DNA from: Bacilli bacterium
Lineage (GTDB): Bacteria > Bacillota_I > Bacilli_A > RFN20 > CAG-826
Assembly: GCA_045597865.1 (NCBI GenBank)
Contig: JAZLKX010000039.1
Location: 1 to 64,000 of the forward strand
DNA: 64,000 nucleotides
Reading direction: 5' to 3'
The notes beneath the pieces were generated by a model that searched no databases, was not told where the DNA came from, and saw nothing but the letters and a program-made list of their open reading frames with translations. The stretch's first letter is position 1; each line of letters begins with the position of its first letter. The position numbers and the translations under genes were made by a program. Shown piece after piece: positions 1 to 64,000 of the stretch.

Positions 1-80
1 ATGATTATTATTATACACAAGAAAAGGCTGGTTTTAAATAAAAAATCCAAATAAAAATGATAGGTATATAATTATATATA

Positions 81-401
81 ATGAAAAAAGCGTTTAAGGT
101 TATTAACACATTAACAAATTCAGCAGTTTTTCTTTATGGTGCCTATATTTCAGTTTTATTTATTGGATTAGTAATCGGCCATTTTACAGGAGATGCTGGA
201 AGAGAAGCTGGAAACGGAACATTCTTTATCGTTCTCGATTTATTCTTTATTGGCGGAGCCTTTGTTAATTTACTTCCAAATCTTGTTGGCTTTTTTAAAT
301 TCAGAGGAAAATACCTCACTGCTACATTTATAATTTCTATTGTACTGCTATTACTATCAGTTACAACTTGGATAACAGCGTTCTTCCTTCTTAAGTACTA
401 A
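81..401 (+). CDS. small membrane protein (about 3 TM helices), unknown function
   Basis: 106-aa ORF with hydrophobic stretches; TATAAT 8 nt upstream of the ATG; followed by a hairpin terminator. Confidence 0.7.
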   Translation: MKKAFKVINTLTNSAVFLYGAYISVLFIGLVIGHFTGDAGREAGNGTFFIVLDLFFIGGAFVNLLPNLVGFFKFRGKYLTATFIISIVLLLLSVTTWITAFFLLKY

Positions 402-402
402 T

Positions 403-437
403 AAAAAAAAGTCTGGATTTGAATTCCAGACTTTTTA
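403..437. terminator. bidirectional intrinsic terminator
   Basis: AAAAAGTCTGGA...TCCAGACTTTTT inverted repeat between convergent genes. Confidence 0.8.
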
Positions 438-440
438 ATT

Positions 441-1601
441 TTATAAATTAAGATCGTCAACTTCGAAGACAAGTTCAGCAATTTGCTTTTTAAATCTTTC
501 AAGAAGTTCAGGATGATCTTGGTACTTATCGAATCTATCAATAAGTTGAATGTAACAAAGGATTCTACATTTTTTGATAACAAGTGCAACTTGATCATTT
601 GTGTAGCCATTACAATACATCTCAATTGATTTATTGAAGAAATGGACTAAATGGTCATGTTCAATTCCAAAGAATTGCATTCCATTATCATGATCAATTT
701 CTTGATAACCAACATAGCTTGAATACATAAAACCAAGTTCGAAGATTGGAGAGCCCATTGATAATGTATCCATATCAATAATGAATGGTTCTTCGCCAAT
801 CATCATGACATTTTTAATGTGATAATCGCCATGTAGCATGTGATTATCATCTTTAATTCCCTTAACTAAAGAGATAATTCTATTACCGACATCTTTTGGA
901 AGCATTGGTTGAATTTCTTTAGCCCAGCCAAGAACTTCTTCTTTTTTATCATTTAATTCACCTGGTTTAAGTTCTGCAGCGTGAATTACTTTTAATACAT
1001 CAACAGATTGTTTGACATATTTATCAATATTTCCGACATCAGCAATGATTTTTTCACAAAGTGTTTGAGCATCTAAAAGTTCAAAAACTGAACCATAGAA
1101 TTCACCAACTTTAACAATGTCCATAGGAATTGCGGTTGGAACGCCTAATACGAAAGCTTTTCTTGCAAGTTCTCTTTCATTTTCAATTCTGTCTAGGGTC
1201 ATTGCGTGTGAATAGACCTTAACGATTGTATCTTTTGAGAGTCTATAAATAGTTCCATAGTAGCCGTGTCCAATAACTTTACAGCCTTCAACGGAAATTT
1301 CTCTCATCTTTTTAGAAATCTTCATCATCTCGGTAAAACCGGTCATTTGGAAGATGTCGTAAGATTCAGGAGTTGCATCAACAACTTCTGTGTCTTTACA
1401 TGTTTTTTTAATTTTTAAAATTACTCTTAATCCAGCACTTGAAATGTACTCAAGATAAGAACAATCGATTCTTACTGCTTTAGCATTTGCGACATCGCTA
1501 ATGACTGCAGCTTCGAATTCTGGTGCGTTATTAGCATCAACTTTGCCAATAACTTTAATGCTCAATACACCATCGTCTAATACGTTTTTAATAATATCCA
1601 T
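441..1601 (-). CDS. STAS (anti-sigma antagonist) domain fused to an APH/protein-kinase-like phosphotransferase
   Basis: N-terminal LEYISSAGLR STAS motif; C-terminal IGHGYYGTIY loop, LHGDYHIKN catalytic loop and IIDMD. Confidence 0.85.
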   Translation of the reverse strand: MDIIKNVLDDGVLSIKVIGKVDANNAPEFEAAVISDVANAKAVRIDCSYLEYISSAGLRVILKIKKTCKDTEVVDATPESYDIFQMTGFTEMMKISKKMREISVEGCKVIGHGYYGTIYRLSKDTIVKVYSHAMTLDRIENERELARKAFVLGVPTAIPMDIVKVGEFYGSVFELLDAQTLCEKIIADVGNIDKYVKQSVDVLKVIHAAELKPGELNDKKEEVLGWAKEIQPMLPKDVGNRIISLVKGIKDDNHMLHGDYHIKNVMMIGEEPFIIDMDTLSMGSPIFELGFMYSSYVGYQEIDHDNGMQFFGIEHDHLVHFFNKSIEMYCNGYTNDQVALVIKKCRILCYIQLIDRFDKYQDHPELLERFKKQIAELVFEVDDLNL

Positions 1602-1618
1602 AAAATCAACTTCCTAAA

Positions 1619-2368
1619 TTAATGGTGATTAATTGTTTGAATATTGATAGCATTTGTAACTTTTTCAAGTTCCACTTTCACTACTTCAAGATTAAAATCA
1701 TCTTTCTTTGAAGCTGGGGAAAGTTTAAATGTTGTTTCAATACAATTATCTGCACCATTATTAACGATTTGGCTAGAAACTTCGCTAATAATGTATTCAT
1801 GTTCTTTTGCATAAGCAAGTAGTTTAGTCATAACCGGTTCGCTGTCTTTAGCAAGAACAATAAATTGTGGAGCGCCTTTTGTAACAGCTGTTTCGAGCTT
1901 ACGGAATACAATAAGGACAACCATAACAATGAGTGTTGAAGCAACTGCAAGAATAAAGTTCATAGAACCACAAGCAAGACCGACAGCCATAACAAGCCAT
2001 ACAGTACCAGCAGTAGTTAAACCTTTAATACCGCCTTGGAAATGAATAACACAACCAGCGCCTAAGAAACCAACACCGGTAATAACTTGAGCAGCTAAAC
2101 GAGCAACGTCGCGTTTCTCACCAAATGCTGCTGGGAAACCGTAGATGGATAAAATCATGATGATACAAGAACCAACACCAACCAACATGTGTGTTCTTAA
2201 ACCAGCACTACGTCCTCTTTTTTCTCTTTCAAGACCGATTATTCCACATAAAACAACGCAAAGTATTAATGCAATAGCGCAAAGGATTAAGTTACCCCAT
2301 GGCCAATCTCCGCCTAAACCAAAGTTATTATTGAAATATTCGGCTAATTTTTGATCTATAGTTGTCAT
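1619..2368 (-). CDS. MgtC/SapB family membrane protein
   Basis: GLEREKRGRSAGLRTHMLV, RLAAQVITGVGFLGAG and GLTTA signature motifs. Confidence 0.92.
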   Translation of the reverse strand: MTTIDQKLAEYFNNNFGLGGDWPWGNLILCAIALILCVVLCGIIGLEREKRGRSAGLRTHMLVGVGSCIIMILSIYGFPAAFGEKRDVARLAAQVITGVGFLGAGCVIHFQGGIKGLTTAGTVWLVMAVGLACGSMNFILAVASTLIVMVVLIVFRKLETAVTKGAPQFIVLAKDSEPVMTKLLAYAKEHEYIISEVSSQIVNNGADNCIETTFKLSPASKKDDFNLEVVKVELEKVTNAINIQTINHH

Positions 2369-2494
2369 AAAATTAATCTCCTAACGTATTAATTATAATA
2401 CAAAACAAAGATTTATCAATCTTCTTTGCAATTATTTGTTATTACGTAAAAAATAAATAAAAAAGCCCCCGATTGGGAGCTTTAATATTTTATA

Positions 2495-2869
2495 TTATTT
2501 GCTTTTAATTTTGCCTTTGTTTTGTCCTTTTGAATTATGGACTAACATTTTACCGCCTTGGTTTTCGGCCATTTGTTTTGAATAAGCAATAGCTTCAGCT
2601 TGGGTATCAAATAATTTAATAACCTTTTCACCGCCAGCGAATTTTACTGCCCATTTACCATCTTCTGGTCTTTTTACAACGTGGTAAACTCTTGTGCCTT
2701 CCTTGAGATCTGGTTTCTTGGCTGGTGCCTTTTTAGCAGGAGCAGCTTTCTTAGCAGGAGCAGCTTTCTTTGCTGGTGCTTTCTTGGCTGGTTCCTTCTT
2801 TACAGGTTTTGCCTTTGCTGATTTCTTTGGGGACCCAATTTTTTCGGCTTTTTTCTTAAATAGCGACAT
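2495..2869 (-). CDS. DUF2188-domain protein with a histone-H1-like PAKKA-repeat N-terminus
   Basis: YHVVKRPEDGKWAVK...FDTQAEAI...HNSKG; start placed at ATG 2869 behind an AGGAG RBS. Confidence 0.8.
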   Translation of the reverse strand: MSLFKKKAEKIGSPKKSAKAKPVKKEPAKKAPAKKAAPAKKAAPAKKAPAKKPDLKEGTRVYHVVKRPEDGKWAVKFAGGEKVIKLFDTQAEAIAYSKQMAENQGGKMLVHNSKGQNKGKIKSK

Positions 2870-2969
2870 AGTTTTCTCCTTTAGATAATATAATTTTAGC
2901 AAATATTTAATATATTGCTAGAACATATTTATAATTTGCAAAATAAAAACTGCCAAGGGCAGTCTCTAT

Positions 2970-3395
2970 TTATTCAGCTCTTCTTTTGAGAAGATAGCCG
3001 ACTGGAAGAGCAAGTCCTCCAAGAATCATAATGCCGCTTAACACGAACATTACAACTAATAACCAAACATTTTGTAAAACAGTAATATCAGCAGGATTTG
3101 CTGGATTTACTCTAATGGAAATTGTGTCCAAGAGTTGTGCATTTGGTTGGAAGTTCTTGATTGTAACAAGTGGGAAATCAATATTGTCATAAATGTAAGA
3201 AATAACACAATCTTTTCCGCTTTGTCCAATGTATTTTGCTCCAACTTCTGGCCAGAATAATGCTTTGCCAAAAACTGTTAAAGTTAAAACAAGCATTGCG
3301 GCACCGAATGCAACTAAAAGGGCTGTAAATATTACAACCATTCTTAATTCAGACTTTCTTTCGTTTTCTTCCATAAGTTCGATTGATTGTAGCAT
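2970..3395 (-). CDS. two-TM membrane protein (DUF3592-like architecture)
   Basis: N- and C-terminal TM helices around a small soluble domain (ISIRVNPANP); start codon uncertain. Confidence 0.6.
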   Translation of the reverse strand: MLQSIELMEENERKSELRMVVIFTALLVAFGAAMLVLTLTVFGKALFWPEVGAKYIGQSGKDCVISYIYDNIDFPLVTIKNFQPNAQLLDTISIRVNPANPADITVLQNVWLLVVMFVLSGIMILGGLALPVGYLLKRRAE

Positions 3396-3452
3396 TATTT
3401 TATAATGTTGGCAATATATTTCGGCAATGAGATTAATCTCATTTTAAAAGCA

Positions 3453-3965
3453 CTATTTAACAATAATGTTAATTTTCTCCTTGCTTTTCACATCAATTTT
3501 CACGCCTTCTTTTCGGTAGCCAAGAGCAACTGATCCCACCACTCGATGATCATCAGGAATGCCTAAAGATTTTCTTAGTTTTTTGCCTTCTTTTGCGGCC
3601 AAAAGTTCATCAAATTGGTTAATCCAACAAGAGTCGATTTTTAGTGAGGTTGCAGCCACCATCATATTTTCGATGATGCATGAGCAATCTTGAGCACAAA
3701 AAGAGTCTTCTCTTGGCGCATGAACTAGTACAATAGTACTAGCACCATACATAACGTCTCTACTCATTAAGTGTTTTGAAAGGTCTCTAATTTTGTTAAT
3801 GTAGACACCTTTTCTAACTGCTGTTATGTCAGCAATTTGGCGGTTGCATGCACTTGGTGCAGCTTGCCCTGCTTCAAGAATCATTTGAAGCTTTTTAAGT
3901 GAAACCTTTTTGTCAGAATAGTCTCTACAAGAGACACGACTTTTAATTACATCAATTGTTTTCAT
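3453..3965 (-). CDS. nitroreductase family protein
   Basis: IKSRVSCRDY, AAPSACNRQ and ENMMVAATSLKIDSCW motifs. Confidence 0.92.
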   Translation of the reverse strand: MKTIDVIKSRVSCRDYSDKKVSLKKLQMILEAGQAAPSACNRQIADITAVRKGVYINKIRDLSKHLMSRDVMYGASTIVLVHAPREDSFCAQDCSCIIENMMVAATSLKIDSCWINQFDELLAAKEGKKLRKSLGIPDDHRVVGSVALGYRKEGVKIDVKSKEKINIIVK

Positions 3966-3967
3966 AA

Positions 3968-5488
3968 TTATTTAGCAACATAAGCTCCCGCAATACATGT
4001 TTTTTGCATATGTGGGCATGCAAAACCTAATAAATCGATTTCGATACCTTTACATGCATCTACAGCAATACCAATGGATCTAGAAACATATCTAATACCA
4101 TTATCAACTAAATTAAGTAAATCGACAGCTTTATCCTTTGATGTAGAAGATACAACAATAGCTGTTCCTGCAAATTTTAAAATTGTAATAGGTCTTGTGT
4201 AATACTCAACAATGTATGGACTTGATGAAGAAGAAATTGGATCTTCATTTTCAACAACTTGTGCATATGCACAGTTTAAAAGATTTGCATTTTTAATTTC
4301 TTCGTCCATTTTTTTCTTTAATTCATTAGCGACCTCTAATGATTCACATAATTCGTATTCAGATACTTCCGGATCTTTTTCACGATATTCGTAAAGATCT
4401 TCTCTTGAAATGAAAAGTTGTTCAGAAAGATTATCTAAAATAGCTAGATTTTCTAAACTATTACCACTGAAATCGTGATTAAATAAAGATTTATAATAAT
4501 CATTATTTTCTACCAAATCGTAATTTAGTATGGTCCCATAGCTTGTGAATCCCATAAATTTGAACGGGAATTTACAAACAAAATCGTTTACAGAATCAAC
4601 ATTAAAGATGTTTGTGTAACTTTTAAGTATTGCTTCATCACTTTCAGTTGTAGTTCTTGGACCATTAAATGCATAAACTACAGATTTAACGTTGTTATCT
4701 TTTAATTTCTTTCCAATTAAGTTAGAAATAGAAGCACCACGGCTATGGCCAGTAACTAAAACGATTTGTTCTTTATAAGAAGAATCATTTACTGAGTTTA
4801 AGTATTCATTAATCTGTGAGAATGCTCTATTAGCAGTAATATCGAATCCCTTGTGGTGTTTCTTGTTTGTCCATTCCGGATGCTCTGAACCACTACAATC
4901 TAAATAAGCTTGTGTGTCTGCACCAATATCAAAGTTTGAATGCCAGCTTGTACGTTCTGGATAACCTTCAATCGAAACAACCACTACTTGGTAATCGTTA
5001 TCATTATATTCAAAGACGTGATTTCCTAAATACAAAGAAACAACATCATATGGATCTACTTCACTTGTTTTAGGTACAACGCGTTTAACGTCATTAAAGC
5101 CAAATTGAACAAGTGCTGGATTAATTTCACTTTCTTCATTTGTGTATTTATTCACTTCTCCAATTGTCCAATTTGGTCTTGAAGATAAATACGAATAATT
5201 TGATATGACCGCACACATTTGTGCTAAATCTTTATTATATGAAGGGTTTCCTTCAAAAACAAAATTCCTATAATCTACGGTAATAACAATTTCATTTGAT
5301 GCCACACCATATGTTGAGTCATTAATAACAAATCTAGATTTATTATCTTCTGGGGCAGAATCTAAGGCATCATAGATACCGTCAAAATCTTTATCGCTAA
5401 AAAGTTCTTCAATAGCTTCTTCATCATCACAAGACACAAGAGGAACAATTGCAGCAGCTAAAAGCAAAAAAGAAACAAGCTTCTTCAT
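3968..5488 (-). CDS. lipoprotein lipase (class 3 alpha/beta hydrolase)
   Basis: lipobox LVSC; HKGF and VTGHSRG nucleophile elbow; DFV motif. Confidence 0.8.
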   Translation of the reverse strand: MKKLVSFLLLAAAIVPLVSCDDEEAIEELFSDKDFDGIYDALDSAPEDNKSRFVINDSTYGVASNEIVITVDYRNFVFEGNPSYNKDLAQMCAVISNYSYLSSRPNWTIGEVNKYTNEESEINPALVQFGFNDVKRVVPKTSEVDPYDVVSLYLGNHVFEYNDNDYQVVVVSIEGYPERTSWHSNFDIGADTQAYLDCSGSEHPEWTNKKHHKGFDITANRAFSQINEYLNSVNDSSYKEQIVLVTGHSRGASISNLIGKKLKDNNVKSVVYAFNGPRTTTESDEAILKSYTNIFNVDSVNDFVCKFPFKFMGFTSYGTILNYDLVENNDYYKSLFNHDFSGNSLENLAILDNLSEQLFISREDLYEYREKDPEVSEYELCESLEVANELKKKMDEEIKNANLLNCAYAQVVENEDPISSSSSPYIVEYYTRPITILKFAGTAIVVSSTSKDKAVDLLNLVDNGIRYVSRSIGIAVDACKGIEIDLLGFACPHMQKTCIAGAYVAK

Positions 5489-5490
5489 GC

Positions 5491-6039
5491 TTATTTCTTC
5501 CAGAAAGCGACAAATTCATCGCTTTTCATAACTTTAGCACCATAAACCTCTTTGAGGTATTTGATGCCAATATTGTAGTCTTCTTCAGTAAATGCATCAG
5601 TACAATCGCTTGCAACTTCGACTTCATAACCAAGTTGGAATGCATCAGCAGCAGTATGTCTACAGCACATATGTGCATGTAAACCAGTAATAATGACTGT
5701 ATCAACGCCTAATTCTTTAAGTAATGCATCCATACTTGTTTGGAAGAATCCAGAATAACGTTTTTTAGGAACAACAAAGTCGACCTTTGTATCAAGTTTT
5801 AATTCTGGGATAACTTCAGCACCTTTTGTGCCTTCAACAGCGTGTGGACCCCAAACTTTGAATTCTCTGTCAATTACTGGGGTGTGGCAGTCATTTGCGA
5901 AAATAACTGGTACACCTGCTTTTCTTGCCTCGTCTAAAAACTTTGCAAGATGTGGGACAATTGCTTTGCCTCTATCACATGCTAATGCACCAGTGACAAA
6001 GTCATTAAGCATATCAACAACAATAATAGCTTCTTTCAT
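5491..6039 (-). CDS. isochorismatase/nicotinamidase-family cysteine hydrolase
   Basis: VVDMLNDF, DCH, WGPH, KKRYSGF and catalytic Cys in HMCC. Confidence 0.92.
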   Translation of the reverse strand: MKEAIIVVDMLNDFVTGALACDRGKAIVPHLAKFLDEARKAGVPVIFANDCHTPVIDREFKVWGPHAVEGTKGAEVIPELKLDTKVDFVVPKKRYSGFFQTSMDALLKELGVDTVIITGLHAHMCCRHTAADAFQLGYEVEVASDCTDAFTEEDYNIGIKYLKEVYGAKVMKSDEFVAFWKK

Positions 6040-6059
6040 ATATATGAATCTCCTTTATA

Positions 6060-7073
6060 TTAAAGTGGTAAATCTTTCTTAGTAAATTTAATTCCGCCAA
6101 TAAGAGCGAAAATAACACCAATACCGGCAAGAATTCCGAGTTCCCATAACCAATCAAGGGACATTGTAACATTTGCGACACCGTTAATTGCTTTAGCAAA
6201 GTTAGACATAGATTCGGTATCGATAAGTGTATAAAGTGATAAGTAATTGAAAACATTCATAGCTTCAACACCAACACCAACAGAAACGAATACTTTGTTT
6301 CCGAATAAACCTAAGATACAGCAAAGGAATGCTAAAACACATGCACCACCACCAATTGCAACTGAATTGTTAGATTTGTTAAACCAGCAAGATGCACCAA
6401 ATGCGATACCAGTTAAAGCAAACATAGCAACAAAGCTACCAAAGCAATAAAGCAATGTTCTAACAGTAAATGCACCAAATGGAAGGCCTGATGGCTTGGT
6501 AATAAGCCAAGCAATAGCACCTGAAACGTAGGCGCCAAGCGCAATAACAAGGTACATAGCAAATAAAGATGCAACCATAAATGCGTATTGAGTTCTAACA
6601 ACTTTCTTACGATTTGTTGGGGTTGATAAAATATAAGCCATTGATCCATCGCTAACTTGAGCTGCTACTAGTTTATTACATGTAAGCATAACGTAAATCA
6701 TTGGGAGTAAAACACCTGCAATCTTATAAATAAGATCATTCATAACAGAGTTCATATCAATTTGAGACATTGTTTGAATACGGTTAAGATTAAATCCCAT
6801 TTTGTCTAATAATCCTAAAATTTCAAACCAGGACATCTTTTCATCTTTAACGTATGCTGCGACAGCATTCATATCAATATTAACGAAGATTTGTTTTGTG
6901 CCAACAACAAGGTTAATAACAACGAAGATTAAAGCTGAACCAAGTGTTAATGTAAGCCATAAACCAAGGTTTGATTTAATGCTTTGTCTAAATAAAGGTT
7001 TTGAGAAGAATGATTTTCTAGGTTTAGACACTTCTTCTTCAACTTTTTCTTCAACTGCACTATTTGTTTTCAT
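6060..7073 (-). CDS. ABC-2 type exporter permease
   Basis: multi-TM; GSMAYILSTPTNR motif; C-terminal FTKKDLPL. Confidence 0.88.
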   Translation of the reverse strand: MKTNSAVEEKVEEEVSKPRKSFFSKPLFRQSIKSNLGLWLTLTLGSALIFVVINLVVGTKQIFVNIDMNAVAAYVKDEKMSWFEILGLLDKMGFNLNRIQTMSQIDMNSVMNDLIYKIAGVLLPMIYVMLTCNKLVAAQVSDGSMAYILSTPTNRKKVVRTQYAFMVASLFAMYLVIALGAYVSGAIAWLITKPSGLPFGAFTVRTLLYCFGSFVAMFALTGIAFGASCWFNKSNNSVAIGGGACVLAFLCCILGLFGNKVFVSVGVGVEAMNVFNYLSLYTLIDTESMSNFAKAINGVANVTMSLDWLWELGILAGIGVIFALIGGIKFTKKDLPL

Positions 7074-8031
7074 TGCTTAGCCCTCCTATAACGTTTTCCA
7101 TAAAGTACTTTTCTAATGTGTACTGCATTTCTTTAATGATTTTAATATTGAATTTAGATAATTCTTTGAACATTCCATCAAGTTTCTCATTTGGAACTTT
7201 TACTATGTAACATAGATGTTCTTCATCTTTGAGAATTACTTCAACTTGCGATGTATCAGCAGCGTCGAAGTCTTCTTTCTTTTTAAACCCAATGAGGAAC
7301 TCTCTAAATGGACGATCATGAATTTCTTCCATATCAACAATGTCCACTATTCTTCCATCTTTGATGAAGGCGACATAATCACATGTTTCCTCTAATTCAT
7401 CAAACATATGGTTGGACATAACGATTGTTGCACCTCTAGCCTTTTCTTCTTTAATAATATTAATGAAGGCTTCTCTCATAAGAGGATCAAGGCCTGTTGT
7501 AGGTTCATCAAGAAGGATGATTTCTGGTGAATGCATGAATGCTGCAACAAGAGCTGTTTTTTGCTTCATACCCTTAGACATACGCTTTAAATTGGCCGTT
7601 GGGTCAAGCTGTAAGGCATTAATAATACGTTCAGCTTTACTCATGTCAGTAACTCCTAACATTTCAGCTTGGAAATTTAGGAATTCGCTACCACTTTCTA
7701 AAGGTGGGAAGGCGATTTCACCTGGAAGATAGCCAATAACCTTTTTAATTTCTTCAGCGTTCTTCCAAGAATCAAGCCCATTTACTTTGACATAGCCGCT
7801 ATCGGGCTTTAAAAAACCCATAATGTGGCGTAATGTTGTGGTTTTACCAGCACCATTAGTGCCACAATAGCCTAAGGTTTTGCCTCTAGGAACGACAAAC
7901 GAGACATCAAAGACGCCTCTGCCTTTTCCATAATCCTTAGTTAGGTGTGAAACCTCAATAGCAATATCTTTTTCGGAGAACTTCTTTAAGCTTTGAGCGT
8001 GTTCATAAATATCTTTTTCTTTTTTAGCCAT
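7060..8031 (-). CDS. ABC transporter ATP-binding protein
   Basis: Walker A GTNGAGKT, signature MSKGM, LLDEPTTGLDP. Confidence 0.95.
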   Translation of the reverse strand: MAKKEKDIYEHAQSLKKFSEKDIAIEVSHLTKDYGKGRGVFDVSFVVPRGKTLGYCGTNGAGKTTTLRHIMGFLKPDSGYVKVNGLDSWKNAEEIKKVIGYLPGEIAFPPLESGSEFLNFQAEMLGVTDMSKAERIINALQLDPTANLKRMSKGMKQKTALVAAFMHSPEIILLDEPTTGLDPLMREAFINIIKEEKARGATIVMSNHMFDELEETCDYVAFIKDGRIVDIVDMEEIHDRPFREFLIGFKKKEDFDAADTSQVEVILKDEEHLCYIVKVPNEKLDGMFKELSKFNIKIIKEMQYTLEKYFMENVIGGLSNENK

Positions 8032-8042
8032 ACTTAGTCCTC

Positions 8043-9002
8043 CTATTTCTTATTACCAACTACACCACCAAGGCCACCAAATGTCTTGTCTTCTTTATAG
8101 AAGGACATAAAGTAATCTTGAAGTGTAAATGGTTTTTCCATAAATGTATCGAGTTTGATATCTAACATGGAGTCAATAAACTTCTTATAGTATTTTTCAT
8201 CAAACTTAACCATAACTGTGTAACGTAAATCGTTTTTCTTAACAATCTCAAATGGACATTTAGCAAGATACTTTTCGTAGTTTGCTTTATCTTTCATACG
8301 CAATACGTATACCTTGGTTGAGATTTTCTTAACATCTTCAGCATTAAATGTTGAGACGTGTTTTCCGTCCTTAATGATTGAAATCATGTCGCATGTAGCT
8401 TCTACTTCACTAAAGATGTGGCTAGAAAGAAGAATGGTTTTACCACGTTTCTTCTCTTCAACGACAAACTTAATGAAAACTTGTTGCATAACAGGATCAA
8501 GTCCAGATGTTGGTTCATCAAGAATTAAAACATCAGGATCGTTCATGAATGCTGCAACAACAGCAAGTTTACGTTTGTCACCAAGTGACATTTCTTTAAC
8601 CATTGGAGATGGGTCAAGTTTAAATAAGTTGAGTAGGTAATTTAAACGTTCAGCGTTTGCTTCTCCTCTCATATCTTGCATCATTTTAATAAATCCCCAG
8701 CCATTAAGACCTGCAGGAATGGATGGCTCGCCAGGGAGATAACCAACCTTTCCTAATACTTCATCTGTTCTACCAAAAGTATCGATACCAAAGATTTGAG
8801 TTTTGCCTGTTGTTGGCTTAGAAAAACCCATGATATGACGAATGGTTGTGGATTTTCCAGCACCATTAGGGCCTAAATAACCATAACATTCGCCTTTATG
8901 AACTTTAATTGAGACATCAAAAACACCACGTCCGAAACCGTAATCTTTAGTTAGGTTTTCAACGTTAATAATGACAGGTTCTTTTGAAAAGTCCTTCTTC
9001 AT
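8043..9002 (-). CDS. ABC transporter ATP-binding protein (paralog of the downstream gene)
   Basis: Walker A GPNGAGKS, LILDEPTSGLDP, SSH. Confidence 0.95.
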   Translation of the reverse strand: MKKDFSKEPVIINVENLTKDYGFGRGVFDVSIKVHKGECYGYLGPNGAGKSTTIRHIMGFSKPTTGKTQIFGIDTFGRTDEVLGKVGYLPGEPSIPAGLNGWGFIKMMQDMRGEANAERLNYLLNLFKLDPSPMVKEMSLGDKRKLAVVAAFMNDPDVLILDEPTSGLDPVMQQVFIKFVVEEKKRGKTILLSSHIFSEVEATCDMISIIKDGKHVSTFNAEDVKKISTKVYVLRMKDKANYEKYLAKCPFEIVKKNDLRYTVMVKFDEKYYKKFIDSMLDIKLDTFMEKPFTLQDYFMSFYKEDKTFGGLGGVVGNKK

Positions 9003-9003
9003 G

Positions 9004-10287
9004 TTATTTTTCCTTTGCTAAATTAACTTTAATATCGTGGAAATCTCTAAACACAAATGGTTTCTTGTAGAATTCTTTAATATTCACTTCTTCATCTGCT
9101 AAAGTCTTTAAATCGCAGTGATACAAAATTTCGCCTTCGTATGGTTCTTTAAAGATTTGCATATTTAATACAGCATCTTTTGAGAAATTGTAATCAAGAA
9201 TACCAATATCTTGTTTTAAAATGACTGAATGAATGCCATTTTCAAGTGGTTCTCCAAATGGGTAGAAATAAAGGTTTTCACCATCTTCTTTATAAATGGA
9301 ACCAATCTTTTCTCCTGCAACACCTTCATTGTTTTCGTACACGAAAGTATTTGAGAAAACACCTTTGTATTTATTATTCATATCATCAATTTCAGATTTT
9401 TTAGTTGATCCATCTTCGTGAAGTTCAACAATTGGATGTGAACCATAACGTTTAATCCAATCAGCTTCACCTGGTAATGGAGAAATTGCAGTTAAATCTT
9501 TTACTTTTACTGTATCTAAGAAAGTTTCGAGGTCAGCTTTTTTAATTAAATCGAGTAAGTCATTAACAGTATTAACTTTTTCTCTTAGATATGGATCATA
9601 GTCTAAATATGTACCATACCATGCGAGTTGCATTTGAATGTCATCAAGAGAAATTGGCATTTGAAGCGTCATTTGTTTTTGATTAACGTATGCCACAACA
9701 AAGTTTGAGACAACATCTGTAATTTCAAATCCAGCATCCTTTAAGAATGGGTTAACAAATCCTGAATCAATACCTAATTGAACTTTTTTGCCATATTTTT
9801 CATCAACTAAATCATCAAGAACATTATAAAAACCATCAAGCTCTATCGGTTTTTTAGGATCAATTTCTGGTACTTCAATGTTTTCGGTTTCGCTATTGAT
9901 TACTGGCGACTCGTCTATTTCAGCACCATCAATATCGATATCACTGATTAAATCGCCAACTAAATCACCCATTGCCATAATGCCTTGAAGATTTTCAATT
10001 GCAGAATTCTTTTCTGAATCATTTTCGCTAGCATTTCCACTCATTTCAAACTTTGCGTGGAATTGTTCACGGTTTTGAATCTTTTCAATGTCTTCAGCTT
10101 CGTAATATTGTTTATTCTTTTCGGGAATAACAAATTTGTCTTCTTTTAAAGACATTTCAACGCTAACACGTGTTTCGTCTTCTCCTTGCTTACCCATTAA
10201 GAATTTGTAGCTTCCATAGTAGCTGGATTCGCCACAAGAAGCTAAACAGGCAGAAGCAAGCATTAATAACGGTAATACTTTTTTCAT
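9004..10287 (-). CDS. lipoprotein of unknown function
   Basis: lipobox LASC; GGAG RBS; 427-aa acidic ORF within an operon. Confidence 0.75.
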   Translation of the reverse strand: MKKVLPLLMLASACLASCGESSYYGSYKFLMGKQGEDETRVSVEMSLKEDKFVIPEKNKQYYEAEDIEKIQNREQFHAKFEMSGNASENDSEKNSAIENLQGIMAMGDLVGDLISDIDIDGAEIDESPVINSETENIEVPEIDPKKPIELDGFYNVLDDLVDEKYGKKVQLGIDSGFVNPFLKDAGFEITDVVSNFVVAYVNQKQMTLQMPISLDDIQMQLAWYGTYLDYDPYLREKVNTVNDLLDLIKKADLETFLDTVKVKDLTAISPLPGEADWIKRYGSHPIVELHEDGSTKKSEIDDMNNKYKGVFSNTFVYENNEGVAGEKIGSIYKEDGENLYFYPFGEPLENGIHSVILKQDIGILDYNFSKDAVLNMQIFKEPYEGEILYHCDLKTLADEEVNIKEFYKKPFVFRDFHDIKVNLAKEK

Positions 10288-10301
10288 ATATGACCTCCTA
10301 A

Positions 10302-11270
10302 TTATGCAGCTTTTTTAGACTTTTTTTGACGTTGTGGTTTGCCAAGTAGTCTAACTTGCATATTGTGATTAGTAACAAGTAAATTTATAACTGCAAATAA
10401 AGCAATAAATGCAGCTAATGCTACCCAGAAGAACTCTGGTTTAACATTCATATTGCAGAATTTAACATCCCAAGTAAATGTAGTATTAATCTTTTCAACA
10501 ACTTGAGCGCCTTCTGGAACTCCCTCTAATACTTTCATAACGTTATCGTATTGTGATTCAAGGAATAACTTACGAAGTAATGCGACACCATATGTGCCTG
10601 GTAAGAAGCCTGAAACATTAGCAAATCCTCCAAGCATTGAAAGAGGCATATAAGTGCCAATAACGAAACCTGCACCTGCTGAGAAAATAGCAATAACAGA
10701 GTTAAATGAATCGTTGTTAGAGAAGAAGTTAATAATAAAGAATGTAAGCAATGAGCTAACAATAATACCTACTATGATGGCACATACTGTTAATAAGAAG
10801 TTAAGGAAGCTTGTAATAACAAATACGCCATAGCAGGCTAAAATAATGATACAAATAAAGTAAATTAACATGACAATGATAAAGGTAACAAAGAAGTTAA
10901 AAATCATATAGCTTGCTATTAAAGTTCTATTTTTAATAGGTGAGCTTGCAAAATCTTTAACAACGCCTTGTTCTCTATCTTTTAAAACGACATAGCATGT
11001 ATTAAGTGAGACAGTAATGCATGTTAAGCCAATAATTCCTGATAACATCCATGCATCAACTAAGCCATAAGAAGCTTTAATTAACTCATCGCTTGGATGC
11101 GAAATAACTTGTTGCATTAAACTCATTACTGAATTTTGTTCGAGTTGTCTTAAGAAAATTAAGTAAATCAAAATAGAACAAACAGGAACCATTAATGCAA
11201 AGAAGAAGTTTGTTTGGGTTTTGAAGAAACACTTAAAGTGTCTTTTAATAAGTGCATATAATTGGCGCAT
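10302..11270 (-). CDS. ABC-2 type exporter permease
   Basis: multi-TM; DREQGVVKDFASSP; stop/start overlap with the upstream ATPase. Confidence 0.88.
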   Translation of the reverse strand: MRQLYALIKRHFKCFFKTQTNFFFALMVPVCSILIYLIFLRQLEQNSVMSLMQQVISHPSDELIKASYGLVDAWMLSGIIGLTCITVSLNTCYVVLKDREQGVVKDFASSPIKNRTLIASYMIFNFFVTFIIVMLIYFICIIILACYGVFVITSFLNFLLTVCAIIVGIIVSSLLTFFIINFFSNNDSFNSVIAIFSAGAGFVIGTYMPLSMLGGFANVSGFLPGTYGVALLRKLFLESQYDNVMKVLEGVPEGAQVVEKINTTFTWDVKFCNMNVKPEFFWVALAAFIALFAVINLLVTNHNMQVRLLGKPQRQKKSKKAA

Positions 11271-13018
11271 TATTCCTCACCCCCTTCTTCTTTTTTGGCT
11301 TTTCTGCCAGTTACTTTTAAGAAGACGTCATCCATATCGCCTTTCTTAACTTCGAAGTCCTTAATAACAGCTTTATTCTTTTCAATAAAGTCGAGGGCTT
11401 CTTTAACAGTTTTAAAGGCAACATGATAACTCTTTGAATCTTGATCATATTCAAACCTGTGTTCTTTTAGAACAGAGTTCATATCATCACTCTCATCGCA
11501 ATAGATGATAACATAGTTATGAGAGTATTTATTTTTAAGTTCGGTTGGTGTTCCAGATGCAATAATATTACCGTGATCCATAATAACTACATCACTTGCG
11601 CCATCAGCTTCTTCAAGATAATGGGATGTAAGGAAAACGGTCATGTTCTTTTCTTCACGAATTTTATCAATTAATGCCCAGACATCTTTTCTAGTTTTTG
11701 GATCTAAGCCTGTAGTTGGTTCATCTAAAATAAGTAATTCAGGTGAGTTAAGCATACTTCTAGCGATGTCAACTCTTCTTCTTTGACCACCACTTAATTT
11801 GTTAACTCTACGCTTTAAAATAGGCTCAAGATTAAGAATTTGGATGAGTTCTTTGATCTTGGCTTCTCTTTGTTCCTTAGTTGAAGGATAAAATAACGCT
11901 CTAGTTTTTAAGTTATCGATAACTGTTAAATCACCATCTAAGACAGAATTTTGGAAAACAATACCAATTCTTTTCTTAACTTCAGATCTATCTTTTTCTA
12001 AATCAAAGCCATCAACGGTAATTTTTCCAGCATCTTTAGATAAAATGGAGGCAATAATGTTAATGGTTGTAGATTTACCTGCACCATTAATACCTAAGAA
12101 TGCAAATAATGAGCCTCTTTTTACTTTAAATGAGATGTCATTAACTGCTTTAACTTCACCGTATTGTTTAACTAAATGATCCACAACGAGAATGTCTGGA
12201 TTCATCTTATCTTTAATTTTCTTGTAGATTGCAAAATCTTCATCAAATACATTGAGTTTTAAGAAACGATGAACTTCATCAATTTGCCATTGTTTAACAT
12301 TATAAACTTTAAAGAACGGAAACCACTTAATGCCTTGGCAGAAATGTTTTATAACTGTATTTTCTTTAACCGAACGTTGTTCATTAAATCTAAATTCATC
12401 AGGGAAGTATTTAAGGTGTTTTACGCATTTATTTAAAGCTGTTTGATCAGAAAATGCCATATGTTTGGTCTTAATCATCTCTAAAACACGATCAAACATA
12501 CCGGTTTCTTTCATGTAATCAATATTCATGAGTAAAACACCGGCATTAAAGTATTTTCTATTAATCCAAAATCTTCCCATGTAATCATGGCAAGCACAAA
12601 GTTCATAGCCGTTCATGTCGATATCATAAAGTTCTTTAATATCGCCATAGGCCATTGTGTCTGTATCTAAATAAATGACTTTGCCTGAAATTGATGGGAT
12701 GCTTCCAATCAAAAGTCTAAGCAAAGTGTAAGGTGTATAAGAAACTTTTTCATTCTTATTTCCCTTTAAAACAGTTTTATAGTATTCATCACAACTAATA
12801 ATTTCTAAATGTGATTCAGGAGAAAATTCTTTGATTGCGTTATTAATTATTTCGCCGTGTTCAGCTGAAAATGGTTTAAATTCAGGATTTAAGGAAGTGC
12901 AATCCATAGTTAATACAGCAAAACGAATTTGTTCTTTCGTTCTTCTAACAATTGAAAGTGCACTTAATAAGACACCATCAAACATTTTGTCATTACCGCC
13001 ATAAACAATAGTTATCAT
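11270..13018 (-). CDS. fusion of a GT8 glycosyltransferase and an ABC ATP-binding domain
   Basis: N-half: YLDTD, YFNAGVLL, DQTALN, KHF; C-half: GINGAGKS, LSGGQ, LDEPT; start at 13018 behind AAGGAGG. Confidence 0.88.
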   Translation of the reverse strand: MITIVYGGNDKMFDGVLLSALSIVRRTKEQIRFAVLTMDCTSLNPEFKPFSAEHGEIINNAIKEFSPESHLEIISCDEYYKTVLKGNKNEKVSYTPYTLLRLLIGSIPSISGKVIYLDTDTMAYGDIKELYDIDMNGYELCACHDYMGRFWINRKYFNAGVLLMNIDYMKETGMFDRVLEMIKTKHMAFSDQTALNKCVKHLKYFPDEFRFNEQRSVKENTVIKHFCQGIKWFPFFKVYNVKQWQIDEVHRFLKLNVFDEDFAIYKKIKDKMNPDILVVDHLVKQYGEVKAVNDISFKVKRGSLFAFLGINGAGKSTTINIIASILSKDAGKITVDGFDLEKDRSEVKKRIGIVFQNSVLDGDLTVIDNLKTRALFYPSTKEQREAKIKELIQILNLEPILKRRVNKLSGGQRRRVDIARSMLNSPELLILDEPTTGLDPKTRKDVWALIDKIREEKNMTVFLTSHYLEEADGASDVVIMDHGNIIASGTPTELKNKYSHNYVIIYCDESDDMNSVLKEHRFEYDQDSKSYHVAFKTVKEALDFIEKNKAVIKDFEVKKGDMDDVFLKVTGRKAKKEEGGEE

Positions 13019-13166
13019 GTGGTCCTCCTTCATCATTTAAAAAATACTAGATTACCTAATATATCGAAAATTATACCACTAAGGTATATAAACTGATAGA
13101 AAAAATAATCATAATACGTACAAAAAGAATAGATGACCAATCGGCCATCTTTTAAATTGATCTAGA

Positions 13167-13934
13167 TTATTGTAGTTTTTTCTTTTTTAAGAAAATACGT
13201 AAGCCAAAACCTAAGTAACAAGCAACAGTTAAAACCACAAAGATTGCAACAAACCAATTGAAGTTGCTAACTGAAGTAAAGTTCAAAAGAACAACTGAAC
13301 CACTTAGAGCAAACATAGCAATTACTGGTGAATAATCAAATCTAACTTCACCACGATTCATAAACTCATAAAGCATAAATCCAAAAAGAGGAATTTCCGC
13401 AAAAACAGCAAGTAATGTGAAGGTATAGAACGGCACTAGTGTTGCTTCATTAACTGAGGTATATGCTACTGGAATAGCCATTGAAAATAATGTAAGAAAA
13501 ACAAGTGAAACGATTGAATTGTAGTTATTTTTGTTACGCTTGCAAGAATCGATAGTAACGCATACCATGGCACCAATTAAGAATCCATAAGCTATAAATT
13601 GAAGCCAAGAAAGTGTAAATCCAGTATGCATCATTCCTGAAACAAGAAGGATCATTGAACCTAAAATGACTTCTTTCCAATTAAACTCATAATTTTCTTT
13701 CTTAAAAACTTGAATTACCATTTTGAAAATAGGTTCTGCGAGTAAAACCGCACCTGTTGTTATAAATAAAACAACAATAGCGTAATAAATGGTTGGCATT
13801 ACGTTATTACTAACAAGTGCATATTCACCACCATTTTGAACACTCAAAATTAAAGCTAAAATACGCTCAACTAAAAGTATGAGTGTATAGCCGATAAATC
13901 CGATAGAAATGAGTCTATTCAATAATTTGTTCAT
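13167..13934 (-). CDS. multi-pass membrane protein, unknown function
   Basis: about 8 hydrophobic helices; start moved to ATG 13934 (AAAGG upstream). Confidence 0.75.
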   Translation of the reverse strand: MNKLLNRLISIGFIGYTLILLVERILALILSVQNGGEYALVSNNVMPTIYYAIVVLFITTGAVLLAEPIFKMVIQVFKKENYEFNWKEVILGSMILLVSGMMHTGFTLSWLQFIAYGFLIGAMVCVTIDSCKRNKNNYNSIVSLVFLTLFSMAIPVAYTSVNEATLVPFYTFTLLAVFAEIPLFGFMLYEFMNRGEVRFDYSPVIAMFALSGSVVLLNFTSVSNFNWFVAIFVVLTVACYLGFGLRIFLKKKKLQ

Positions 13935-14095
13935 AATTAAAAACCTTTTTGATATTAATATAATAACAAAAAAGAGATGTAATTTAAAAGAAAACTGTAA
14001 AATGTGAACAAAAACTAGTGTTTGTTCGCTAAAAAACAAGTTAAGTTTGTTAAAAATTAACATTACTTCTATAATATTAAGCGGGAGATTTTACT

Positions 14096-14980
14096 ATGAA
14101 CAAAACCGAATTAATTGAATTAACTCAAGAGCTTTTAGGTTTAAAAAGTCTTGAAGATAGAAAAGATGATTTGCTTTTCTTGAAAAGAGAATACAAACAC
14201 TACTCAAATAGAGATGAAGACTCATTTTATGAGCAACAACTCACCAACAAATTCATCTCTTTGTATTTAGAACTTGCAAAGAAAGAACCAAAGCTTGTTC
14301 AATCAAGTGCTGATGAAAGAAAAGAAATCATTGCACTGACAAAAGCATTAATGAATAGAGATGACATTCTTAAAGCTTCTAAAGACTTAGATAATTATAT
14401 TGAAGCCTTTAAAAGAGCGGGAAGTTCATCTAAAGAAGTTGATGATGCTTTATGGGCAGAGTTTAGAGATGCAAAAAATGCTTTCTTAGATAAAAAGAGA
14501 GAATTCTTTGATAACTTAGATAAACTTAATGAAGAAAAGAAAGCAAAAAAGCTCGAAATTATCGCAAAAGCAAAAGAACTTCTTGTGATTAAAAACATTA
14601 AAGAATCCAATGACAAGATGGATGCTTTAATGGCTGAATGGAAAGCCATTGGCTTTTCAGGCAGAGACAATGATCAAGCTTTATGGAATGAATTTTCTGA
14701 AGTTCGTAAAGATTTCGAACAAAAGAAAAGAGAACACCACCACGAGATGATCAAAGAGTTCGAAGTTAGAGCAGAAAAGAAAGAACAAATGATTAAAGAC
14801 ATGAAGAAATTAATCGCAGATGCTTACTTTACTCCAGAAGAAGTCAAACAAGTTAAACAATTAGATTCTGACTTCAAACATATAGGTTTTGCCGGCAAAG
14901 ACAAAGATGATGATTTGTTTAATAGATGGAACGCATTAGTTAAACAATACTTTGAAGAAAAGAAGTTCTACGCTGATTAA
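14096..14980 (+). CDS. DUF349 domain-containing helical-repeat protein
   Basis: repeated WKAIG / LWAEF / LWNEF / LFNRW units. Confidence 0.85.
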   Translation: MNKTELIELTQELLGLKSLEDRKDDLLFLKREYKHYSNRDEDSFYEQQLTNKFISLYLELAKKEPKLVQSSADERKEIIALTKALMNRDDILKASKDLDNYIEAFKRAGSSSKEVDDALWAEFRDAKNAFLDKKREFFDNLDKLNEEKKAKKLEIIAKAKELLVIKNIKESNDKMDALMAEWKAIGFSGRDNDQALWNEFSEVRKDFEQKKREHHHEMIKEFEVRAEKKEQMIKDMKKLIADAYFTPEEVKQVKQLDSDFKHIGFAGKDKDDDLFNRWNALVKQYFEEKKFYAD

Positions 14981-14997
14981 TATGAAAGGAGAATGAA

Positions 14998-15630
14998 ATG
15001 ACACTCAAGAAATTAATTGGAATAGGTTTTTACGGATTAATTATTGCTGTATTTGCATATTTTGGAATTTCTGGATTTGTATTAGGTGGCAATTCCATAA
15101 GTTCATTTTTTACCCTTATTTTCTACATCTGTTCTGCTATTAGTGGAATCATTGGCTTAATAGCAGTTCTAAAAGATGAAAATTCACTCACTTCATTAAG
15201 AATGTCCAGTTCAGCATTTGGTTTTCTAGGTGCAACTTTTATGCTTTACACAATCTTTAAATTAGTTGCTGAAATCTCTGATGAAGGAAAAGTTTCTGCA
15301 ATGACCATCATTTTATTAGTACTATCATTTATTTATACGATTTCATTAAGTGTTGGTTCTTCGTATGTTTCAAAATATGTTTTGGGTAAAAATGGCGATA
15401 CTATAAAGCAAATGAACCCTAAAGCATATGAGAAATTACAAGCAATGAGTCAAAAAGAAATTGCCAAAAAAAGAATAGCATCCCTTGTATCTTTCATTTT
15501 TGTTATTCCTCTAATGGTTTTGATGTACAAAAACAATTTATCTAATACTAGAGTTCTTATCTTCTTTATAGGCGTTATTTGTATTAGCTTAACAGGTATT
15601 GCCTTTCTTGAAATCGATCGTTTTTTCTAA
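14998..15630 (+). CDS. membrane protein, unknown function
   Basis: about 6 TM helices; AAGGAG RBS. Confidence 0.75.
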   Translation: MTLKKLIGIGFYGLIIAVFAYFGISGFVLGGNSISSFFTLIFYICSAISGIIGLIAVLKDENSLTSLRMSSSAFGFLGATFMLYTIFKLVAEISDEGKVSAMTIILLVLSFIYTISLSVGSSYVSKYVLGKNGDTIKQMNPKAYEKLQAMSQKEIAKKRIASLVSFIFVIPLMVLMYKNNLSNTRVLIFFIGVICISLTGIAFLEIDRFF

Positions 15631-15645
15631 TTTTATAAAAAATAA

Positions 15646-15676
15646 TAAAGAGGCCATTCAAAAGAATGGCCTTTTC
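15646..15676. terminator. intrinsic terminator between convergent genes
   Basis: AGGCCATTC-AAAA-GAATGGCCT followed by a T-tract. Confidence 0.8.
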
Positions 15677-15749
15677 TATTGTTTTGTGCCTTTAGACCGT
15701 AAGGGTTTAAAGGCCCGATTATTCGCTATATATAGGGGTTAATGCCTAA

Positions 15750-16910
15750 TTATATGCTGTAATCAAAGATGTATTCAGAATTCTCAAAGAATCTAATGTG
15801 CATTGTTTTTGCTTTTGGATCAATTACATTTGTAAATGATGATTGCCAATACCAAGGTAATGCTTTCTTCTCCTCTTCACTCATCTTATCAAGTGTTGTT
15901 TCTTTAAGTTCATGGAGAGCAGCATAAACGGCTTCTTTATTAGCATCATCCATTAATTCATCAAATGTAAGTGGGTTTCCATCAAATGTACAAGCTTCAC
16001 TTCTCATATCAAATGGGCATTCATCAAGTTTGTAAACGTTTGAATAGCTTAAATTGTTCATTAAATCGTACATTGATTCTTTATCAGTGACTTCTGCTAA
16101 ATGTTTATCAATGTAATCTGTACGACCAATACCAAACTTAAGTTCTGCTTCAGCATTTAATTCTGGAGTTACATAATAATTTGAATGACGTGTTTGTTTA
16201 TCGTTAAAGTAAACTTTATTGTGTGCAATCTCTAAGATTCCATAGTTGCCTTCAGCATCTGCTAAACAGTAAGCAAAGTTCCAGTCGCCTGCACAGTTAT
16301 AGATGTTGATATTATTCTTAGCATATTCCACTGCTTCTGGAACATTTGCACAATGTGCAGTTAAGAAACGAGTTACTTGAACCATGTTAACTAGAGTTGG
16401 TGCTGACTTATTAGTGCCATCACATCCGAATTTATCTGACCCGTCTTTATTCTTTTCTGGGTTTCTCATATCAATTTCGCAATAAAAACCTTTTTCATTA
16501 ATAATGTCACCACAATAGAACGGAATGAGTTTCTTCCACTCATCAGTTAAACCATGATCTCTAATATCTTCAAAGTCTTGTGCAGTTTTATTAACGCCAT
16601 AGGAGAAGCCTAATGTTTTGTATTCTCCCGGTACTTCAGTTCTAACTATAAAGGCTGATTTCTTTGAATAGGAATAGTCCATATTTCTTCCTACTATAAG
16701 ATTTCCGCCGCCTAAGTCTTTAACAACTGCAGTACAACCATGACCACCAACTGGTGTATTTTTAAAGTGTTCTTCTGCAAAAGAATAGTCAATTTCCTTA
16801 TAGGTTGGCATTTCGATTAAGTAATCTTTAAGGATATTGAATTTGGTTTCACCACATGATGCTAAGCAAAATGTTGCAAGCAATGGTAACGTCTTTAATA
16901 CTTTGTTCAT
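15750..16910 (-). CDS. lipoprotein Ntn hydrolase (linear amide C-N hydrolase; choloylglycine hydrolase/acid ceramidase-like)
   Basis: lipobox LASC; G|CT nucleophile site, GRNMD, INEKG, SNYY. Confidence 0.88.
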   Translation of the reverse strand: MNKVLKTLPLLATFCLASCGETKFNILKDYLIEMPTYKEIDYSFAEEHFKNTPVGGHGCTAVVKDLGGGNLIVGRNMDYSYSKKSAFIVRTEVPGEYKTLGFSYGVNKTAQDFEDIRDHGLTDEWKKLIPFYCGDIINEKGFYCEIDMRNPEKNKDGSDKFGCDGTNKSAPTLVNMVQVTRFLTAHCANVPEAVEYAKNNINIYNCAGDWNFAYCLADAEGNYGILEIAHNKVYFNDKQTRHSNYYVTPELNAEAELKFGIGRTDYIDKHLAEVTDKESMYDLMNNLSYSNVYKLDECPFDMRSEACTFDGNPLTFDELMDDANKEAVYAALHELKETTLDKMSEEEKKALPWYWQSSFTNVIDPKAKTMHIRFFENSEYIFDYSI

Positions 16911-16924
16911 GTTTAAATTCTCCT

Positions 16925-18706
16925 TTATCTTTCAGTATAAGTATAAACTTTTTCACCTTCAAAATATGTATTTAATATTTTAGCGTCATGAATGGTTCTT
17001 AATTGAGCACCTTCATAATTTAAAATGTTTTCACCAAGCACAACAAAGTCTGCATATTTACCAACTTTAATTGAACCTCTTTCATTTTCAATGCCCAATT
17101 GATAAGCACCGTTAATAGTTAAAGCTTTTAAAGCGTCTCTAACTGATATTAATTCATTTGCAGCGAATACTTGCCCATCATCTCCTGGAGCCATACCTGT
17201 TGTTGATACTTCAATAACATTTAAGATGTTAGGGTCGACATCCATTGCTGCAGGTGCATCTGTTGAAGAAGACACAATTACACCCTTGCTCATTAATGAT
17301 TTCATTGGGTAACCACTGTAATAATAATCTTCACCAATATTTCCAACAATTAAATCTTTAGTAGCTTTACTATCTGGATTTTTTTCATTGTAATCAGTAT
17401 GCCAAAGTAAATTCTCTGCTACTGGGATTTTATTTTGAGCTGCTCTATCAATATCATCTGCAGTTATATTTCTAACGTGACCTAGACAATTACGATATTG
17501 TTTATTATTTAAAGTGTTTGATTTAATGTATGCATCAATAGCAGATTTACATGCTCCATCTCCAAATGTATGAGAATGAATAGTCAAACCTTTTTGGTTT
17601 GCATAGCTCACTAGAGCATCAATTTCAGATTGTTCCCAAATAATATTTCCGTGTATTTTGTCATCAACAGGGTTTTTATATTCACCTAAAATCCACCCTG
17701 TGCCACTTTCAACAACACCATCTATAAATAATTTAATATAGCTAGCATCACAATGCTTGCTTGAGTACTTGTTTTTAATTTCGACAATATCATCAATAAT
17801 TTCTTTATATTGTGAAGCATCAAAGCTTTTCATATTGAATGATTCAGAAATATTGATTTTTAATTTGTTTTCATTATCCATTTTCTGAAGTGCTTCATAT
17901 AATCCAGTTGGATCATACATATTTGTAAATGCATCAAGTGAGTTTGTATAGCCTTGAGATAAAAGTTCATTCATGCCGTATTCACATGCATTTCTATATT
18001 GTTCATCAGTTAATGGTCTATTAATAGCCTTATCAGTAACATAAAAAACAGCCTGATCACCAACATAACCAGTGAGTTCACCATTTTTATCTAAATAAAC
18101 AGCGCCACCCCTAACTGTTGGGTTTTCTTTTGTTATTCCAGCTTTAGTAAGTGCAGTTTTATTGCACACTGCTGAATGGCCACTATCATCAATTAAAACT
18201 ACCGGTATACCAGGTGCCTTTGCTTCTATTTCCTCAGCAAAATTATAGCCTTCAACTTTTTTATCATGTAAAGTCATAGTTCTCCAGCCAAAGGAAACAA
18301 ATTGAGTAATATGTTCTTCTTTAAATTTCTTTTCTAGAATATCAAGAACTTCTTCGTATGTTTTCCCGCTTCCTGGAAGCTGAGAGTTTAAACCTACTCC
18401 ATCGAAGTAATGAGCATGTCCTTCAGTACAACCTGGAATAATTAAACCTTGGTCAGTTCTATCAATGACTTCAGTCTTACCTTCTTTAATGTATGCCTTG
18501 GCTCCCTCTTTAGTGCCTACATATACGTATTTTCCGCCTTTAACAGCGAATGCTTCTGCTAAACCATTGTTTTCTTCTTCTGATGTAAAAATGTTTGAAT
18601 AGACTACTAAATCAGCAGCTTCTTTTCCACATGAAGATAAAGCACCCATTGTTAAACAAAGAATAGGTGTTACAAACATTGATTTTAATACTTTACTTTT
18701 TGACAT
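16925..18706 (-). CDS. lipoprotein YtcJ-like metal-dependent amidohydrolase (amidohydrolase 3)
   Basis: lipobox LSSC; PGCTEGHAH, IKLFIDG, HSHTFGD, STDAP, GSIKVGKYADFVVL. Confidence 0.9.
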   Translation of the reverse strand: MSKSKVLKSMFVTPILCLTMGALSSCGKEAADLVVYSNIFTSEEENNGLAEAFAVKGGKYVYVGTKEGAKAYIKEGKTEVIDRTDQGLIIPGCTEGHAHYFDGVGLNSQLPGSGKTYEEVLDILEKKFKEEHITQFVSFGWRTMTLHDKKVEGYNFAEEIEAKAPGIPVVLIDDSGHSAVCNKTALTKAGITKENPTVRGGAVYLDKNGELTGYVGDQAVFYVTDKAINRPLTDEQYRNACEYGMNELLSQGYTNSLDAFTNMYDPTGLYEALQKMDNENKLKINISESFNMKSFDASQYKEIIDDIVEIKNKYSSKHCDASYIKLFIDGVVESGTGWILGEYKNPVDDKIHGNIIWEQSEIDALVSYANQKGLTIHSHTFGDGACKSAIDAYIKSNTLNNKQYRNCLGHVRNITADDIDRAAQNKIPVAENLLWHTDYNEKNPDSKATKDLIVGNIGEDYYYSGYPMKSLMSKGVIVSSSTDAPAAMDVDPNILNVIEVSTTGMAPGDDGQVFAANELISVRDALKALTINGAYQLGIENERGSIKVGKYADFVVLGENILNYEGAQLRTIHDAKILNTYFEGEKVYTYTER

Positions 18707-18807
18707 AACGGTACCTCGTATAACAATTCTATTTTAATTACTTTGATATGGGAAAGTAAATAAAATATATAAAAAGCGCCGTATTTAGCGACGCTTTGAT
18801 TATAGAT

Positions 18808-20160
18808 TTAGAACTTAATCTCGTATGTTAACTTTTCTTTTTCAAAAAGCTTAATAAGCATTGATTTCTTTTTACAGTTAACTGAGAATGATGCACCAGT
18901 TGTGAAAATACCGCCATCTTCTCTTAAATCAGCTTCATCACCAGCGTAATACTTTAAAAGGTATTCTTTCCAATGCTTTTTATTTAAACGTTCAGTGATA
19001 ACTTCTTTAACAAGTGGGAAGTTTTCATCATCTTCAATCCATTTTGTGGTACTTCTTAAGCAAGCTTCTTCATCTCCTTCAAGTTCTGGAGCGTATTCAA
19101 GATCTTCATCAAGTGGGATTGTTGTTGAGAAATCACTTCTCCAGTCAATCGATGGATTTCCATCTTTGTCCACAAAGTGGACCTTGCCATTTTCGTCTTG
19201 GTATGAATATTCCATATCAAGAATTTCTCTGCACCACATTGGTTGTTTCATGTGTTCAAGCATTTCTTTTTGGTTTTGAACGTCTTCAAGACCTCTTAAA
19301 GCTTCTGCAAAACGGCCAATTCCTGAACCGCCTCTTTCAAGATGGTTAAATCTTGGCGATAAGTAATAATTTGCTTGAGCACATTGATATGGGAGGTAAA
19401 CAATTTCATCTTGAGCAATTTCAATAACACCAAATTCTCCTGTAGCATCTCCAACATAATAAGCGTATTGAGTTGGCATAATATTATTAAAGTATGGAGT
19501 TGATACGATATTAATATCGTTTTTCAAATAATCTAGGACTTCTTTAACTGTCGAACAATTCATTGTCATCATTCCAACAAGCATGTTGGTATAAACAGTT
19601 TCTTTTTCTGGATTTGTACCAGTATTGACTAAGTCTTCATCTGGTTCTCTAACGTTAGCTTGAACGTATAAACCTTTTTCATTCATTGAGTCAGTGACAC
19701 CATATGGAAGAGAATTCATATAAGCTTTGTAGTCTTCATCTTCGCGATCAGCTTCTTTAAACTCTTTATAAGTATAAGTGTCGTAGTTCATGAATCTTAA
19801 TGAAATAGTTTCATACTTACCAAAAGAAGTTTTAATAAAGAATGCATTACAATTAGATACTTCGTTATCTAAGTTCCTTCCAATTAATACTTCGCCTTTA
19901 TCATTTAATTTAGCACATGCTGTACAAGCTCCGAAAATTACGTATTTAGCATCATCAATGTTATATTTTTCCTCCATATAACTTCTTGCAGCTTCAAAAT
20001 CAGATGTTTTATATTCATCTAACTGAATAACGTAATCTCCTAAATCTTGGAACCCTTGTTCTGTTGTAACAAACTTTCTAAGGTGCAAATATTCACCGTT
20101 TGTACAACCAGTTAAAAGGGTTACTAGTGCTAATGGGATTAATGCTTTTGTTTTTTTCAT
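18808..20160 (-). CDS. lipoprotein Ntn hydrolase (linear amide C-N hydrolase family)
   Basis: lipobox LTGC; A|CT, GRNLD, DSMNEKG, ANYY. Confidence 0.88.
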   Translation of the reverse strand: MKKTKALIPLALVTLLTGCTNGEYLHLRKFVTTEQGFQDLGDYVIQLDEYKTSDFEAARSYMEEKYNIDDAKYVIFGACTACAKLNDKGEVLIGRNLDNEVSNCNAFFIKTSFGKYETISLRFMNYDTYTYKEFKEADREDEDYKAYMNSLPYGVTDSMNEKGLYVQANVREPDEDLVNTGTNPEKETVYTNMLVGMMTMNCSTVKEVLDYLKNDINIVSTPYFNNIMPTQYAYYVGDATGEFGVIEIAQDEIVYLPYQCAQANYYLSPRFNHLERGGSGIGRFAEALRGLEDVQNQKEMLEHMKQPMWCREILDMEYSYQDENGKVHFVDKDGNPSIDWRSDFSTTIPLDEDLEYAPELEGDEEACLRSTTKWIEDDENFPLVKEVITERLNKKHWKEYLLKYYAGDEADLREDGGIFTTGASFSVNCKKKSMLIKLFEKEKLTYEIKF

Positions 20161-20180
20161 AAATTTTTCTCCTTAAAACA

Positions 20181-21071
20181 TTAAATAATAAACCACAATG
20201 TCATGCCTAATCCAAAGGATAAGACATTTGCGGCTACTGTGTAAAGTAGAATTGGTAACTTTGAATCACTATCTTTTCTTTTACAAGTTTTCATAAAGAC
20301 AATTGATTCCACCAAAACTATTCCGAATTCTGCAAATATATAGAAAATTACAAGCCATGGATTTTTGCCATTAAAGAACGCAGTTAAGTTTAAAGCAACA
20401 TTTAAACCAACTTGTGTTACAGCATTTGTGATTGCAATAATAATAAATGACTTTTTAGTGAATTTAAACGCTAAAGCTAGTAATAACTCTATACCAAGCG
20501 TTATTGCTAATCTCAGGAAGAACTCCCCTATTTCTTTACCGTATTCATATTTAGCCTCAAGTTTAATTGGATTAGCTAATGGAATAGAACCTTCGGTGTA
20601 ATTCTTCATATCGAATTTAAAATACGAATGAAATGCATAGGTTTTAGTTTCTTCAGTCAAATAATATTTATTATTAGCTCTATTTAAAATTGTTAACACA
20701 AAATCATCTGGCCACCTATAACCACTCTTTAAAAGTATTTCTGAAGTATCATTAAATGACACGGCAATGTCACATAAATGCCATCCTTCTGGGAAAGTAA
20801 CGGTATTATAGATTAATCTTAAATCTTGAGGATTAGAAGAGCGATAGTAATCATCAGAAAGATTCGGATCATAAAATTGATAATTGAAATACCTATCATT
20901 ATTAATAGCCATAGCAACTATATAATCAGACTTCTCTAGATTAGTGATCCTTATTTGCATATCAGGCTTTGGACCTGTATCAGCATTAACTGTTGAAGGT
21001 TTAGAAGGCACTGCTAAAACAATGGCTAACAAGCCAAGAAATGAAATTAGAAATGCCAAAATCCTTTTCAT
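20181..21071 (-). CDS. membrane protein with a secreted N-terminal domain and 4 C-terminal TM helices
   Basis: signal peptide, ADTGPKP start of mature domain, C-terminal TM bundle (TNAVTQ, ANVLSF). Confidence 0.8.
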   Translation of the reverse strand: MKRILAFLISFLGLLAIVLAVPSKPSTVNADTGPKPDMQIRITNLEKSDYIVAMAINNDRYFNYQFYDPNLSDDYYRSSNPQDLRLIYNTVTFPEGWHLCDIAVSFNDTSEILLKSGYRWPDDFVLTILNRANNKYYLTEETKTYAFHSYFKFDMKNYTEGSIPLANPIKLEAKYEYGKEIGEFFLRLAITLGIELLLALAFKFTKKSFIIIAITNAVTQVGLNVALNLTAFFNGKNPWLVIFYIFAEFGIVLVESIVFMKTCKRKDSDSKLPILLYTVAANVLSFGLGMTLWFII

Positions 21072-21130
21072 TAAGAAAATTTTACATAAGATTGTAAAAA
21101 TTTTCCATTAATAAATAAAAAAACTAAATA

Positions 21131-21159
21131 TTGAAAATATGTAGTAAACTCCATATAAT
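21131..21159 (+). promoter_or_regulatory. sigma70-type promoter, probably producing a leaderless mRNA
   Basis: TTGAAA-N17-TATAAT with the ATG 7 nt downstream and no SD sequence. Confidence 0.7.
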
Positions 21160-21166
21160 ACTAAAT

Positions 21167-21619
21167 ATGTACGAAAATCAAATAGTAAAAATTTATCAAA
21201 AAGATAACCACTTGTTACAAGCGCTGTGTTCAGATGGTCTTTTTAGAGAGATTAATATTAATGATTTGATTGATTCATACGATATGTATAAGCCTTTAAA
21301 AGACAAAAACTTATTTAATAAAGCAAAATTAAAAGCTAATTTTATTATTGAATGGAATTATGACATTGATCTATTTGGAGATTATATTTTTGAAAACGGA
21401 AAAATAATTAAAAATATAGAATCCCCAACCATACCTTTAATCGGCTTTAAAATTAAGCAAGCAAGATTAGCAAAAGAAATGTCTCAAAAGAAGCTTGCTA
21501 AACTTTCTGGAATTGAACAATCGGAAATTTCGAGATTAGAAAAGGGGTTAATTAACCCCTCTATTGAATATTTAGAAAAAATCACTAATGTCCTAGGACT
21601 AAAAATCGAAATTATTTAG
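21167..21619 (+). CDS. DUF2442-like domain fused to an XRE HTH (orphan paralog of 60215-60685)
   Basis: LKDKNLFNKA...IEWNYDIDL, then RLAKEMSQKKLAKLSGIEQSEISRLEKG; the track start TTG 21131 is the -35 box. Confidence 0.8.
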   Translation: MYENQIVKIYQKDNHLLQALCSDGLFREININDLIDSYDMYKPLKDKNLFNKAKLKANFIIEWNYDIDLFGDYIFENGKIIKNIESPTIPLIGFKIKQARLAKEMSQKKLAKLSGIEQSEISRLEKGLINPSIEYLEKITNVLGLKIEII

Positions 21620-22781
21620 ATTCTAAGGATGATTTGATATCTGCAATAAATCTATCAAGAATCACTCTTGTAACGTTTTGCATTACAACAACGTGGCATA
21701 ATGGGCCATCATATTGTGGAATTCTTCCACCGGCTAAGGTGTATTTCTTTACAATCCAATCTGCTGGACGTTTAAGATAAACGGTATTGGAAAGTGGATT
21801 ACGCCATGCTGGATAACCAATAGCAGTTAACTTAGCATGTAAATATTCAGCGTTATCTAGGAACTCTTTAGCTTGTCTTCTAAGTTCTTCTTCACCAACG
21901 TGAGTCATAAGCCAATAGAATTTAAGAGGAGAAAGTGCGCTTCTAGAACAGCTAATCATAGCCATATTTGAGTTTAAATAATCAACTTTAAATGAAGTTT
22001 GTGCAGCATAAACATCTTTTCTTGTTAAGAATAAGCCGCATGGTTCATCAATACCAAAGAACTTATGTCCGCTGACAGCGATTGAGTCATATTTCATCTT
22101 TGTCATACTGACAAGGTCTTTACTATCAGTGAATGGTAAATAACCACCAAATAATGCAGCATCAACGTGTTTATAGACTGCAATTGGTTTAACTTCATCA
22201 AGAACTTTATTAATAGCAGTTAAATTATCAATACCGCCCATAAATGTTGTGCCTAAAGCACAAACAATAAGAGCTGGTCTAGATGGATCAAGTTTTTTTC
22301 TTAAATCTTCTGGATCCATTGAACCATGTTCATCAAAATCAATAAGACGGCATTCTAAGTTTTGAAGGTCTGCAAGTCTACGGTTAGAGTAATGTGCTTC
22401 ACTTGAAACGTAAACAATAGGCATCTTTCCAGTTTCAGATAATAATTTTTTAACACCGAAATACATACCGTGGTTATTACTATCTGTGCAGCTATTGGTG
22501 ATAAAACCCCAAACTTTATCTAGAGGAATACCATAGTAAGGAGCAAATATTTCAATTACTCTCTTTTCAATGCCTAAAGCAGAAAGCACGAAATAGTTCT
22601 CTTCATCAAATGGATCACCAACGTTATCCATCATGAAATCACATAGACCAGTTTTGGTGTACCAATCATAGAATCCAACAACGTTGGAGTTTTGATTAAC
22701 TGGGTAACCAATTGTGTCATCTAGCCTTAAATAAGTGTGTCTGGCAAGATTGACTAATTCTTCATCTTTTAAGTCTTTCAT
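21612..22781 (-). CDS. group II PLP-dependent decarboxylase (histidine/serine decarboxylase-like)
   Basis: GYPVNQ, NVGDPF, HYS, GTTFMGGID, HVDAALFG, SGHKF (PLP lysine). Confidence 0.88.
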   Translation of the reverse strand: MKDLKDEELVNLARHTYLRLDDTIGYPVNQNSNVVGFYDWYTKTGLCDFMMDNVGDPFDEENYFVLSALGIEKRVIEIFAPYYGIPLDKVWGFITNSCTDSNNHGMYFGVKKLLSETGKMPIVYVSSEAHYSNRRLADLQNLECRLIDFDEHGSMDPEDLRKKLDPSRPALIVCALGTTFMGGIDNLTAINKVLDEVKPIAVYKHVDAALFGGYLPFTDSKDLVSMTKMKYDSIAVSGHKFFGIDEPCGLFLTRKDVYAAQTSFKVDYLNSNMAMISCSRSALSPLKFYWLMTHVGEEELRRQAKEFLDNAEYLHAKLTAIGYPAWRNPLSNTVYLKRPADWIVKKYTLAGGRIPQYDGPLCHVVVMQNVTRVILDRFIADIKSSLESK

Positions 22782-22815
22782 AAATTTCTCCTTTTAATAA
22801 AATTATTTATGCTTC

Positions 22816-25554
22816 CTAATTCAATATAACTTTATTTGAAATGTAACAATGATAGCCCATTTCTTCACAATAAGACTTAATCTTATTATCTATAGTTTCG
22901 CTTACTTCGTATTCAAGTAAGACAACGTATAAATCAAATGTTTCAACAACTGCTTCAAGATCGGTTTTAAGTGTTGACTCTACTGAGCTAGATTGAGCGA
23001 CAAAAGTATTTGTAGCTTTGTCTTCAACTCTAGTGAAGACTTCTTCTTGAACATAGTAATCAACATAATATGGAGGCCAATTATCACTTCCATCCCAATT
23101 AAAATGCCACATCAAGTTATCACATGATTGCATCATTAATTCTACATCGTCATTATTAAGGACCTTCTTCATTATGTAGCCGATGCCTTGACGTACAGCT
23201 TTATAATAATCGTCATATTCTTCATAGACCCTAACACCGTCTAAATAAACACCGTCAACACCCTTATCGAATAATCCTTGAATTAAAGTGTCTCTGACAT
23301 AGGTTTGCCATGATGTTTCTTTAACATCAACCCAATAATAACTAGGATCATCTTCACATGGTTTGAGGGTTATATCTTTAAATTCATTATAATGAGAATC
23401 TAATTTTGAAATGCGACCTGCATCTACATAACCAAAAACCTTAGTTCCTGTCTCTTGAAGTGTTTCGATCTGTTCTTTGCTGTAATAGTCACAATTTATA
23501 ACTGAAATGTTGTATTTATCTAAGTTTGTTAAGCTTCCGTCTGTTCTGTCTTGGAAGAAACCAATATCTGCAATATCAACATGGTAATTTACTTCGCCAC
23601 CGAACTCTTCAAATTTGCCAAGATAAGTGGCTGGAGTCCAGTAATAAATGTCAATTGGATTAAGGTATCCGTATTGTTTATATTCAAGACCATATTTAAA
23701 GTTTTTATCAAATTCAGTATCAAGAATATAACCGGTACAATCTGCTGCATGGTCTCCCCATTTTACAGTATAGAAATCCATTGAAAGTTCTTTAATAGGT
23801 AAACCAAATACATCTGGAAGTAAAGTAAGATGGCCTTTTGGCAAATAATCAGCTTCAGCATAATCTAATGTTATATTTGCGTCTATATAATCAGTAGTTG
23901 CAGTATAAGAAATACCTTCATAGACAAAATTACCAATATCATAAGTGCCAGCTTTAGTTTCAGAGCCAATATGTTGACCCGGAATGTTAACAACGGTGTT
24001 TCCGACATTAGAGAACGTTAATGTGGTATATTCTTCAGTAACACGCTTTATATCAGTGTGATCAATATGAGTATGAATATCTATGACAAAAGTATTGTCC
24101 ACAAATTCAAACGTTGTAAAGTAGTCATTATAGTTGACATATAGGAAAGACTCGAAACCATTGCTGTCAGTTCTTCTTAAATGGTTAAAAATCTCAATTG
24201 CATAATAATTCGAGAATGTTTCAGCAAAAGCAAAGGCAGGAGTTTTTTCAAAAAATTCAATAGAATTTTCGCTGTCAATAACCTTAGAGAAAGCATAATC
24301 CCCTACTATTTTTGTATAAATTGTTTCAATTGTAATTGGATCACTCCAAACTTGGCTTTCCTTTTTATAAGTTTTATCGCCATCAGCGCCAAAGACAGTT
24401 ATTGAACTTAAATCATCTTCGCTATCAATATATTCGCCTTCATCTTTTTTGCCTGAATAATAGAAGAAACGACTACCTGATTGGCAAGATAAAGTATAGT
24501 TTCCACCATAGATGGCTTCTTTAAAGTCATCAAATGTAGTTGATTCGTTTAAAGCGAATGCAGTTTTATTTGGATCAACCTCAATTGGTTCTTTAGCAGG
24601 AGTAATTTCTAGTTTCGCTGTTAATGTTTTAGTGTTGTAACCAGTTTTTGAAACTGTTGCTGTTACTGTGTAGGTACCAACTTCAGTTTTCCCATTGCCA
24701 TTATAAGCAACTCTTGCACCACTAGGAACATTTTGAACTGTTAATGAATGAGATTTGCCATCGTATTCAAAAGTTTTGTCTTCAAACACTAAACCTTCAA
24801 AGTCTATAGGATTAATAGTTAAAGTAGCTTCAAGTGTTAAATTGTTATAACCAGCTTTTCTAACTTCTGCTGTTACTTTGTAAGTACCAACGTTTCTTTG
24901 TGAATTATTAGTGTAAGTTACATCTGCACCCTCTGGAGCACCACTAACCTCCAATGAGTGAGGTTTACCATCATAATCAAATGATTTATCTTCAAAAGTA
25001 ATGCCGACAAAGTCTAAACCTATAATTGTTAACTTAGCGGTTAAAGTTTTTTCATTATAACCATGTTTTGTAAGTACTGCTGTTACATCATAATCACCAA
25101 CATCTATTTTGGAATTATTAGTGAATTGTACATTCGTACCTTCTGGAGCACCAATTACCTCTAAGGAATGAACTTCGCCATCATAATCAAAACTCTTAGA
25201 TTCTAAAGTAACACCTTCAAAATCAATACCGTTAATTGTTAACTGAGCGGTTAAAACCTTGGTATTATAATTTTCTTTAGAAACTGTAGCTTTAACTGTA
25301 TAAACACCAACATCAGTCTTATTATTGTTTGAATATTTGACTGTTGCGCCTTCTGGAACGTTGCTAACTGAAAGAGAATGAGCTTTACCATCGTATTGAA
25401 ATTCTTTATTTTCAAAAACTAGATTTTCAAAATCTTTCTTATCTACAACTGGAGTCGGATCATCACCGCCTCCACCAGGCACACTTTCACAGCCTGTTAA
25501 GCCAATAGAAAAAGCTGCAAAACAAGTTAAGATTATTTTTCTAAAATTTTTCAT
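22816..25554 (-). CDS. surface lipoprotein with four ~70-aa MBG/Ig-like repeats and a C-terminal GH114-like (endo-alpha-1,4-polygalactosaminidase-like) domain
   Basis: lipobox LTGC; four YDGK.HSL repeats; C-terminal GYVDAG, WVDV...WQ, KGVDGVYLD, QEEVF. Confidence 0.78.
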   Translation of the reverse strand: MKNFRKIILTCFAAFSIGLTGCESVPGGGGDDPTPVVDKKDFENLVFENKEFQYDGKAHSLSVSNVPEGATVKYSNNNKTDVGVYTVKATVSKENYNTKVLTAQLTINGIDFEGVTLESKSFDYDGEVHSLEVIGAPEGTNVQFTNNSKIDVGDYDVTAVLTKHGYNEKTLTAKLTIIGLDFVGITFEDKSFDYDGKPHSLEVSGAPEGADVTYTNNSQRNVGTYKVTAEVRKAGYNNLTLEATLTINPIDFEGLVFEDKTFEYDGKSHSLTVQNVPSGARVAYNGNGKTEVGTYTVTATVSKTGYNTKTLTAKLEITPAKEPIEVDPNKTAFALNESTTFDDFKEAIYGGNYTLSCQSGSRFFYYSGKKDEGEYIDSEDDLSSITVFGADGDKTYKKESQVWSDPITIETIYTKIVGDYAFSKVIDSENSIEFFEKTPAFAFAETFSNYYAIEIFNHLRRTDSNGFESFLYVNYNDYFTTFEFVDNTFVIDIHTHIDHTDIKRVTEEYTTLTFSNVGNTVVNIPGQHIGSETKAGTYDIGNFVYEGISYTATTDYIDANITLDYAEADYLPKGHLTLLPDVFGLPIKELSMDFYTVKWGDHAADCTGYILDTEFDKNFKYGLEYKQYGYLNPIDIYYWTPATYLGKFEEFGGEVNYHVDIADIGFFQDRTDGSLTNLDKYNISVINCDYYSKEQIETLQETGTKVFGYVDAGRISKLDSHYNEFKDITLKPCEDDPSYYWVDVKETSWQTYVRDTLIQGLFDKGVDGVYLDGVRVYEEYDDYYKAVRQGIGYIMKKVLNNDDVELMMQSCDNLMWHFNWDGSDNWPPYYVDYYVQEEVFTRVEDKATNTFVAQSSSVESTLKTDLEAVVETFDLYVVLLEYEVSETIDNKIKSYCEEMGYHCYISNKVILN

Positions 25555-25669
25555 ATGTAAATATTATCACATCTTACTATGTAATTAAAATAATTAGATT
25601 TGAAATTATTCATTAATGTAAAAAAACTAAAATTAACATTCAAGAAAATTGTTAGATTGTGTTAGATTG

Positions 25670-26353
25670 CTATCTTTTCAAAGATCTTAAATATTGCTTT
25701 TGCTCTTCACTAATGCGATAGCTTTCAATTGCTTTTTGAATTGTCTTATTGTGAGTCCAAGTATCTAGTGAATTGTTAACTATGTATGGTATTGTTGCGT
25801 CCCATTGCTTTGCTAACGCTGTTGCAAAGAACCACGCTACCATCATATTGAGATAGTATTCATTCGATCTTACGCTTGAAACAAGTTTTAAATATGGTTC
25901 TTTGAAATCATCATCTAAATAAAAACTCATTAACATTTCAATTCCAAATCTACAGGTATAAATTTCTTTTGATTTAATCCATATTTTAATACTTTCAAGA
26001 AGTTTGGTTTTATTCTTTTTTAATGCTTTAGGAGACATAATGTCACATACAGCCCAGTTATCAACGTATGGGAGGAATCTATTAAGTTCAAAAATGATTT
26101 GATCAAAATCTTTCATCTCTGAAATAAGCAAAGCATGAAGCATGTTCTCATCATAATATTTATGTGGAAGTTCATTTAAAAATGACTTTGATTCTTCTCT
26201 TTTAGAATATTCTTTTGCAAACTGCCTTAAAACTGGCACTCTCACCCCTAAAAACAAACTAGGATCAATACCTGGCGTTAATTTGCTCTGAAATGCAGCA
26301 TATTGTGCATCACTTATTTTTACTAATTCTTTTTGCAAACTGTTCATACGCAT
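25670..26353 (-). CDS. DNA alkylation repair protein (AlkD-like)
   Basis: GVRVPVLR, VDNWAVCD, YYLNMMVAW, THNKTIQKAIES; TAATG stop/start overlap with the upstream ATPase. Confidence 0.9.
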   Translation of the reverse strand: MRMNSLQKELVKISDAQYAAFQSKLTPGIDPSLFLGVRVPVLRQFAKEYSKREESKSFLNELPHKYYDENMLHALLISEMKDFDQIIFELNRFLPYVDNWAVCDIMSPKALKKNKTKLLESIKIWIKSKEIYTCRFGIEMLMSFYLDDDFKEPYLKLVSSVRSNEYYLNMMVAWFFATALAKQWDATIPYIVNNSLDTWTHNKTIQKAIESYRISEEQKQYLRSLKR

Positions 26354-27726
26354 TAATACAAATCTTTTCCTTCAAATTTATAATCGATATGAGGAATGTT
26401 GTCCTCGTAACCGTTTATCGAAATAAAACCTATTTTATCTACTTTAAAATCTTTAATTTCTTTTATTTGAGAAATCTCTTTAAAAACAATATCTTTCGAA
26501 AGCTTATCTTTTAGATATTTAGCGTCTATTACATCAAAACAATTCTTTTTCTTAATAACTATATCAAATTCACCATTTGTCTTGGTTATTGGATCATCAT
26601 AGTAATAACTTCCCACCATAATAGCATCCTTAATTTCACCATTTCTAACTTTGTTTGATATGAAGTTATGACCAATTGATTCGAATCTATATGAAATAAA
26701 TGTTTTTAGTGATGGCTCAATAAATTCATCATAGAAAGCATTTAAATTCATATCTAACATGTTTGACTTATTTTTTGCAATGTAAGTATAGAAAAACCTC
26801 AATACATTATCATTAATCTCATATCTACCATTCTTTTCGTTTGGTTTTTTGTTGATTGGCACTCTTTTATTTAGTAAATCCATTTGAAGCAATGGCTTAA
26901 TAATCTTAGAAAGATTTCCGGTTTTCTTAGGATCAATAAATGTTTCTAAATCAGAATAGGTCTTTTTTGAATTTCCTATTACATTCAAAAGCCTATTTAC
27001 TTGATATTCATTGGAATAGTCTGACAATAAGAAGTTATCAGCATAAATAAAGACATGTGATTTAAAATCCAAATAAAGGTTAATAATGTTTTCTTTTAAT
27101 GATTTATCTGGGTCAATGAATGACAATACGTATGGAGATCCTCCAAATACAGCGTAAAAGCCAACTTTCTCATATGGCGTCTTTTTAGAGTAAAACTCAC
27201 TCGCTTCTAAATAATTTAGTTCTTTAAGATTGATTACTAAAGTAAATCTTCCAAATAAAGCATTATTTTCTTCAAGTAGTGATTTCATAACGCCTATATG
27301 TGAACCAGATAAGAAAAGATTAATATTTGAGAGATAATTATCAACAATAGACTGGAAGGTTGAATCCACTACTTTTCCATTATCGCCTTCTTTTAAATAT
27401 GAATATTCATCAATAATAACCACAAAATGTTGATTTAAGCTATTTAAATATTCAAATACACCAATAAAAGTTTTGTTTTCTAATCTTAAAGATTTATCTA
27501 ATAAGCCTAAAGATTTAAGTTTTAAAGTAAATAATTCAACATTATCTTCTAAAGTTGATTTAATACATTCAAAATAAATAATTATTTTATCAGTAAAGTC
27601 TTCACACGCCTTTCTAATTAAAGTAGTTTTTCCTACTTTTCTTTTGCCATACACTAAAATTGCAGAACTTTGTTTGTTCAGCTCATTTTTTATTAATTCT
27701 AGTTCGCTTTTTCTTCCAATAAACAT
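26353..27726 (-). CDS. archaeal-type AAA+ ATPase (ATPase_2) with winged helix and C-terminal DUF234/PD-(D/E)XK domain
   Basis: MFIGRKSEL, YGKRKVGKT, IIDE, GGSPY, EFDIV...DAK. Confidence 0.9.
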   Translation of the reverse strand: MFIGRKSELELIKNELNKQSSAILVYGKRKVGKTTLIRKACEDFTDKIIIYFECIKSTLEDNVELFTLKLKSLGLLDKSLRLENKTFIGVFEYLNSLNQHFVVIIDEYSYLKEGDNGKVVDSTFQSIVDNYLSNINLFLSGSHIGVMKSLLEENNALFGRFTLVINLKELNYLEASEFYSKKTPYEKVGFYAVFGGSPYVLSFIDPDKSLKENIINLYLDFKSHVFIYADNFLLSDYSNEYQVNRLLNVIGNSKKTYSDLETFIDPKKTGNLSKIIKPLLQMDLLNKRVPINKKPNEKNGRYEINDNVLRFFYTYIAKNKSNMLDMNLNAFYDEFIEPSLKTFISYRFESIGHNFISNKVRNGEIKDAIMVGSYYYDDPITKTNGEFDIVIKKKNCFDVIDAKYLKDKLSKDIVFKEISQIKEIKDFKVDKIGFISINGYEDNIPHIDYKFEGKDLY

Positions 27727-27738
27727 AGTTTAATCCCT

Positions 27739-27797
27739 ACTGAATTTATTTTCACTGAATTATTTTTCAGTAATATTATAACATAGTTATTTTCAGT
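27739..27797. promoter_or_regulatory. ATPase promoter/operator with ACTGAA/TTCAGT boxes
   Basis: repeated ACTGAA-N6/7-TTCA(G/C)T boxes next to a minus-strand TGTTATAAT; a 29-bp part recurs at 37975-38003. Confidence 0.55.
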
Positions 27798-27868
27798 TAC
27801 CATAAAAATTGCAAAAAAAGAAATCCTTTAAATAATTAAACGTATCGAGTGCGACACGGTTAAAATTT

Positions 27869-28468
27869 TTAACTGTTAATTTTTTTATAAATCGGCATTC
27901 TACTCCACACAAAGATTGCTAATTGAGGAGGAATACCAACAACGAATAAATACCAAAGGTTTAAATTATTCACCATTAATACAGTTAAGTATGAAGCAGC
28001 TATGCCAGTCCACACTAATAAACTTATGAATAAAAATAGGTAATGACTTCTATTAAACCATATTGATGTAAAAATAATTCCAATTATTGAGCAAAGTACT
28101 ACTCCCCAAACAAATGATAACCATGAAACGTTAAAAAAGTTAGGGAAAGCAACGAAACAAACAACAGAAGCAAAAAGGGCTCCTAACATTGCTAGACCAA
28201 TAATAATCAGTTTTAAACGTCTGCCATCATCTTCATTTGATAACATTTCAACTTTATTATGTTTCTCAAAAAAGTAATCCATTGAAACACCAAAAAATGA
28301 TGCAAGTTCTTTTAAAGTATCGCAAGTTGGTAAGGATGTACCGTTTTCCCATTTAGAAATATTACGATCACTGTAGTTGAGCTTCTCTGATAACTCTAAT
28401 TGGGTAAGTTTTTTTGATTTTCTTAATTTTATTAAGTTTTCTGCAAATATCTGATTTAAATTTTCCAT
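27869..28468 (-). CDS. XRE-family HTH regulator with C-terminal TM helices
   Basis: LRKSKKLTQLELSEKLNYSDRNISKWENG followed by 4 TM helices; divergent from the DegV gene. Confidence 0.9.
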   Translation of the reverse strand: MENLNQIFAENLIKLRKSKKLTQLELSEKLNYSDRNISKWENGTSLPTCDTLKELASFFGVSMDYFFEKHNKVEMLSNEDDGRRLKLIIIGLAMLGALFASVVCFVAFPNFFNVSWLSFVWGVVLCSIIGIIFTSIWFNRSHYLFLFISLLVWTGIAASYLTVLMVNNLNLWYLFVVGIPPQLAIFVWSRMPIYKKINS

Positions 28469-28605
28469 GATAAATATATTACTCTACTCTGAGTGGAGTT
28501 GTAAATTGTTTCTCTACTAACTTGTGTTTCACAGTGTAGTGACTATTTTTTAATTAACCCTTAAATTAATAATTGTTTCCTATGTTGATAAAAAAGGAGA
28601 TTGGT

Positions 28606-29460
28606 ATGAACAAAGTTAAGATTATTGTTGATTCCACTGTGGATCTAACAAAAGAAATTTATGAAAAGTATGACATTGAAGTATTACCGCTTAATGTCTC
28701 TTTTGAAGAAGAAACATACCAAGATGGTGTTAATCTAGACATCACCACCTTATTTAAGAAAGTTGAAGAAACAGGTAAACTTCCACATACCAGTGCATGT
28801 TCGCCAGAATTAATACGTGCAACATTTAAAAAGTACATTGATATGGGTATGGATATTATATTTCTTGGTTTATCAAGCACAATGTCCAGCAACTTCCAAA
28901 ACGCTTTTATTGCAAAAGCAAGTTTTAAAGATGACAGAATTTATTTAATTGATTCAAAAAGTTTATCTACTGGCACTGGATTACTTGTTTTAAAGGCTGC
29001 AAAGCTTGTTGAAGCAGGTAAATGTGCAAAAGAAATAGCTGAGGAACTTGAAAAAACTGTTCCAAATGTTGTAGCTCAATTTACTATTGAACAGCTTGAA
29101 TACCTACATAAAGGTGGAAGATGCTCTGGTGCATCTAAAATATTCGGTCATATTTTCCATATCCGCCCATATATTAAAGTAAAAGATGGCGAGATGTATG
29201 TATATAAAAAGCCTAGAGGGCCTATGAAAATTGCAGTTAATGAGCAACTCCAAGACATAAAAGAGGCTTTACCGAACGTTGATCAATCTGCTGTTATTAT
29301 TACACATTCATTAGTAAGTGATGAATTACTTGAATACACAAAAACTGAGCTAGCAAAAATTGTAGATCCAAAATCAATAATTGTTACTACTTCAGGATGC
29401 GTTATCTCTTCACACTGTGGAAAAGGTTGTATCGGAATACTTTATTTAACAAATAACTGA
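28606..29460 (+). CDS. DegV family fatty-acid-binding protein (FakB-like)
   Basis: IIVDSTVDL, PHTSACS, IDSKSLS, LEYLHKGGR, SSHCG; start behind AAGGAG. Confidence 0.93.
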   Translation: MNKVKIIVDSTVDLTKEIYEKYDIEVLPLNVSFEEETYQDGVNLDITTLFKKVEETGKLPHTSACSPELIRATFKKYIDMGMDIIFLGLSSTMSSNFQNAFIAKASFKDDRIYLIDSKSLSTGTGLLVLKAAKLVEAGKCAKEIAEELEKTVPNVVAQFTIEQLEYLHKGGRCSGASKIFGHIFHIRPYIKVKDGEMYVYKKPRGPMKIAVNEQLQDIKEALPNVDQSAVIITHSLVSDELLEYTKTELAKIVDPKSIIVTTSGCVISSHCGKGCIGILYLTNN

Positions 29461-29468
29461 GTATTATT

Positions 29469-30779
29469 TTATTCTTTTACTGAGTCCAATCTGTTTGAAT
29501 CAAAAACAGTAAAATTTCCTAAATCTGTCTCATGATTTAAGCTTGAATACTTTTGCAAATAATCATGGTATTCATTTTGAAGATTTTCGTAATTAGAAAT
29601 GATGTCTTTAGACTCATCGACAGTACTTGCGAGTATTTCATCATAGTTATTAATGAATGTATCAATTACTAAAGCATCAAGTTTATGTGCTTGTTTTTCA
29701 TCGTTTAATATCTTTACCACTATTTCTTTATCTAAAGCGTTTTTGTAGCTGCGTCTATAGATTAAAGCACTTGCAACATCTGCAACTTGGATAATTCTTT
29801 CGGATAAAGTTAAATCTTCTTCATTTAAATGATTAGGATAACCACTACCATCAAGTCTTTCGTGATGACGGTATGCTAGTAATACAATGTGTTCAGGGAA
29901 AAGATCTGCAATGATTCGACGTGTACGTTCTGGATGAAGTTTAATAATTTCATACTCAGCTTCTGTTAGTTTCGCTGGTTTTTCAAGTATCTCAGTTGGA
30001 ACGTAAATTTTACCTAAATCATGGAGTTTAGACGCAATATATAGGTCCTGAAGCTCATTTTCAGATAAACCTAGCTTACGACCAATAAACTTAGCAATGT
30101 AAGCCATTGTTAAGGTGTGAATAACTGTTTGCTCGCTTTTAAAATCGACCTCATATGCAAGCATATCAATAATTGGAAGCAATAATCTTTCATCTCTATT
30201 GTGGTCATCAAAGTAACTTCTCACTACTTCTTTATAAGAACCATCATTTAAAGCATCAATAAGATGCATATCTTCATTAAATCTTATAAAGTCATCAACA
30301 TCATCTGGATTAAATATGGTTCCTTTATTATTAATGAGTTGCTTAATTAGCTTGTCCTTAGGTGATCCTGTTACGTTTAAAACATCGATTCTATCTAGTA
30401 AGTGAATTAATACTCCATCATTAAAATATGGAGAATCGATGTTTTCTTTATAATAGGTATGATGATATAAAAGAACTTCACTCTCGCTTTTAAGCGGAGA
30501 GAAGTATTTCATGAATAAATAGCCATAGATACAGTGTTCTAAGGTATTTTCAGCATCGAATTTAAGTAGGTTTAGAAATTTATCAGTTTTGTACGCTCCA
30601 ATGTCATGAGCAAAACAAGTTAATACTAAATTCTCTAGTTTAATATCATCTTTTCTATTGCGCCCTTTAGCCATCATTATCTCTAAAAAGGCTACACGTT
30701 CACCATGTTCAACAACTTGTTCATTAAGCTCGCTTAAAATACGCTTAAGTAATAAGTAAATTGAAATCTTTGAATCCAT
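29469..30779 (-). CDS. HD-GYP domain protein (tandem HD domains; c-di-GMP phosphodiesterase-like)
   Basis: N-terminal HDIG; C-terminal LHDLGK, HHERLDGSGYP, ADV. Confidence 0.9.
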   Translation of the reverse strand: MDSKISIYLLLKRILSELNEQVVEHGERVAFLEIMMAKGRNRKDDIKLENLVLTCFAHDIGAYKTDKFLNLLKFDAENTLEHCIYGYLFMKYFSPLKSESEVLLYHHTYYKENIDSPYFNDGVLIHLLDRIDVLNVTGSPKDKLIKQLINNKGTIFNPDDVDDFIRFNEDMHLIDALNDGSYKEVVRSYFDDHNRDERLLLPIIDMLAYEVDFKSEQTVIHTLTMAYIAKFIGRKLGLSENELQDLYIASKLHDLGKIYVPTEILEKPAKLTEAEYEIIKLHPERTRRIIADLFPEHIVLLAYRHHERLDGSGYPNHLNEEDLTLSERIIQVADVASALIYRRSYKNALDKEIVVKILNDEKQAHKLDALVIDTFINNYDEILASTVDESKDIISNYENLQNEYHDYLQKYSSLNHETDLGNFTVFDSNRLDSVKE

Positions 30780-30892
30780 AACCTCAATTATATCAAAAAG
30801 AAGTTTTAAACAAACATTTATTAATTATTTTATATGAAAAAACCCACCACTTTAAATATGATGGGTTTGAATAATAGATTTAAATTCTATTT

Positions 30893-33800
30893 TTATTTGT
30901 CTTCTTTTTCTGATTCTTTTTGTTTTGCTTTTGAAATGCTTTTAAAGACAAACATGCTTGATGATCCAGCAAATAAAGCTAAATCAACTACAGCAAATAC
31001 AATACAAATAGTGCATCCACAGAAAACAGTTGAAACAATACTGCCCACCAAGAAGACTCCACTAGAGATTGCACCTGCTAAACTATTTTTCAGTACAAAT
31101 AAGGATAAGGCTACTAATACTAATCCTAATGCCAATATGCCAATTAAGAACCAGTGATTAATACAAGTCTTATCAGTAATAACGAAATCATATGTTAAGT
31201 TAGCTGTTGTGCTATCTTCCCATTCGTAGTTATTGATATCTTTCAAAGATACAGTAACTTGATGTGTACCAGCTTCTTTTGCTACATTGCCACTAACAGT
31301 GTATAAATCGCTACTAGCAATATTGTAAGTTTGGTCTTTACCAGTGTAAGTAAATGATGTTGTATCTGCTGCTGGTTTTGCGACTTTTGCTTTTGCAATA
31401 ACAAATGTAAATGTTAAATCTTCACTGCTTCCATCAGCCCAGCAAGTATTGTTTTTATCTTTTAACGAAACTGTAACAGTGTAAGTTCCAGCATTCTTTT
31501 GGACGTTACCGCTTATTGTATAAGCATCACTTGATGGAATGTTGTATGTTTGGTTTTCGCCATTATATGTAAATGATGTTGTATCAGCATTTGGCTTAGC
31601 TACATGAGCTTTATTAATATTGAAGTTAAATGAAAGATTTTCAACGCTTCCATCAGCCCATTCATAGTTATCTTTATGATTTAAAGACACTGTGACTTGG
31701 TGATTTCCAGCTTCAGTAGCTTTATTTCCACTAACTGTGTAATGGTCGCTTGAAGAAACATTATATGTTTGCTCACTGCCGTTATATGTAAATGTAGTTG
31801 AATCTTCACTTGGCTTCACTACTTGAGCTTTATTAATAACAAATTCGAATGTTACATCATCAGTAGTTCCATCAACCCATTCATAATTGTCTTTATCAAT
31901 AAGTGAAACTTTAACTTCATATGTACCAGCGTTCTTTTGAACGTTATTGGATATTTCGTATAACTCATTATCATCAATGTCATAGGTTTGGTCTTCGCCA
32001 TTATAAGTGAATGTTGAAGAATCTGCTTGTGGTTTAGCTACTTGAGCTTTAGCAATGACAAAGTCATATGTTAAATCATCAGTAGTTCCGTCATCCCATG
32101 TATTAGTTGTAGGATCATTTAATGATACAGTAACTTCATATTCACCTGCATCAGTTTGTACGTTATTAGACACTGTGTAAGCATCATTGTCTGCAATTTC
32201 ATAGGTTTGTCCTTCACCAGTGTAGGTAAATTCAGTTGTATCTGCTTCTGGTTTACTAATCGATGTTGTGCTACTAGTAACTTCAAATTCTACTGGGTCA
32301 CTGTAATATTGAAACATTGGCATAGCATAATCCACTATGTATGCAACCATCTTATAAGTTCCAACTTCTAATGTGTCAGATTCAATGTTATCCCAAACTT
32401 CTGCATCATCAACGGTTTCGCCATCTGAATAGTACAAATACATGACTTCTTCCATTTCAAAGCCCCAAAGTTCTGCAACTTCGTGATCGGTAGATGGGGT
32501 GCTTACTGTTCCACCATATTCATAATCTGACATAGAAACGGTTGCATAGGTATTAATTTCTACGAAACCATCATTTTCTTCAGGATCTGCTGGTCCAATG
32601 TTGGACATGTAGCCATAACCTGTATCGTATGTAGGCACAATGCCTTCACAAACTTCAACTGGTATTAATGTTCCTGTTTCATCATCAATTCTTGCACCAT
32701 TTTTAACTGCAAATGGGGTTGCTTCGCTTCCGACAACAAAAAGACCATCAGTTTCGCCACCACCATAAAGTCCATAAAAGGAATTAGTAATAACTGTACC
32801 ACCTGTAATGGTGATTTGTGCTGGACCTTCATAACAAACAGCGGCTGCACCAATAGTAGAATAAATTAATGAATTGCCAGTCATTTCAAATTTTTCAGTA
32901 GCAACTGCAGAGAAAAGTTCATTTGACTCAGATCCAAGGGCATATAATCTTGAATTATCAATGCTAACTGTTTGATTAGACCTGATGCCCATAACTGTAT
33001 TTTCATTTGTTAAAACATAAACAAACGAGTTATTTTGAATTACTGTATTTCCTTTATCATCACTAACGCTATCGGTAATTTCTGTAGCTGCTATTCCAGC
33101 ATCAAAACCAATATATGAATTATCAATTAATAAATCGCCGTCAACTGTGTAAAGACAATCATGTCCAGCTTCCATTTCGAGTTGAGAATCTTTGATTGTG
33201 ATATCGCCGCCAAGACTGACAACTCCGTTTTCTTCAAAACAATTGATCTCTACACAGCCACTAAGTAAATTGAAGTCCTCGTTAACTAAAACTGTTCCGG
33301 TATCATCCTCATAATTGCCTTCATCTAGATGAGCGTTTGATTCCATAAACAATTGAGAATCATCGTCATCCATATCGATGGTTAAATTATCTGCAATAAC
33401 AGCACCCATATCAGCATAGACAAAGAATTTACCAGAACCAACAATATTTACATCTCCTGTTGAAATAATGCCGACTTTAAATTCAAACTCATCTAAGTCT
33501 AATGGTTTGACTTGTTCTCCAATTTGTGAAGTTTTTGTAATGTTTATTGTTAAATCATCAAGCTTTGAAGCAATACCAATTTCATTTAATTTGTAATCTC
33601 CATAACCAAAAGAATCGGTAGAACCACTTCCTTGAGAAACAATGAAAATATCATTTAAGCTTAAAGTGTTAGTTGTTGGGTTAAAAGAGGCTTTACCGGT
33701 TTTAGGTGCACCAGATGGTAAAATGTCATCTTTATTTTCACTTGTAACTTGAATACCAGCAATCCAAAGATCATAGTTTGTTGCAGCTTCCTTAGCCTTG

Positions 33801-34192
33801 TAACTTATTTGTGTAAAAGGTTCTGTCTCAGAAAATATCCAAAGACCACCACTAGCGCGAATGTCTGACCATTGAGAATCAGATAAAGAAATAATGCCAT
33901 GGTCACTTTCACTAAGATATGCAATTTCGCTCATAGCCTCATAGTCGTATATTGAAGCATTGTCATCATTAATAAATTCAATATGAAGATACTCTGGGTT
34001 TTCTTCTGGCAAATCGCTATTAGCTATTTGGCAAAAAGTTTCGTTTCCTGTCCAAATAACAGTTTCTCCTGCAGTTGCGCTAACTGCACTAGGTTTAGAA
34101 TTTGACAATACACCAATCATCAAAGGAACGTATAAAAACGAACACAATGATGTGAGTATTACTGCACGACATTTTGATTTCTTTTGTAGCAT
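30893..34192 (-). CDS. large surface protein with a beta-helix/carbohydrate-binding-like region, five ~73-aa Ig-like repeats and a C-terminal TM anchor
   Basis: signal-like N-terminus (start 34192 behind GGAGG); LWIAGIQVTSEN; five KP.AD.T.FTY.G..QTY repeats; 3 C-terminal TM helices. Confidence 0.8.
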   Translation of the reverse strand: MLQKKSKCRAVILTSLCSFLYVPLMIGVLSNSKPSAVSATAGETVIWTGNETFCQIANSDLPEENPEYLHIEFINDDNASIYDYEAMSEIAYLSESDHGIISLSDSQWSDIRASGGLWIFSETEPFTQISYKAKEAATNYDLWIAGIQVTSENKDDILPSGAPKTGKASFNPTTNTLSLNDIFIVSQGSGSTDSFGYGDYKLNEIGIASKLDDLTINITKTSQIGEQVKPLDLDEFEFKVGIISTGDVNIVGSGKFFVYADMGAVIADNLTIDMDDDDSQLFMESNAHLDEGNYEDDTGTVLVNEDFNLLSGCVEINCFEENGVVSLGGDITIKDSQLEMEAGHDCLYTVDGDLLIDNSYIGFDAGIAATEITDSVSDDKGNTVIQNNSFVYVLTNENTVMGIRSNQTVSIDNSRLYALGSESNELFSAVATEKFEMTGNSLIYSTIGAAAVCYEGPAQITITGGTVITNSFYGLYGGGETDGLFVVGSEATPFAVKNGARIDDETGTLIPVEVCEGIVPTYDTGYGYMSNIGPADPEENDGFVEINTYATVSMSDYEYGGTVSTPSTDHEVAELWGFEMEEVMYLYYSDGETVDDAEVWDNIESDTLEVGTYKMVAYIVDYAMPMFQYYSDPVEFEVTSSTTSISKPEADTTEFTYTGEGQTYEIADNDAYTVSNNVQTDAGEYEVTVSLNDPTTNTWDDGTTDDLTYDFVIAKAQVAKPQADSSTFTYNGEDQTYDIDDNELYEISNNVQKNAGTYEVKVSLIDKDNYEWVDGTTDDVTFEFVINKAQVVKPSEDSTTFTYNGSEQTYNVSSSDHYTVSGNKATEAGNHQVTVSLNHKDNYEWADGSVENLSFNFNINKAHVAKPNADTTSFTYNGENQTYNIPSSDAYTISGNVQKNAGTYTVTVSLKDKNNTCWADGSSEDLTFTFVIAKAKVAKPAADTTSFTYTGKDQTYNIASSDLYTVSGNVAKEAGTHQVTVSLKDINNYEWEDSTTANLTYDFVITDKTCINHWFLIGILALGLVLVALSLFVLKNSLAGAISSGVFLVGSIVSTVFCGCTICIVFAVVDLALFAGSSSMFVFKSISKAKQKESEKEDK

Positions 34193-34297
34193 CGGCTTTA
34201 ACCTCCTAAATACTTTTTGTAAGAATCTTACACTTATCATTTATAGTATAAAGTATTTAATACATAAAAATAACCCTAATATTTTCATATATTTTAT

Positions 34298-36985
34298 CTA
34301 TTCGATAGATTTAAATTTAGCTCTCAATGCATAGTCTTTATTTGGCATCTTAAAGCTATATGTTAGATTCTTGGTAATAAAATAATCAATAAATCCAATT
34401 TCATACCAACCTTCGAATTCATAGCCAGGATTTGGTGTTGCAACTACAGTAATTTGTTCATCATAAACACCTGTGCCTGTAACAATTTCAACTGTACCTT
34501 TAGTTTCATCTTGAGATAAGACAGTTAACTCGAATGTTTTAATTTCGTAGCGAGCTTGAATTGTAATTGGTTCATCAAATGGCCAAATACCACTTTGATC
34601 AAGTTTTTCTTCACCATAGAACCAACCAATGAAGGCATGTCCTTTTTTGTAAGGAGTTGGGAGTTCATAGTCACCATTAATAGGGTAATTTTCAGATGTA
34701 TATTCCAAATTTCCACCATTTAAATCAAATTTTACATTGACATAAACGTATTCTGTATACTTTGCATAAAGATACATTGTATCTATTTCATAAGACCAGG
34801 TTCCACTTTGAGGAATGATTGTGCCATTGTAGTCCCAACCATTAAAGTAATAACCAATTTTCTTAGGAACAGGTAAGGTGTATTCTTCTCCATATTTAAT
34901 TAGCATTTCGCTAGTATCACACGTTGCCTGATAACCAGCATAGAAATTAATTTTATAAATTTCTTGAACCCAATTTGCAACTAAATAAATATCTTCACCA
35001 TAAGTAAATGTGCCTGTAGAATAGAATCTTTCTCCATTATAAAGCCAGTTGCCTAGGTAATACCCAGGTTTTTTTGGATATGGAATTGAATACTTTTCAC
35101 CATAGGTTACTGTTAACTCTACTGTATCAGATGTTCCGCCTTGTAAATCTAAATAGATTTTGTATTGGCATGGAGTCCATTTAGCAGTCAAACGGAAGTT
35201 ACTGTCGTATAACCAAGTTCCTTCTAAAGGAATAGGGGTTGTATTTTGATACCATCCAGCGAAGTCATAATGTTCTCTAGTTGGAGTTGGTAAAGAGTAT
35301 TCTTCGCCATAGGTAACAAAGATCTGACTTACTGAGCACTCACCACCATTTGGATCTAATAAAGGATTATAACTTCTAAGAGTCCACCCTAATTTTAATG
35401 AAGTAGTAGGTTCAAACGTCCAGACGCCTTCAAATGGAATTAATTGATCACCATCATACCAGGCATCAAGATCATAACCGATACGCCATGTAGACGGTAA
35501 TGTATAAGCTTGGCCATAAGTAACTTCGATGGTTTTCACGCCTTCACAACCGCCATTGTAATCTAATTCAATTGTAAATGTTGCTGATGACCATCTAGCC
35601 ACCAATTCTTTATTTTCTAAAAAAGTCCATGTTCCGCTAAGGGTAACTTTCTCATCACCATCGAACCAGCCACCAAAAATGTGGTCCTCATATGATGGGG
35701 TTGGAAGTTCGTAATTTGAACCATAAGTTACTTCTATAGAGGATGTAGAGCTTTCTCCACCATTTGCATTTAATGTAATTGTGTATGTATTTATTGACCA
35801 ATGAGCAACTAGTTCTTTACTTTCTACTTCTTCCCATGTTCCGCAAGCGCTAAATAAATTATCGCCATCGTACCAGCCTAAGAATGTATAACCAATTAAT
35901 GATGGGGTTGGAAGTTCGTAACTTGAACCATAAGTAACTTCCAAAGATGACTCAGAACATTCACCACCGTTTGGATTTAATGAAACCATGTATGTATTTG
36001 TTGACCAATGAGCAACTAATTCAATGTTTTCTGATTCAATCCAGGTTCCGCTTATATTAAATAAGTTTTCACCTTTAAACCAACCTAGAAATGTATGGCC
36101 AACAAAAGATGGAGTTGGAAGTTCATAAGTTGAATCAAAAGAAACTTCTAAAGAAGAATCTGAACAAATTCCACCATTTGTATCTAGTGAAACAACGTAT
36201 GTATTTGCTTCCCACTTAGCAAGAAGAGTTTTGTCTCCAACTAATTGCCAAGTTCCATTTTGATTTATTTGTTGGCTTTCAAGGTACCAGCCTTTGAAAG
36301 AATAGCCTTCTTTGCTAGCAACAGGTAATTGGTAACTACTGTTATATGAAACATCAATGTAATTTGATGGACATGTTCCGCCATTTGAATCTAAAGTGAT
36401 GTGATAGCTTTCTGCATTCCATTTAGCAGTTAAAACCATATCTCCAGTGCTACCTTTATTAATTGAGCTAATAAATTCTCCGTTAAAATCCCAGCCTAAA
36501 AATTTGTAACCTTCTTTTGAAGTTTTATTTAAATCAAATGTAGGAGTTTCAATGTTATATGATGTTGGATTAGAAACACTAGTACCGCCATCAAGAATGT
36601 AAGTAATTGAATAATTAGTTAATGACCATTTTGCCTCTAAACTCACATCATTTTCAGGCATACTAAAAGTGTATGAAGCATCTGATGATACTTTATTGTT
36701 TCCTTGATAAAAACCATTGAATGTATAGCCTTTATTGCTTTGGGCTTCTACTACAACATTTGCATTTTTTAAGTATGTTCCACTACCTGTAACTGATCCA
36801 GCATTAGCAATGTTTCTTGTTACGCTAACGTTATAAGATTTCTCTTCTTCTGTTACTGTATTTGTAGAAGGAGATGAAGGAGGTGCAGGATTTGGAGCTA
36901 AAAATTTAAAATAAACGATTACACCGGAAACTCCGATTGCTGCAATAAGTCCTAATACAATACCAGCAATAGCTTTCTTTTTCAT
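34298..36985 (-). CDS. InlB B-repeat (Flg_new) surface protein
   Basis: N-terminal TM anchor; about 10 L..NGG...LP.P...GY.F.GW...L.A.W repeats plus flanking divergent repeats. Confidence 0.88.
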   Translation of the reverse strand: MKKKAIAGIVLGLIAAIGVSGVIVYFKFLAPNPAPPSSPSTNTVTEEEKSYNVSVTRNIANAGSVTGSGTYLKNANVVVEAQSNKGYTFNGFYQGNNKVSSDASYTFSMPENDVSLEAKWSLTNYSITYILDGGTSVSNPTSYNIETPTFDLNKTSKEGYKFLGWDFNGEFISSINKGSTGDMVLTAKWNAESYHITLDSNGGTCPSNYIDVSYNSSYQLPVASKEGYSFKGWYLESQQINQNGTWQLVGDKTLLAKWEANTYVVSLDTNGGICSDSSLEVSFDSTYELPTPSFVGHTFLGWFKGENLFNISGTWIESENIELVAHWSTNTYMVSLNPNGGECSESSLEVTYGSSYELPTPSLIGYTFLGWYDGDNLFSACGTWEEVESKELVAHWSINTYTITLNANGGESSTSSIEVTYGSNYELPTPSYEDHIFGGWFDGDEKVTLSGTWTFLENKELVARWSSATFTIELDYNGGCEGVKTIEVTYGQAYTLPSTWRIGYDLDAWYDGDQLIPFEGVWTFEPTTSLKLGWTLRSYNPLLDPNGGECSVSQIFVTYGEEYSLPTPTREHYDFAGWYQNTTPIPLEGTWLYDSNFRLTAKWTPCQYKIYLDLQGGTSDTVELTVTYGEKYSIPYPKKPGYYLGNWLYNGERFYSTGTFTYGEDIYLVANWVQEIYKINFYAGYQATCDTSEMLIKYGEEYTLPVPKKIGYYFNGWDYNGTIIPQSGTWSYEIDTMYLYAKYTEYVYVNVKFDLNGGNLEYTSENYPINGDYELPTPYKKGHAFIGWFYGEEKLDQSGIWPFDEPITIQARYEIKTFELTVLSQDETKGTVEIVTGTGVYDEQITVVATPNPGYEFEGWYEIGFIDYFITKNLTYSFKMPNKDYALRAKFKSIE

Positions 36986-37164
36986 AAAATTATTATCTTA
37001 TATTTTTATAAAAAAGTGTAGAAAAAATAAAATAAAAAAGTAGATACGGTTTTACTCAACTTTGTCTACTTTTTTAATTAGGGCTTTACTTTACAAGATT
37101 TTTTTATTACTAGATAATTTTTACTGATGTAAAAAGGAATCATTTATACAAAATGATAAATACC

Positions 37165-37632
37165 TTATTTCTTCATTTTATCCTTAATAATTTTAATGTT
37201 GTATTTGAAGCATGGGGACGAAATTTCAATCATTAATGTAAAATTCAAAACCAGCAACATACACATGAGTACAAGAGCGACACTACCCAAGTCTTCAAAA
37301 TAACTGTAATCTGTTACAAAAAGAAGAAATGCTACCATAGCAAAAAGGGATGTACAAAATGATATTAATGCAACCCATGTTTTGATAGTAACCATTTCAA
37401 TTCCTATTTTTTTATTTTTCTTCATTTGGTAGTAATCACCAACAAAAAACAAAACAATATAAAAAACTAAACTCATTAATAAGCAAATCAATAAAATAAT
37501 TGTTAATTCGTCGCTCGGAAAAATTAATTTAGAGTATCTTTTATCAAAACAACAAAAAAACATCAATAAAAAACTAATGATTCCTGATATAAATATACAT
37601 ATTTTTGAAAAAATAAATTGTTTATGTGTCAT
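37165..37632 (-). CDS. small 4-TM membrane protein
   Basis: hydrophobic 155-aa ORF, GGAG RBS, very AT-rich. Confidence 0.65.
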   Translation of the reverse strand: MTHKQFIFSKICIFISGIISFLLMFFCCFDKRYSKLIFPSDELTIILLICLLMSLVFYIVLFFVGDYYQMKKNKKIGIEMVTIKTWVALISFCTSLFAMVAFLLFVTDYSYFEDLGSVALVLMCMLLVLNFTLMIEISSPCFKYNIKIIKDKMKK

Positions 37633-37974
37633 AAATTTTCTCCATCATATATTTAAAAACAACATTGATGCTTGGTATCTTCTGTCATCATAATTTTATT
37701 CTCCTTAAACCAGCGTTTAATAATTAAAACAGATAAGTATTTTCTCTATCGAACATACGGTGTTTTTCTAAATCAACACAATCAGTTAATATTTTTAATT
37801 ATCTTCTTTTATCTTTCGCAATAAAATTCCCTTTTATCACGTTAATTTATTATCTTATAGAGAGAGAAAGAAAGAGTCAAGCACTATAATAGCATGAATG
37901 CTAATTATTGAAGAAAACCCTCTATTGCAAGAGGGAATTATGGATTTTGTCTTTGATAAAAAAGTTTACCCTCA

Positions 37975-38003
37975 ACTGAATTATTTTTCAGTAATATTAT
38001 AAC
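37975..38003. repeat. 29-bp exact copy of the ATPase promoter/operator at 27754-27782
   Basis: ACTGAATTATTTTTCAGTAATATTATAAC present at both sites in the same orientation. Confidence 0.85.
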
Positions 38004-38054
38004 CAGTTATTTTTGTTTGGTAGAACAATCGTGAAAAATAATAATGTTGAACTG

Positions 38055-39278
38055 CTATCCTTGATCCTTAAGCAGCCTCTTGTAGCTCAAATTCATAACA
38101 AGAGAACTTAATGGCGCAGTTATTAAAATAGATAAAGCAGAAACAGAAAGCACTATAATACCTGCAGCAATAACAACTTCTGCTCTAGAATTACCATTAG
38201 CAAACATTTGATTTCCTAGATCTAACAGTCCACCACCAATTGAGGCTTGAACTGTGGCTTTTGGCAAATAAGAAATAGTAACAAAAGATCTCTCTTTAAA
38301 GTTTAAATCAGTTTTAATTAAGCATCCTTGAACCATTAGTGATCTTGCGGTTAATGAGATTGCTAAGATTGCTAGAGCTGGCAAAATGTAAGTTGGAACG
38401 TATTCTAATCTAATTGATGCTCCAACCAAGAAAAATAGGAACATCTCAGCAGGAATCCATATTTTAGAAGCTTTAGCACTTAATGCTGTAGCCTTTTCTT
38501 TTCTAAACATTCTAATTACGATACACATAGAGATTGTTGCAAGTAAAGATGAGAAGCCTACATAAGGACTAATTACTTCTTCTAAAGCTACAAAGCCTAT
38601 ACCTATAGCGATTATTAAGAGTAATTTCATTGAATCTCTCGTGTGTACCTTTCCAAAAATAAGCTTTAATAAGAAGCCAAAACCTACACCAATTGCAACA
38701 CCAATAACGATAGATAACAAAATGTTTACAAAAGCCATGGTGTTTACATTACCGCCAGCTTCAATACTTATAAAAGTCTGATAGAAGACAATCATTACGA
38801 TGTCATCAATACTACTACCAGCTAAAACTAATTGAGGAATACCTTTCTTAGTTCCAACTTTTTCATCCATTAGTCTTGTCATCATTGGAATTACTACTGC
38901 AGGAGACACTGCACCAAGTACTGAACCAAGTAAAAAGGACTCAACATATGTTAAATCAAAGAATAAAGGAGCAACTAAGCCTACAACAATCATTTCAACT
39001 ACTGCAGGCATAAAAGACATCATAATAGCGGGTCTTCCTACTTTCTTTAAGTCTGCTACATCAAGCGATAAACCAGCTTTAACTAAAATAATAATTAAAG
39101 CAATTTTTCTTAAGTAAGGTGAAATTGCAGCAAGATTAGGATCAAATGCTCCTACCGCTTTAATTAAAATACCTAATAAAAGGTAGCCGATTAATGCTGG
39201 AACTTTAATTTTATTAAGTAATAGGAAAATTATTGCTCCACCACCTAGAATGATTAATAAGTCTAGAAAGAATAACAT
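38055..39278 (-). CDS. cation:proton antiporter (Na_H_Exchanger, NHA2/SLC9B-like)
   Basis: AVSPAVVIP, AGSSIDDI, YLPKATVQA; about 12 TM helices; start behind GGGAGG. Confidence 0.9.
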   Translation of the reverse strand: MLFFLDLLIILGGGAIIFLLLNKIKVPALIGYLLLGILIKAVGAFDPNLAAISPYLRKIALIIILVKAGLSLDVADLKKVGRPAIMMSFMPAVVEMIVVGLVAPLFFDLTYVESFLLGSVLGAVSPAVVIPMMTRLMDEKVGTKKGIPQLVLAGSSIDDIVMIVFYQTFISIEAGGNVNTMAFVNILLSIVIGVAIGVGFGFLLKLIFGKVHTRDSMKLLLIIAIGIGFVALEEVISPYVGFSSLLATISMCIVIRMFRKEKATALSAKASKIWIPAEMFLFFLVGASIRLEYVPTYILPALAILAISLTARSLMVQGCLIKTDLNFKERSFVTISYLPKATVQASIGGGLLDLGNQMFANGNSRAEVVIAAGIIVLSVSALSILITAPLSSLVMNLSYKRLLKDQG

Positions 39279-39300
39279 TTTGATACCTCCCAAAGTAAAT

Positions 39301-39340
39301 AAAAACTGACGTATCTAAAACAATGTCTAGATATCATCAG
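39301..39340 (-). terminator. riboswitch expression-platform terminator
   Basis: minus strand CUGAUGAUAUCUAGA-CAUUG-UUUUAGAUACGUCAG-UUUUU, overlapping the 3' end of the aptamer. Confidence 0.8.
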
Positions 39341-39383
39341 CATCAAATGCGGTTTGATTTAATCAGGGAGATATCATTCCCGA
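39326..39383 (-). ncRNA. fluoride riboswitch (crcB motif)
   Basis: minus strand GGGAAUGAUAUCUCCC...AAACC-GCAU-UUG-AUGC-UGAUGAUAUCUAG follows the known aptamer layout, including the GAUAUC/GAUAUC pseudoknot; extended -10 TGTTATGAT just upstream. Confidence 0.9.
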
Positions 39384-39410
39384 GATGTTTGTATCATAAC
39401 AAATTTAAAT

Positions 39411-39440
39411 AAAAAAACAAGGAATTATTTCTCTTCCTTG
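39411..39440 (-). terminator. intrinsic terminator ending the ~600-nt non-coding unit
   Basis: minus strand CAAGGAA-GAGAAAUAA-UUCCUUG followed by 7 U. Confidence 0.8.
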
Positions 39441-40010
39441 CCTATTGGAATTCAATAGCTTTAAATTTCAGAATTCCGTCAGATTAAACCGACCGATGTG
39501 CTTCTCATAATTTGTTTAAGTTGAAGCCCGCGTAGTTAGATGACGAACCAGGTCTTAGCTCCTTTAAAGCCCATCTAACTTTTTCCTAAGTACTAAGAGA
39601 CCAACTTAGGAAACATGTTCTCGTGGAGAACTAGGTGTTTGAGCTGCATTCACGTCATTTACGCATTATCCTTAGTGTTCTAAGGCATTAGCGTCACTGA
39701 TACATAGTTGAATTTTAATTGTATCAGCTGCACATCCTGTAGTCATTGGCTACTGGTTTCCTATTTGCTCATGTCTGGCTCCGGTATTACGCATACAAGC
39801 TCTAACTCTGCTACCGGTTAATATCACAAGTGATATCAGGGAGGATAATTCAACCACGAACTAATGAAGTTCACTTCAACAATTTTAACATAGACCTTTT
39901 AATGTCCCGAAAGGGTATCAACATCCCGTTAATTGCTTTTAACTTACTTATAAGAGAATTTCATTACTATTCTCAGGTAAGTTTGAAGTACTGCACTCTC
40001 TTGGCGCAGC
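39411..40010 (-). ncRNA. candidate large (~600 nt) highly structured ncRNA, family unassigned
   Basis: no minus-strand ORF in the track; own promoter and terminator; more than 12 helices, mostly with G-U wobbles on the minus strand; two pseudoknot pairings. Confidence 0.75.
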
Positions 40011-40017
40011 GAGAGAT

Positions 40018-40046
40018 ATTAAATCACTACTGAAAACTAAAAGCAA
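40018..40046 (-). promoter_or_regulatory. sigma70-type promoter of the candidate ncRNA
   Basis: minus strand TTGCTT-N17-TTTAAT with a TGn extension; likely +1 near G at 40010. Confidence 0.65.
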
Positions 40047-40055
40047 CAAAAATTT

Positions 40056-40081
40056 AAAAAGAGGACAAAACTTGTCCTTTT
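40056..40081 (-). terminator. intrinsic terminator of the DUF2075 gene
   Basis: minus strand AAGGACAA-GUU-UUGUCCUC-UUUUU. Confidence 0.78.
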
Positions 40082-40103
40082 AGTAAGATAATTTAGTTCT
40101 TTT

Positions 40104-42188
40104 CTAGAAAGGCAAGGTCACTGCATTGATCTTCTTTAAGAATGATCTATTTGTATCGTTTATTTCTTTAATTCCACATGACTTTAAGTATTCAAATGTT
40201 GAATCAAGATATTTTGCTAGTCCATAAGAATCCTGATAGTCTTCTTCTTTTGGAATATAAATAACTAATCCTTTTCTAGCTCTAGTTAAAAGAACTCTGT
40301 ATGAATTAAGTATGTGCTTCTTTTGAATGTCTGTTGATTCTACAAAACGTTTAAACGTAAGCATTCTTTGTTGATGCCATTCACCATTTGCGTAGTACAT
40401 GTCCATGTCCCAACCAAGTAATGCCCAGTCAATTTCTAAACCTTGGATGTTGAACTCGCTTGCAGCGTAAATTAATGAATTAGAAGAATCTCTACCTGTT
40501 TCATCAAGCATCCAATTTGCAAAATGCCAAGTATCAATGTTATCAAATAAATGTGAATACTTTCCTAGTGTTTTGCTATTGCTGCTACATAACTTGCCAC
40601 ATCTTTCTTTTCTCATTCTATTTAAGGAAATAAATTCTTCTGCAAGTTTGTAGTCTCTTGTAATACAAATTGGGTAGTTTGCAAACTTAGCAAAAGCCTC
40701 TTTTGCCTTATCTGGTTTATTATTAAGCAAAGCTTCTGAAAATTCTGATAGGTTTTTAGCGCGTGGAGTTCTAATACAAGTTTTTAAATATAAACCTTCA
40801 TTTTCTTGAACCCTATCACAGTTTAAAATTTGATCTTTATATCCAACTAAGTTATCTGCACTTTGAGAGAAGATCTCGTTTGATAATCTAATTTCCCATT
40901 CTTTGTGAACATTTAAAAGTGAATTAAACCATACACCTAAACCATTTTCACCAGTATAAATATCTTGGCCTAAACCAACGAGTGCAACAATAACACCCCA
41001 CTCCTTGTTATCAAAGACTGACAAAAGTAAATCAGCTTCAGACAAACCATAGTAGGATTTATCGGCACCCTTTTTAACTAACCACGCTTTAAGTTTCTCA
41101 TTATCCCAAACTCTTTGAGCTTCATCAAAGATAAGAACATTCTCATCAATGACTCTCTTTTTGTTTGAAATAATGTCTTGCTTAAAGGCGTGTAAGTCTT
41201 GAATAAATGACTTTACATCATTAACAGCTCTGTACTTGCTGGCATACTTTTCGGGATAGTTTTGGAAAGCATCCCTTCCTAAAGCTTCAGTTAAAACATT
41301 AATTAAAGGACCGTTACCACTAAAGAATACTGCTTCATTAGTGTTTTCGTCCGTACTATTCTTTGATTTACCTGCTAAATCTAAACCAACAAGAGTTTTA
41401 CCTGCACCAGGAACACCTGATACAAAGCAAATAATTTTCTTTTTATTAGCTTTAGCTTCTTCGATTATTGAATTTACTGTTAATTCAGTTACTTTTAAGT
41501 TTTCTTCGCCAGCATCAAATCTAAAGAAATCATCAACTTGGTTATTCATGTAGATTGATCTAGCGCTTTGAATAATGGTTGGATTAGGTTTAAATGGAGA
41601 ATTAACCCATGCATCAAATTCTTCTTTAGTTTTAATCTCTTCCGAAGCGTATTTTGACCTAATATAATCAATATACTGGTACATTTTCTTTGTATTTGCT
41701 TTGAAAAGTGAGAACAATTTGTCTTGTCCTAGGTCTGCAGTTGTAGAGCAATCGCTATCAGGAGCTTTGGTTGCAATGAGAATAGGCACAACGTATCTAT
41801 CTTGGTTTGCTTCATAAAAGTTTTTTAATGCGTAACCATAACCTTCTGCCTGATCAATGTATTCTGGTTCAAAATCAGAGATGTTATTTTTAAATTCTAG
41901 AGAATAAACAACACCACCCATAAGTAAAACAACATCAATACGCATATTAACGCGTGATAAGATGTATTCAAATATGATGTAACCTTCTTTGTCAGCAAGG
42001 TAATCTTTCAAAATTAAAATTTGATTATTCCATGCTTTTTGCTGAAGATGCAATTCATAAGTTTCAGATGATTCATCACTTTCAGTTAAAAATGTAACTA
42101 TATCTTCTGGATGTTTGTTATTAACAAAATCTTTAATTGTTGACTCATAATAGGTTCTGCCTGGAGTCCTTGAAAATTCAGCATTCAT
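40104..42188 (-). CDS. DUF2075 / Schlafen group 3-like helicase with an N-terminal PD-(D/E)XK-like nuclease domain
   Basis: FEY...RIDVVL...LEFK...QAEGY; Walker A GVPGAGKT; IFDEAQR; IQGLEID; NSYRVLLTRAR. Confidence 0.88.
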   Translation of the reverse strand: MNAEFSRTPGRTYYESTIKDFVNNKHPEDIVTFLTESDESSETYELHLQQKAWNNQILILKDYLADKEGYIIFEYILSRVNMRIDVVLLMGGVVYSLEFKNNISDFEPEYIDQAEGYGYALKNFYEANQDRYVVPILIATKAPDSDCSTTADLGQDKLFSLFKANTKKMYQYIDYIRSKYASEEIKTKEEFDAWVNSPFKPNPTIIQSARSIYMNNQVDDFFRFDAGEENLKVTELTVNSIIEEAKANKKKIICFVSGVPGAGKTLVGLDLAGKSKNSTDENTNEAVFFSGNGPLINVLTEALGRDAFQNYPEKYASKYRAVNDVKSFIQDLHAFKQDIISNKKRVIDENVLIFDEAQRVWDNEKLKAWLVKKGADKSYYGLSEADLLLSVFDNKEWGVIVALVGLGQDIYTGENGLGVWFNSLLNVHKEWEIRLSNEIFSQSADNLVGYKDQILNCDRVQENEGLYLKTCIRTPRAKNLSEFSEALLNNKPDKAKEAFAKFANYPICITRDYKLAEEFISLNRMRKERCGKLCSSNSKTLGKYSHLFDNIDTWHFANWMLDETGRDSSNSLIYAASEFNIQGLEIDWALLGWDMDMYYANGEWHQQRMLTFKRFVESTDIQKKHILNSYRVLLTRARKGLVIYIPKEEDYQDSYGLAKYLDSTFEYLKSCGIKEINDTNRSFLKKINAVTLPF

Positions 42189-42340
42189 AATTAAAGCTAT
42201 TTTAGCAGAAAATATTAAAAACGAAAGTTTTAAATCGGCTCATTAACTTATGATTGCTTCTACTTCGTTACGAATCAACTCAAAATTTCTTTCTTTCAAA
42301 TAAGGATTTTACTACAATCTCGAGAATTTTGTTTGTTCGT

Positions 42341-42373
42341 TTCGCAAATCTTAAAAATTTTAGTTTTTGCGAA
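42341..42373. repeat. 33-bp TTCGCA...TGCGAA repeat, copy downstream of the DUF4143 ATPase
   Basis: 30/33 identical to 43606-43638. Confidence 0.85.
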
Positions 42374-42376
42374 GTA

Positions 42377-43552
42377 TCATCCCAAAAATTCAGCAATATC
42401 AATTATAGATACACCTTTATAATCCGCTTCGGGATGTTTAGTTCTAGCAATGATAAGTTTAGGATAAGAGTCTTTTATGCTCAATAGTGGCGCGACTTCT
42501 CTTCTGAACGTTTCTTCTTTTGATATATCATCTGAAACTTGAATATACATTCTTTTGCCATTTTTAATGGCAACAAAGTCAATTTCCTTTTGGTATAGCA
42601 CACCAGCGTATATTTCATATCCTTGTCTTAATAATTCAAGAGCAACAAGATTTTCATAAATAAAACCATAATCAGTATCTTTTGATCCTAATTCTGCATA
42701 TCTAAATGATAAATCTGAAAGATAGTATTTCTTTTCTGTTTGGAGATATCCACCACCCTTGATATCAAATCTTGAGATTGGATAAAACAAAAAAGATTTA
42801 CAAAGATAATCAACATAATTAGCAACTGTCTTATCATTTGTTCTGACATAATTACTGGTAATGGAATTGGCTATATTTCTAAAAGAGGTTTTATTACCAA
42901 TGGTGTCCATTAAATATCTAGCTATCATTTTTAATAGTTCTTCATTCTCAATTTTATATTTATCAATAATATCTTTGATAATTGTAGATTTAAACACTCC
43001 ATCAACATATTTTTTAGCGTCATCACTATTTCTGTATAAGTAAGAACCAGACATGCCACCTTTTCTAACATAATCATCAAATGATTCGTTGTTGGTATTG
43101 AAGTATGTTTTATATTCTTTAAACGAAAAAGGAAGAACATTGATTTCAAAAGTTCTACCACCAAATAAAGTAGCTAAATCACTGGATAATAAGAAAGCAT
43201 TAGAACCAGTAATATAAATTTTATATTTTTCTTCATCGTGTAAAGAATTAATTACATTTTCAAAATTTTTACACATTTGAATTTCATCAATTAACAAATA
43301 GTTATCCATATTTTCTTTGTATTTCGATTGAATGTAATCATATAAAGAATTAGGATTAAGGAGTTTTTCAAATTCTTTCTTTGTTAGTAATATGCGAACA
43401 ACGTTATTGCCATCATTATTTTTTAATGCTTTTTCGAACATATCGAGGAGTTTTGATTTTCCTGAACGTCTAATTCCGGTAATTACTTTAATATCCGGAG
43501 TCTCAACTGTGGCGATTAGTTTTTCTAAATATTGTCTTTTAATAATTTTCAT
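42377..43552 (-). CDS. AAA_14 ATPase with a DUF4143 domain
   Basis: ITGIRRSGKS, IDEIQ, ITGSNA, KYYLSD, ENLVALEL, EIDFVA...YIQV. Confidence 0.92.
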   Translation of the reverse strand: MKIIKRQYLEKLIATVETPDIKVITGIRRSGKSKLLDMFEKALKNNDGNNVVRILLTKKEFEKLLNPNSLYDYIQSKYKENMDNYLLIDEIQMCKNFENVINSLHDEEKYKIYITGSNAFLLSSDLATLFGGRTFEINVLPFSFKEYKTYFNTNNESFDDYVRKGGMSGSYLYRNSDDAKKYVDGVFKSTIIKDIIDKYKIENEELLKMIARYLMDTIGNKTSFRNIANSITSNYVRTNDKTVANYVDYLCKSFLFYPISRFDIKGGGYLQTEKKYYLSDLSFRYAELGSKDTDYGFIYENLVALELLRQGYEIYAGVLYQKEIDFVAIKNGKRMYIQVSDDISKEETFRREVAPLLSIKDSYPKLIIARTKHPEADYKGVSIIDIAEFLG

Positions 43553-43605
43553 AAGTTCAAATATATTACTAAGTAATATCCTTTCGCATTGATATTATAT
43601 CACAC

Positions 43606-43638
43606 TTCGCATATCTTAACAATTTTAATTTTTGCGAA
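43606..43638. repeat. 33-bp TTCGCA...TGCGAA repeat overlapping the ATPase promoter
   Basis: the -35 of a minus-strand TTGTTA-N17-TATAAT promoter lies inside it; a third TTCGCA box sits at 43583. Confidence 0.85.
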
Positions 43639-43904
43639 ATGAACATATTTGATAAAAACATAAATAATTATTTATTAATTATTCATTTGTACAATTACTT
43701 ATATTTAATTTTTCCATAGGGCTGTTTACATAAATGATATCTTTTTACCGGTTTTTTACAGGTAACCACAACATTATAGAAATTTACCGATATTTACAGT
43801 TTTCGTTGGAAATGTCGGTTTTTTATTTTTTGGTAATAAAGAAGGTTCCACCACAATATTTGTTGTCTTCAGATGAAATTTCATATTTCTCACGGAAGAA
43901 GATC

Positions 43905-44465
43905 TCACTTATGAAATGGGCATCTAGTTCCAATGCACTGCTTGTTCCATGAAGAAAACTCACACTCAATTTCATCTAATTCCATTTCAACACCATATTT
44001 CTCTTTAACAAATCTAACCCCATTACTTAAAGATAAAAAAGCATTTCTTTTGCAGCATCTAGGTCCACCTATTTCGCTCATCTTATTAATTACTGATGAT
44101 GTAAATTCCATATTTTCAGCATAATAACTAGAAGAGCTCAAAGGACTGACTTCATGAATAATGGCCAATACTGCCGCAACAGATGCAACAGAACCACACA
44201 TTCCCCAATAGCCGCACATCGCCCCAGGCATTTTAATTGTTCTTTCCGCTAGAATATCAATGGCTTTTTCAAGATCGATATCTCCTCCACTGTTTTTGTA
44301 AGCAACCATAAACGATGCTCCATCTAGGAAATGATGCTCTGGTCCATGAATATTAACAAAATCCTTATGCATAATTGACTTTGCAATTTCTATAGGATTC
44401 TTGCTTTTGTTTTTTAAGACTTCTTCTTTTATAAGCTTATATTTTTCATCCAATGTATATTCCAT
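43905..44465 (-). CDS. DUF5714-like Cys-rich protein
   Basis: HGPEHH, CGYWGMCG, GGPRCCKR, CEFS..NKQC...CPF. Confidence 0.85.
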   Translation of the reverse strand: MEYTLDEKYKLIKEEVLKNKSKNPIEIAKSIMHKDFVNIHGPEHHFLDGASFMVAYKNSGGDIDLEKAIDILAERTIKMPGAMCGYWGMCGSVASVAAVLAIIHEVSPLSSSSYYAENMEFTSSVINKMSEIGGPRCCKRNAFLSLSNGVRFVKEKYGVEMELDEIECEFSSWNKQCIGTRCPFHK

Positions 44466-44473
44466 AGTTCCAC

Positions 44474-44734
44474 CTAATTTAAATAACTTTTTAGCATTTC
44501 AATTTTATCTTTATCGATTGAATAATGAACCCATTTCCAATCTTTTCTAGCAACTACCAATTCACTATCAGTTAATATTTTCATATGATGAGACAAGGTT
44601 GATTGATTACATTCTACTTTTTCTAATAATTTGCAAGCGCATAATTCTTTAGCATTAATTAATTCTTTCAAAATGAATAATCTCGTTTCATCTCCAATTG
44701 CTTTGAACATATTTGCATACTTCTTTAAATCCAT
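44474..44734 (-). CDS. ArsR/SmtB family transcriptional regulator
   Basis: FKAIGDETRL, ELCAC, QSTLSHHMKIL; tandem ATCGAT...TCAATAT operator-like boxes upstream (44750-44800). Confidence 0.92.
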   Translation of the reverse strand: MDLKKYANMFKAIGDETRLFILKELINAKELCACKLLEKVECNQSTLSHHMKILTDSELVVARKDWKWVHYSIDKDKIEMLKSYLN

Positions 44735-45113
44735 AATTAACACCTCTCATATCGATATACATCAATATAATACATTCTCACATCGATGTTTGTCAATATG
44801 AACGCAACAAATAAAAAAATATTTTTCTGCAAAATGAAAGCAACTGAAAAAACGAACCGCTTTTTTTAATAATTTAATTAATATTACGTATTAGTTCAAA
44901 AATATCAATTATTCTTTGATAGCATTATCTTGAAAAGAAATTAAAAGACAAAAATCAAGAGAAAGATTGGAATTTTCTTGGCCAAATTTTAGAGAAGACA
45001 TCGAATATATCTCTTCCCGTTACGACGGTTAACCGTCTGTTCTTCCTGAAGGTTCGCGAAGTTCAACCCTCTAAATCAAACAAAAAAGGACACAAAGTGT
45101 CCTGTTATTGTCT

Positions 45114-45191
45114 TGGTTGCAGAGGCGGGATTTGAACGCCGCGACCTTCAGGTTATGGGCCTGACGAGCTACCAGGCTGCTCTACTCTGCG
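45114..45191 (-). tRNA. initiator tRNA-Met (CAU), atypical
   Basis: cloverleaf with C1:A72 mismatch, fMet-type D arm, CAU anticodon and encoded CCA; TTGCAA-N17-TATTAT promoter upstream and a hairpin downstream. Confidence 0.93.
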
Positions 45192-45260
45192 ATATGCGTT
45201 ATATAATAACTGATTAGTTAATGGGTTGCAACCATTTTTGCAGCCGGTAGCTCATCAGTC

Positions 45261-46253
45261 CTATAAAACCTTTATGTTGTGGTAAGCAAATTCTTCTTTG
45301 TCTCTATCTGACCAATAAGAAGATTGGACTTCACCTATATGAGCTTTTTCTAGTAGGTACATGCAAAGTCTTGATTGGCCTATACCACCACCTATTGTGA
45401 GTGGAAGCTCATTATTTATGACTGCCTTATGGTATGGAAGAGTTAATTTGTCGTTTTCATGTTTCATTGCTAATTGACGCATCAAAGCGGCTGCATCAAC
45501 TCTAATTCCCATAGATGTTATTTCAAATGGTACATCTAGTACCTCATCATACAAGAGCAAATCACCATTTAAAGTCCAGTCATCATAATCTGAGGCTCTT
45601 GTATCATGAGGTTCACCATTTGAAAGGTTAGAGCCTATACCTATTACGAATACTGCACCTTTATCTTTAGTTATTAGGTATTCTCTTTCTTTAGGAGATT
45701 TACCTGGGTACATATCAAGTAGTTCTTGACTTGTGATGAAATAAACTTGATTTGGAAGCTTCTTAGAAAGGACTGGGTATTTGTTATTTATGAATCCTTC
45801 AGTTTCTTTAAGACAACTATAGATTTTGCAAACAACAGATTCTAGATAAGTTCTTGTTCTTTCGGATTCATAAATAACTTTCTCCCAGTCCCATTGATCA
45901 ACATAGATTGAGTGAAGGTTATCTAAATCCTCATTCTTACGAATAGCGTTCATATCAGTGAATAAACCAGTGATATTGTATTCTTTAAGAGCAAATCTTT
46001 TCCATTTTGCTAAAGATTGAACAATCTCAAGTGTTGTTCCACCCTTAATTTCAAAGTTTACAGCGCGTTCTAGGCCACTTAAGTTATCATTTAAGCCTGT
46101 GTTAGGGTCAACGAAAATTGGAGCGGATACACGCTTTAAATCTAATGCTTGAGACAAAGATGCTTGAAAGTGAGACTTAATGTCCACTATCGCTTCTTGT
46201 GTCTCCATTAGAGATAGCTTTGATTTATATTGCTTTGGAAATATATTACTCAT
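45261..46253 (-). CDS. asnA: aspartate--ammonia ligase
   Basis: NDNLSG.ER, VQSLAKWKR, HSIYVDQWDWE, TIGGGIGQSR, HIGEVQ. Confidence 0.96.
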   Translation of the reverse strand: MSNIFPKQYKSKLSLMETQEAIVDIKSHFQASLSQALDLKRVSAPIFVDPNTGLNDNLSGLERAVNFEIKGGTTLEIVQSLAKWKRFALKEYNITGLFTDMNAIRKNEDLDNLHSIYVDQWDWEKVIYESERTRTYLESVVCKIYSCLKETEGFINNKYPVLSKKLPNQVYFITSQELLDMYPGKSPKEREYLITKDKGAVFVIGIGSNLSNGEPHDTRASDYDDWTLNGDLLLYDEVLDVPFEITSMGIRVDAAALMRQLAMKHENDKLTLPYHKAVINNELPLTIGGGIGQSRLCMYLLEKAHIGEVQSSYWSDRDKEEFAYHNIKVL

Positions 46254-46294
46254 AACATCTAAAGGGACCCATTAATGGATCCCTATAATTTAAA

Positions 46295-49200
46295 TTATTC
46301 ACTTACAGCTGTAAGAGAAATTGTATATGCACTAGTATTGTTGTAGTACATACCTGGGAATGATGCTGAAGAGTCATCTAAAGTAATAACATTTTTATTA
46401 CTCTTTTGATCACCGGACCAGTAGAACCATAAATTTGCATAACACGAGGTTGTTTTACAAAGTTCTGAAGTTTTATTTGCGTCTGGTACAATGTTAATTT
46501 TTCCAGATCCAGCATCAGTCCATGTAAAGTATTGATAATAGGTTGTTGTACCATTGCTAAGTTCATAGACGCCCGTTCCGTCTTCATAAACTTTTAAATT
46601 GTATGTGTAATTAACACTACTAATGGTTTTGCTGCCTTCATATTCTTTACAAGCAACTTCTCCTGCTTTAACAACAATGCCATAATCTTGTGATTTAGTA
46701 ATTTCACCTTCGGTATATGAAACTGTTACAGTGTAATTTCCTGCAACTTCCATATTAACTTTAGAACTATCAACCGAATACCCAGTAACGGTTGCTTTAT
46801 CACCGTTAGCATAGTTAGCAGTTACTACTAAATCACCAACACTAAAGTCTTCACCAATAACAAAGTCACTCTTTTGACCACTTAACGAGATACTACTGAG
46901 TTCCTTAGGAATTGCTCTAAATTCAGCTGTGATTGTTACGTCATAGTTTGGCATTTCGAAGCCCCATTTATTTGAACCCATTTCTGCTGAAGCATCAGAT
47001 AATGTGATTTCTTCATGTCCTTGTACGTATGCACGAACAATTTCATAACCTGCTTGTGGAGTAATTGAGACATAAGCCATATCTCCAGCTTTAACTTCAA
47101 CATATTTGTACCATGTTGCTACTCTACCGACTTTAGTGTCACCATCATAAACATCACCAACTGCACTAACAGTGTGTGGAACTGGTTCTGGTGTTGGAAT
47201 TAAAGAGAATGATGCTGAAACCACAACATCACTTGCTGGCATATTAAATGAGTATTTTCCGTTTCCTTCATTAGTGATTGTTACTGAAGGATTTGAAGAA
47301 ACACTATCAATTTGATAACCAGAATTTGGTGTAACAAGGAATTCAACCTTTTCATCAGTGTCATAATATGAACCTGCAAAAGAGATTGAACCATGTTCCA
47401 TGCTTGAATCAGCTTCAACATGCCATGCTTTTGCTGGTGCTGGTGAGCTAACATTAGCAGAGATTGTTACATCATGTGCTGGCATTTCAAATGAATAAGT
47501 AATAGCACCAGTAATTGGATTTAGAGTTTCAGAAATTATAATTTCAGGATGATCTTTGATGAAAACATCAAGTAATTCATAACCTTCAGCTAATTGTAAA
47601 TTAAATCTAACATATTCACCTGCTTGTTCTTCAGTGATAGAACCAACGACCTTAATTGTTAATCCTTCAATACTATCTTTATTGATAGCGTACATTGTTG
47701 GTTCTGGTGTTGGACTATCAAATTCAAATTCAGCAGTAATTGTTACGCCAGAATTTGGCATGATAAATGTGTATGAACTTTGTGACATTGGGGCTAAGCT
47801 AATAACTACTTCTTGTCCTTTTCCGTCAAAAACCTTAACAGAATCGGCGACAAGCACATAGTTATCATCTGCTGAAACTGTGAATCTAACAGTATCACCT
47901 GCTTCAGCTTCTGTTGAGGATTCACCATTAACTAAAATATTTTTGATTGAGCCACCATCAATTGATGTATCGGCTGAAACATCATATTTAGTTGGTACTG
48001 GTGATGAACCTTTTGTATAAGCAGTAATGTTGTATTCATCTAAAGCTTTGCTTGGATAAATTTGAATAACATCACAATTGTGATCCTCATCAAACCATGA
48101 ACCACCTAATGCTTCTTCATCACCTTCAAGTGTAAGGTAATCAAATTCAAATCCTTCATCAAATGAACCATAAGCAAAGATGCCAAATGCGTCTTCTTTA
48201 TAAATATAACTTGTTATTACATTTCCGCCTTCATCTTCAAAATGATCAACTGTAAAATGGTCGCATACAAATGAAATTGCGTGTGTTGGTTCTGGTGCCT
48301 TTTCTTTAAATGTAACAAGTACCACTGCATCATCATCTGGCATTACAAATGAACCTTTGTTGCCAACGACATTAACTTGAATATCTTTACCAACAATTGA
48401 GGCTGAATCGAATTCATAACCAGAATTTGGTGTAATTGTAAAGTTTACAGTAGAACCTGCTGAGTATTCAGTTGTGCCACCAAAGCTAATTGAACCATTT
48501 TCAATAGAGCTTGATGCAGAAACTGAATGTTTTGCAGATGGTCTTAAAGATTGCTCATCTACTTTGTAGACAACATATCTAATTCCAACATAACCTGTGT
48601 ATTGTCCTGCAGTTGCTGGGAAATCAATTGCAACATATGAGCCTGCAGTTGACCATTCTAAGCTGTAATTTGTCATAGAAAGGAATTTGCTTGTATCACT
48701 AAAGCCTTTAGCAACTAATGCATTAACATAGGAGTTAACAAAAGCTTGAGCCTTAACATAATCTGGAATATTAACCTTAAATGTATCTGTTGAATTACAT
48801 TTTAAAGCGTATATCTCATTATCAGTTGTATCTTTGAAGTTCGAAATACTTGTGCATGAGTCCTCGTTTGGAAGTGATGGAACAAGTTCATCATACTTCT
48901 TTGAAGATAAGTAGGCATTGAAATCTGCAATAGAAGCAAATACACCACTTGACTTATCAGCACGGAATAAAATTTTCATTTCTCCGTTTGGATATAATGT
49001 TGAAGCGGCATCATATTTCATAATTACTTTGTAAGTAACTGAATCAACGCCGTTAACTACAACTTTTTTATAGCTATTATCAGAAACTTTTGTGAAGCCT
49101 TCATTAACAAGTGTTTCACCATAAGATACTCTTAAATCGCCTGAATTAAGATCTTGAATACCAGCATAGTAGAAGCCATCATACAAAATCTTTTCACAAA

Positions 49201-50512
49201 CAGCGGCATATGATAAACGACTTGGTAAAGTTGGAGTAACTGAATTGTTAAGTTCAGTAAACACTGAATTCATTGATTCTGGCCAAGAAGTTACATTAGT
49301 AAATACATAAGAAGGATTTGCAATATAGTTTGAAATTACTTCATCTGAAGTTGAAGCAACATCACTTAATGTAATGGTAATAACACCAGGAGCTTGGACT
49401 TCTACTTCATCAAAATACCATAAGCTGTATTCGAGGCTTAAAGTGATTGTAGAGTTATTAACATCAACTACTGCATCCATTGAATTAGCAATTTGTAATT
49501 GACCAGTTGAAATATAATCATAGTATTGAGTTAAATAAGCTGCAACTGCTCTATTATCAATATTTGTGGTAGTAAATTTTGATCTATCTTTAGAATCTTG
49601 AACGTATTCACCAATGAACAAGTTTTCGCCAATTGCATCAATGAAATCAGAAATTTTTAAGCTTGGATCGGTAGTGACAAAGATGCTTGGATCTTTTTCA
49701 TATGTAAATTCATCAGCTAAACTCATTGGAATAACACTACCGTTATTTTTAATAAATGATACATAGCCTTGATCTTTTTGGTAAATAATACCTTCAGCCT
49801 CAAAATATTCGGAATTGTCATGGAACCAAGCTTTGTCATTTAGATTATATCTATGGCAGTTTAATTCTTGATCTTCTAAACCTTCAACAACTGAATTAAT
49901 TGTTAATGAGTAGTTATGGTCTTTTTTAATACAACCAACTAACCAATTAAATTTTTCTAGTTCTCTATTTTCTGGAATTTCCATGTCTTCACCACAAATA
50001 TCACATTTGCCATTTAAATCGCTATCAATGTGTTGAGACATTTCTTCACCACAGTAATCACAGTTATGATCGTTGTTATTATCAGCATGTTCGCCCATGT
50101 TAGCATCGCAAACATCACATTTGTGATTTAAATCGCTATCAACATGTTGAGACATTTCTTCGCCACAGTAATCACAGTTATGATCATTATCTTTATCGGC
50201 GTGTTCACCCATGTTAGCATCGCAAACATCACATTTGTGATTTAAATCGCTATCAACATGTTGAGACATTTCTTCGCCACAGTAATCACAGTTATGATCT
50301 TTGTCATTATCGACGTGTTCACCCATTGATTCTGCACAAATATCACACTTATGATCTTTGTTTTCATCTTTATGTTCACTGATTTTCTCATTACACACAT
50401 CACAAATGTGGTCATTATTGTCATCCTTGTGGTCACAAGGTTTTGTTTCACCACATGCTGCAGTAATCATTGCAACTGCTGGTAAGATAAGAGTTAAAAT
50501 TTTCTTTTTCAT
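46295..50512 (-). CDS. very large surface lipoprotein with eight His/Cys 19-aa repeats, divergent InlB-like repeats and a Big_3-like Ig domain
   Basis: lipobox TAAC; H.D...DH.CD.C repeats; multiple P..GY...F.MP..DV.V domains; LVVTANY.NG. Confidence 0.85.
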   Translation of the reverse strand: MKKKILTLILPAVAMITAACGETKPCDHKDDNNDHICDVCNEKISEHKDENKDHKCDICAESMGEHVDNDKDHNCDYCGEEMSQHVDSDLNHKCDVCDANMGEHADKDNDHNCDYCGEEMSQHVDSDLNHKCDVCDANMGEHADNNNDHNCDYCGEEMSQHIDSDLNGKCDICGEDMEIPENRELEKFNWLVGCIKKDHNYSLTINSVVEGLEDQELNCHRYNLNDKAWFHDNSEYFEAEGIIYQKDQGYVSFIKNNGSVIPMSLADEFTYEKDPSIFVTTDPSLKISDFIDAIGENLFIGEYVQDSKDRSKFTTTNIDNRAVAAYLTQYYDYISTGQLQIANSMDAVVDVNNSTITLSLEYSLWYFDEVEVQAPGVITITLSDVASTSDEVISNYIANPSYVFTNVTSWPESMNSVFTELNNSVTPTLPSRLSYAAVCEKILYDGFYYAGIQDLNSGDLRVSYGETLVNEGFTKVSDNSYKKVVVNGVDSVTYKVIMKYDAASTLYPNGEMKILFRADKSSGVFASIADFNAYLSSKKYDELVPSLPNEDSCTSISNFKDTTDNEIYALKCNSTDTFKVNIPDYVKAQAFVNSYVNALVAKGFSDTSKFLSMTNYSLEWSTAGSYVAIDFPATAGQYTGYVGIRYVVYKVDEQSLRPSAKHSVSASSSIENGSISFGGTTEYSAGSTVNFTITPNSGYEFDSASIVGKDIQVNVVGNKGSFVMPDDDAVVLVTFKEKAPEPTHAISFVCDHFTVDHFEDEGGNVITSYIYKEDAFGIFAYGSFDEGFEFDYLTLEGDEEALGGSWFDEDHNCDVIQIYPSKALDEYNITAYTKGSSPVPTKYDVSADTSIDGGSIKNILVNGESSTEAEAGDTVRFTVSADDNYVLVADSVKVFDGKGQEVVISLAPMSQSSYTFIMPNSGVTITAEFEFDSPTPEPTMYAINKDSIEGLTIKVVGSITEEQAGEYVRFNLQLAEGYELLDVFIKDHPEIIISETLNPITGAITYSFEMPAHDVTISANVSSPAPAKAWHVEADSSMEHGSISFAGSYYDTDEKVEFLVTPNSGYQIDSVSSNPSVTITNEGNGKYSFNMPASDVVVSASFSLIPTPEPVPHTVSAVGDVYDGDTKVGRVATWYKYVEVKAGDMAYVSITPQAGYEIVRAYVQGHEEITLSDASAEMGSNKWGFEMPNYDVTITAEFRAIPKELSSISLSGQKSDFVIGEDFSVGDLVVTANYANGDKATVTGYSVDSSKVNMEVAGNYTVTVSYTEGEITKSQDYGIVVKAGEVACKEYEGSKTISSVNYTYNLKVYEDGTGVYELSNGTTTYYQYFTWTDAGSGKINIVPDANKTSELCKTTSCYANLWFYWSGDQKSNKNVITLDDSSASFPGMYYNNTSAYTISLTAVSE
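50035..50300 (-). repeat. 114-bp period intragenic tandem repeat
   Basis: GAGACATTTCTTC.CCACAGTAATCACAGTTATGATC recurs at 50035, 50149 and 50263. Confidence 0.85.
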
Positions 50513-50608
50513 AGGTTTATCCTCCTAATTGGGTTTTTAATTTTATTAGCACTTCAATTAATTAAAGTGCGTTATATGTTAATACTTTTCTAAATTTTAG
50601 ACAAGTAT

Positions 50609-53029
50609 TTACTGTTTTGTAAAGGTTCTTTCAGTTCCGACTGAGTCACTGCTTTGATAGAACAAATTAACTTTAAGCGTAGTACCACTAATTCTTAAAG
50701 TATTTTTTAATCCGGATTGGGAATTCCATGGGTTCAAATTAGTGCCAATATAACCACTAGATGTTTTATTTGGATCCTTTTCAATAGAAAGGACTCCGTC
50801 AACGTTAGATGTTATATTGAAATAGAAGACATATGTGCTTCCACCAGCTTTTGTTGCTTCATAGTAACCACTATTACCAGAAATGTGCCAATAACAATCA
50901 TATGTAGAAATTACACTGCTTTGTTGATAATAATAGATGTCTTCTTCTGTTGGTTCTGGTTCAGAACCTTCCTCAACCTTAATTGTATATGTTCCAGTTG
51001 CGGTTAAAGTTCCACCATGAATATTTTGTTCAGTGTATGTAACAGTAACTTCAATGCTATCTCCGATTGTATCTAATTTTTGACCATCTAGACTAAATGT
51101 TGCAGTAGATACAACAGATGAGCTACCAGTGTTGTAGTTAGCTTTTACAGTAATGGTGTCATGATCAAAGGTTGTACCTTTGGTAAATACTGGTTGTGAG
51201 TCCATTTCTAAAGTTAAAGCATTTGTGAGTTTCTTCACTGCTTTAATGTAATACGATGCAGATTTACCACTATATGAGACACTAACTGTCTTCAAAGAAC
51301 CTTCGGAAGCTAAACTTGGAGGTGTGAATGTAGCTTGATCTGAAACATCAACTTCATCTCCGTTGTTATAAGTTGCAATTACTTCGACACCGTCGTGATT
51401 AAATTCTTCGTTTACGTAGAATGTTTTTGCACTATCAGGTGCTGAGACAGTGATATAAGAAACAGTTGGAGCTGGTGAAACGGTAATCTCATAACTGGTT
51501 GAGAAATCTCCATAATTAACCCTAACGAATTTAGTTCCTTGATATGTCATACTAGGATCAGTAAATGAAACATCACTTGTGACATCAACCTTAGTTCCGC
51601 TTGTGTAAACTGCTTTTACAACAACGCCAGAATGGTCAACTGTATCACCTACATAGTAATTTGTTTTGTAGGTTCCTGAAACTTCAATGCTTTCAATTGC
51701 ATCTGGAGCTACAACATTAATATTATAAGAATTTGATACACCTCTATATGAAACAGTAACTGATTTACCACCAGCACTTGACATATCTGGTAATGAAACA
51801 TTGTATTCGGAGCTTCCTAAAACTCTAGAAGTTGAATCAGAATAATTTGCAGTTACAACCAAGTTGTCATAATTAAATGTGTCATCAAGATCAAATTCAG
51901 TTTGATAATTGCCGCTGAAGCTTAAGCTTGAAATTTGTTTATATGAAACCACAACTTCAACATCTGATGCTGGCATGATAAAACTGTATGAGCCATCACT
52001 ACCACTTACTGTTAAGCTTGGGCTAGTTGAAATTTGATTAATTTCATAACCATCGTTTGGAATTACTGTAAATGCTACAGATTCGCCTTCATAGTATTCG
52101 GTTTCTTCGAATGAAATAGAACCACCACTGGAGGCTTGAGCTGAAACGCTATAAGCAACAACTGGTGCTGGTTCAAATGTAGCGTTAATAGAAATATCGC
52201 TTTCTGGCATTATAAATGAGTAATTAGAACCACTAACTGATAGTGCAACTTCTGGAACGGTTGTAACTGAACTTACAATGTAACCATCAGCTGGATGAAC
52301 TGTAAAGCTCGCGGTTGCCCCAGCTTTGCGCTTACTAGCGGTTAAAGTAATTGATCCGTTTTCAGTTGGAGTAGATGAAATTTCGTGTTTAATAGGTGGA
52401 ACATAGCTGTTATCACAAGAATAACCTAACACTACTCGTTTTATTTGAGGTTTGAAAGATGAACGACTTTCTTGAACTAATTTAAGGTATTCGTCTTCAA
52501 AACTTGAAATAGCAAAGCTACCAGTGTAAACGTATTTATCGGAATCATAAGTGTTAACGGACATGGTTCCAATTTTTTCATAATTTGTGCCATCTCCTGA
52601 TTTATAGACTCCGATTGATGTAATTGTGTTTGATGAAACAATTGAAATGCTATTGATATCTTGGAATGCATACTCATTGTAGTTTGAACCGTTGTAAGAA
52701 TAGAATTTGATAATACTGTCAATCTTATCTGCATCTTCGTTCAAAACAGATCTAAATGATGCAACACTGCCTGAACTTAAACTAACATCAGATTTACACG
52801 CTATATAAACGTAATCTCCTTGTTTTGTGGTCGTTCTACTTATGTATGGTGACTTATCACTTATTTTCTCAACTTTAGAGCCATCAAAGTCAATTACGTC
52901 ATTAACAATCGTTTCTGAGTCTAAAGCTCTAACACCAGAAAAATCAAAGTTTTTGCCTAAAATGGCAAAAGAGAAGAGCATTACTCCACTTACTGCGATT
53001 AAACTAAAAACTTTGCCTTTTTGATTCAT
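50609..53029 (-). CDS. secreted/surface protein with divergent InlB-like and Big_3-like Ig repeats
   Basis: N-terminal signal/anchor; two SFIMP.SD domains; four V.A.Y..G/S Ig repeats. Confidence 0.82.
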   Translation of the reverse strand: MNQKGKVFSLIAVSGVMLFSFAILGKNFDFSGVRALDSETIVNDVIDFDGSKVEKISDKSPYISRTTTKQGDYVYIACKSDVSLSSGSVASFRSVLNEDADKIDSIIKFYSYNGSNYNEYAFQDINSISIVSSNTITSIGVYKSGDGTNYEKIGTMSVNTYDSDKYVYTGSFAISSFEDEYLKLVQESRSSFKPQIKRVVLGYSCDNSYVPPIKHEISSTPTENGSITLTASKRKAGATASFTVHPADGYIVSSVTTVPEVALSVSGSNYSFIMPESDISINATFEPAPVVAYSVSAQASSGGSISFEETEYYEGESVAFTVIPNDGYEINQISTSPSLTVSGSDGSYSFIMPASDVEVVVSYKQISSLSFSGNYQTEFDLDDTFNYDNLVVTANYSDSTSRVLGSSEYNVSLPDMSSAGGKSVTVSYRGVSNSYNINVVAPDAIESIEVSGTYKTNYYVGDTVDHSGVVVKAVYTSGTKVDVTSDVSFTDPSMTYQGTKFVRVNYGDFSTSYEITVSPAPTVSYITVSAPDSAKTFYVNEEFNHDGVEVIATYNNGDEVDVSDQATFTPPSLASEGSLKTVSVSYSGKSASYYIKAVKKLTNALTLEMDSQPVFTKGTTFDHDTITVKANYNTGSSSVVSTATFSLDGQKLDTIGDSIEVTVTYTEQNIHGGTLTATGTYTIKVEEGSEPEPTEEDIYYYQQSSVISTYDCYWHISGNSGYYEATKAGGSTYVFYFNITSNVDGVLSIEKDPNKTSSGYIGTNLNPWNSQSGLKNTLRISGTTLKVNLFYQSSDSVGTERTFTKQ

Positions 53030-53202
53030 TTTAACTTTCTCCTTGAATCACAACCCGCAGGGTGAAACTTGTTGAAAAGTTTGGTTATATTATTCATAGA
53101 TGAAAATATTTGTCAACCGAAAAAGTTACATTTGTTTCTGAAAATGAATGAAAATGCTTACATTCTAGGAATTTTTGAAAATTTTCAAGAAAATTCTTGT
53201 AT

Positions 53203-54741
53203 TTACTCAAGTGAAATTATGTAATCAACTATGTCTTCATAAAAGTCTTTTTCATGAGAAACAAGAATTACAACACCTGGATATTCTTCAATTGCTTTTT
53301 TAAGCGATTCTTTTGCAACTTTGTCTAAATGGTTTGTAGGTTCATCAAGCACCAAAACGTTAGATTTCTTCAAAGTTAACATACAAAGTCTACTTTTAGC
53401 TTCCTCACCACCACTTAATTCTCTAAGCGGTCTCAAAGCGAGCTCAGCTTTAATTCCGCATCTTGCGAGTAAACTTCTAACCTCCAAGTTTGTGAGGTTT
53501 TTCTGACTTGATTGAATGTAATCCATTGGAGTTACAGATAAGTCATCAAGTTCAGTTTGACTGAAGTAATTTATTTTGATTTTGTCATTCCAGTAAAAAG
53601 TGCCATTTAAAGCTGGAATCACGTTTAAAATGGTTTTAATTAATGTGGACTTGCCAACACCATTTTTACCAATAATTGCAATCTTTTCGCCCTTCAAAAT
53701 TGAAAAAGAAATTGGTTTAAGAAGAGGCTTTTCATAGCCAATCACTAAATCATTGATATCAAGTATGTTCTTTCCAATGTCACCAGAGTATGGAAAGTTA
53801 AAATACACGAGATTTGTATCATCTTTTGGTTTTTCTAAGCGTTCAACATGTGCTAAACGTGCTCTTCTAGACTTTGCAGCTCTACTTGAGGTTGCTCTTA
53901 CAATATGAGCTGCAATGAACTCTTCTTCTTTCTTAATAAACTTTTGTTGAGCAGCATAATCCTTCTCATACTGTTCTTTCCTTACTACTGATTGCGCTTT
54001 AAAGTAAGCATAATCACCTTTGTAGCGATCAATAACCTTATTATGAAGATGAAGCACCACATTTGCGATTTGAGAAAGGAATGGTTCATCATGCGATATG
54101 ACCAAAAATGCTTTTGGATAGTTTTGAAGGTATTCTGCCAACCATTTAACATGAGGAGCATCTAAATAGTTTGTAGGCTCATCTAAAAGAAGCACATCGT
54201 GCTCTTCTAAAAGCATTTTTGCGAGATATATTTTCTCTCTTTGCCCAGAGCTTAAAATGTTAAGTTTTCTTTCTTTATATTCCTTTGGAATACCTAGACC
54301 AACTATCACTTTATCAATCTTCTCTTTGATTGAGTAAAAATCTTCACGAATTAATTCGTCGTTAATAAGTGATGCTTGGTCTAGATATTTTAAGTAATTT
54401 GGATCATCCGGATTAGCGCCTTTTTCAAATAACGCGTTCATGCGCGCTTCTTTATAAAAAAGGTCTTTGTAGATTTGCTCAAGGAACTCAATTACTGTAA
54501 AGTCATCATTTATTTTATAGTGTTGGTCTAAGTAACTATAAGTTACACCTGGAGTCCACTCAATAGTGCCTTTATCTGGTGTTAACTTTTTAGTGATTAA
54601 GTCAAAGATTGTGGTTTTTCCACATCCGTTTTGACCAACGAGTACTGCATGTTCTCCTTGATTTAATTGAAATGAGACGCCATTAAAAAGCTCCTTATCG
54701 GAGTAATTAAACATTAAATTATCTACTTTGAGGAGCGACAT
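53203..54741 (-). CDS. ABC-F family ribosome-associated ATPase
   Basis: two NBDs (GQNGCGKT, GKNGVGKS), two LDEPTN motifs, inter-domain linker, no TM helices. Confidence 0.94.
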   Translation of the reverse strand: MSLLKVDNLMFNYSDKELFNGVSFQLNQGEHAVLVGQNGCGKTTIFDLITKKLTPDKGTIEWTPGVTYSYLDQHYKINDDFTVIEFLEQIYKDLFYKEARMNALFEKGANPDDPNYLKYLDQASLINDELIREDFYSIKEKIDKVIVGLGIPKEYKERKLNILSSGQREKIYLAKMLLEEHDVLLLDEPTNYLDAPHVKWLAEYLQNYPKAFLVISHDEPFLSQIANVVLHLHNKVIDRYKGDYAYFKAQSVVRKEQYEKDYAAQQKFIKKEEEFIAAHIVRATSSRAAKSRRARLAHVERLEKPKDDTNLVYFNFPYSGDIGKNILDINDLVIGYEKPLLKPISFSILKGEKIAIIGKNGVGKSTLIKTILNVIPALNGTFYWNDKIKINYFSQTELDDLSVTPMDYIQSSQKNLTNLEVRSLLARCGIKAELALRPLRELSGGEEAKSRLCMLTLKKSNVLVLDEPTNHLDKVAKESLKKAIEEYPGVVILVSHEKDFYEDIVDYIISLE

Positions 54742-54798
54742 ATATTTTTATTTAATCCGAGTTTTCTAAAGTCAGACTTTATTTTTCTCGCTTTTCAA

Positions 54799-55686
54799 TT
54801 AATCTTCTAATAGTTTTCTAGCTTCAAGTGCGTTTAAAAGGAAGTTATGAGCAACATCAAGGAAGTTAAATCCATGGACTGCTCCTTCACCCCTATAGTG
54901 TTTAATGATTGCAACAAGGTACCACTGAAGTGATACATCAATACGCCATAAGGCATAACGTTTTAATCCATCAGTGACTACTGTAAGCTTTTCGTATTCT
55001 TCTAAAACTTTAACACCATCTTGGACATCGTTGTTTCCAAATGTAGCAATGTCATAAAGTGGATCATTGTCTGCAGCAAATTCATAGTCAATAAGTAAAT
55101 ACTTATCATCGCTTGCTCTTCTAACAATGTTACTTCTTTGAGCATCGTTGTGGGCTAAAGTTCTCATTTGAGAAAGTAAAAACTCTCTATGAGACATAAC
55201 TAAATCCCATAATTCATAGAATTCTTTATCAAATTCTTTGGTGTGGGTTTCAGCTTCTTTTCTATAGTTTTCAAGTCTTCCAAGTGGGTCATAATAGACA
55301 CCAGACATCTTTTTAGAGTTATGGTAAGTGAGAAGAAGTTTTGCAACGTTTTTGAAATCTTCTGGTTCACTTTTAGCATTGATGGAATAGCCTTCAATGA
55401 ATTCATTTACTTTAAAGCCTGTTTTAACGTTGAAATAGACGTTTTTATTAGAGATGCCTAATTTGTATGCGATTTGGTGAATATTGCGCTCTAATTTGCG
55501 GTCTACCATTTCGTTTGCTTGTGCTGTTGGTACGTATAATACGTATCTTTGTCCAGCCTTGCGGCCACCTGAAACAATAAAGGCCTCATTCATCATTCCG
55601 CCTTTAAGCTCTTGATCTACTTTTGGAAGCTTACCTACGGCTTTTCTTAAAACCTTTACTGCTTCACCTGTTAATTTGTCTACCAT
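54799..55686 (-). CDS. choline/ethanolamine kinase family phosphotransferase
   Basis: LKGGMMN, VDRKLE, AHNDAQRSN, LIDYEFA, DPLYDIA. Confidence 0.85.
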   Translation of the reverse strand: MVDKLTGEAVKVLRKAVGKLPKVDQELKGGMMNEAFIVSGGRKAGQRYVLYVPTAQANEMVDRKLERNIHQIAYKLGISNKNVYFNVKTGFKVNEFIEGYSINAKSEPEDFKNVAKLLLTYHNSKKMSGVYYDPLGRLENYRKEAETHTKEFDKEFYELWDLVMSHREFLLSQMRTLAHNDAQRSNIVRRASDDKYLLIDYEFAADNDPLYDIATFGNNDVQDGVKVLEEYEKLTVVTDGLKRYALWRIDVSLQWYLVAIIKHYRGEGAVHGFNFLDVAHNFLLNALEARKLLED

Positions 55687-56705
55687 TTGTTTTTCACCTT
55701 CTCTGCAAAACCTGGCATGTCTGTGAAGAAATGCTCAACACCATCAATAAGAATGTATCCAGAAAATGTTCCGAATACTTGGTTTTGAAGTGATTGAATA
55801 ACTCCAACATTCATATTTGCGTGTCTATTCATTACAGGTGTAAATGTTAAATTAACATCACCTGTGATTGATCTAAATTTCCAAGGTTCCAAGAACGAAT
55901 CTTTTCCAGACTTAGAAATTGGGATATCAAAGTGTACATCTTCGAGTTTATATGACTTGTCATCATAGAAGAAGATATTTTCACTGTGTGTAGTGTTATC
56001 GCCAAAACCATAACCAAGGTTAAAGCCAATACGTTTACCTTCAAATTCTCCACTCATAGAGGACCAGAACCAGGTGTTTTTATAAGTCCATACACCTCTA
56101 CCCCAGTCTAAAACTCCCCATGAGTTGGTATTAAAGTCTAATATTTCTTCTCCAACCTTTACATAGCCATTAGCCTTTAAACAGTTAATCTTTTGGTTGT
56201 AATAGAAATGTTTATCTTTCTCAAATGGTGTTGCCACTACAATTGAGTCTTTATTTGTTTCTTCTAGATATAAATCTAAACGAATGTCTTTTTTATCATT
56301 GGTGAATTTCTTCCAAGAACAAGTTAAATGTCTTTTACCGTTTTCATGAACAAAGTTCATTTCAACTTTCTTGTTCTTGAAGTGAATATCACCTTCAACT
56401 GAAGTTGATGGAAGTTTAAGTTTTCCAAAGCTAAAAAAGTTAATAACAGATTTAGTGTTATCTTGCTTTTTTTCAAAATCCAAAAATGAAAGCGAACATA
56501 AAGACATATATGAGTTATCTGCAATTGTTAAAGCGACACCATATTTAGAGTTTCCTACATAGTAGTAGTCCCACTCCTTAATGCGCCATTTGCTAGATTT
56601 AATGTCTCTACGGTTATAATCTTTTACTAAAGAGTTGGCATAGCCAGCCTGATAAAGATTACCATCTTCATTTAATAATTTTCCTGGAAGTAACTTAATC
56701 TGCAT
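55680..56705 (-). CDS. DUF2804 family protein
   Basis: IKEWDYY, FYYNQKIN, LDWGRGVW, GFNLGYGFGD, QVFG. Confidence 0.85.
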   Translation of the reverse strand: MQIKLLPGKLLNEDGNLYQAGYANSLVKDYNRRDIKSSKWRIKEWDYYYVGNSKYGVALTIADNSYMSLCSLSFLDFEKKQDNTKSVINFFSFGKLKLPSTSVEGDIHFKNKKVEMNFVHENGKRHLTCSWKKFTNDKKDIRLDLYLEETNKDSIVVATPFEKDKHFYYNQKINCLKANGYVKVGEEILDFNTNSWGVLDWGRGVWTYKNTWFWSSMSGEFEGKRIGFNLGYGFGDNTTHSENIFFYDDKSYKLEDVHFDIPISKSGKDSFLEPWKFRSITGDVNLTFTPVMNRHANMNVGVIQSLQNQVFGTFSGYILIDGVEHFFTDMPGFAEKVKNKW

Positions 56706-56714
56706 CTTACTCTC

Positions 56715-57836
56715 CTAGTTAATTTTCTTAACAAAACTTCTTCTACGTTTATGTTGAAGTGAATTGAAATGGTTCCAAGTACCAATGATTTCTTTATTGT
56801 CTTCAAGGTTGAGGTTTGTCTCAACATAATCGAGTTTATATTTGTGGAATGCTTTTGAAAGTTCTGCATAACATACTACTTGAGCACCACTTAATGTTGC
56901 TTTTGGATCAATACCAACAAGGCCTAAATCTACAATATGTGGGGACTTAACGGTCTTTAAAAGCTTAATAATAGCCCCTGGTGTAAGCTTACCACCGCTT
57001 CTTTGTATTGATTTAGCGATGCCTGGGAATGCAACTGCAAAAGCGACAAGATTATCGTTCTCATCCATAACAAACTTAACAAAATCCATATTTACGATTG
57101 GAGCAAAATTATTTTCTAATAAATCTCTCATTCCTCTTGTAAATGGGACTGTGCCATAGATTTTGTTATATGAAATATCAAGCATCTCAAAGAATTGATC
57201 GCCATGTAATTTAACAAATTTCTTATATGGCATATGCTCAATAACGTGCAATTTACCTTTTGCAAGAATTCTATCGCTTACAGAAACAAGTTTTTCATAT
57301 TTTTCATCATTGAATGTGAGTCTATGCTCAATCCAGTCAACATCTTTACCATAGCCACAGTTTTCAATAAGTTTTTGATAATAATCAAAGTTGTATTGCT
57401 CTTCGAATGTTGAAAGGTAGTCAAAACCTTCAATGAGCAAGCCTTCTCTTTCAAGATCAGAAAAGCCAAGTGGACCAACAACTTCTTCCATGCCTTTTTC
57501 TTTAGCATAGGTCTCAACTGTAGCGAATAATGCGTTTGCTACTTCTTGGTCATCAATAGCGTCAAAACGAGTAAATCTCACTCTTTTTTGACCCCATTTT
57601 TCATTAGCGGCTTTTTGGAGGATTGCTGAAATACGTCCTACCATGACGCCATCTCTATAAGCGTTCCAATATTTTGCTTCAGCTTGATCATAATACATAT
57701 AGTCTGGTCTAAAGCATTTCTTTTCATCTCCATACAATGGAGGGCAGAAATATGGATTGCCTTTATAAAGCTTTAACGGAAAATTAATGAATTCTTTAAT
57801 TTCTCGTTTTGTTTTTACTTCACGAATTTCAATCAT
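56715..57836 (-). CDS. YghO/bCerS-like GNAT N-acyltransferase, paralog 2
   Basis: FPLKLY...PPL, GRISA, RFDAIDDQEVA.ALF, GPLGFSD, YNFDYY, LEDN; start at ATG 57836. Confidence 0.85.
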   Translation of the reverse strand: MIEIREVKTKREIKEFINFPLKLYKGNPYFCPPLYGDEKKCFRPDYMYYDQAEAKYWNAYRDGVMVGRISAILQKAANEKWGQKRVRFTRFDAIDDQEVANALFATVETYAKEKGMEEVVGPLGFSDLEREGLLIEGFDYLSTFEEQYNFDYYQKLIENCGYGKDVDWIEHRLTFNDEKYEKLVSVSDRILAKGKLHVIEHMPYKKFVKLHGDQFFEMLDISYNKIYGTVPFTRGMRDLLENNFAPIVNMDFVKFVMDENDNLVAFAVAFPGIAKSIQRSGGKLTPGAIIKLLKTVKSPHIVDLGLVGIDPKATLSGAQVVCYAELSKAFHKYKLDYVETNLNLEDNKEIIGTWNHFNSLQHKRRRSFVKKIN

Positions 57837-57852
57837 TTGATTTGCCTTCTTA

Positions 57853-58971
57853 TTAAATTTTCTTAACAAAACTTCTTCTACGTTTGTGTTGAATACAATC
57901 AAAGTGTGACCACATTGAAATGATTTGTTCGTTGTCTTCAAGGTTTAAGTTAGTTTCAACGTATTCGACTTTGTCTTTTGCGATTTGTTCAGTTAAAAGT
58001 GAGAATAAAACGATATGTGAGCCACCTAATGCTTCTTCTGGCAAGACACCAATTAAGCCTAAATCGATAACTTTTGGATGTTTAACTCTCCAAAGAAGTT
58101 GGATGATTGCGAGTGGAGTTAAGTGACCGTGTCTAAATTGCATTGCTTTAGCAATATTTGGGAATGCTAAAGCTAAAGCAATAACTCTATCGTTGTTATC
58201 AACAATAAGTCTTAAGTAGTTTTTATTAATTACTGGAGCATAGTTATTCTCAACAAGTTTCTTCATACCTGGTGTGAATGGAACTGTTCCATAGATCTTG
58301 CTATAAGCAATATCAAGAACATCAAAGAATTGATCTCCATACATCTTGCATAACTTCTTGAAACGTGTTGGAGGAACTACATGATAGTTACCTCTTACGA
58401 GTAATTTTTGAGAAATGTTATTAATTTTATTAAATTTTTCTTGGTTGAAAGTAAGTCTATGTTCAATCCAGTCTATATCCTTACCGTAACCACAATTTTC
58501 AACAAGTTTTTGATAATAATCAAAGTTGTATTGTTCTTCAAAGGTTGAGAGGTATTCGAAACCTTCAATAAGCATGCCTTCTCTTTCAAAGTCAGAGAAA
58601 CCAAGTGGACCAACCACTTCTTCCATGCCTTTTTCTTTTGCGTAAGCCTCAACTGTAGCGAATAATGCGTTTGCTACTTCTTGGTCATCAATAGCATCAA
58701 AACGTGTAAATCTGCAACGTTTTTGATTCCATTTTTCATTAGCTTTATGTTGGATGATAGCGGAAATTCTTCCAACCATCTTTCCATCTTTATAGCAGTT
58801 CCAATATTTGGCTTCTGCTTGATCATAATACATATAATTGGACTTAAAGCATTTCTTTTCATCCATATAGATAGGTGGAACGAAATTCTTGTTATCCTTA
58901 TATAATTTCAACGGGAGATTTATAAAATCTCGAATTTCTTTTCTACTTTTAACTTCACGAACTTCAATCAT
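57853..58971 (-). CDS. YghO/bCerS-like GNAT N-acyltransferase, paralog 1
   Basis: same motifs as the neighbouring paralog; start at ATG 58971 behind GGGAG. Confidence 0.85.
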   Translation of the reverse strand: MIEVREVKSRKEIRDFINLPLKLYKDNKNFVPPIYMDEKKCFKSNYMYYDQAEAKYWNCYKDGKMVGRISAIIQHKANEKWNQKRCRFTRFDAIDDQEVANALFATVEAYAKEKGMEEVVGPLGFSDFEREGMLIEGFEYLSTFEEQYNFDYYQKLVENCGYGKDIDWIEHRLTFNQEKFNKINNISQKLLVRGNYHVVPPTRFKKLCKMYGDQFFDVLDIAYSKIYGTVPFTPGMKKLVENNYAPVINKNYLRLIVDNNDRVIALALAFPNIAKAMQFRHGHLTPLAIIQLLWRVKHPKVIDLGLIGVLPEEALGGSHIVLFSLLTEQIAKDKVEYVETNLNLEDNEQIISMWSHFDCIQHKRRRSFVKKI

Positions 58972-59083
58972 AAATTTCTCCCTTCGCACACCTAGCTAAA
59001 ACTATAACCGTTAGATAATAGCTGATGCTTTTAGCAAAAAGTATTAACGGCGTTTATTATACCACTAGTATTGATAAAGTCAA
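58972..59083 (-). promoter_or_regulatory. promoter plus a structured ~80-nt 5' leader
   Basis: TTGACT-N16-TATAAT with TGn; the leader has nested stems and a GCCGUUA/UAACGGU pairing. Confidence 0.55.
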
Positions 59084-59093
59084 AAACTAAAGG

Positions 59094-59432
59094 TTAATTA
59101 ACCTTTTTAATTTCTATTCCCAAAACACCATACTGGTCTATTCTTTCTTGAGGATAATAGACATTCATATCGCTTGGTTTTGCTTCTTCGTTTTCAAAGT
59201 AACCAAGAGATGATTTATCGTGGTGTTTATATAATTCTTCAAAAGAAGAGTATTTATAAATATTGATAACTTCACATGTTAATTTTTCATGTGTGTCTTT
59301 ATTTTCAAATTCGATGAAATCACCAATCTTAATTAGCGATCTTTTTTCATCATTAAGCCTCATCTCAATAGTCTTAATTCCGAGCTTAATCATTTTAAAT
59401 GGATTTGGCCATAGGTTTAAATAGTGAGTCAT
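59094..59432 (-). CDS. ASCH domain protein
   Basis: FKMIKLGIKTIEMRLNDEKR...GDFIEF; GVLGIEI. Confidence 0.9.
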   Translation of the reverse strand: MTHYLNLWPNPFKMIKLGIKTIEMRLNDEKRSLIKIGDFIEFENKDTHEKLTCEVINIYKYSSFEELYKHHDKSSLGYFENEEAKPSDMNVYYPQERIDQYGVLGIEIKKVN

Positions 59433-59479
59433 ACTTAATTAAGTATACAGCATTATTAAATAAGTGCTATCATTTTAGT

Positions 59480-60205
59480 ATGGACAAGTACGAAGAACTT
59501 AAAAAAATTTTAGCAGAATCCAAGTCAATTGTTTTCTTCACTGGAGCAGGTATTTCGACACCTTCAAACATTCCAGATTTTAGAAGTGCAAATGGTTTAT
59601 ATAATGAGAAAAGTGGTCTTTATAGACCAGAGGAAATCATTTCTCATTCCTTTTTCATGGCTCATCCTGAACTATTTTATGAGTTCTATTTTTCCAAAAT
59701 GGTTTATAGAGACGCTAAACCAAATTTAGCTCATTCCTTTATTGCGGAATTAGAGAAAAAGAATCCAGGTGTATGGGTTATAACCCAAAACATAGATAAT
59801 CTCCATCAAGCTGCAGGTTCTAAACATGTTATTGAACTCCATGGTTCGGTACACCGCAACTACTGTATGAATTGCGGACAGTTCTACGATTTGGAAGGCA
59901 TTTTAAAGGTTGGAGGAGATGTTCCGCATTGCCCTCGTTGTGGCGGAATAATTAAACCTGATGTAGTTTTATATGAAGAAGAACTTAATGAAAATGATAT
60001 ACGTGGCGCTATTAATTTAATCTCACATGCCGAAACACTAGTAGTTATTGGAACTTCATTAGTTGTTTATCCAGCTGCATCATTTGTGCGTTATTTTAAC
60101 GGTAAAAACCTAATAATTATAAATAAAGAAAGAACTGATTATGATGTCTATTGTAATCTAGTGTTTAACGAAGACGTTATTTCTGTAATTAAAAAAGTGG
60201 CTTAA
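59480..60205 (+). CDS. cobB: Sir2-family NAD-dependent protein deacylase
   Basis: GAGIS...IPDFR, TQNIDNLH, HGS, two CxxC, GTSL.VYPA; start at ATG 59480. Confidence 0.93.
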   Translation: MDKYEELKKILAESKSIVFFTGAGISTPSNIPDFRSANGLYNEKSGLYRPEEIISHSFFMAHPELFYEFYFSKMVYRDAKPNLAHSFIAELEKKNPGVWVITQNIDNLHQAAGSKHVIELHGSVHRNYCMNCGQFYDLEGILKVGGDVPHCPRCGGIIKPDVVLYEEELNENDIRGAINLISHAETLVVIGTSLVVYPAASFVRYFNGKNLIIINKERTDYDVYCNLVFNEDVISVIKKVA

Positions 60206-60214
60206 GCCACCATT

Positions 60215-60685
60215 TTAATATTTGATTCGTGGAGTTATTGAAATCTTTAATTTTTTACCACAAGCGTCTGTTATACGTTTTATTGTTTTCATTGACGGAT
60301 TCATTAATCCTTTTTCAAGTTTAGAAATATCGCCTTGTTTAATTCCAGTAAGTTCAGACAATTGTTTTTGCGATAAAAATTTAGATAATCTTGCTTCTTT
60401 TAGTTCATATCCAAGCAATATTTGATATGCGTTCTCTTCGCTTTCTACAGTTATGCCATCACTGTAAATTGTGTTCGAATCAATGTCTACTTCATCCGAA
60501 AAATATACTGTACTATGAGAAAGGAGCTTTGCTTTTTTGAAAAAACTTGGATTTTCTAAATTGTTGTAACCTGGATATTTTGGTCCATATTTAGTTACAT
60601 CATATTCTTTAGTAATTCCATCAGAAAATAATGCTCTTATCAGCGGATGTTCTAAAACGTATAATTTTACAAGTTCTTTGTCCAT
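60215..60685 (-). CDS. DUF2442-like domain fused to an XRE HTH (toxin-antitoxin partner)
   Basis: FSDGITKEYDV...LENPSFFKKA...DID, followed by an XRE HTH. Confidence 0.82.
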   Translation of the reverse strand: MDKELVKLYVLEHPLIRALFSDGITKEYDVTKYGPKYPGYNNLENPSFFKKAKLLSHSTVYFSDEVDIDSNTIYSDGITVESEENAYQILLGYELKEARLSKFLSQKQLSELTGIKQGDISKLEKGLMNPSMKTIKRITDACGKKLKISITPRIKY

Positions 60686-60687
60686 AC

Positions 60688-60942
60688 TTATTCAATAGGA
60701 TCTAATTTTTTAATTACTCCTGTTTTCCACATCTCTAGCAAATCTTTTTGATATTTTTTTATAAATTCAACACTTAGACGATATGCTGTATTTTTAAGCT
60801 GCCCTTCAATAATAGTGAAATTATTAATATCAATTGATGCTCTATATCCGTCATGTATTATATGAACGTGAGGTGGATTGTGCTCCTTTTCTATTTGGTG
60901 CATCAGCACATTGATTCCGTAGAATCTTGAAATTGTTGGCAT
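60688..60942 (-). CDS. DUF4160 family protein (toxin-antitoxin module)
   Basis: MPTISRFYGI...EHNPPHVH...LLEMW; AAGGAGG RBS. Confidence 0.92.
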   Translation of the reverse strand: MPTISRFYGINVLMHQIEKEHNPPHVHIIHDGYRASIDINNFTIIEGQLKNTAYRLSVEFIKKYQKDLLEMWKTGVIKKLDPIE

Positions 60943-61007
60943 CTTATTGCCTCCTTTATTTTATAGGATATATTCTATATTTTCAAGACAAGAAAATATG
61001 TTTTTAT

Positions 61008-62381
61008 CTAATTTAGCAAGAAGACCCCCGCTTCAAGCTCGCTAAGCGGTGGGATGAATTGCTAGAAAAAAATAACACTATCATTTCTTAAGAAATGATA
61101 GTATAATATATGTATGGAAAAGAGAATAAAGAAAGCTTACAAATTTCGCATCTATCCTAATTCTTCTCAAAAACAACAAATTGAGAAAACTTTAGGTTGT
61201 GTTCGCCAAGTCTATAATGATTTTCTTGAAATGTGTGTCGAGAAATATGCAGAAGATCCATCTTTTAAATTGAGAAAATTTGATTTAATCAAAATTCTTC
61301 CTGATTATAAAGAAGGATATGAATACTTAAAAGAAGTTGATAGTGTTGCTTTGCAACAAGCAGTTACACATCTTCATTCTGCATACATTAATTTCTTTGA
61401 ACATAGAGGTTCTTTTCCAAAATTTAAATCTAAAAGAAATGATCATAGCTACACAACTATGAAAATCAACAATAACATCCGCTTTGATGGCAATGAAATC
61501 CAAATTCCTAAATTAGGCAGAGTTAGAGTTGTAGTATCTCGTTTGATGCCTGAATCATTCTCTTTTACCACAGTCACCATCTCTAGAGTTGCAAATATGT
61601 ATTTTGTAACCTTGACTGGCGAAGAAGATAATCCAAATACTGAATTATTTGATGCTTTAAGAAAACTTGATGTCAATAATTCAATCGGATTAGATTTTTC
61701 ATTGTCGCATCTTTATGTCGATAGTGATGGCAATCATGCAGATATGCCAAAGTACCTTCAGAACGATTTAGAGAAGCTTGCAAAACTAACAAGAAAAGCT
61801 TCAAAATGTCAAAAAGGTAGCAAAAACTCCATTAAATCCTGGCAAAAAGTAATGAAACTTCAACTCCATATTTCTAATTCAAGAAAAGATTTTTTGCATA
61901 AAGAATCTAGAAAAATAGCAAACAAATACGATTATGTTTTTGTAGAAAATTTAGATTTGAAATCAATGCAATCAAAAGATACAAAAATGAAGTTTGGAAG
62001 AAATGTATCTGATCGAGCGTTTGGAACTTTTGTCAATTTTCTAGATTACAAATTAAGATGGCTAGGTAAGGAATTAATAAAAGTTGATAGATATTTTCCT
62101 TCTAGTAAAACTTGTAGTGATTGTGGTTACATCAACAAAAATCTTGAATTAAGTGATAGAGATTGGATTTGTCCTATCTGTGGCAAAAAGCACGATAGAG
62201 ATATAAATGCTGCAATCAATATCAAAAAAGAAGGAATTAGATTAGTACTTCAAAAACAATAGTGGTAATCCACCAAACCGTAGGAACTACGGGGTTAGCC
62301 TATCGATACTGAATCCTTTAGGATTCTTGAGTAGGAATCCCCCATCTTCAAAGCATTAATGTTTAAGTGGGGGTAGTTCAA
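61008..62381 (+). mobile_element. IS200/IS605-family TnpB-only element (IS1341-like)
   Basis: related subterminal hairpins at both ends (61025-61053 and 62339-62373); right end GAAT-hairpin-TCAA; no tnpA; left boundary inferred. Confidence 0.85.
61114..62262 (+). CDS. tnpB: RNA-guided endonuclease TnpB
   Basis: AYKFRIYP, RuvC-I GLD, RuvC-II VENL, zinc finger CSDCG/CPICG, RuvC-III DRDINAAIN; all three catalytic residues present. Confidence 0.95.
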   Translation: MEKRIKKAYKFRIYPNSSQKQQIEKTLGCVRQVYNDFLEMCVEKYAEDPSFKLRKFDLIKILPDYKEGYEYLKEVDSVALQQAVTHLHSAYINFFEHRGSFPKFKSKRNDHSYTTMKINNNIRFDGNEIQIPKLGRVRVVVSRLMPESFSFTTVTISRVANMYFVTLTGEEDNPNTELFDALRKLDVNNSIGLDFSLSHLYVDSDGNHADMPKYLQNDLEKLAKLTRKASKCQKGSKNSIKSWQKVMKLQLHISNSRKDFLHKESRKIANKYDYVFVENLDLKSMQSKDTKMKFGRNVSDRAFGTFVNFLDYKLRWLGKELIKVDRYFPSSKTCSDCGYINKNLELSDRDWICPICGKKHDRDINAAINIKKEGIRLVLQKQ

Positions 62382-62401
62382 CCTCAATTAATATTTCTGT
62401 T
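62263..62401 (+). ncRNA. TnpB omegaRNA (scaffold to 62381 plus flank-derived guide); the 5' end may lie inside tnpB
   Basis: CCGTAG-GAA-CTACGG and GAATCCT-TT-AGGATTC hairpins, right-end hairpin, GTAGTTCAA terminus. Confidence 0.75.
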
Positions 62402-62603
62402 AAATTCGCCAAATCCGATAAAAAAGTTTTTAGACTTATAAATAAGTCTCTTTTTTATAAAAAACAGCCAAGGAAAACTCCAAGACTGTTTTTGTGATTT
62501 TAGTTTGAAACTTATTTTGATGTTTTTCCGCCATGGATTGCTTTAAAAAATAAAAAAAGTATACGGATACACGTATACTCTTTTTCAATAATATAATTAA
62601 CTA

Positions 62604-63815
62604 TTACTTAATATCACCAAAGTAGAAGATTCTATTACGTTCTTCTTTAGCTTTATATAAGGCTTCATCGGCTTGGTTAATAAGGTTGTTGTAGGAAATA
62701 CCATCTTGAGCTTTTGCAAGGCCACATGAGATGGTGTATTGAATTTGAACACCACCACTGATTGAGACTTTCATCTTTTCAATTCTACGTCTAAGTGTTT
62801 CAGCGTAGAGTTTAAGATCATCAGTTGAAATGTTTTTGAAGAAAATTAAGAACTCCTCACCACCATAACGAACACAATATGACTCTTTATCTCTAATGAG
62901 GTTATTGATAGCAATACCAAGTAATGATAAGCATTCATCACCAACTTGGTGGCCATATGTATCGTTTAAACGCTTAAAGTGGTCAATATCAAGCATAATA
63001 ACGCCTGAACCATTTTCAGTGTAATCAAGTGGCTCATCGATGTGTTCTGTTAAGTATCTACGGTTGAAAACTCTTGTTAAATCATCAAGTAATGCTTTAT
63101 CAGAAAGGATTTCATTAGCATTTGAAACCTTAAGTTCAAGTCTAATAGCGTCAATACGTCTAGCAAAGTTAAATGTACCTGAAACGAAGGCAATTCCACA
63201 TATAACAATAGTTGTTAAGAAGAATGTTGCATCCATCTTAACAATACCTCTAGTTGCTGGAAGAGTTCCTAACAAAATATCAAAAACAACAATTGTTAAT
63301 AATGATGCTGAGGTAAATACCCATGGTTCAAGCGTAATAAATGCACAAGCACCGATTAAACCAATAGCAAGATAAGTATAATCTGTGTAAGCAACAGTAG
63401 CTCCTGGAGCTATTTCAGCGATTGTATCGCACAATGTGATACCAGCGCCCCAGAACATAAGACAAATTAAGAAGAATGAAGCAACCATAAAATATGGGAA
63501 TACTTTTTTCTTCTTTTGGAAGTGCCATAGCAAGAAAATACAAGCAATACAAGCAATGATAAAAAACAAATATAAACCACGATAGACGTTCATAACGCCT
63601 AACATGCTGCGATTTTCTAATCTTTCAAAGCCAAAACCATATTGATAAATGTGAAGAAGCAAAACAATAAGTTCAAGAATAATGATGATTGGTAAAAGGA
63701 CCATATAAACCTTATGGTCATTTTTCATAACTCTACGACGAATTGCATCTCTTTCTTCTGGATCTATTTTGAAGAAGAATTTTTTAAGAAAGAATTCTTT
63801 TATAGGTGATTTCAT
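62604..63815 (-). CDS. membrane-bound diguanylate cyclase (GGEEF)
   Basis: about 6 TM helices; DDLTRVFNRR, DIDHFK.LND.YGH..GD, RYGGEEF, ADEALYKAK. Confidence 0.93.
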   Translation of the reverse strand: MKSPIKEFFLKKFFFKIDPEERDAIRRRVMKNDHKVYMVLLPIIIILELIVLLLHIYQYGFGFERLENRSMLGVMNVYRGLYLFFIIACIACIFLLWHFQKKKKVFPYFMVASFFLICLMFWGAGITLCDTIAEIAPGATVAYTDYTYLAIGLIGACAFITLEPWVFTSASLLTIVVFDILLGTLPATRGIVKMDATFFLTTIVICGIAFVSGTFNFARRIDAIRLELKVSNANEILSDKALLDDLTRVFNRRYLTEHIDEPLDYTENGSGVIMLDIDHFKRLNDTYGHQVGDECLSLLGIAINNLIRDKESYCVRYGGEEFLIFFKNISTDDLKLYAETLRRRIEKMKVSISGGVQIQYTISCGLAKAQDGISYNNLINQADEALYKAKEERNRIFYFGDIK

Positions 63816-63856
63816 AGTGCTGATATTATATATAATTTTTTGAATTTTTCAAAAAT

Positions 63857-64000
63857 TTATTTTGCTGATATAAATTTGATGCTATCTACAAGATTACTTG
63901 TAATAGATTCATTATATAGATCTGTAGACAAGTATTTTTTATCGTCATCTGGTAAAACTGTAACAATTATGTTTTCCTTAGATAAAACAGCCCCTAAAAG
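63857..64000 (-). CDS. 3' end of a PLP-dependent cysteine-synthase-family gene, cut by the window edge
   Basis: manual translation LLGAVLSKENIIVTVLPDDDKKYLSTDLY... matches the VT..PD...KYLST C-terminal motif. Confidence 0.65.
   Translation of the reverse strand, partial: LLGAVLSKENIIVTVLPDDDKKYLSTDLYNESITSNLVDSIKFISAK

What the first reader, a model, noticed from the sequence alone, without database searches (positions are those of the whole stretch)
39411..40046. Stand-alone ~600-nt ornate non-coding RNA with its own promoter, terminator and two pseudoknots
Seen in sequence: a 600-nt gap with no minus-strand ORF in the track, visibly richer in G+C than neighbouring intergenic DNA. On the minus strand it starts at TTGCTT-N17-TTTAAT (40046-40018) and ends at a hairpin plus U7 terminator (39440-39411). 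The DUF2075 terminator insulates it upstream. Helices read by eye, given in plus coordinates: a 5' hairpin GCUGCGC/GUGCAGU (40010-39990); a multibranch domain closed by ACUUCAA/UUGAAGU (39989-39983 with 39879-39873); UGAUAUCA-CUUG-UGAUAUUA (39838-39819); CCGGUA/UACCGG (39817-39781); CUGAUACA/UGUAUCAG (39727-39697); CCUUAG/CUAAGG; GUUCUC/GAGAAC; a perfect 10-bp UUUCCUAAGU/ACUUAGGAAA (39613-39582); a 9-bp AGUUAGAUG/CAUCUAACU (39580-39534); and GUCGG/CUGAC. Long-range pairings: UGGUUGAAUU (39856-39847) matches the hairpin-loop sequence AAUUCAACUA (39714-39705) over 10 bp, and loop GGUCU (39602-39598) matches AGACC (39555-39551). Most imperfect pairs are G-U on the minus strand and A-C on the plus strand, which agrees with the promoter and terminator orientation. 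Established knowledge: this size and complexity is the class of OLE, ROOL and GOLLD RNAs. It lacks the hallmarks of RNase P (GAGGAAAGUCC), tmRNA (tRNA-like ends), T-boxes and group II intron domain V. Inference: a new large ncRNA class, or a divergent member of a known one.
Basis: partly seen in the sequence, partly recalled or inferred. Interest (0 to 1): 0.92.

Follow-up and report, generated by a model that had tools for sequence, protein, structure and literature searches.

The report
Single-domain member of giant modular RNA
The gap holds a real, folded non-coding RNA whose conserved heart is a little-known 61-base Rfam motif, and its relatives in rumen bacteria string one, three or five copies of the same roughly 320-base folded module into RNAs of up to about 1.7 kb.

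Summary

It is not wholly unknown. Rfam's cow-rumen-1 (RF02946, 61 nt, function unknown) matches 39820-39760 at 56.6 bits (cut-off 53.4). No other large-RNA family matches.

The main result is that cow-rumen-1 is only the core of a ~320-nt module. In rumen and hindgut Bacilli MAGs this module occurs mostly as three diverged tandem copies in one ~1.07-kb promoter-to-terminator unit, and sometimes as five (~1.7 kb).

In 36 non-redundant three-domain RNAs each domain shows the same 9-14 helices. Paired cells are 95.6-98.4%. Compensatory cells number 123-362, against 25-89 in shuffles. Each domain has two pseudoknots.

The window carries a rare single-domain form: a ~395-nt core plus a ~200-nt 3' extension shared only with one other species. 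His pseudoknots use the right loop once, but with a partner that is not conserved, and he missed the second conserved pseudoknot.

Function is unknown. I favour a stand-alone tertiary-structured scaffold or binding RNA.

The parts
40018..40046 (-). Promoter-like site: TTGCTT (40046-40041), 17-nt spacer, TTTAAT (40023-40018). The transcript start is inferred near 40011.
   Evidence: Sequence. Relatives have TTGACA/TTGCxx-17-(C/T)ATAAT at the same relative place, and UUG is conserved in at least 90% of 36 RNAs. Not flagged by the scan.
39411..40011 (-). Whole non-coding RNA (~600 nt) as bounded by promoter and strong terminator.
   Evidence: Contigs from RNA libraries of 4 studies lie within 39473-39983.
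39990..40010 (-). 5' hairpin GCUGCGC/GUGCAGU, lineage-specific.
   Evidence: 7 of 7 pairs in G000. Not testable: the only full-length relative is cut off here.
39873..39989 (-). 5' multi-helix junction. P3-equivalent ACUUCAA/UUGAAGU (39989-39983 / 39879-39873). Inserted hairpin 39982-39942. P4 (39936-39928 / 39889-39879). P5 hairpin, whose loop holds GUUGA (39927-39913). P5b (39907-39892).
   Evidence: The family P4 has 5 of 6 pairs with compensatory change in A1 and A2. P5b changes C-G to U-A against the short relatives.
39918..39922 (-). PK1 5' strand GUUGA in the P5 loop. It pairs with UCAAC at 39711-39707.
   Evidence: Invariant in all 7 single-domain sequences. The homologous pairing covaries in domain 1 (C-G 15, U-A 14, U-G 6 at one pair) and in domain 3 (U-A 24, C-G 7).
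39858..39872 (-). P6 hairpin GAACU/AGUUC.
   Evidence: The family P6 has 7 of 7 pairs with compensatory change.
39760..39820 (-). Match to Rfam cow-rumen-1 (RF02946). P9 CCGG/CCGG (39817-39814 / 39784-39781). P10 GCA/UGC (39811-39809 / 39793-39791). The loop carries the PK2 5' strand GAGCU (39802-39798). The 3' tail carries the Pj and P7 3' strands.
   Evidence: 56.6 bits against a gathering score of 53.4, E 1.2e-10. Coordinates.
39842..39856 (-). Pj 5' strand UGGU (39856-39853, pairs with GCCA 39779-39776) and P7 5' strand UCCU (39845-39842, pairs with AGGA 39762-39759).
   Evidence: P7's first pair is U-A here and G-C in the short relatives. P7 and Pj covary within and between domains.
39819..39838 (-). 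P8 hairpin UGAUAUCA-CUUG-UGAUAUUA.
   Evidence: The family P8 has 4 of 6 pairs with compensatory change.
39739..39753 (-). P11 hairpin with the conserved loop (CCAAUGA here, GCUAAUAAC in the family).
   Evidence: The family P11 has 5 of 6 pairs with compensatory change.
39697..39727 (-). P12 hairpin CUGAUACA/UGUAUCAG. Its loop holds the PK1 3' strand UCAAC (39711-39707).
   Evidence: The family P12 has 6 of 7 pairs with compensatory change.
39661..39694 (-). P13 hairpin CCUUAG/CUAAGG (39685-39670) with outer ACGC/GCGU.
   Evidence: The inner four pairs are kept in the short relatives. The outer pairs are not kept in G017.
39641..39645 (-). PK2 3' strand AGCUC. It pairs with the cow-rumen-1 loop GAGCU at 39802-39798.
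   Evidence: Against the short relatives, two pairs change on both sides in the same register (A-U to G-C and G-C to A-U). The homologous pairing covaries in all three domains of 36 RNAs. A second copy of the partner motif lies at 39561-39557.
39617..39631 (-). Hairpin GUUCUC/GAGAAC at the position where short relatives have their terminator. Possible weak terminator, which would end a ~395-nt core RNA.
   Evidence: Flagged terminator-like. Aligns with the terminators of the short relatives. An RNA-library contig bridges it (39553-39911).
39441..39616 (-). 3' extension shared only with G017. 10-bp hairpin 39613-39582. 10-bp helix 39580-39571 / 39543-39534. GUCGG/CUGAC 39493-39478. GGAAUUC/GAAUUCC 39477-39447.
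   Evidence: All pairs form in G000. There is one compensatory change (G-U to U-A) in the 39580-39534 helix against G017. The last ~55 nt are also present at the syntenic locus of G030, which lacks the RNA.
39411..39440 (-). Intrinsic terminator CAAGGAA-loop-UUCCUUG plus U7.

Best explanation
Window ~40011-39411 (minus strand) encodes a stand-alone, tertiary-structured non-coding RNA. It is a single-domain member of a modular RNA family of rumen and hindgut Bacilli. Until now only the family's most conserved 61 nt were catalogued, as Rfam cow-rumen-1.

Shown here:
- The family's building block is a ~320-nt domain.
- It has a 5' multi-helix junction (P3-P6).
- It has a core in which Pj and P7 enclose the cow-rumen-1 hairpin (P9/P10), followed by hairpins P11-P13.
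- Two pseudoknots close the fold. PK1 joins the P5 loop GUUGA to the P12 loop UCAAC. PK2 joins the cow-rumen-1 loop to a 3' element.
- Relatives concatenate 3 domains (order 1-2-3, ~1.07 kb) or 5 domains (1-2-1-2-3, ~1.7 kb) between one promoter and one terminator.
- Each domain's pseudoknot strands fit its own partner best.

The window's RNA is a domain-3-like single module (~395 nt, 40011-39617) followed by a ~200-nt lineage-specific 3' extension.

Inferred, not shown: the RNA acts in trans through its three-dimensional fold. I think it most likely serves as a multivalent platform that binds a protein or ligand at the invariant unpaired GACAYGA..GAAGAGG core, or assembles into a higher-order RNA particle. 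I do not think it acts by antisense pairing or by cis regulation. I give about 0.9 that it is a genuine structured RNA of this family, about 0.8 that it is its own transcript, and about 0.35 for the scaffold or binding mechanism.
For: Rfam: cow-rumen-1 matches 39820-39760 at 56.6 bits against a cut-off of 53.4. No other family matches meaningfully at E<=10.

Tandem copies: there are triplets spaced ~315-330 nt in 5 of 37 genomes of the genus. Among runs with complete flanks there are 44 three-unit runs, 8 singles, 1 five-unit run and 1 scored as two units. Typing gave 1-2-3 in 85 runs and 1-2-1-2-3 in 9.

Diversity: 36 non-redundant three-domain RNAs have a median pairwise identity of 64%.

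Covariation:
- Domain 3: 76 pairs, 98.4% of cells paired, 48 pairs with changes on both sides, 362 such cells against 88.5 +/- 9.9 in shuffles (0 of 500 shuffles reach it). Slid controls give 23-43% paired.
- Domain 1: 43 pairs, 96.6% paired, 123 cells against 25.2.
- Domain 2: 59 pairs, 95.6% paired, 233 cells against 59.0.

Strand: 132 G-U cells against 11 A-C cells.

Cognate pseudoknot partners fit best. PK1 is fully paired in 32, 35 and 27 of 36 RNAs for own-domain pairs, against 2-28 for cross-domain pairs. PK2 gives 33, 34 and 31 against 4-25.

The window's elements map onto the family, with compensatory changes in P7, P5b, P11 and PK2.

No conserved neighbour gene: the largest shared cluster occurs in 9 of 57 loci.

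RNA-library contigs from 4 studies lie on 39473-39983, one with word depth 730. Sixteen of 21 collection contigs of 1250 nt or less begin 160-176 nt before the first core, a few bases after the predicted start. Most end at the 3' tail.
Against: Function is untested, and nothing here shows binding, assembly or catalysis.

The Rfam score only just passes the cut-off, and the short single-domain relatives fall below it (48.2 bits; no hit in L035).

The full-length form exists in only two species (G000 and G017, 93% identity). The 5' hairpin and most of the 3' extension therefore rest on single-sequence folding plus one compensatory pair.

The long-range helix GAUGUGC/GCACAUC picks up two C-A mismatches in G017.

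The last ~55 nt, including the terminator region, also occur at the syntenic locus of G030, which lacks the RNA. The 3' end may therefore belong to another element.

The family is sporadic: 8 of 37 genomes of the genus and 3 of 151 of the order. It is not essential.

RNA-library contigs cannot prove transcription, strand or ends. That the ~1-kb collection contigs are transcripts is my inference.

The alignments are MAFFT alignments and I chose the structures after looking at them, which favours the observed values over the slid controls.
Confidence: 0.78

Rival explanations
1. The true RNA is only the ~395-nt core (40011-39617), ending at the GUUCUC/GAGAAC hairpin. The remaining ~200 nt would be read-through or a separate locus-native element (an attenuator-like hairpin pair plus terminator ahead of the fluoride riboswitch).
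For: The hairpin at 39631-39617 was flagged terminator-like and aligns with the terminators of the short relatives. G030 keeps the last ~55 nt and the riboswitch locus without the RNA. In 39477-39418 two 7-bp hairpins exclude each other (sequence; noted).
Against: The tail after the hairpin is U-poor (AUGUUUCC). G017 keeps the whole extension at 96% identity although its downstream DNA differs. There is one compensatory change in the 39580-39534 helix. An RNA-library contig spans 39553-39911 across the hairpin.
Confidence: 0.25
2. It is a decaying remnant of a multi-domain gene and no longer functional.
For: It has a single domain where most relatives have three. Its Rfam score is the weakest in the genus that still passes the cut-off (56.6, equal with G017's 56.1, against 54-85 for the others). 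The family is patchy. G030 shows that the locus can lose the RNA. A duplicate PK2-partner motif in the 3' extension looks like a leftover domain boundary.
Against: The promoter and terminator are intact. Every core helix and both pseudoknots are intact. There are compensatory differences from the short relatives rather than random decay. Identity with another species is 93-96% while the flanks are unalignable. RNA-library contigs of near-identical sequence occur in 4 studies. None of the 6 assemblies with single-domain genes also carries a multi-domain gene in the list, as expected if the single form substitutes for the multi-domain form.
Confidence: 0.1
3. It is a cis-acting leader or riboswitch controlling the downstream transporter gene.
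For: It lies on the same strand upstream of a Na+/H+ exchanger gene.
Against: A hairpin+U7 terminator ends it. The downstream gene has its own fluoride-riboswitch-like leader at 39390-39321. In 57 loci the neighbours differ, and no shared cluster exceeds 9 loci. G017 has different downstream DNA.
Confidence: 0.03
4. It is the RNA component of a mobile element or a guide-RNA system (HEARO/omega-RNA-like, retron-like or intron-like), or a self-cleaving tandem repeat.
For: Its genomic context varies and some MAGs hold several copies. The units are tandem.
Against: No transposase, TnpB, reverse transcriptase or integrase turned up among the nine recurrent neighbour clusters annotated. The pattern has no match in 2.9 million viral contigs. 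No intron, ribozyme or HEARO model matches at E<=1 on a three-domain locus. The units are old and diverged, with a fixed order 1-2-3, unlike replicating repeats.
Confidence: 0.05
5. It is a decayed protein-coding gene.
For: None beyond the 67-aa antisense frame.
Against: That frame has no Pfam match at E<=1. In 36 relatives the longest stop-free runs have a median of 70-74 aa on either strand over ~1073 nt, with none conserved. Substitutions are compensatory in helices.
Confidence: 0.01

Closest known systems
cow-rumen-1 RNA motif (Rfam RF02946; by recall it comes from the supplement of Weinberg et al. 2017, which I could not see)
   Same: The window matches the whole 61-position model above its gathering score. 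The model's hairpin equals P9/P10 of the domain, and its conserved 3' tail holds the Pj and P7 strands.
   Different: The Rfam model covers 61 nt with one hairpin and treats the tail as unpaired. Here it is about a fifth of a ~320-nt domain with 12 or more helices and two pseudoknots. One pseudoknot uses the loop that the Rfam model closes with a 3-bp inner helix. In domain 3 that inner helix has a U-U in 35 of 36 sequences at its third pair. Tandem and multi-domain organisation is not part of the model. No text in the searchable library mentions the motif.
ROOL, GOLLD and OLE: large ornate bacterial RNAs of unknown function
   Same: Size class, many multistem junctions and pseudoknots, stand-alone genes with no known partner, rumen or Firmicutes habitat. 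The ROOL description (average 581 nt, six multistem junctions, three pseudoknots) was read in a passage of PMC5737381. ROOL forms an octameric cage according to a passage of the FAST-MaP preprint.
   Different: There is no sequence or structure match to any of them at E<=10 or E<=1. This family is built from internally repeated homologous domains (1, 3 or 5), which as far as I recall is not described for those RNAs. It was not found in viral contigs, whereas by recall ROOL and GOLLD are often in prophages.
Tandem riboswitch aptamers (for example glycine)
   Same: Homologous folded domains are repeated in one transcript, each with an invariant unpaired core.
   Different: Those domains are 5' leaders of regulated genes. 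Here a terminator follows the last domain and the downstream genes are not conserved. The domains are also several times larger.

Membership tests
cow-rumen-1 (RF02946) | Covariance-model score at or above the curated gathering score over the full model | tested here: met
   56.6 bits against 53.4, model positions 1-61 of 61, E 1.2e-10. Two pairs are non-canonical in the printed alignment.
cow-rumen-1 (RF02946) | Outer 4-bp and inner 5-bp stems around the GUUAGAGCUU loop, followed by the conserved tail ..GCC.GACA.GA..AA.AGG | tested here: met
   CCGG/CCGG and GCA/UGC are present, the loop is AGAGUUAGAGCUUGUA and the tail is GCCAGACAUGAGCAAAUAGG.
Multi-domain cow-rumen-1-containing RNA family (defined here) | Domain helices P4, P5b, P6, Pj, P7, P8, P9, P10, P11, P12 and P13 in the family order | tested here: met
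   All can form at the homologous positions in the window. The family helices are supported by covariation.
Multi-domain cow-rumen-1-containing RNA family (defined here) | PK1 (P5 loop with P12 loop) and PK2 (cow-rumen-1 loop with the 3' element) | tested here: met
   GUUGA 39922-39918 with UCAAC 39711-39707. GAGCU 39802-39798 with AGCUC 39645-39641, which shows two compensatory changes against the short relatives.
Multi-domain cow-rumen-1-containing RNA family (defined here) | Three (or five) tandem domains in one transcription unit | tested here: not met
   There is one domain only in the window and one copy in its genome. The window belongs to the single-domain minority: 8 of 54 complete runs.
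ROOL / GOLLD / OLE / HEARO / raiA | Match to the Rfam covariance model | tested here: not met
   None is listed at E<=10 on window 39200-40250 or at E<=1 on a three-domain locus. That all of these models are in the library is partly recalled; HEARO and raiA accessions appear.
RNase P, tmRNA, T-box, group I/II introns | Match to the Rfam covariance model | tested here: not met
   No such hit.
Fluoride riboswitch (RF01734), neighbouring element and not part of the RNA | Score at or above the gathering score | tested here: inconclusive
   32.9 bits against 34, E 4.5e-07, full model, at 39390-39321. It lies before a Na_H_Exchanger gene.

The most novel reading that the evidence does not exclude
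cow-rumen-1 is the visible tip of an unreported family of modular giant RNAs. The family repeats a ~320-nt double-pseudoknotted domain once, three times or five times (about 0.33-0.6, 1.07 and 1.7 kb). The larger forms would exceed GOLLD and ROOL and be among the largest bacterial structured RNAs that are neither ribosomal RNA nor introns. The fixed 1-2-3 order and the domain-specific pseudoknot 'codes' suggest a pseudo-symmetric multi-domain particle. Single-domain forms such as the window's would reach the same architecture by homo-oligomerising. This is consistent with single- and multi-domain genes never sharing an assembly in the 33 real MAGs plus the window's genome.
Probability: 0.5. 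Interest if true: 0.88.

Novelty: new variant of a known kind. Interest (0 to 1): 0.8.

Why it matters
Large, intricately folded bacterial RNAs are rare, and each has opened new biology: ribozymes, RNA cages, RNA-guided nucleases. This case has four points of interest.

1. A 61-nt database motif of unknown function turns out to be a fragment of RNAs ten to thirty times longer.
2. It gives a natural example of domain duplication and concatenation in a structured RNA. Each copy keeps pseudoknot pairings that fit its own partner best, which bears on how repeated RNA domains avoid misfolding.
3. It supplies a ready, covariation-supported target of 36 diverse sequences at 64% identity for cryo-EM and probing.
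4. The RNA appears abundant in rumen and hindgut RNA libraries, in a poorly known lineage of small-genome Bacilli.

Tried and rejected
Alternative closing helix. Pairing the AAGCUGGCC after P11 with upstream GGCC..AGCUU was tested on alignment A1 and rejected. Changes produce A-C and C-A mismatches in 4-10 of 36 sequences at several pairs. The competing GCUGG/CCAGC helix stays 100% paired, with 2 compensatory pairs.

Rfam's inner 3-bp helix of the hairpin. In domain 3 its third pair is U-U in 35 of 36 sequences. The same nucleotides covary in PK2 instead.

UGGUUGAAUU with AAUUCAACUA is intact in G000 and G017 but has no counterpart in the short single-domain relatives, and it overlaps Pj. GGUCU with AGACC has no variation available.

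Long-range helix GAUGUGC/GCACAUC. Two C-A mismatches appear in G017. The alternative UGUG/CGCG gains two C-G pairs. The question is unresolved with two sequences.

Alignment A4 of single-domain forms. MAFFT misaligned the length-variable hairpins P4, P6, P8 and P12, so I did not run pair counts on it. I used only the well-aligned pairs.

Conserved neighbour or partner protein. None was found.

Viral contigs. The pattern has 0 matches.

Literature. 'cow-rumen-1' gave 0 papers. 'cow-rumen / RF02946 / cow rumen-1 / cow-rumen-2' with matching anywhere gave 18 papers, none on this motif. Of those I read only the matching passages of the Rfam 15 paper and the FAST-MaP preprint. The main text of PMC5737381 does not contain 'cow-rumen'; its supplements, which probably describe the motif, are closed. 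Two broader searches found nothing on such an RNA; I saw only their listings and abstract starts. One preprint (10.64898/2026.07.01.735769) was checked by term search only.

Reads. The four RNA-library runs gave no cover on 38800-39472 or 39984-40700.

I built no covariance model, ran no R-scape and made no 3-D prediction. Structure prediction, complex prediction and the protein-homology searches were not relevant and were not used.
Full report
**1. The observation**

The interval 39294-40103 has no minus-strand ORF of 40 aa or more. The only frame is a 67-aa plus-strand ORF at 39830-40033, and it has no Pfam match.

The consensus scan flagged neither. It did flag the upstream gene's terminator at 40078-40062 and a hairpin at 39631-39617.

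G+C peaks at 0.415 inside the gap, against 0.30-0.35 outside. All ten helices and both long-range pairings in the finding are fully complementary at the stated coordinates. The minus strand folds at z = -3.2 against shuffles and the plus strand at z = -2.4. Folding energy alone is therefore weak evidence.

**2. What Rfam says**

At gathering thresholds the window has two hits: a tRNA elsewhere, and cow-rumen-1 (RF02946) at 39820-39760 on the minus strand. The cow-rumen-1 hit scores 56.6 bits against a cut-off of 53.4.

A permissive search of 39200-40250 (E<=10) added only a near-threshold fluoride riboswitch at 39390-39321 and noise. There was no ROOL, GOLLD, OLE, HEARO, RNase P, tmRNA, T-box or intron hit. 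The finding therefore overlaps a catalogued motif, but a 61-nt one with no known function.

**3. Relatives reveal the real unit**

The window's genome holds one copy. In its genus, 8 of 37 genomes match RF02946, and five of them carry three matches spaced ~315-330 nt apart. In G023 the three copies lie in an ~1.1-kb ORF-free stretch with a promoter-like site and two terminators. Only cow-rumen-1 matches there, three times, at E<=1.

A 22-letter degenerate pattern found 42 stretches among 185,579 species genomes. Thirty-nine are in 33 rumen, reindeer, deer, buffalo, sheep, goat or horse MAGs labelled Bacilli, Erysipelotrichaceae or Bacillales. Three are chance hits in other taxa. The pattern also found 75 metagenome stretches and no viral contigs.

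A profile of the core found 341 units in 114 of these 117 loci. Among runs with complete flanks there were 44 triplets, 8 singles, 1 quintet and 1 scored as a pair. That pair is a triplet with one long spacer.

Typing each unit with domain-specific profiles gave the order 1-2-3 in 85 runs (45 away from locus ends) and 1-2-1-2-3 in 9 runs, of which 1 is fully internal in L044. The window's unit typed as domain 3. L044 has eight Rfam-level matches, five in one array and three in another. It has one promoter-like site ahead of the five-unit array and no minus-strand terminator-like site inside it.

A sample of the order gave 3 of 151 genomes with a match, all in the window's family and in two genera.

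**4. The structure is supported by covariation**

The 44 complete three-domain RNAs reduce to 36 at under 95% identity, with a median pairwise identity of 64%. I aligned the three domain positions separately with the alignment tool (A1 = domain 3, A2 = domain 1, A3 = domain 2). I then counted pairs for structures that I wrote after a covariation scan.

| Domain | Pairs / helices | Cells paired | Pairs changed on both sides | Compensatory cells (observed vs shuffled) | Slid controls |
|---|---|---|---|---|---|
| 3 | 76 / 14 | 98.4% | 48 | 362 vs 88.5 +/- 9.9 (0 of 500 shuffles as high) | 23-43% paired |
| 1 | 43 / 9 | 96.6% | 22 | 123 vs 25.2 | 25-44% paired |
| 2 | 59 / 14 | 95.6% | 34 | 233 vs 59.0 | 34-44% paired |

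Both pseudoknots covary:
- PK1 in domain 1 has one pair with C-G 15, U-A 14 and U-G 6.
- PK1 in domain 3 has one pair with U-A 24, C-G 7 and U-G 5.
- PK2 in domain 1 has A-U 26 / G-C 10 at one pair and C-G 24 / U-A 10 at another.
- PK2 in domain 2 has G-C 20 / A-U 13.
- PK2 in domain 3 has A-U 28 with G-C 4, C-G 1 and U-A 1.

G-U cells outnumber A-C cells 132 to 11, which fixes the strand.

An alternative closing helix was rejected. Across the three domains, the pseudoknot strands of a domain fit its own partner best. This argues for intra-domain pairing and for sequence 'codes' that keep repeated domains from cross-pairing.

Two caveats apply. I chose the structures after inspecting these alignments. 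The sequences are also related, so the shuffle control overstates significance. The slid controls and the number of independent pair types are the sounder measures.

**5. Mapping the window onto the family**

Only G017 (= L063, a horse-faeces MAG) matches the window's RNA over its length, at 93% identity. Nine loci carry a shorter single-domain form of about 330 nt that matches only query positions 108-395.

Coordinates of the window's elements are and are listed under parts. Compared with the short form, the window shows:
- P7: U-A becomes G-C.
- P5b: C-G becomes U-A.
- P11: A-U becomes G-C.
- PK2: two changes on both sides in the same register, between GAGCU 39802-39798 and AGCUC 39645-39641.

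PK1 (GUUGA 39922-39918 with UCAAC 39711-39707) is invariant in all seven single-domain sequences.

Its first four bases, UGGU, are the position-homologue of the Pj strand that pairs with GCCA at 39779-39776.

The hairpin at 39631-39617 aligns with the terminators of the short form. The window's RNA is therefore a ~395-nt core plus a ~200-nt extension. That extension is shared at 96% with G017. It shows one compensatory change, G-U to U-A in the 39580-39534 helix.

The last ~55 nt also occur in G030. There they lie upstream of the same fluoride-riboswitch-like element and exchanger gene, but without the RNA. The RNA gene was therefore either lost in G030 or gained next to a pre-existing element.

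**6. Expression**

Contigs from four metatranscriptomic runs of four studies lie on 39473-39983 at 90-99% likeness. One (39553-39911) has word depth 730 and bridges the weak hairpin. The tool warns that such contigs do not prove transcription, strand or ends.

Separately, 16 of 21 collection contigs of 1250 nt or less start 160-176 nt before the first core, which is a few bases after the predicted start. Most stop at the 3' tail. I read these as assembled transcripts, but that is an inference. The collection appears to keep only contigs of about 1 kb or more, which biases lengths.

**7. Context and function**

Neighbours differ between loci. The largest shared cluster is an endonuclease I homologue in 9 of 57 loci, followed by a carbohydrate-binding protein in 8.

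In the window the neighbours are:
- a Schlafen-group-3/DUF2075 helicase upstream;
- AAA_14/DUF4143 and DUF5714 genes further up;
- the riboswitch-led Na+/H+ exchanger downstream.

This rules out a leader role and offers no partner protein. The invariant unpaired stretch between Pj and P7, inside a fold locked by two pseudoknots, looks like a binding or active site, and its repetition suggests multivalency.

I therefore favour a trans-acting scaffold or binding RNA, or a self-assembling particle in the manner of ROOL. ROOL forms an octameric cage according to the passage read. I hold this at about one in three.

**8. Known or new**

The motif is in Rfam. I found no text on it in the searchable library and could not open the 2017 supplement.

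According to the 2017 main text, only ribosomal RNAs, GOLLD and group II introns exceed ROOL's 581 nt in bacteria. The three- and five-domain forms described here would join that short list.

The window's own RNA is a variant of a catalogued family, not a new class. The family as a whole seems much larger and stranger than its database entry.

Noticed in passing
window 39321-39390 (-) and 38058-39278 (-): A fluoride-riboswitch-like element (32.9 bits, cut-off 34) lies directly upstream of a Na_H_Exchanger family gene. The same arrangement is found in G030 (L003).
   Followed up: partly
L003 (G030) 1380-1890 (-): This is the syntenic locus without the RNA. It keeps the last ~55 nt of the window's RNA at 93% identity, plus a diverged remnant (…GUAGAAGCAAUCAC…), then the riboswitch. 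That suggests loss or gain of the RNA gene at this site.
   Followed up: partly
window 39418-39477 (-): Two mutually exclusive 7-bp hairpins (GGAAUUC/GAAUUCC and GCUAUUG/CAAUA(G)GC) lie just before the terminator. The first strand is also complementary to the terminator's 3' strand. The layout is attenuator-like.
   Followed up: no
L044 1122-2779 (-): A five-domain variant (order 1-2-1-2-3) of about 1.7 kb sits behind one promoter-like site. A separate three-domain gene lies ~1.7 kb away on the same contig.
   Followed up: partly
L115, L116, L133 (e.g. L133 6742-8800 +): Two three-domain genes lie head to tail about 500 nt apart. Several MAGs hold 2-3 loci (for example those behind L034/L052/L060 and L040/L044).
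   Followed up: no
upstream of three-domain genes, e.g. L006 810-830: G+C-rich CGCGCG-type palindromes lie ~150-200 nt upstream of the promoters, in otherwise A+T-rich DNA, in four of the five genus genomes that carry three-domain genes (the G012 contig is cut short upstream).
   Followed up: no
one search list of assemblies: The 5 assemblies with single-domain genes (plus the window's genome) and the 28 with multi-domain genes do not overlap. This is pattern-limited, and the genomes are related.
   Followed up: partly
window 40107-44465 (-) and 45117-45191 (-): Upstream lies a run of a Schlafen-like/DUF2075 helicase, an AAA_14+DUF4143 ATPase and a DUF5714 protein, then a tRNA gene. The composition resembles a defence or mobile island.
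   Followed up: no
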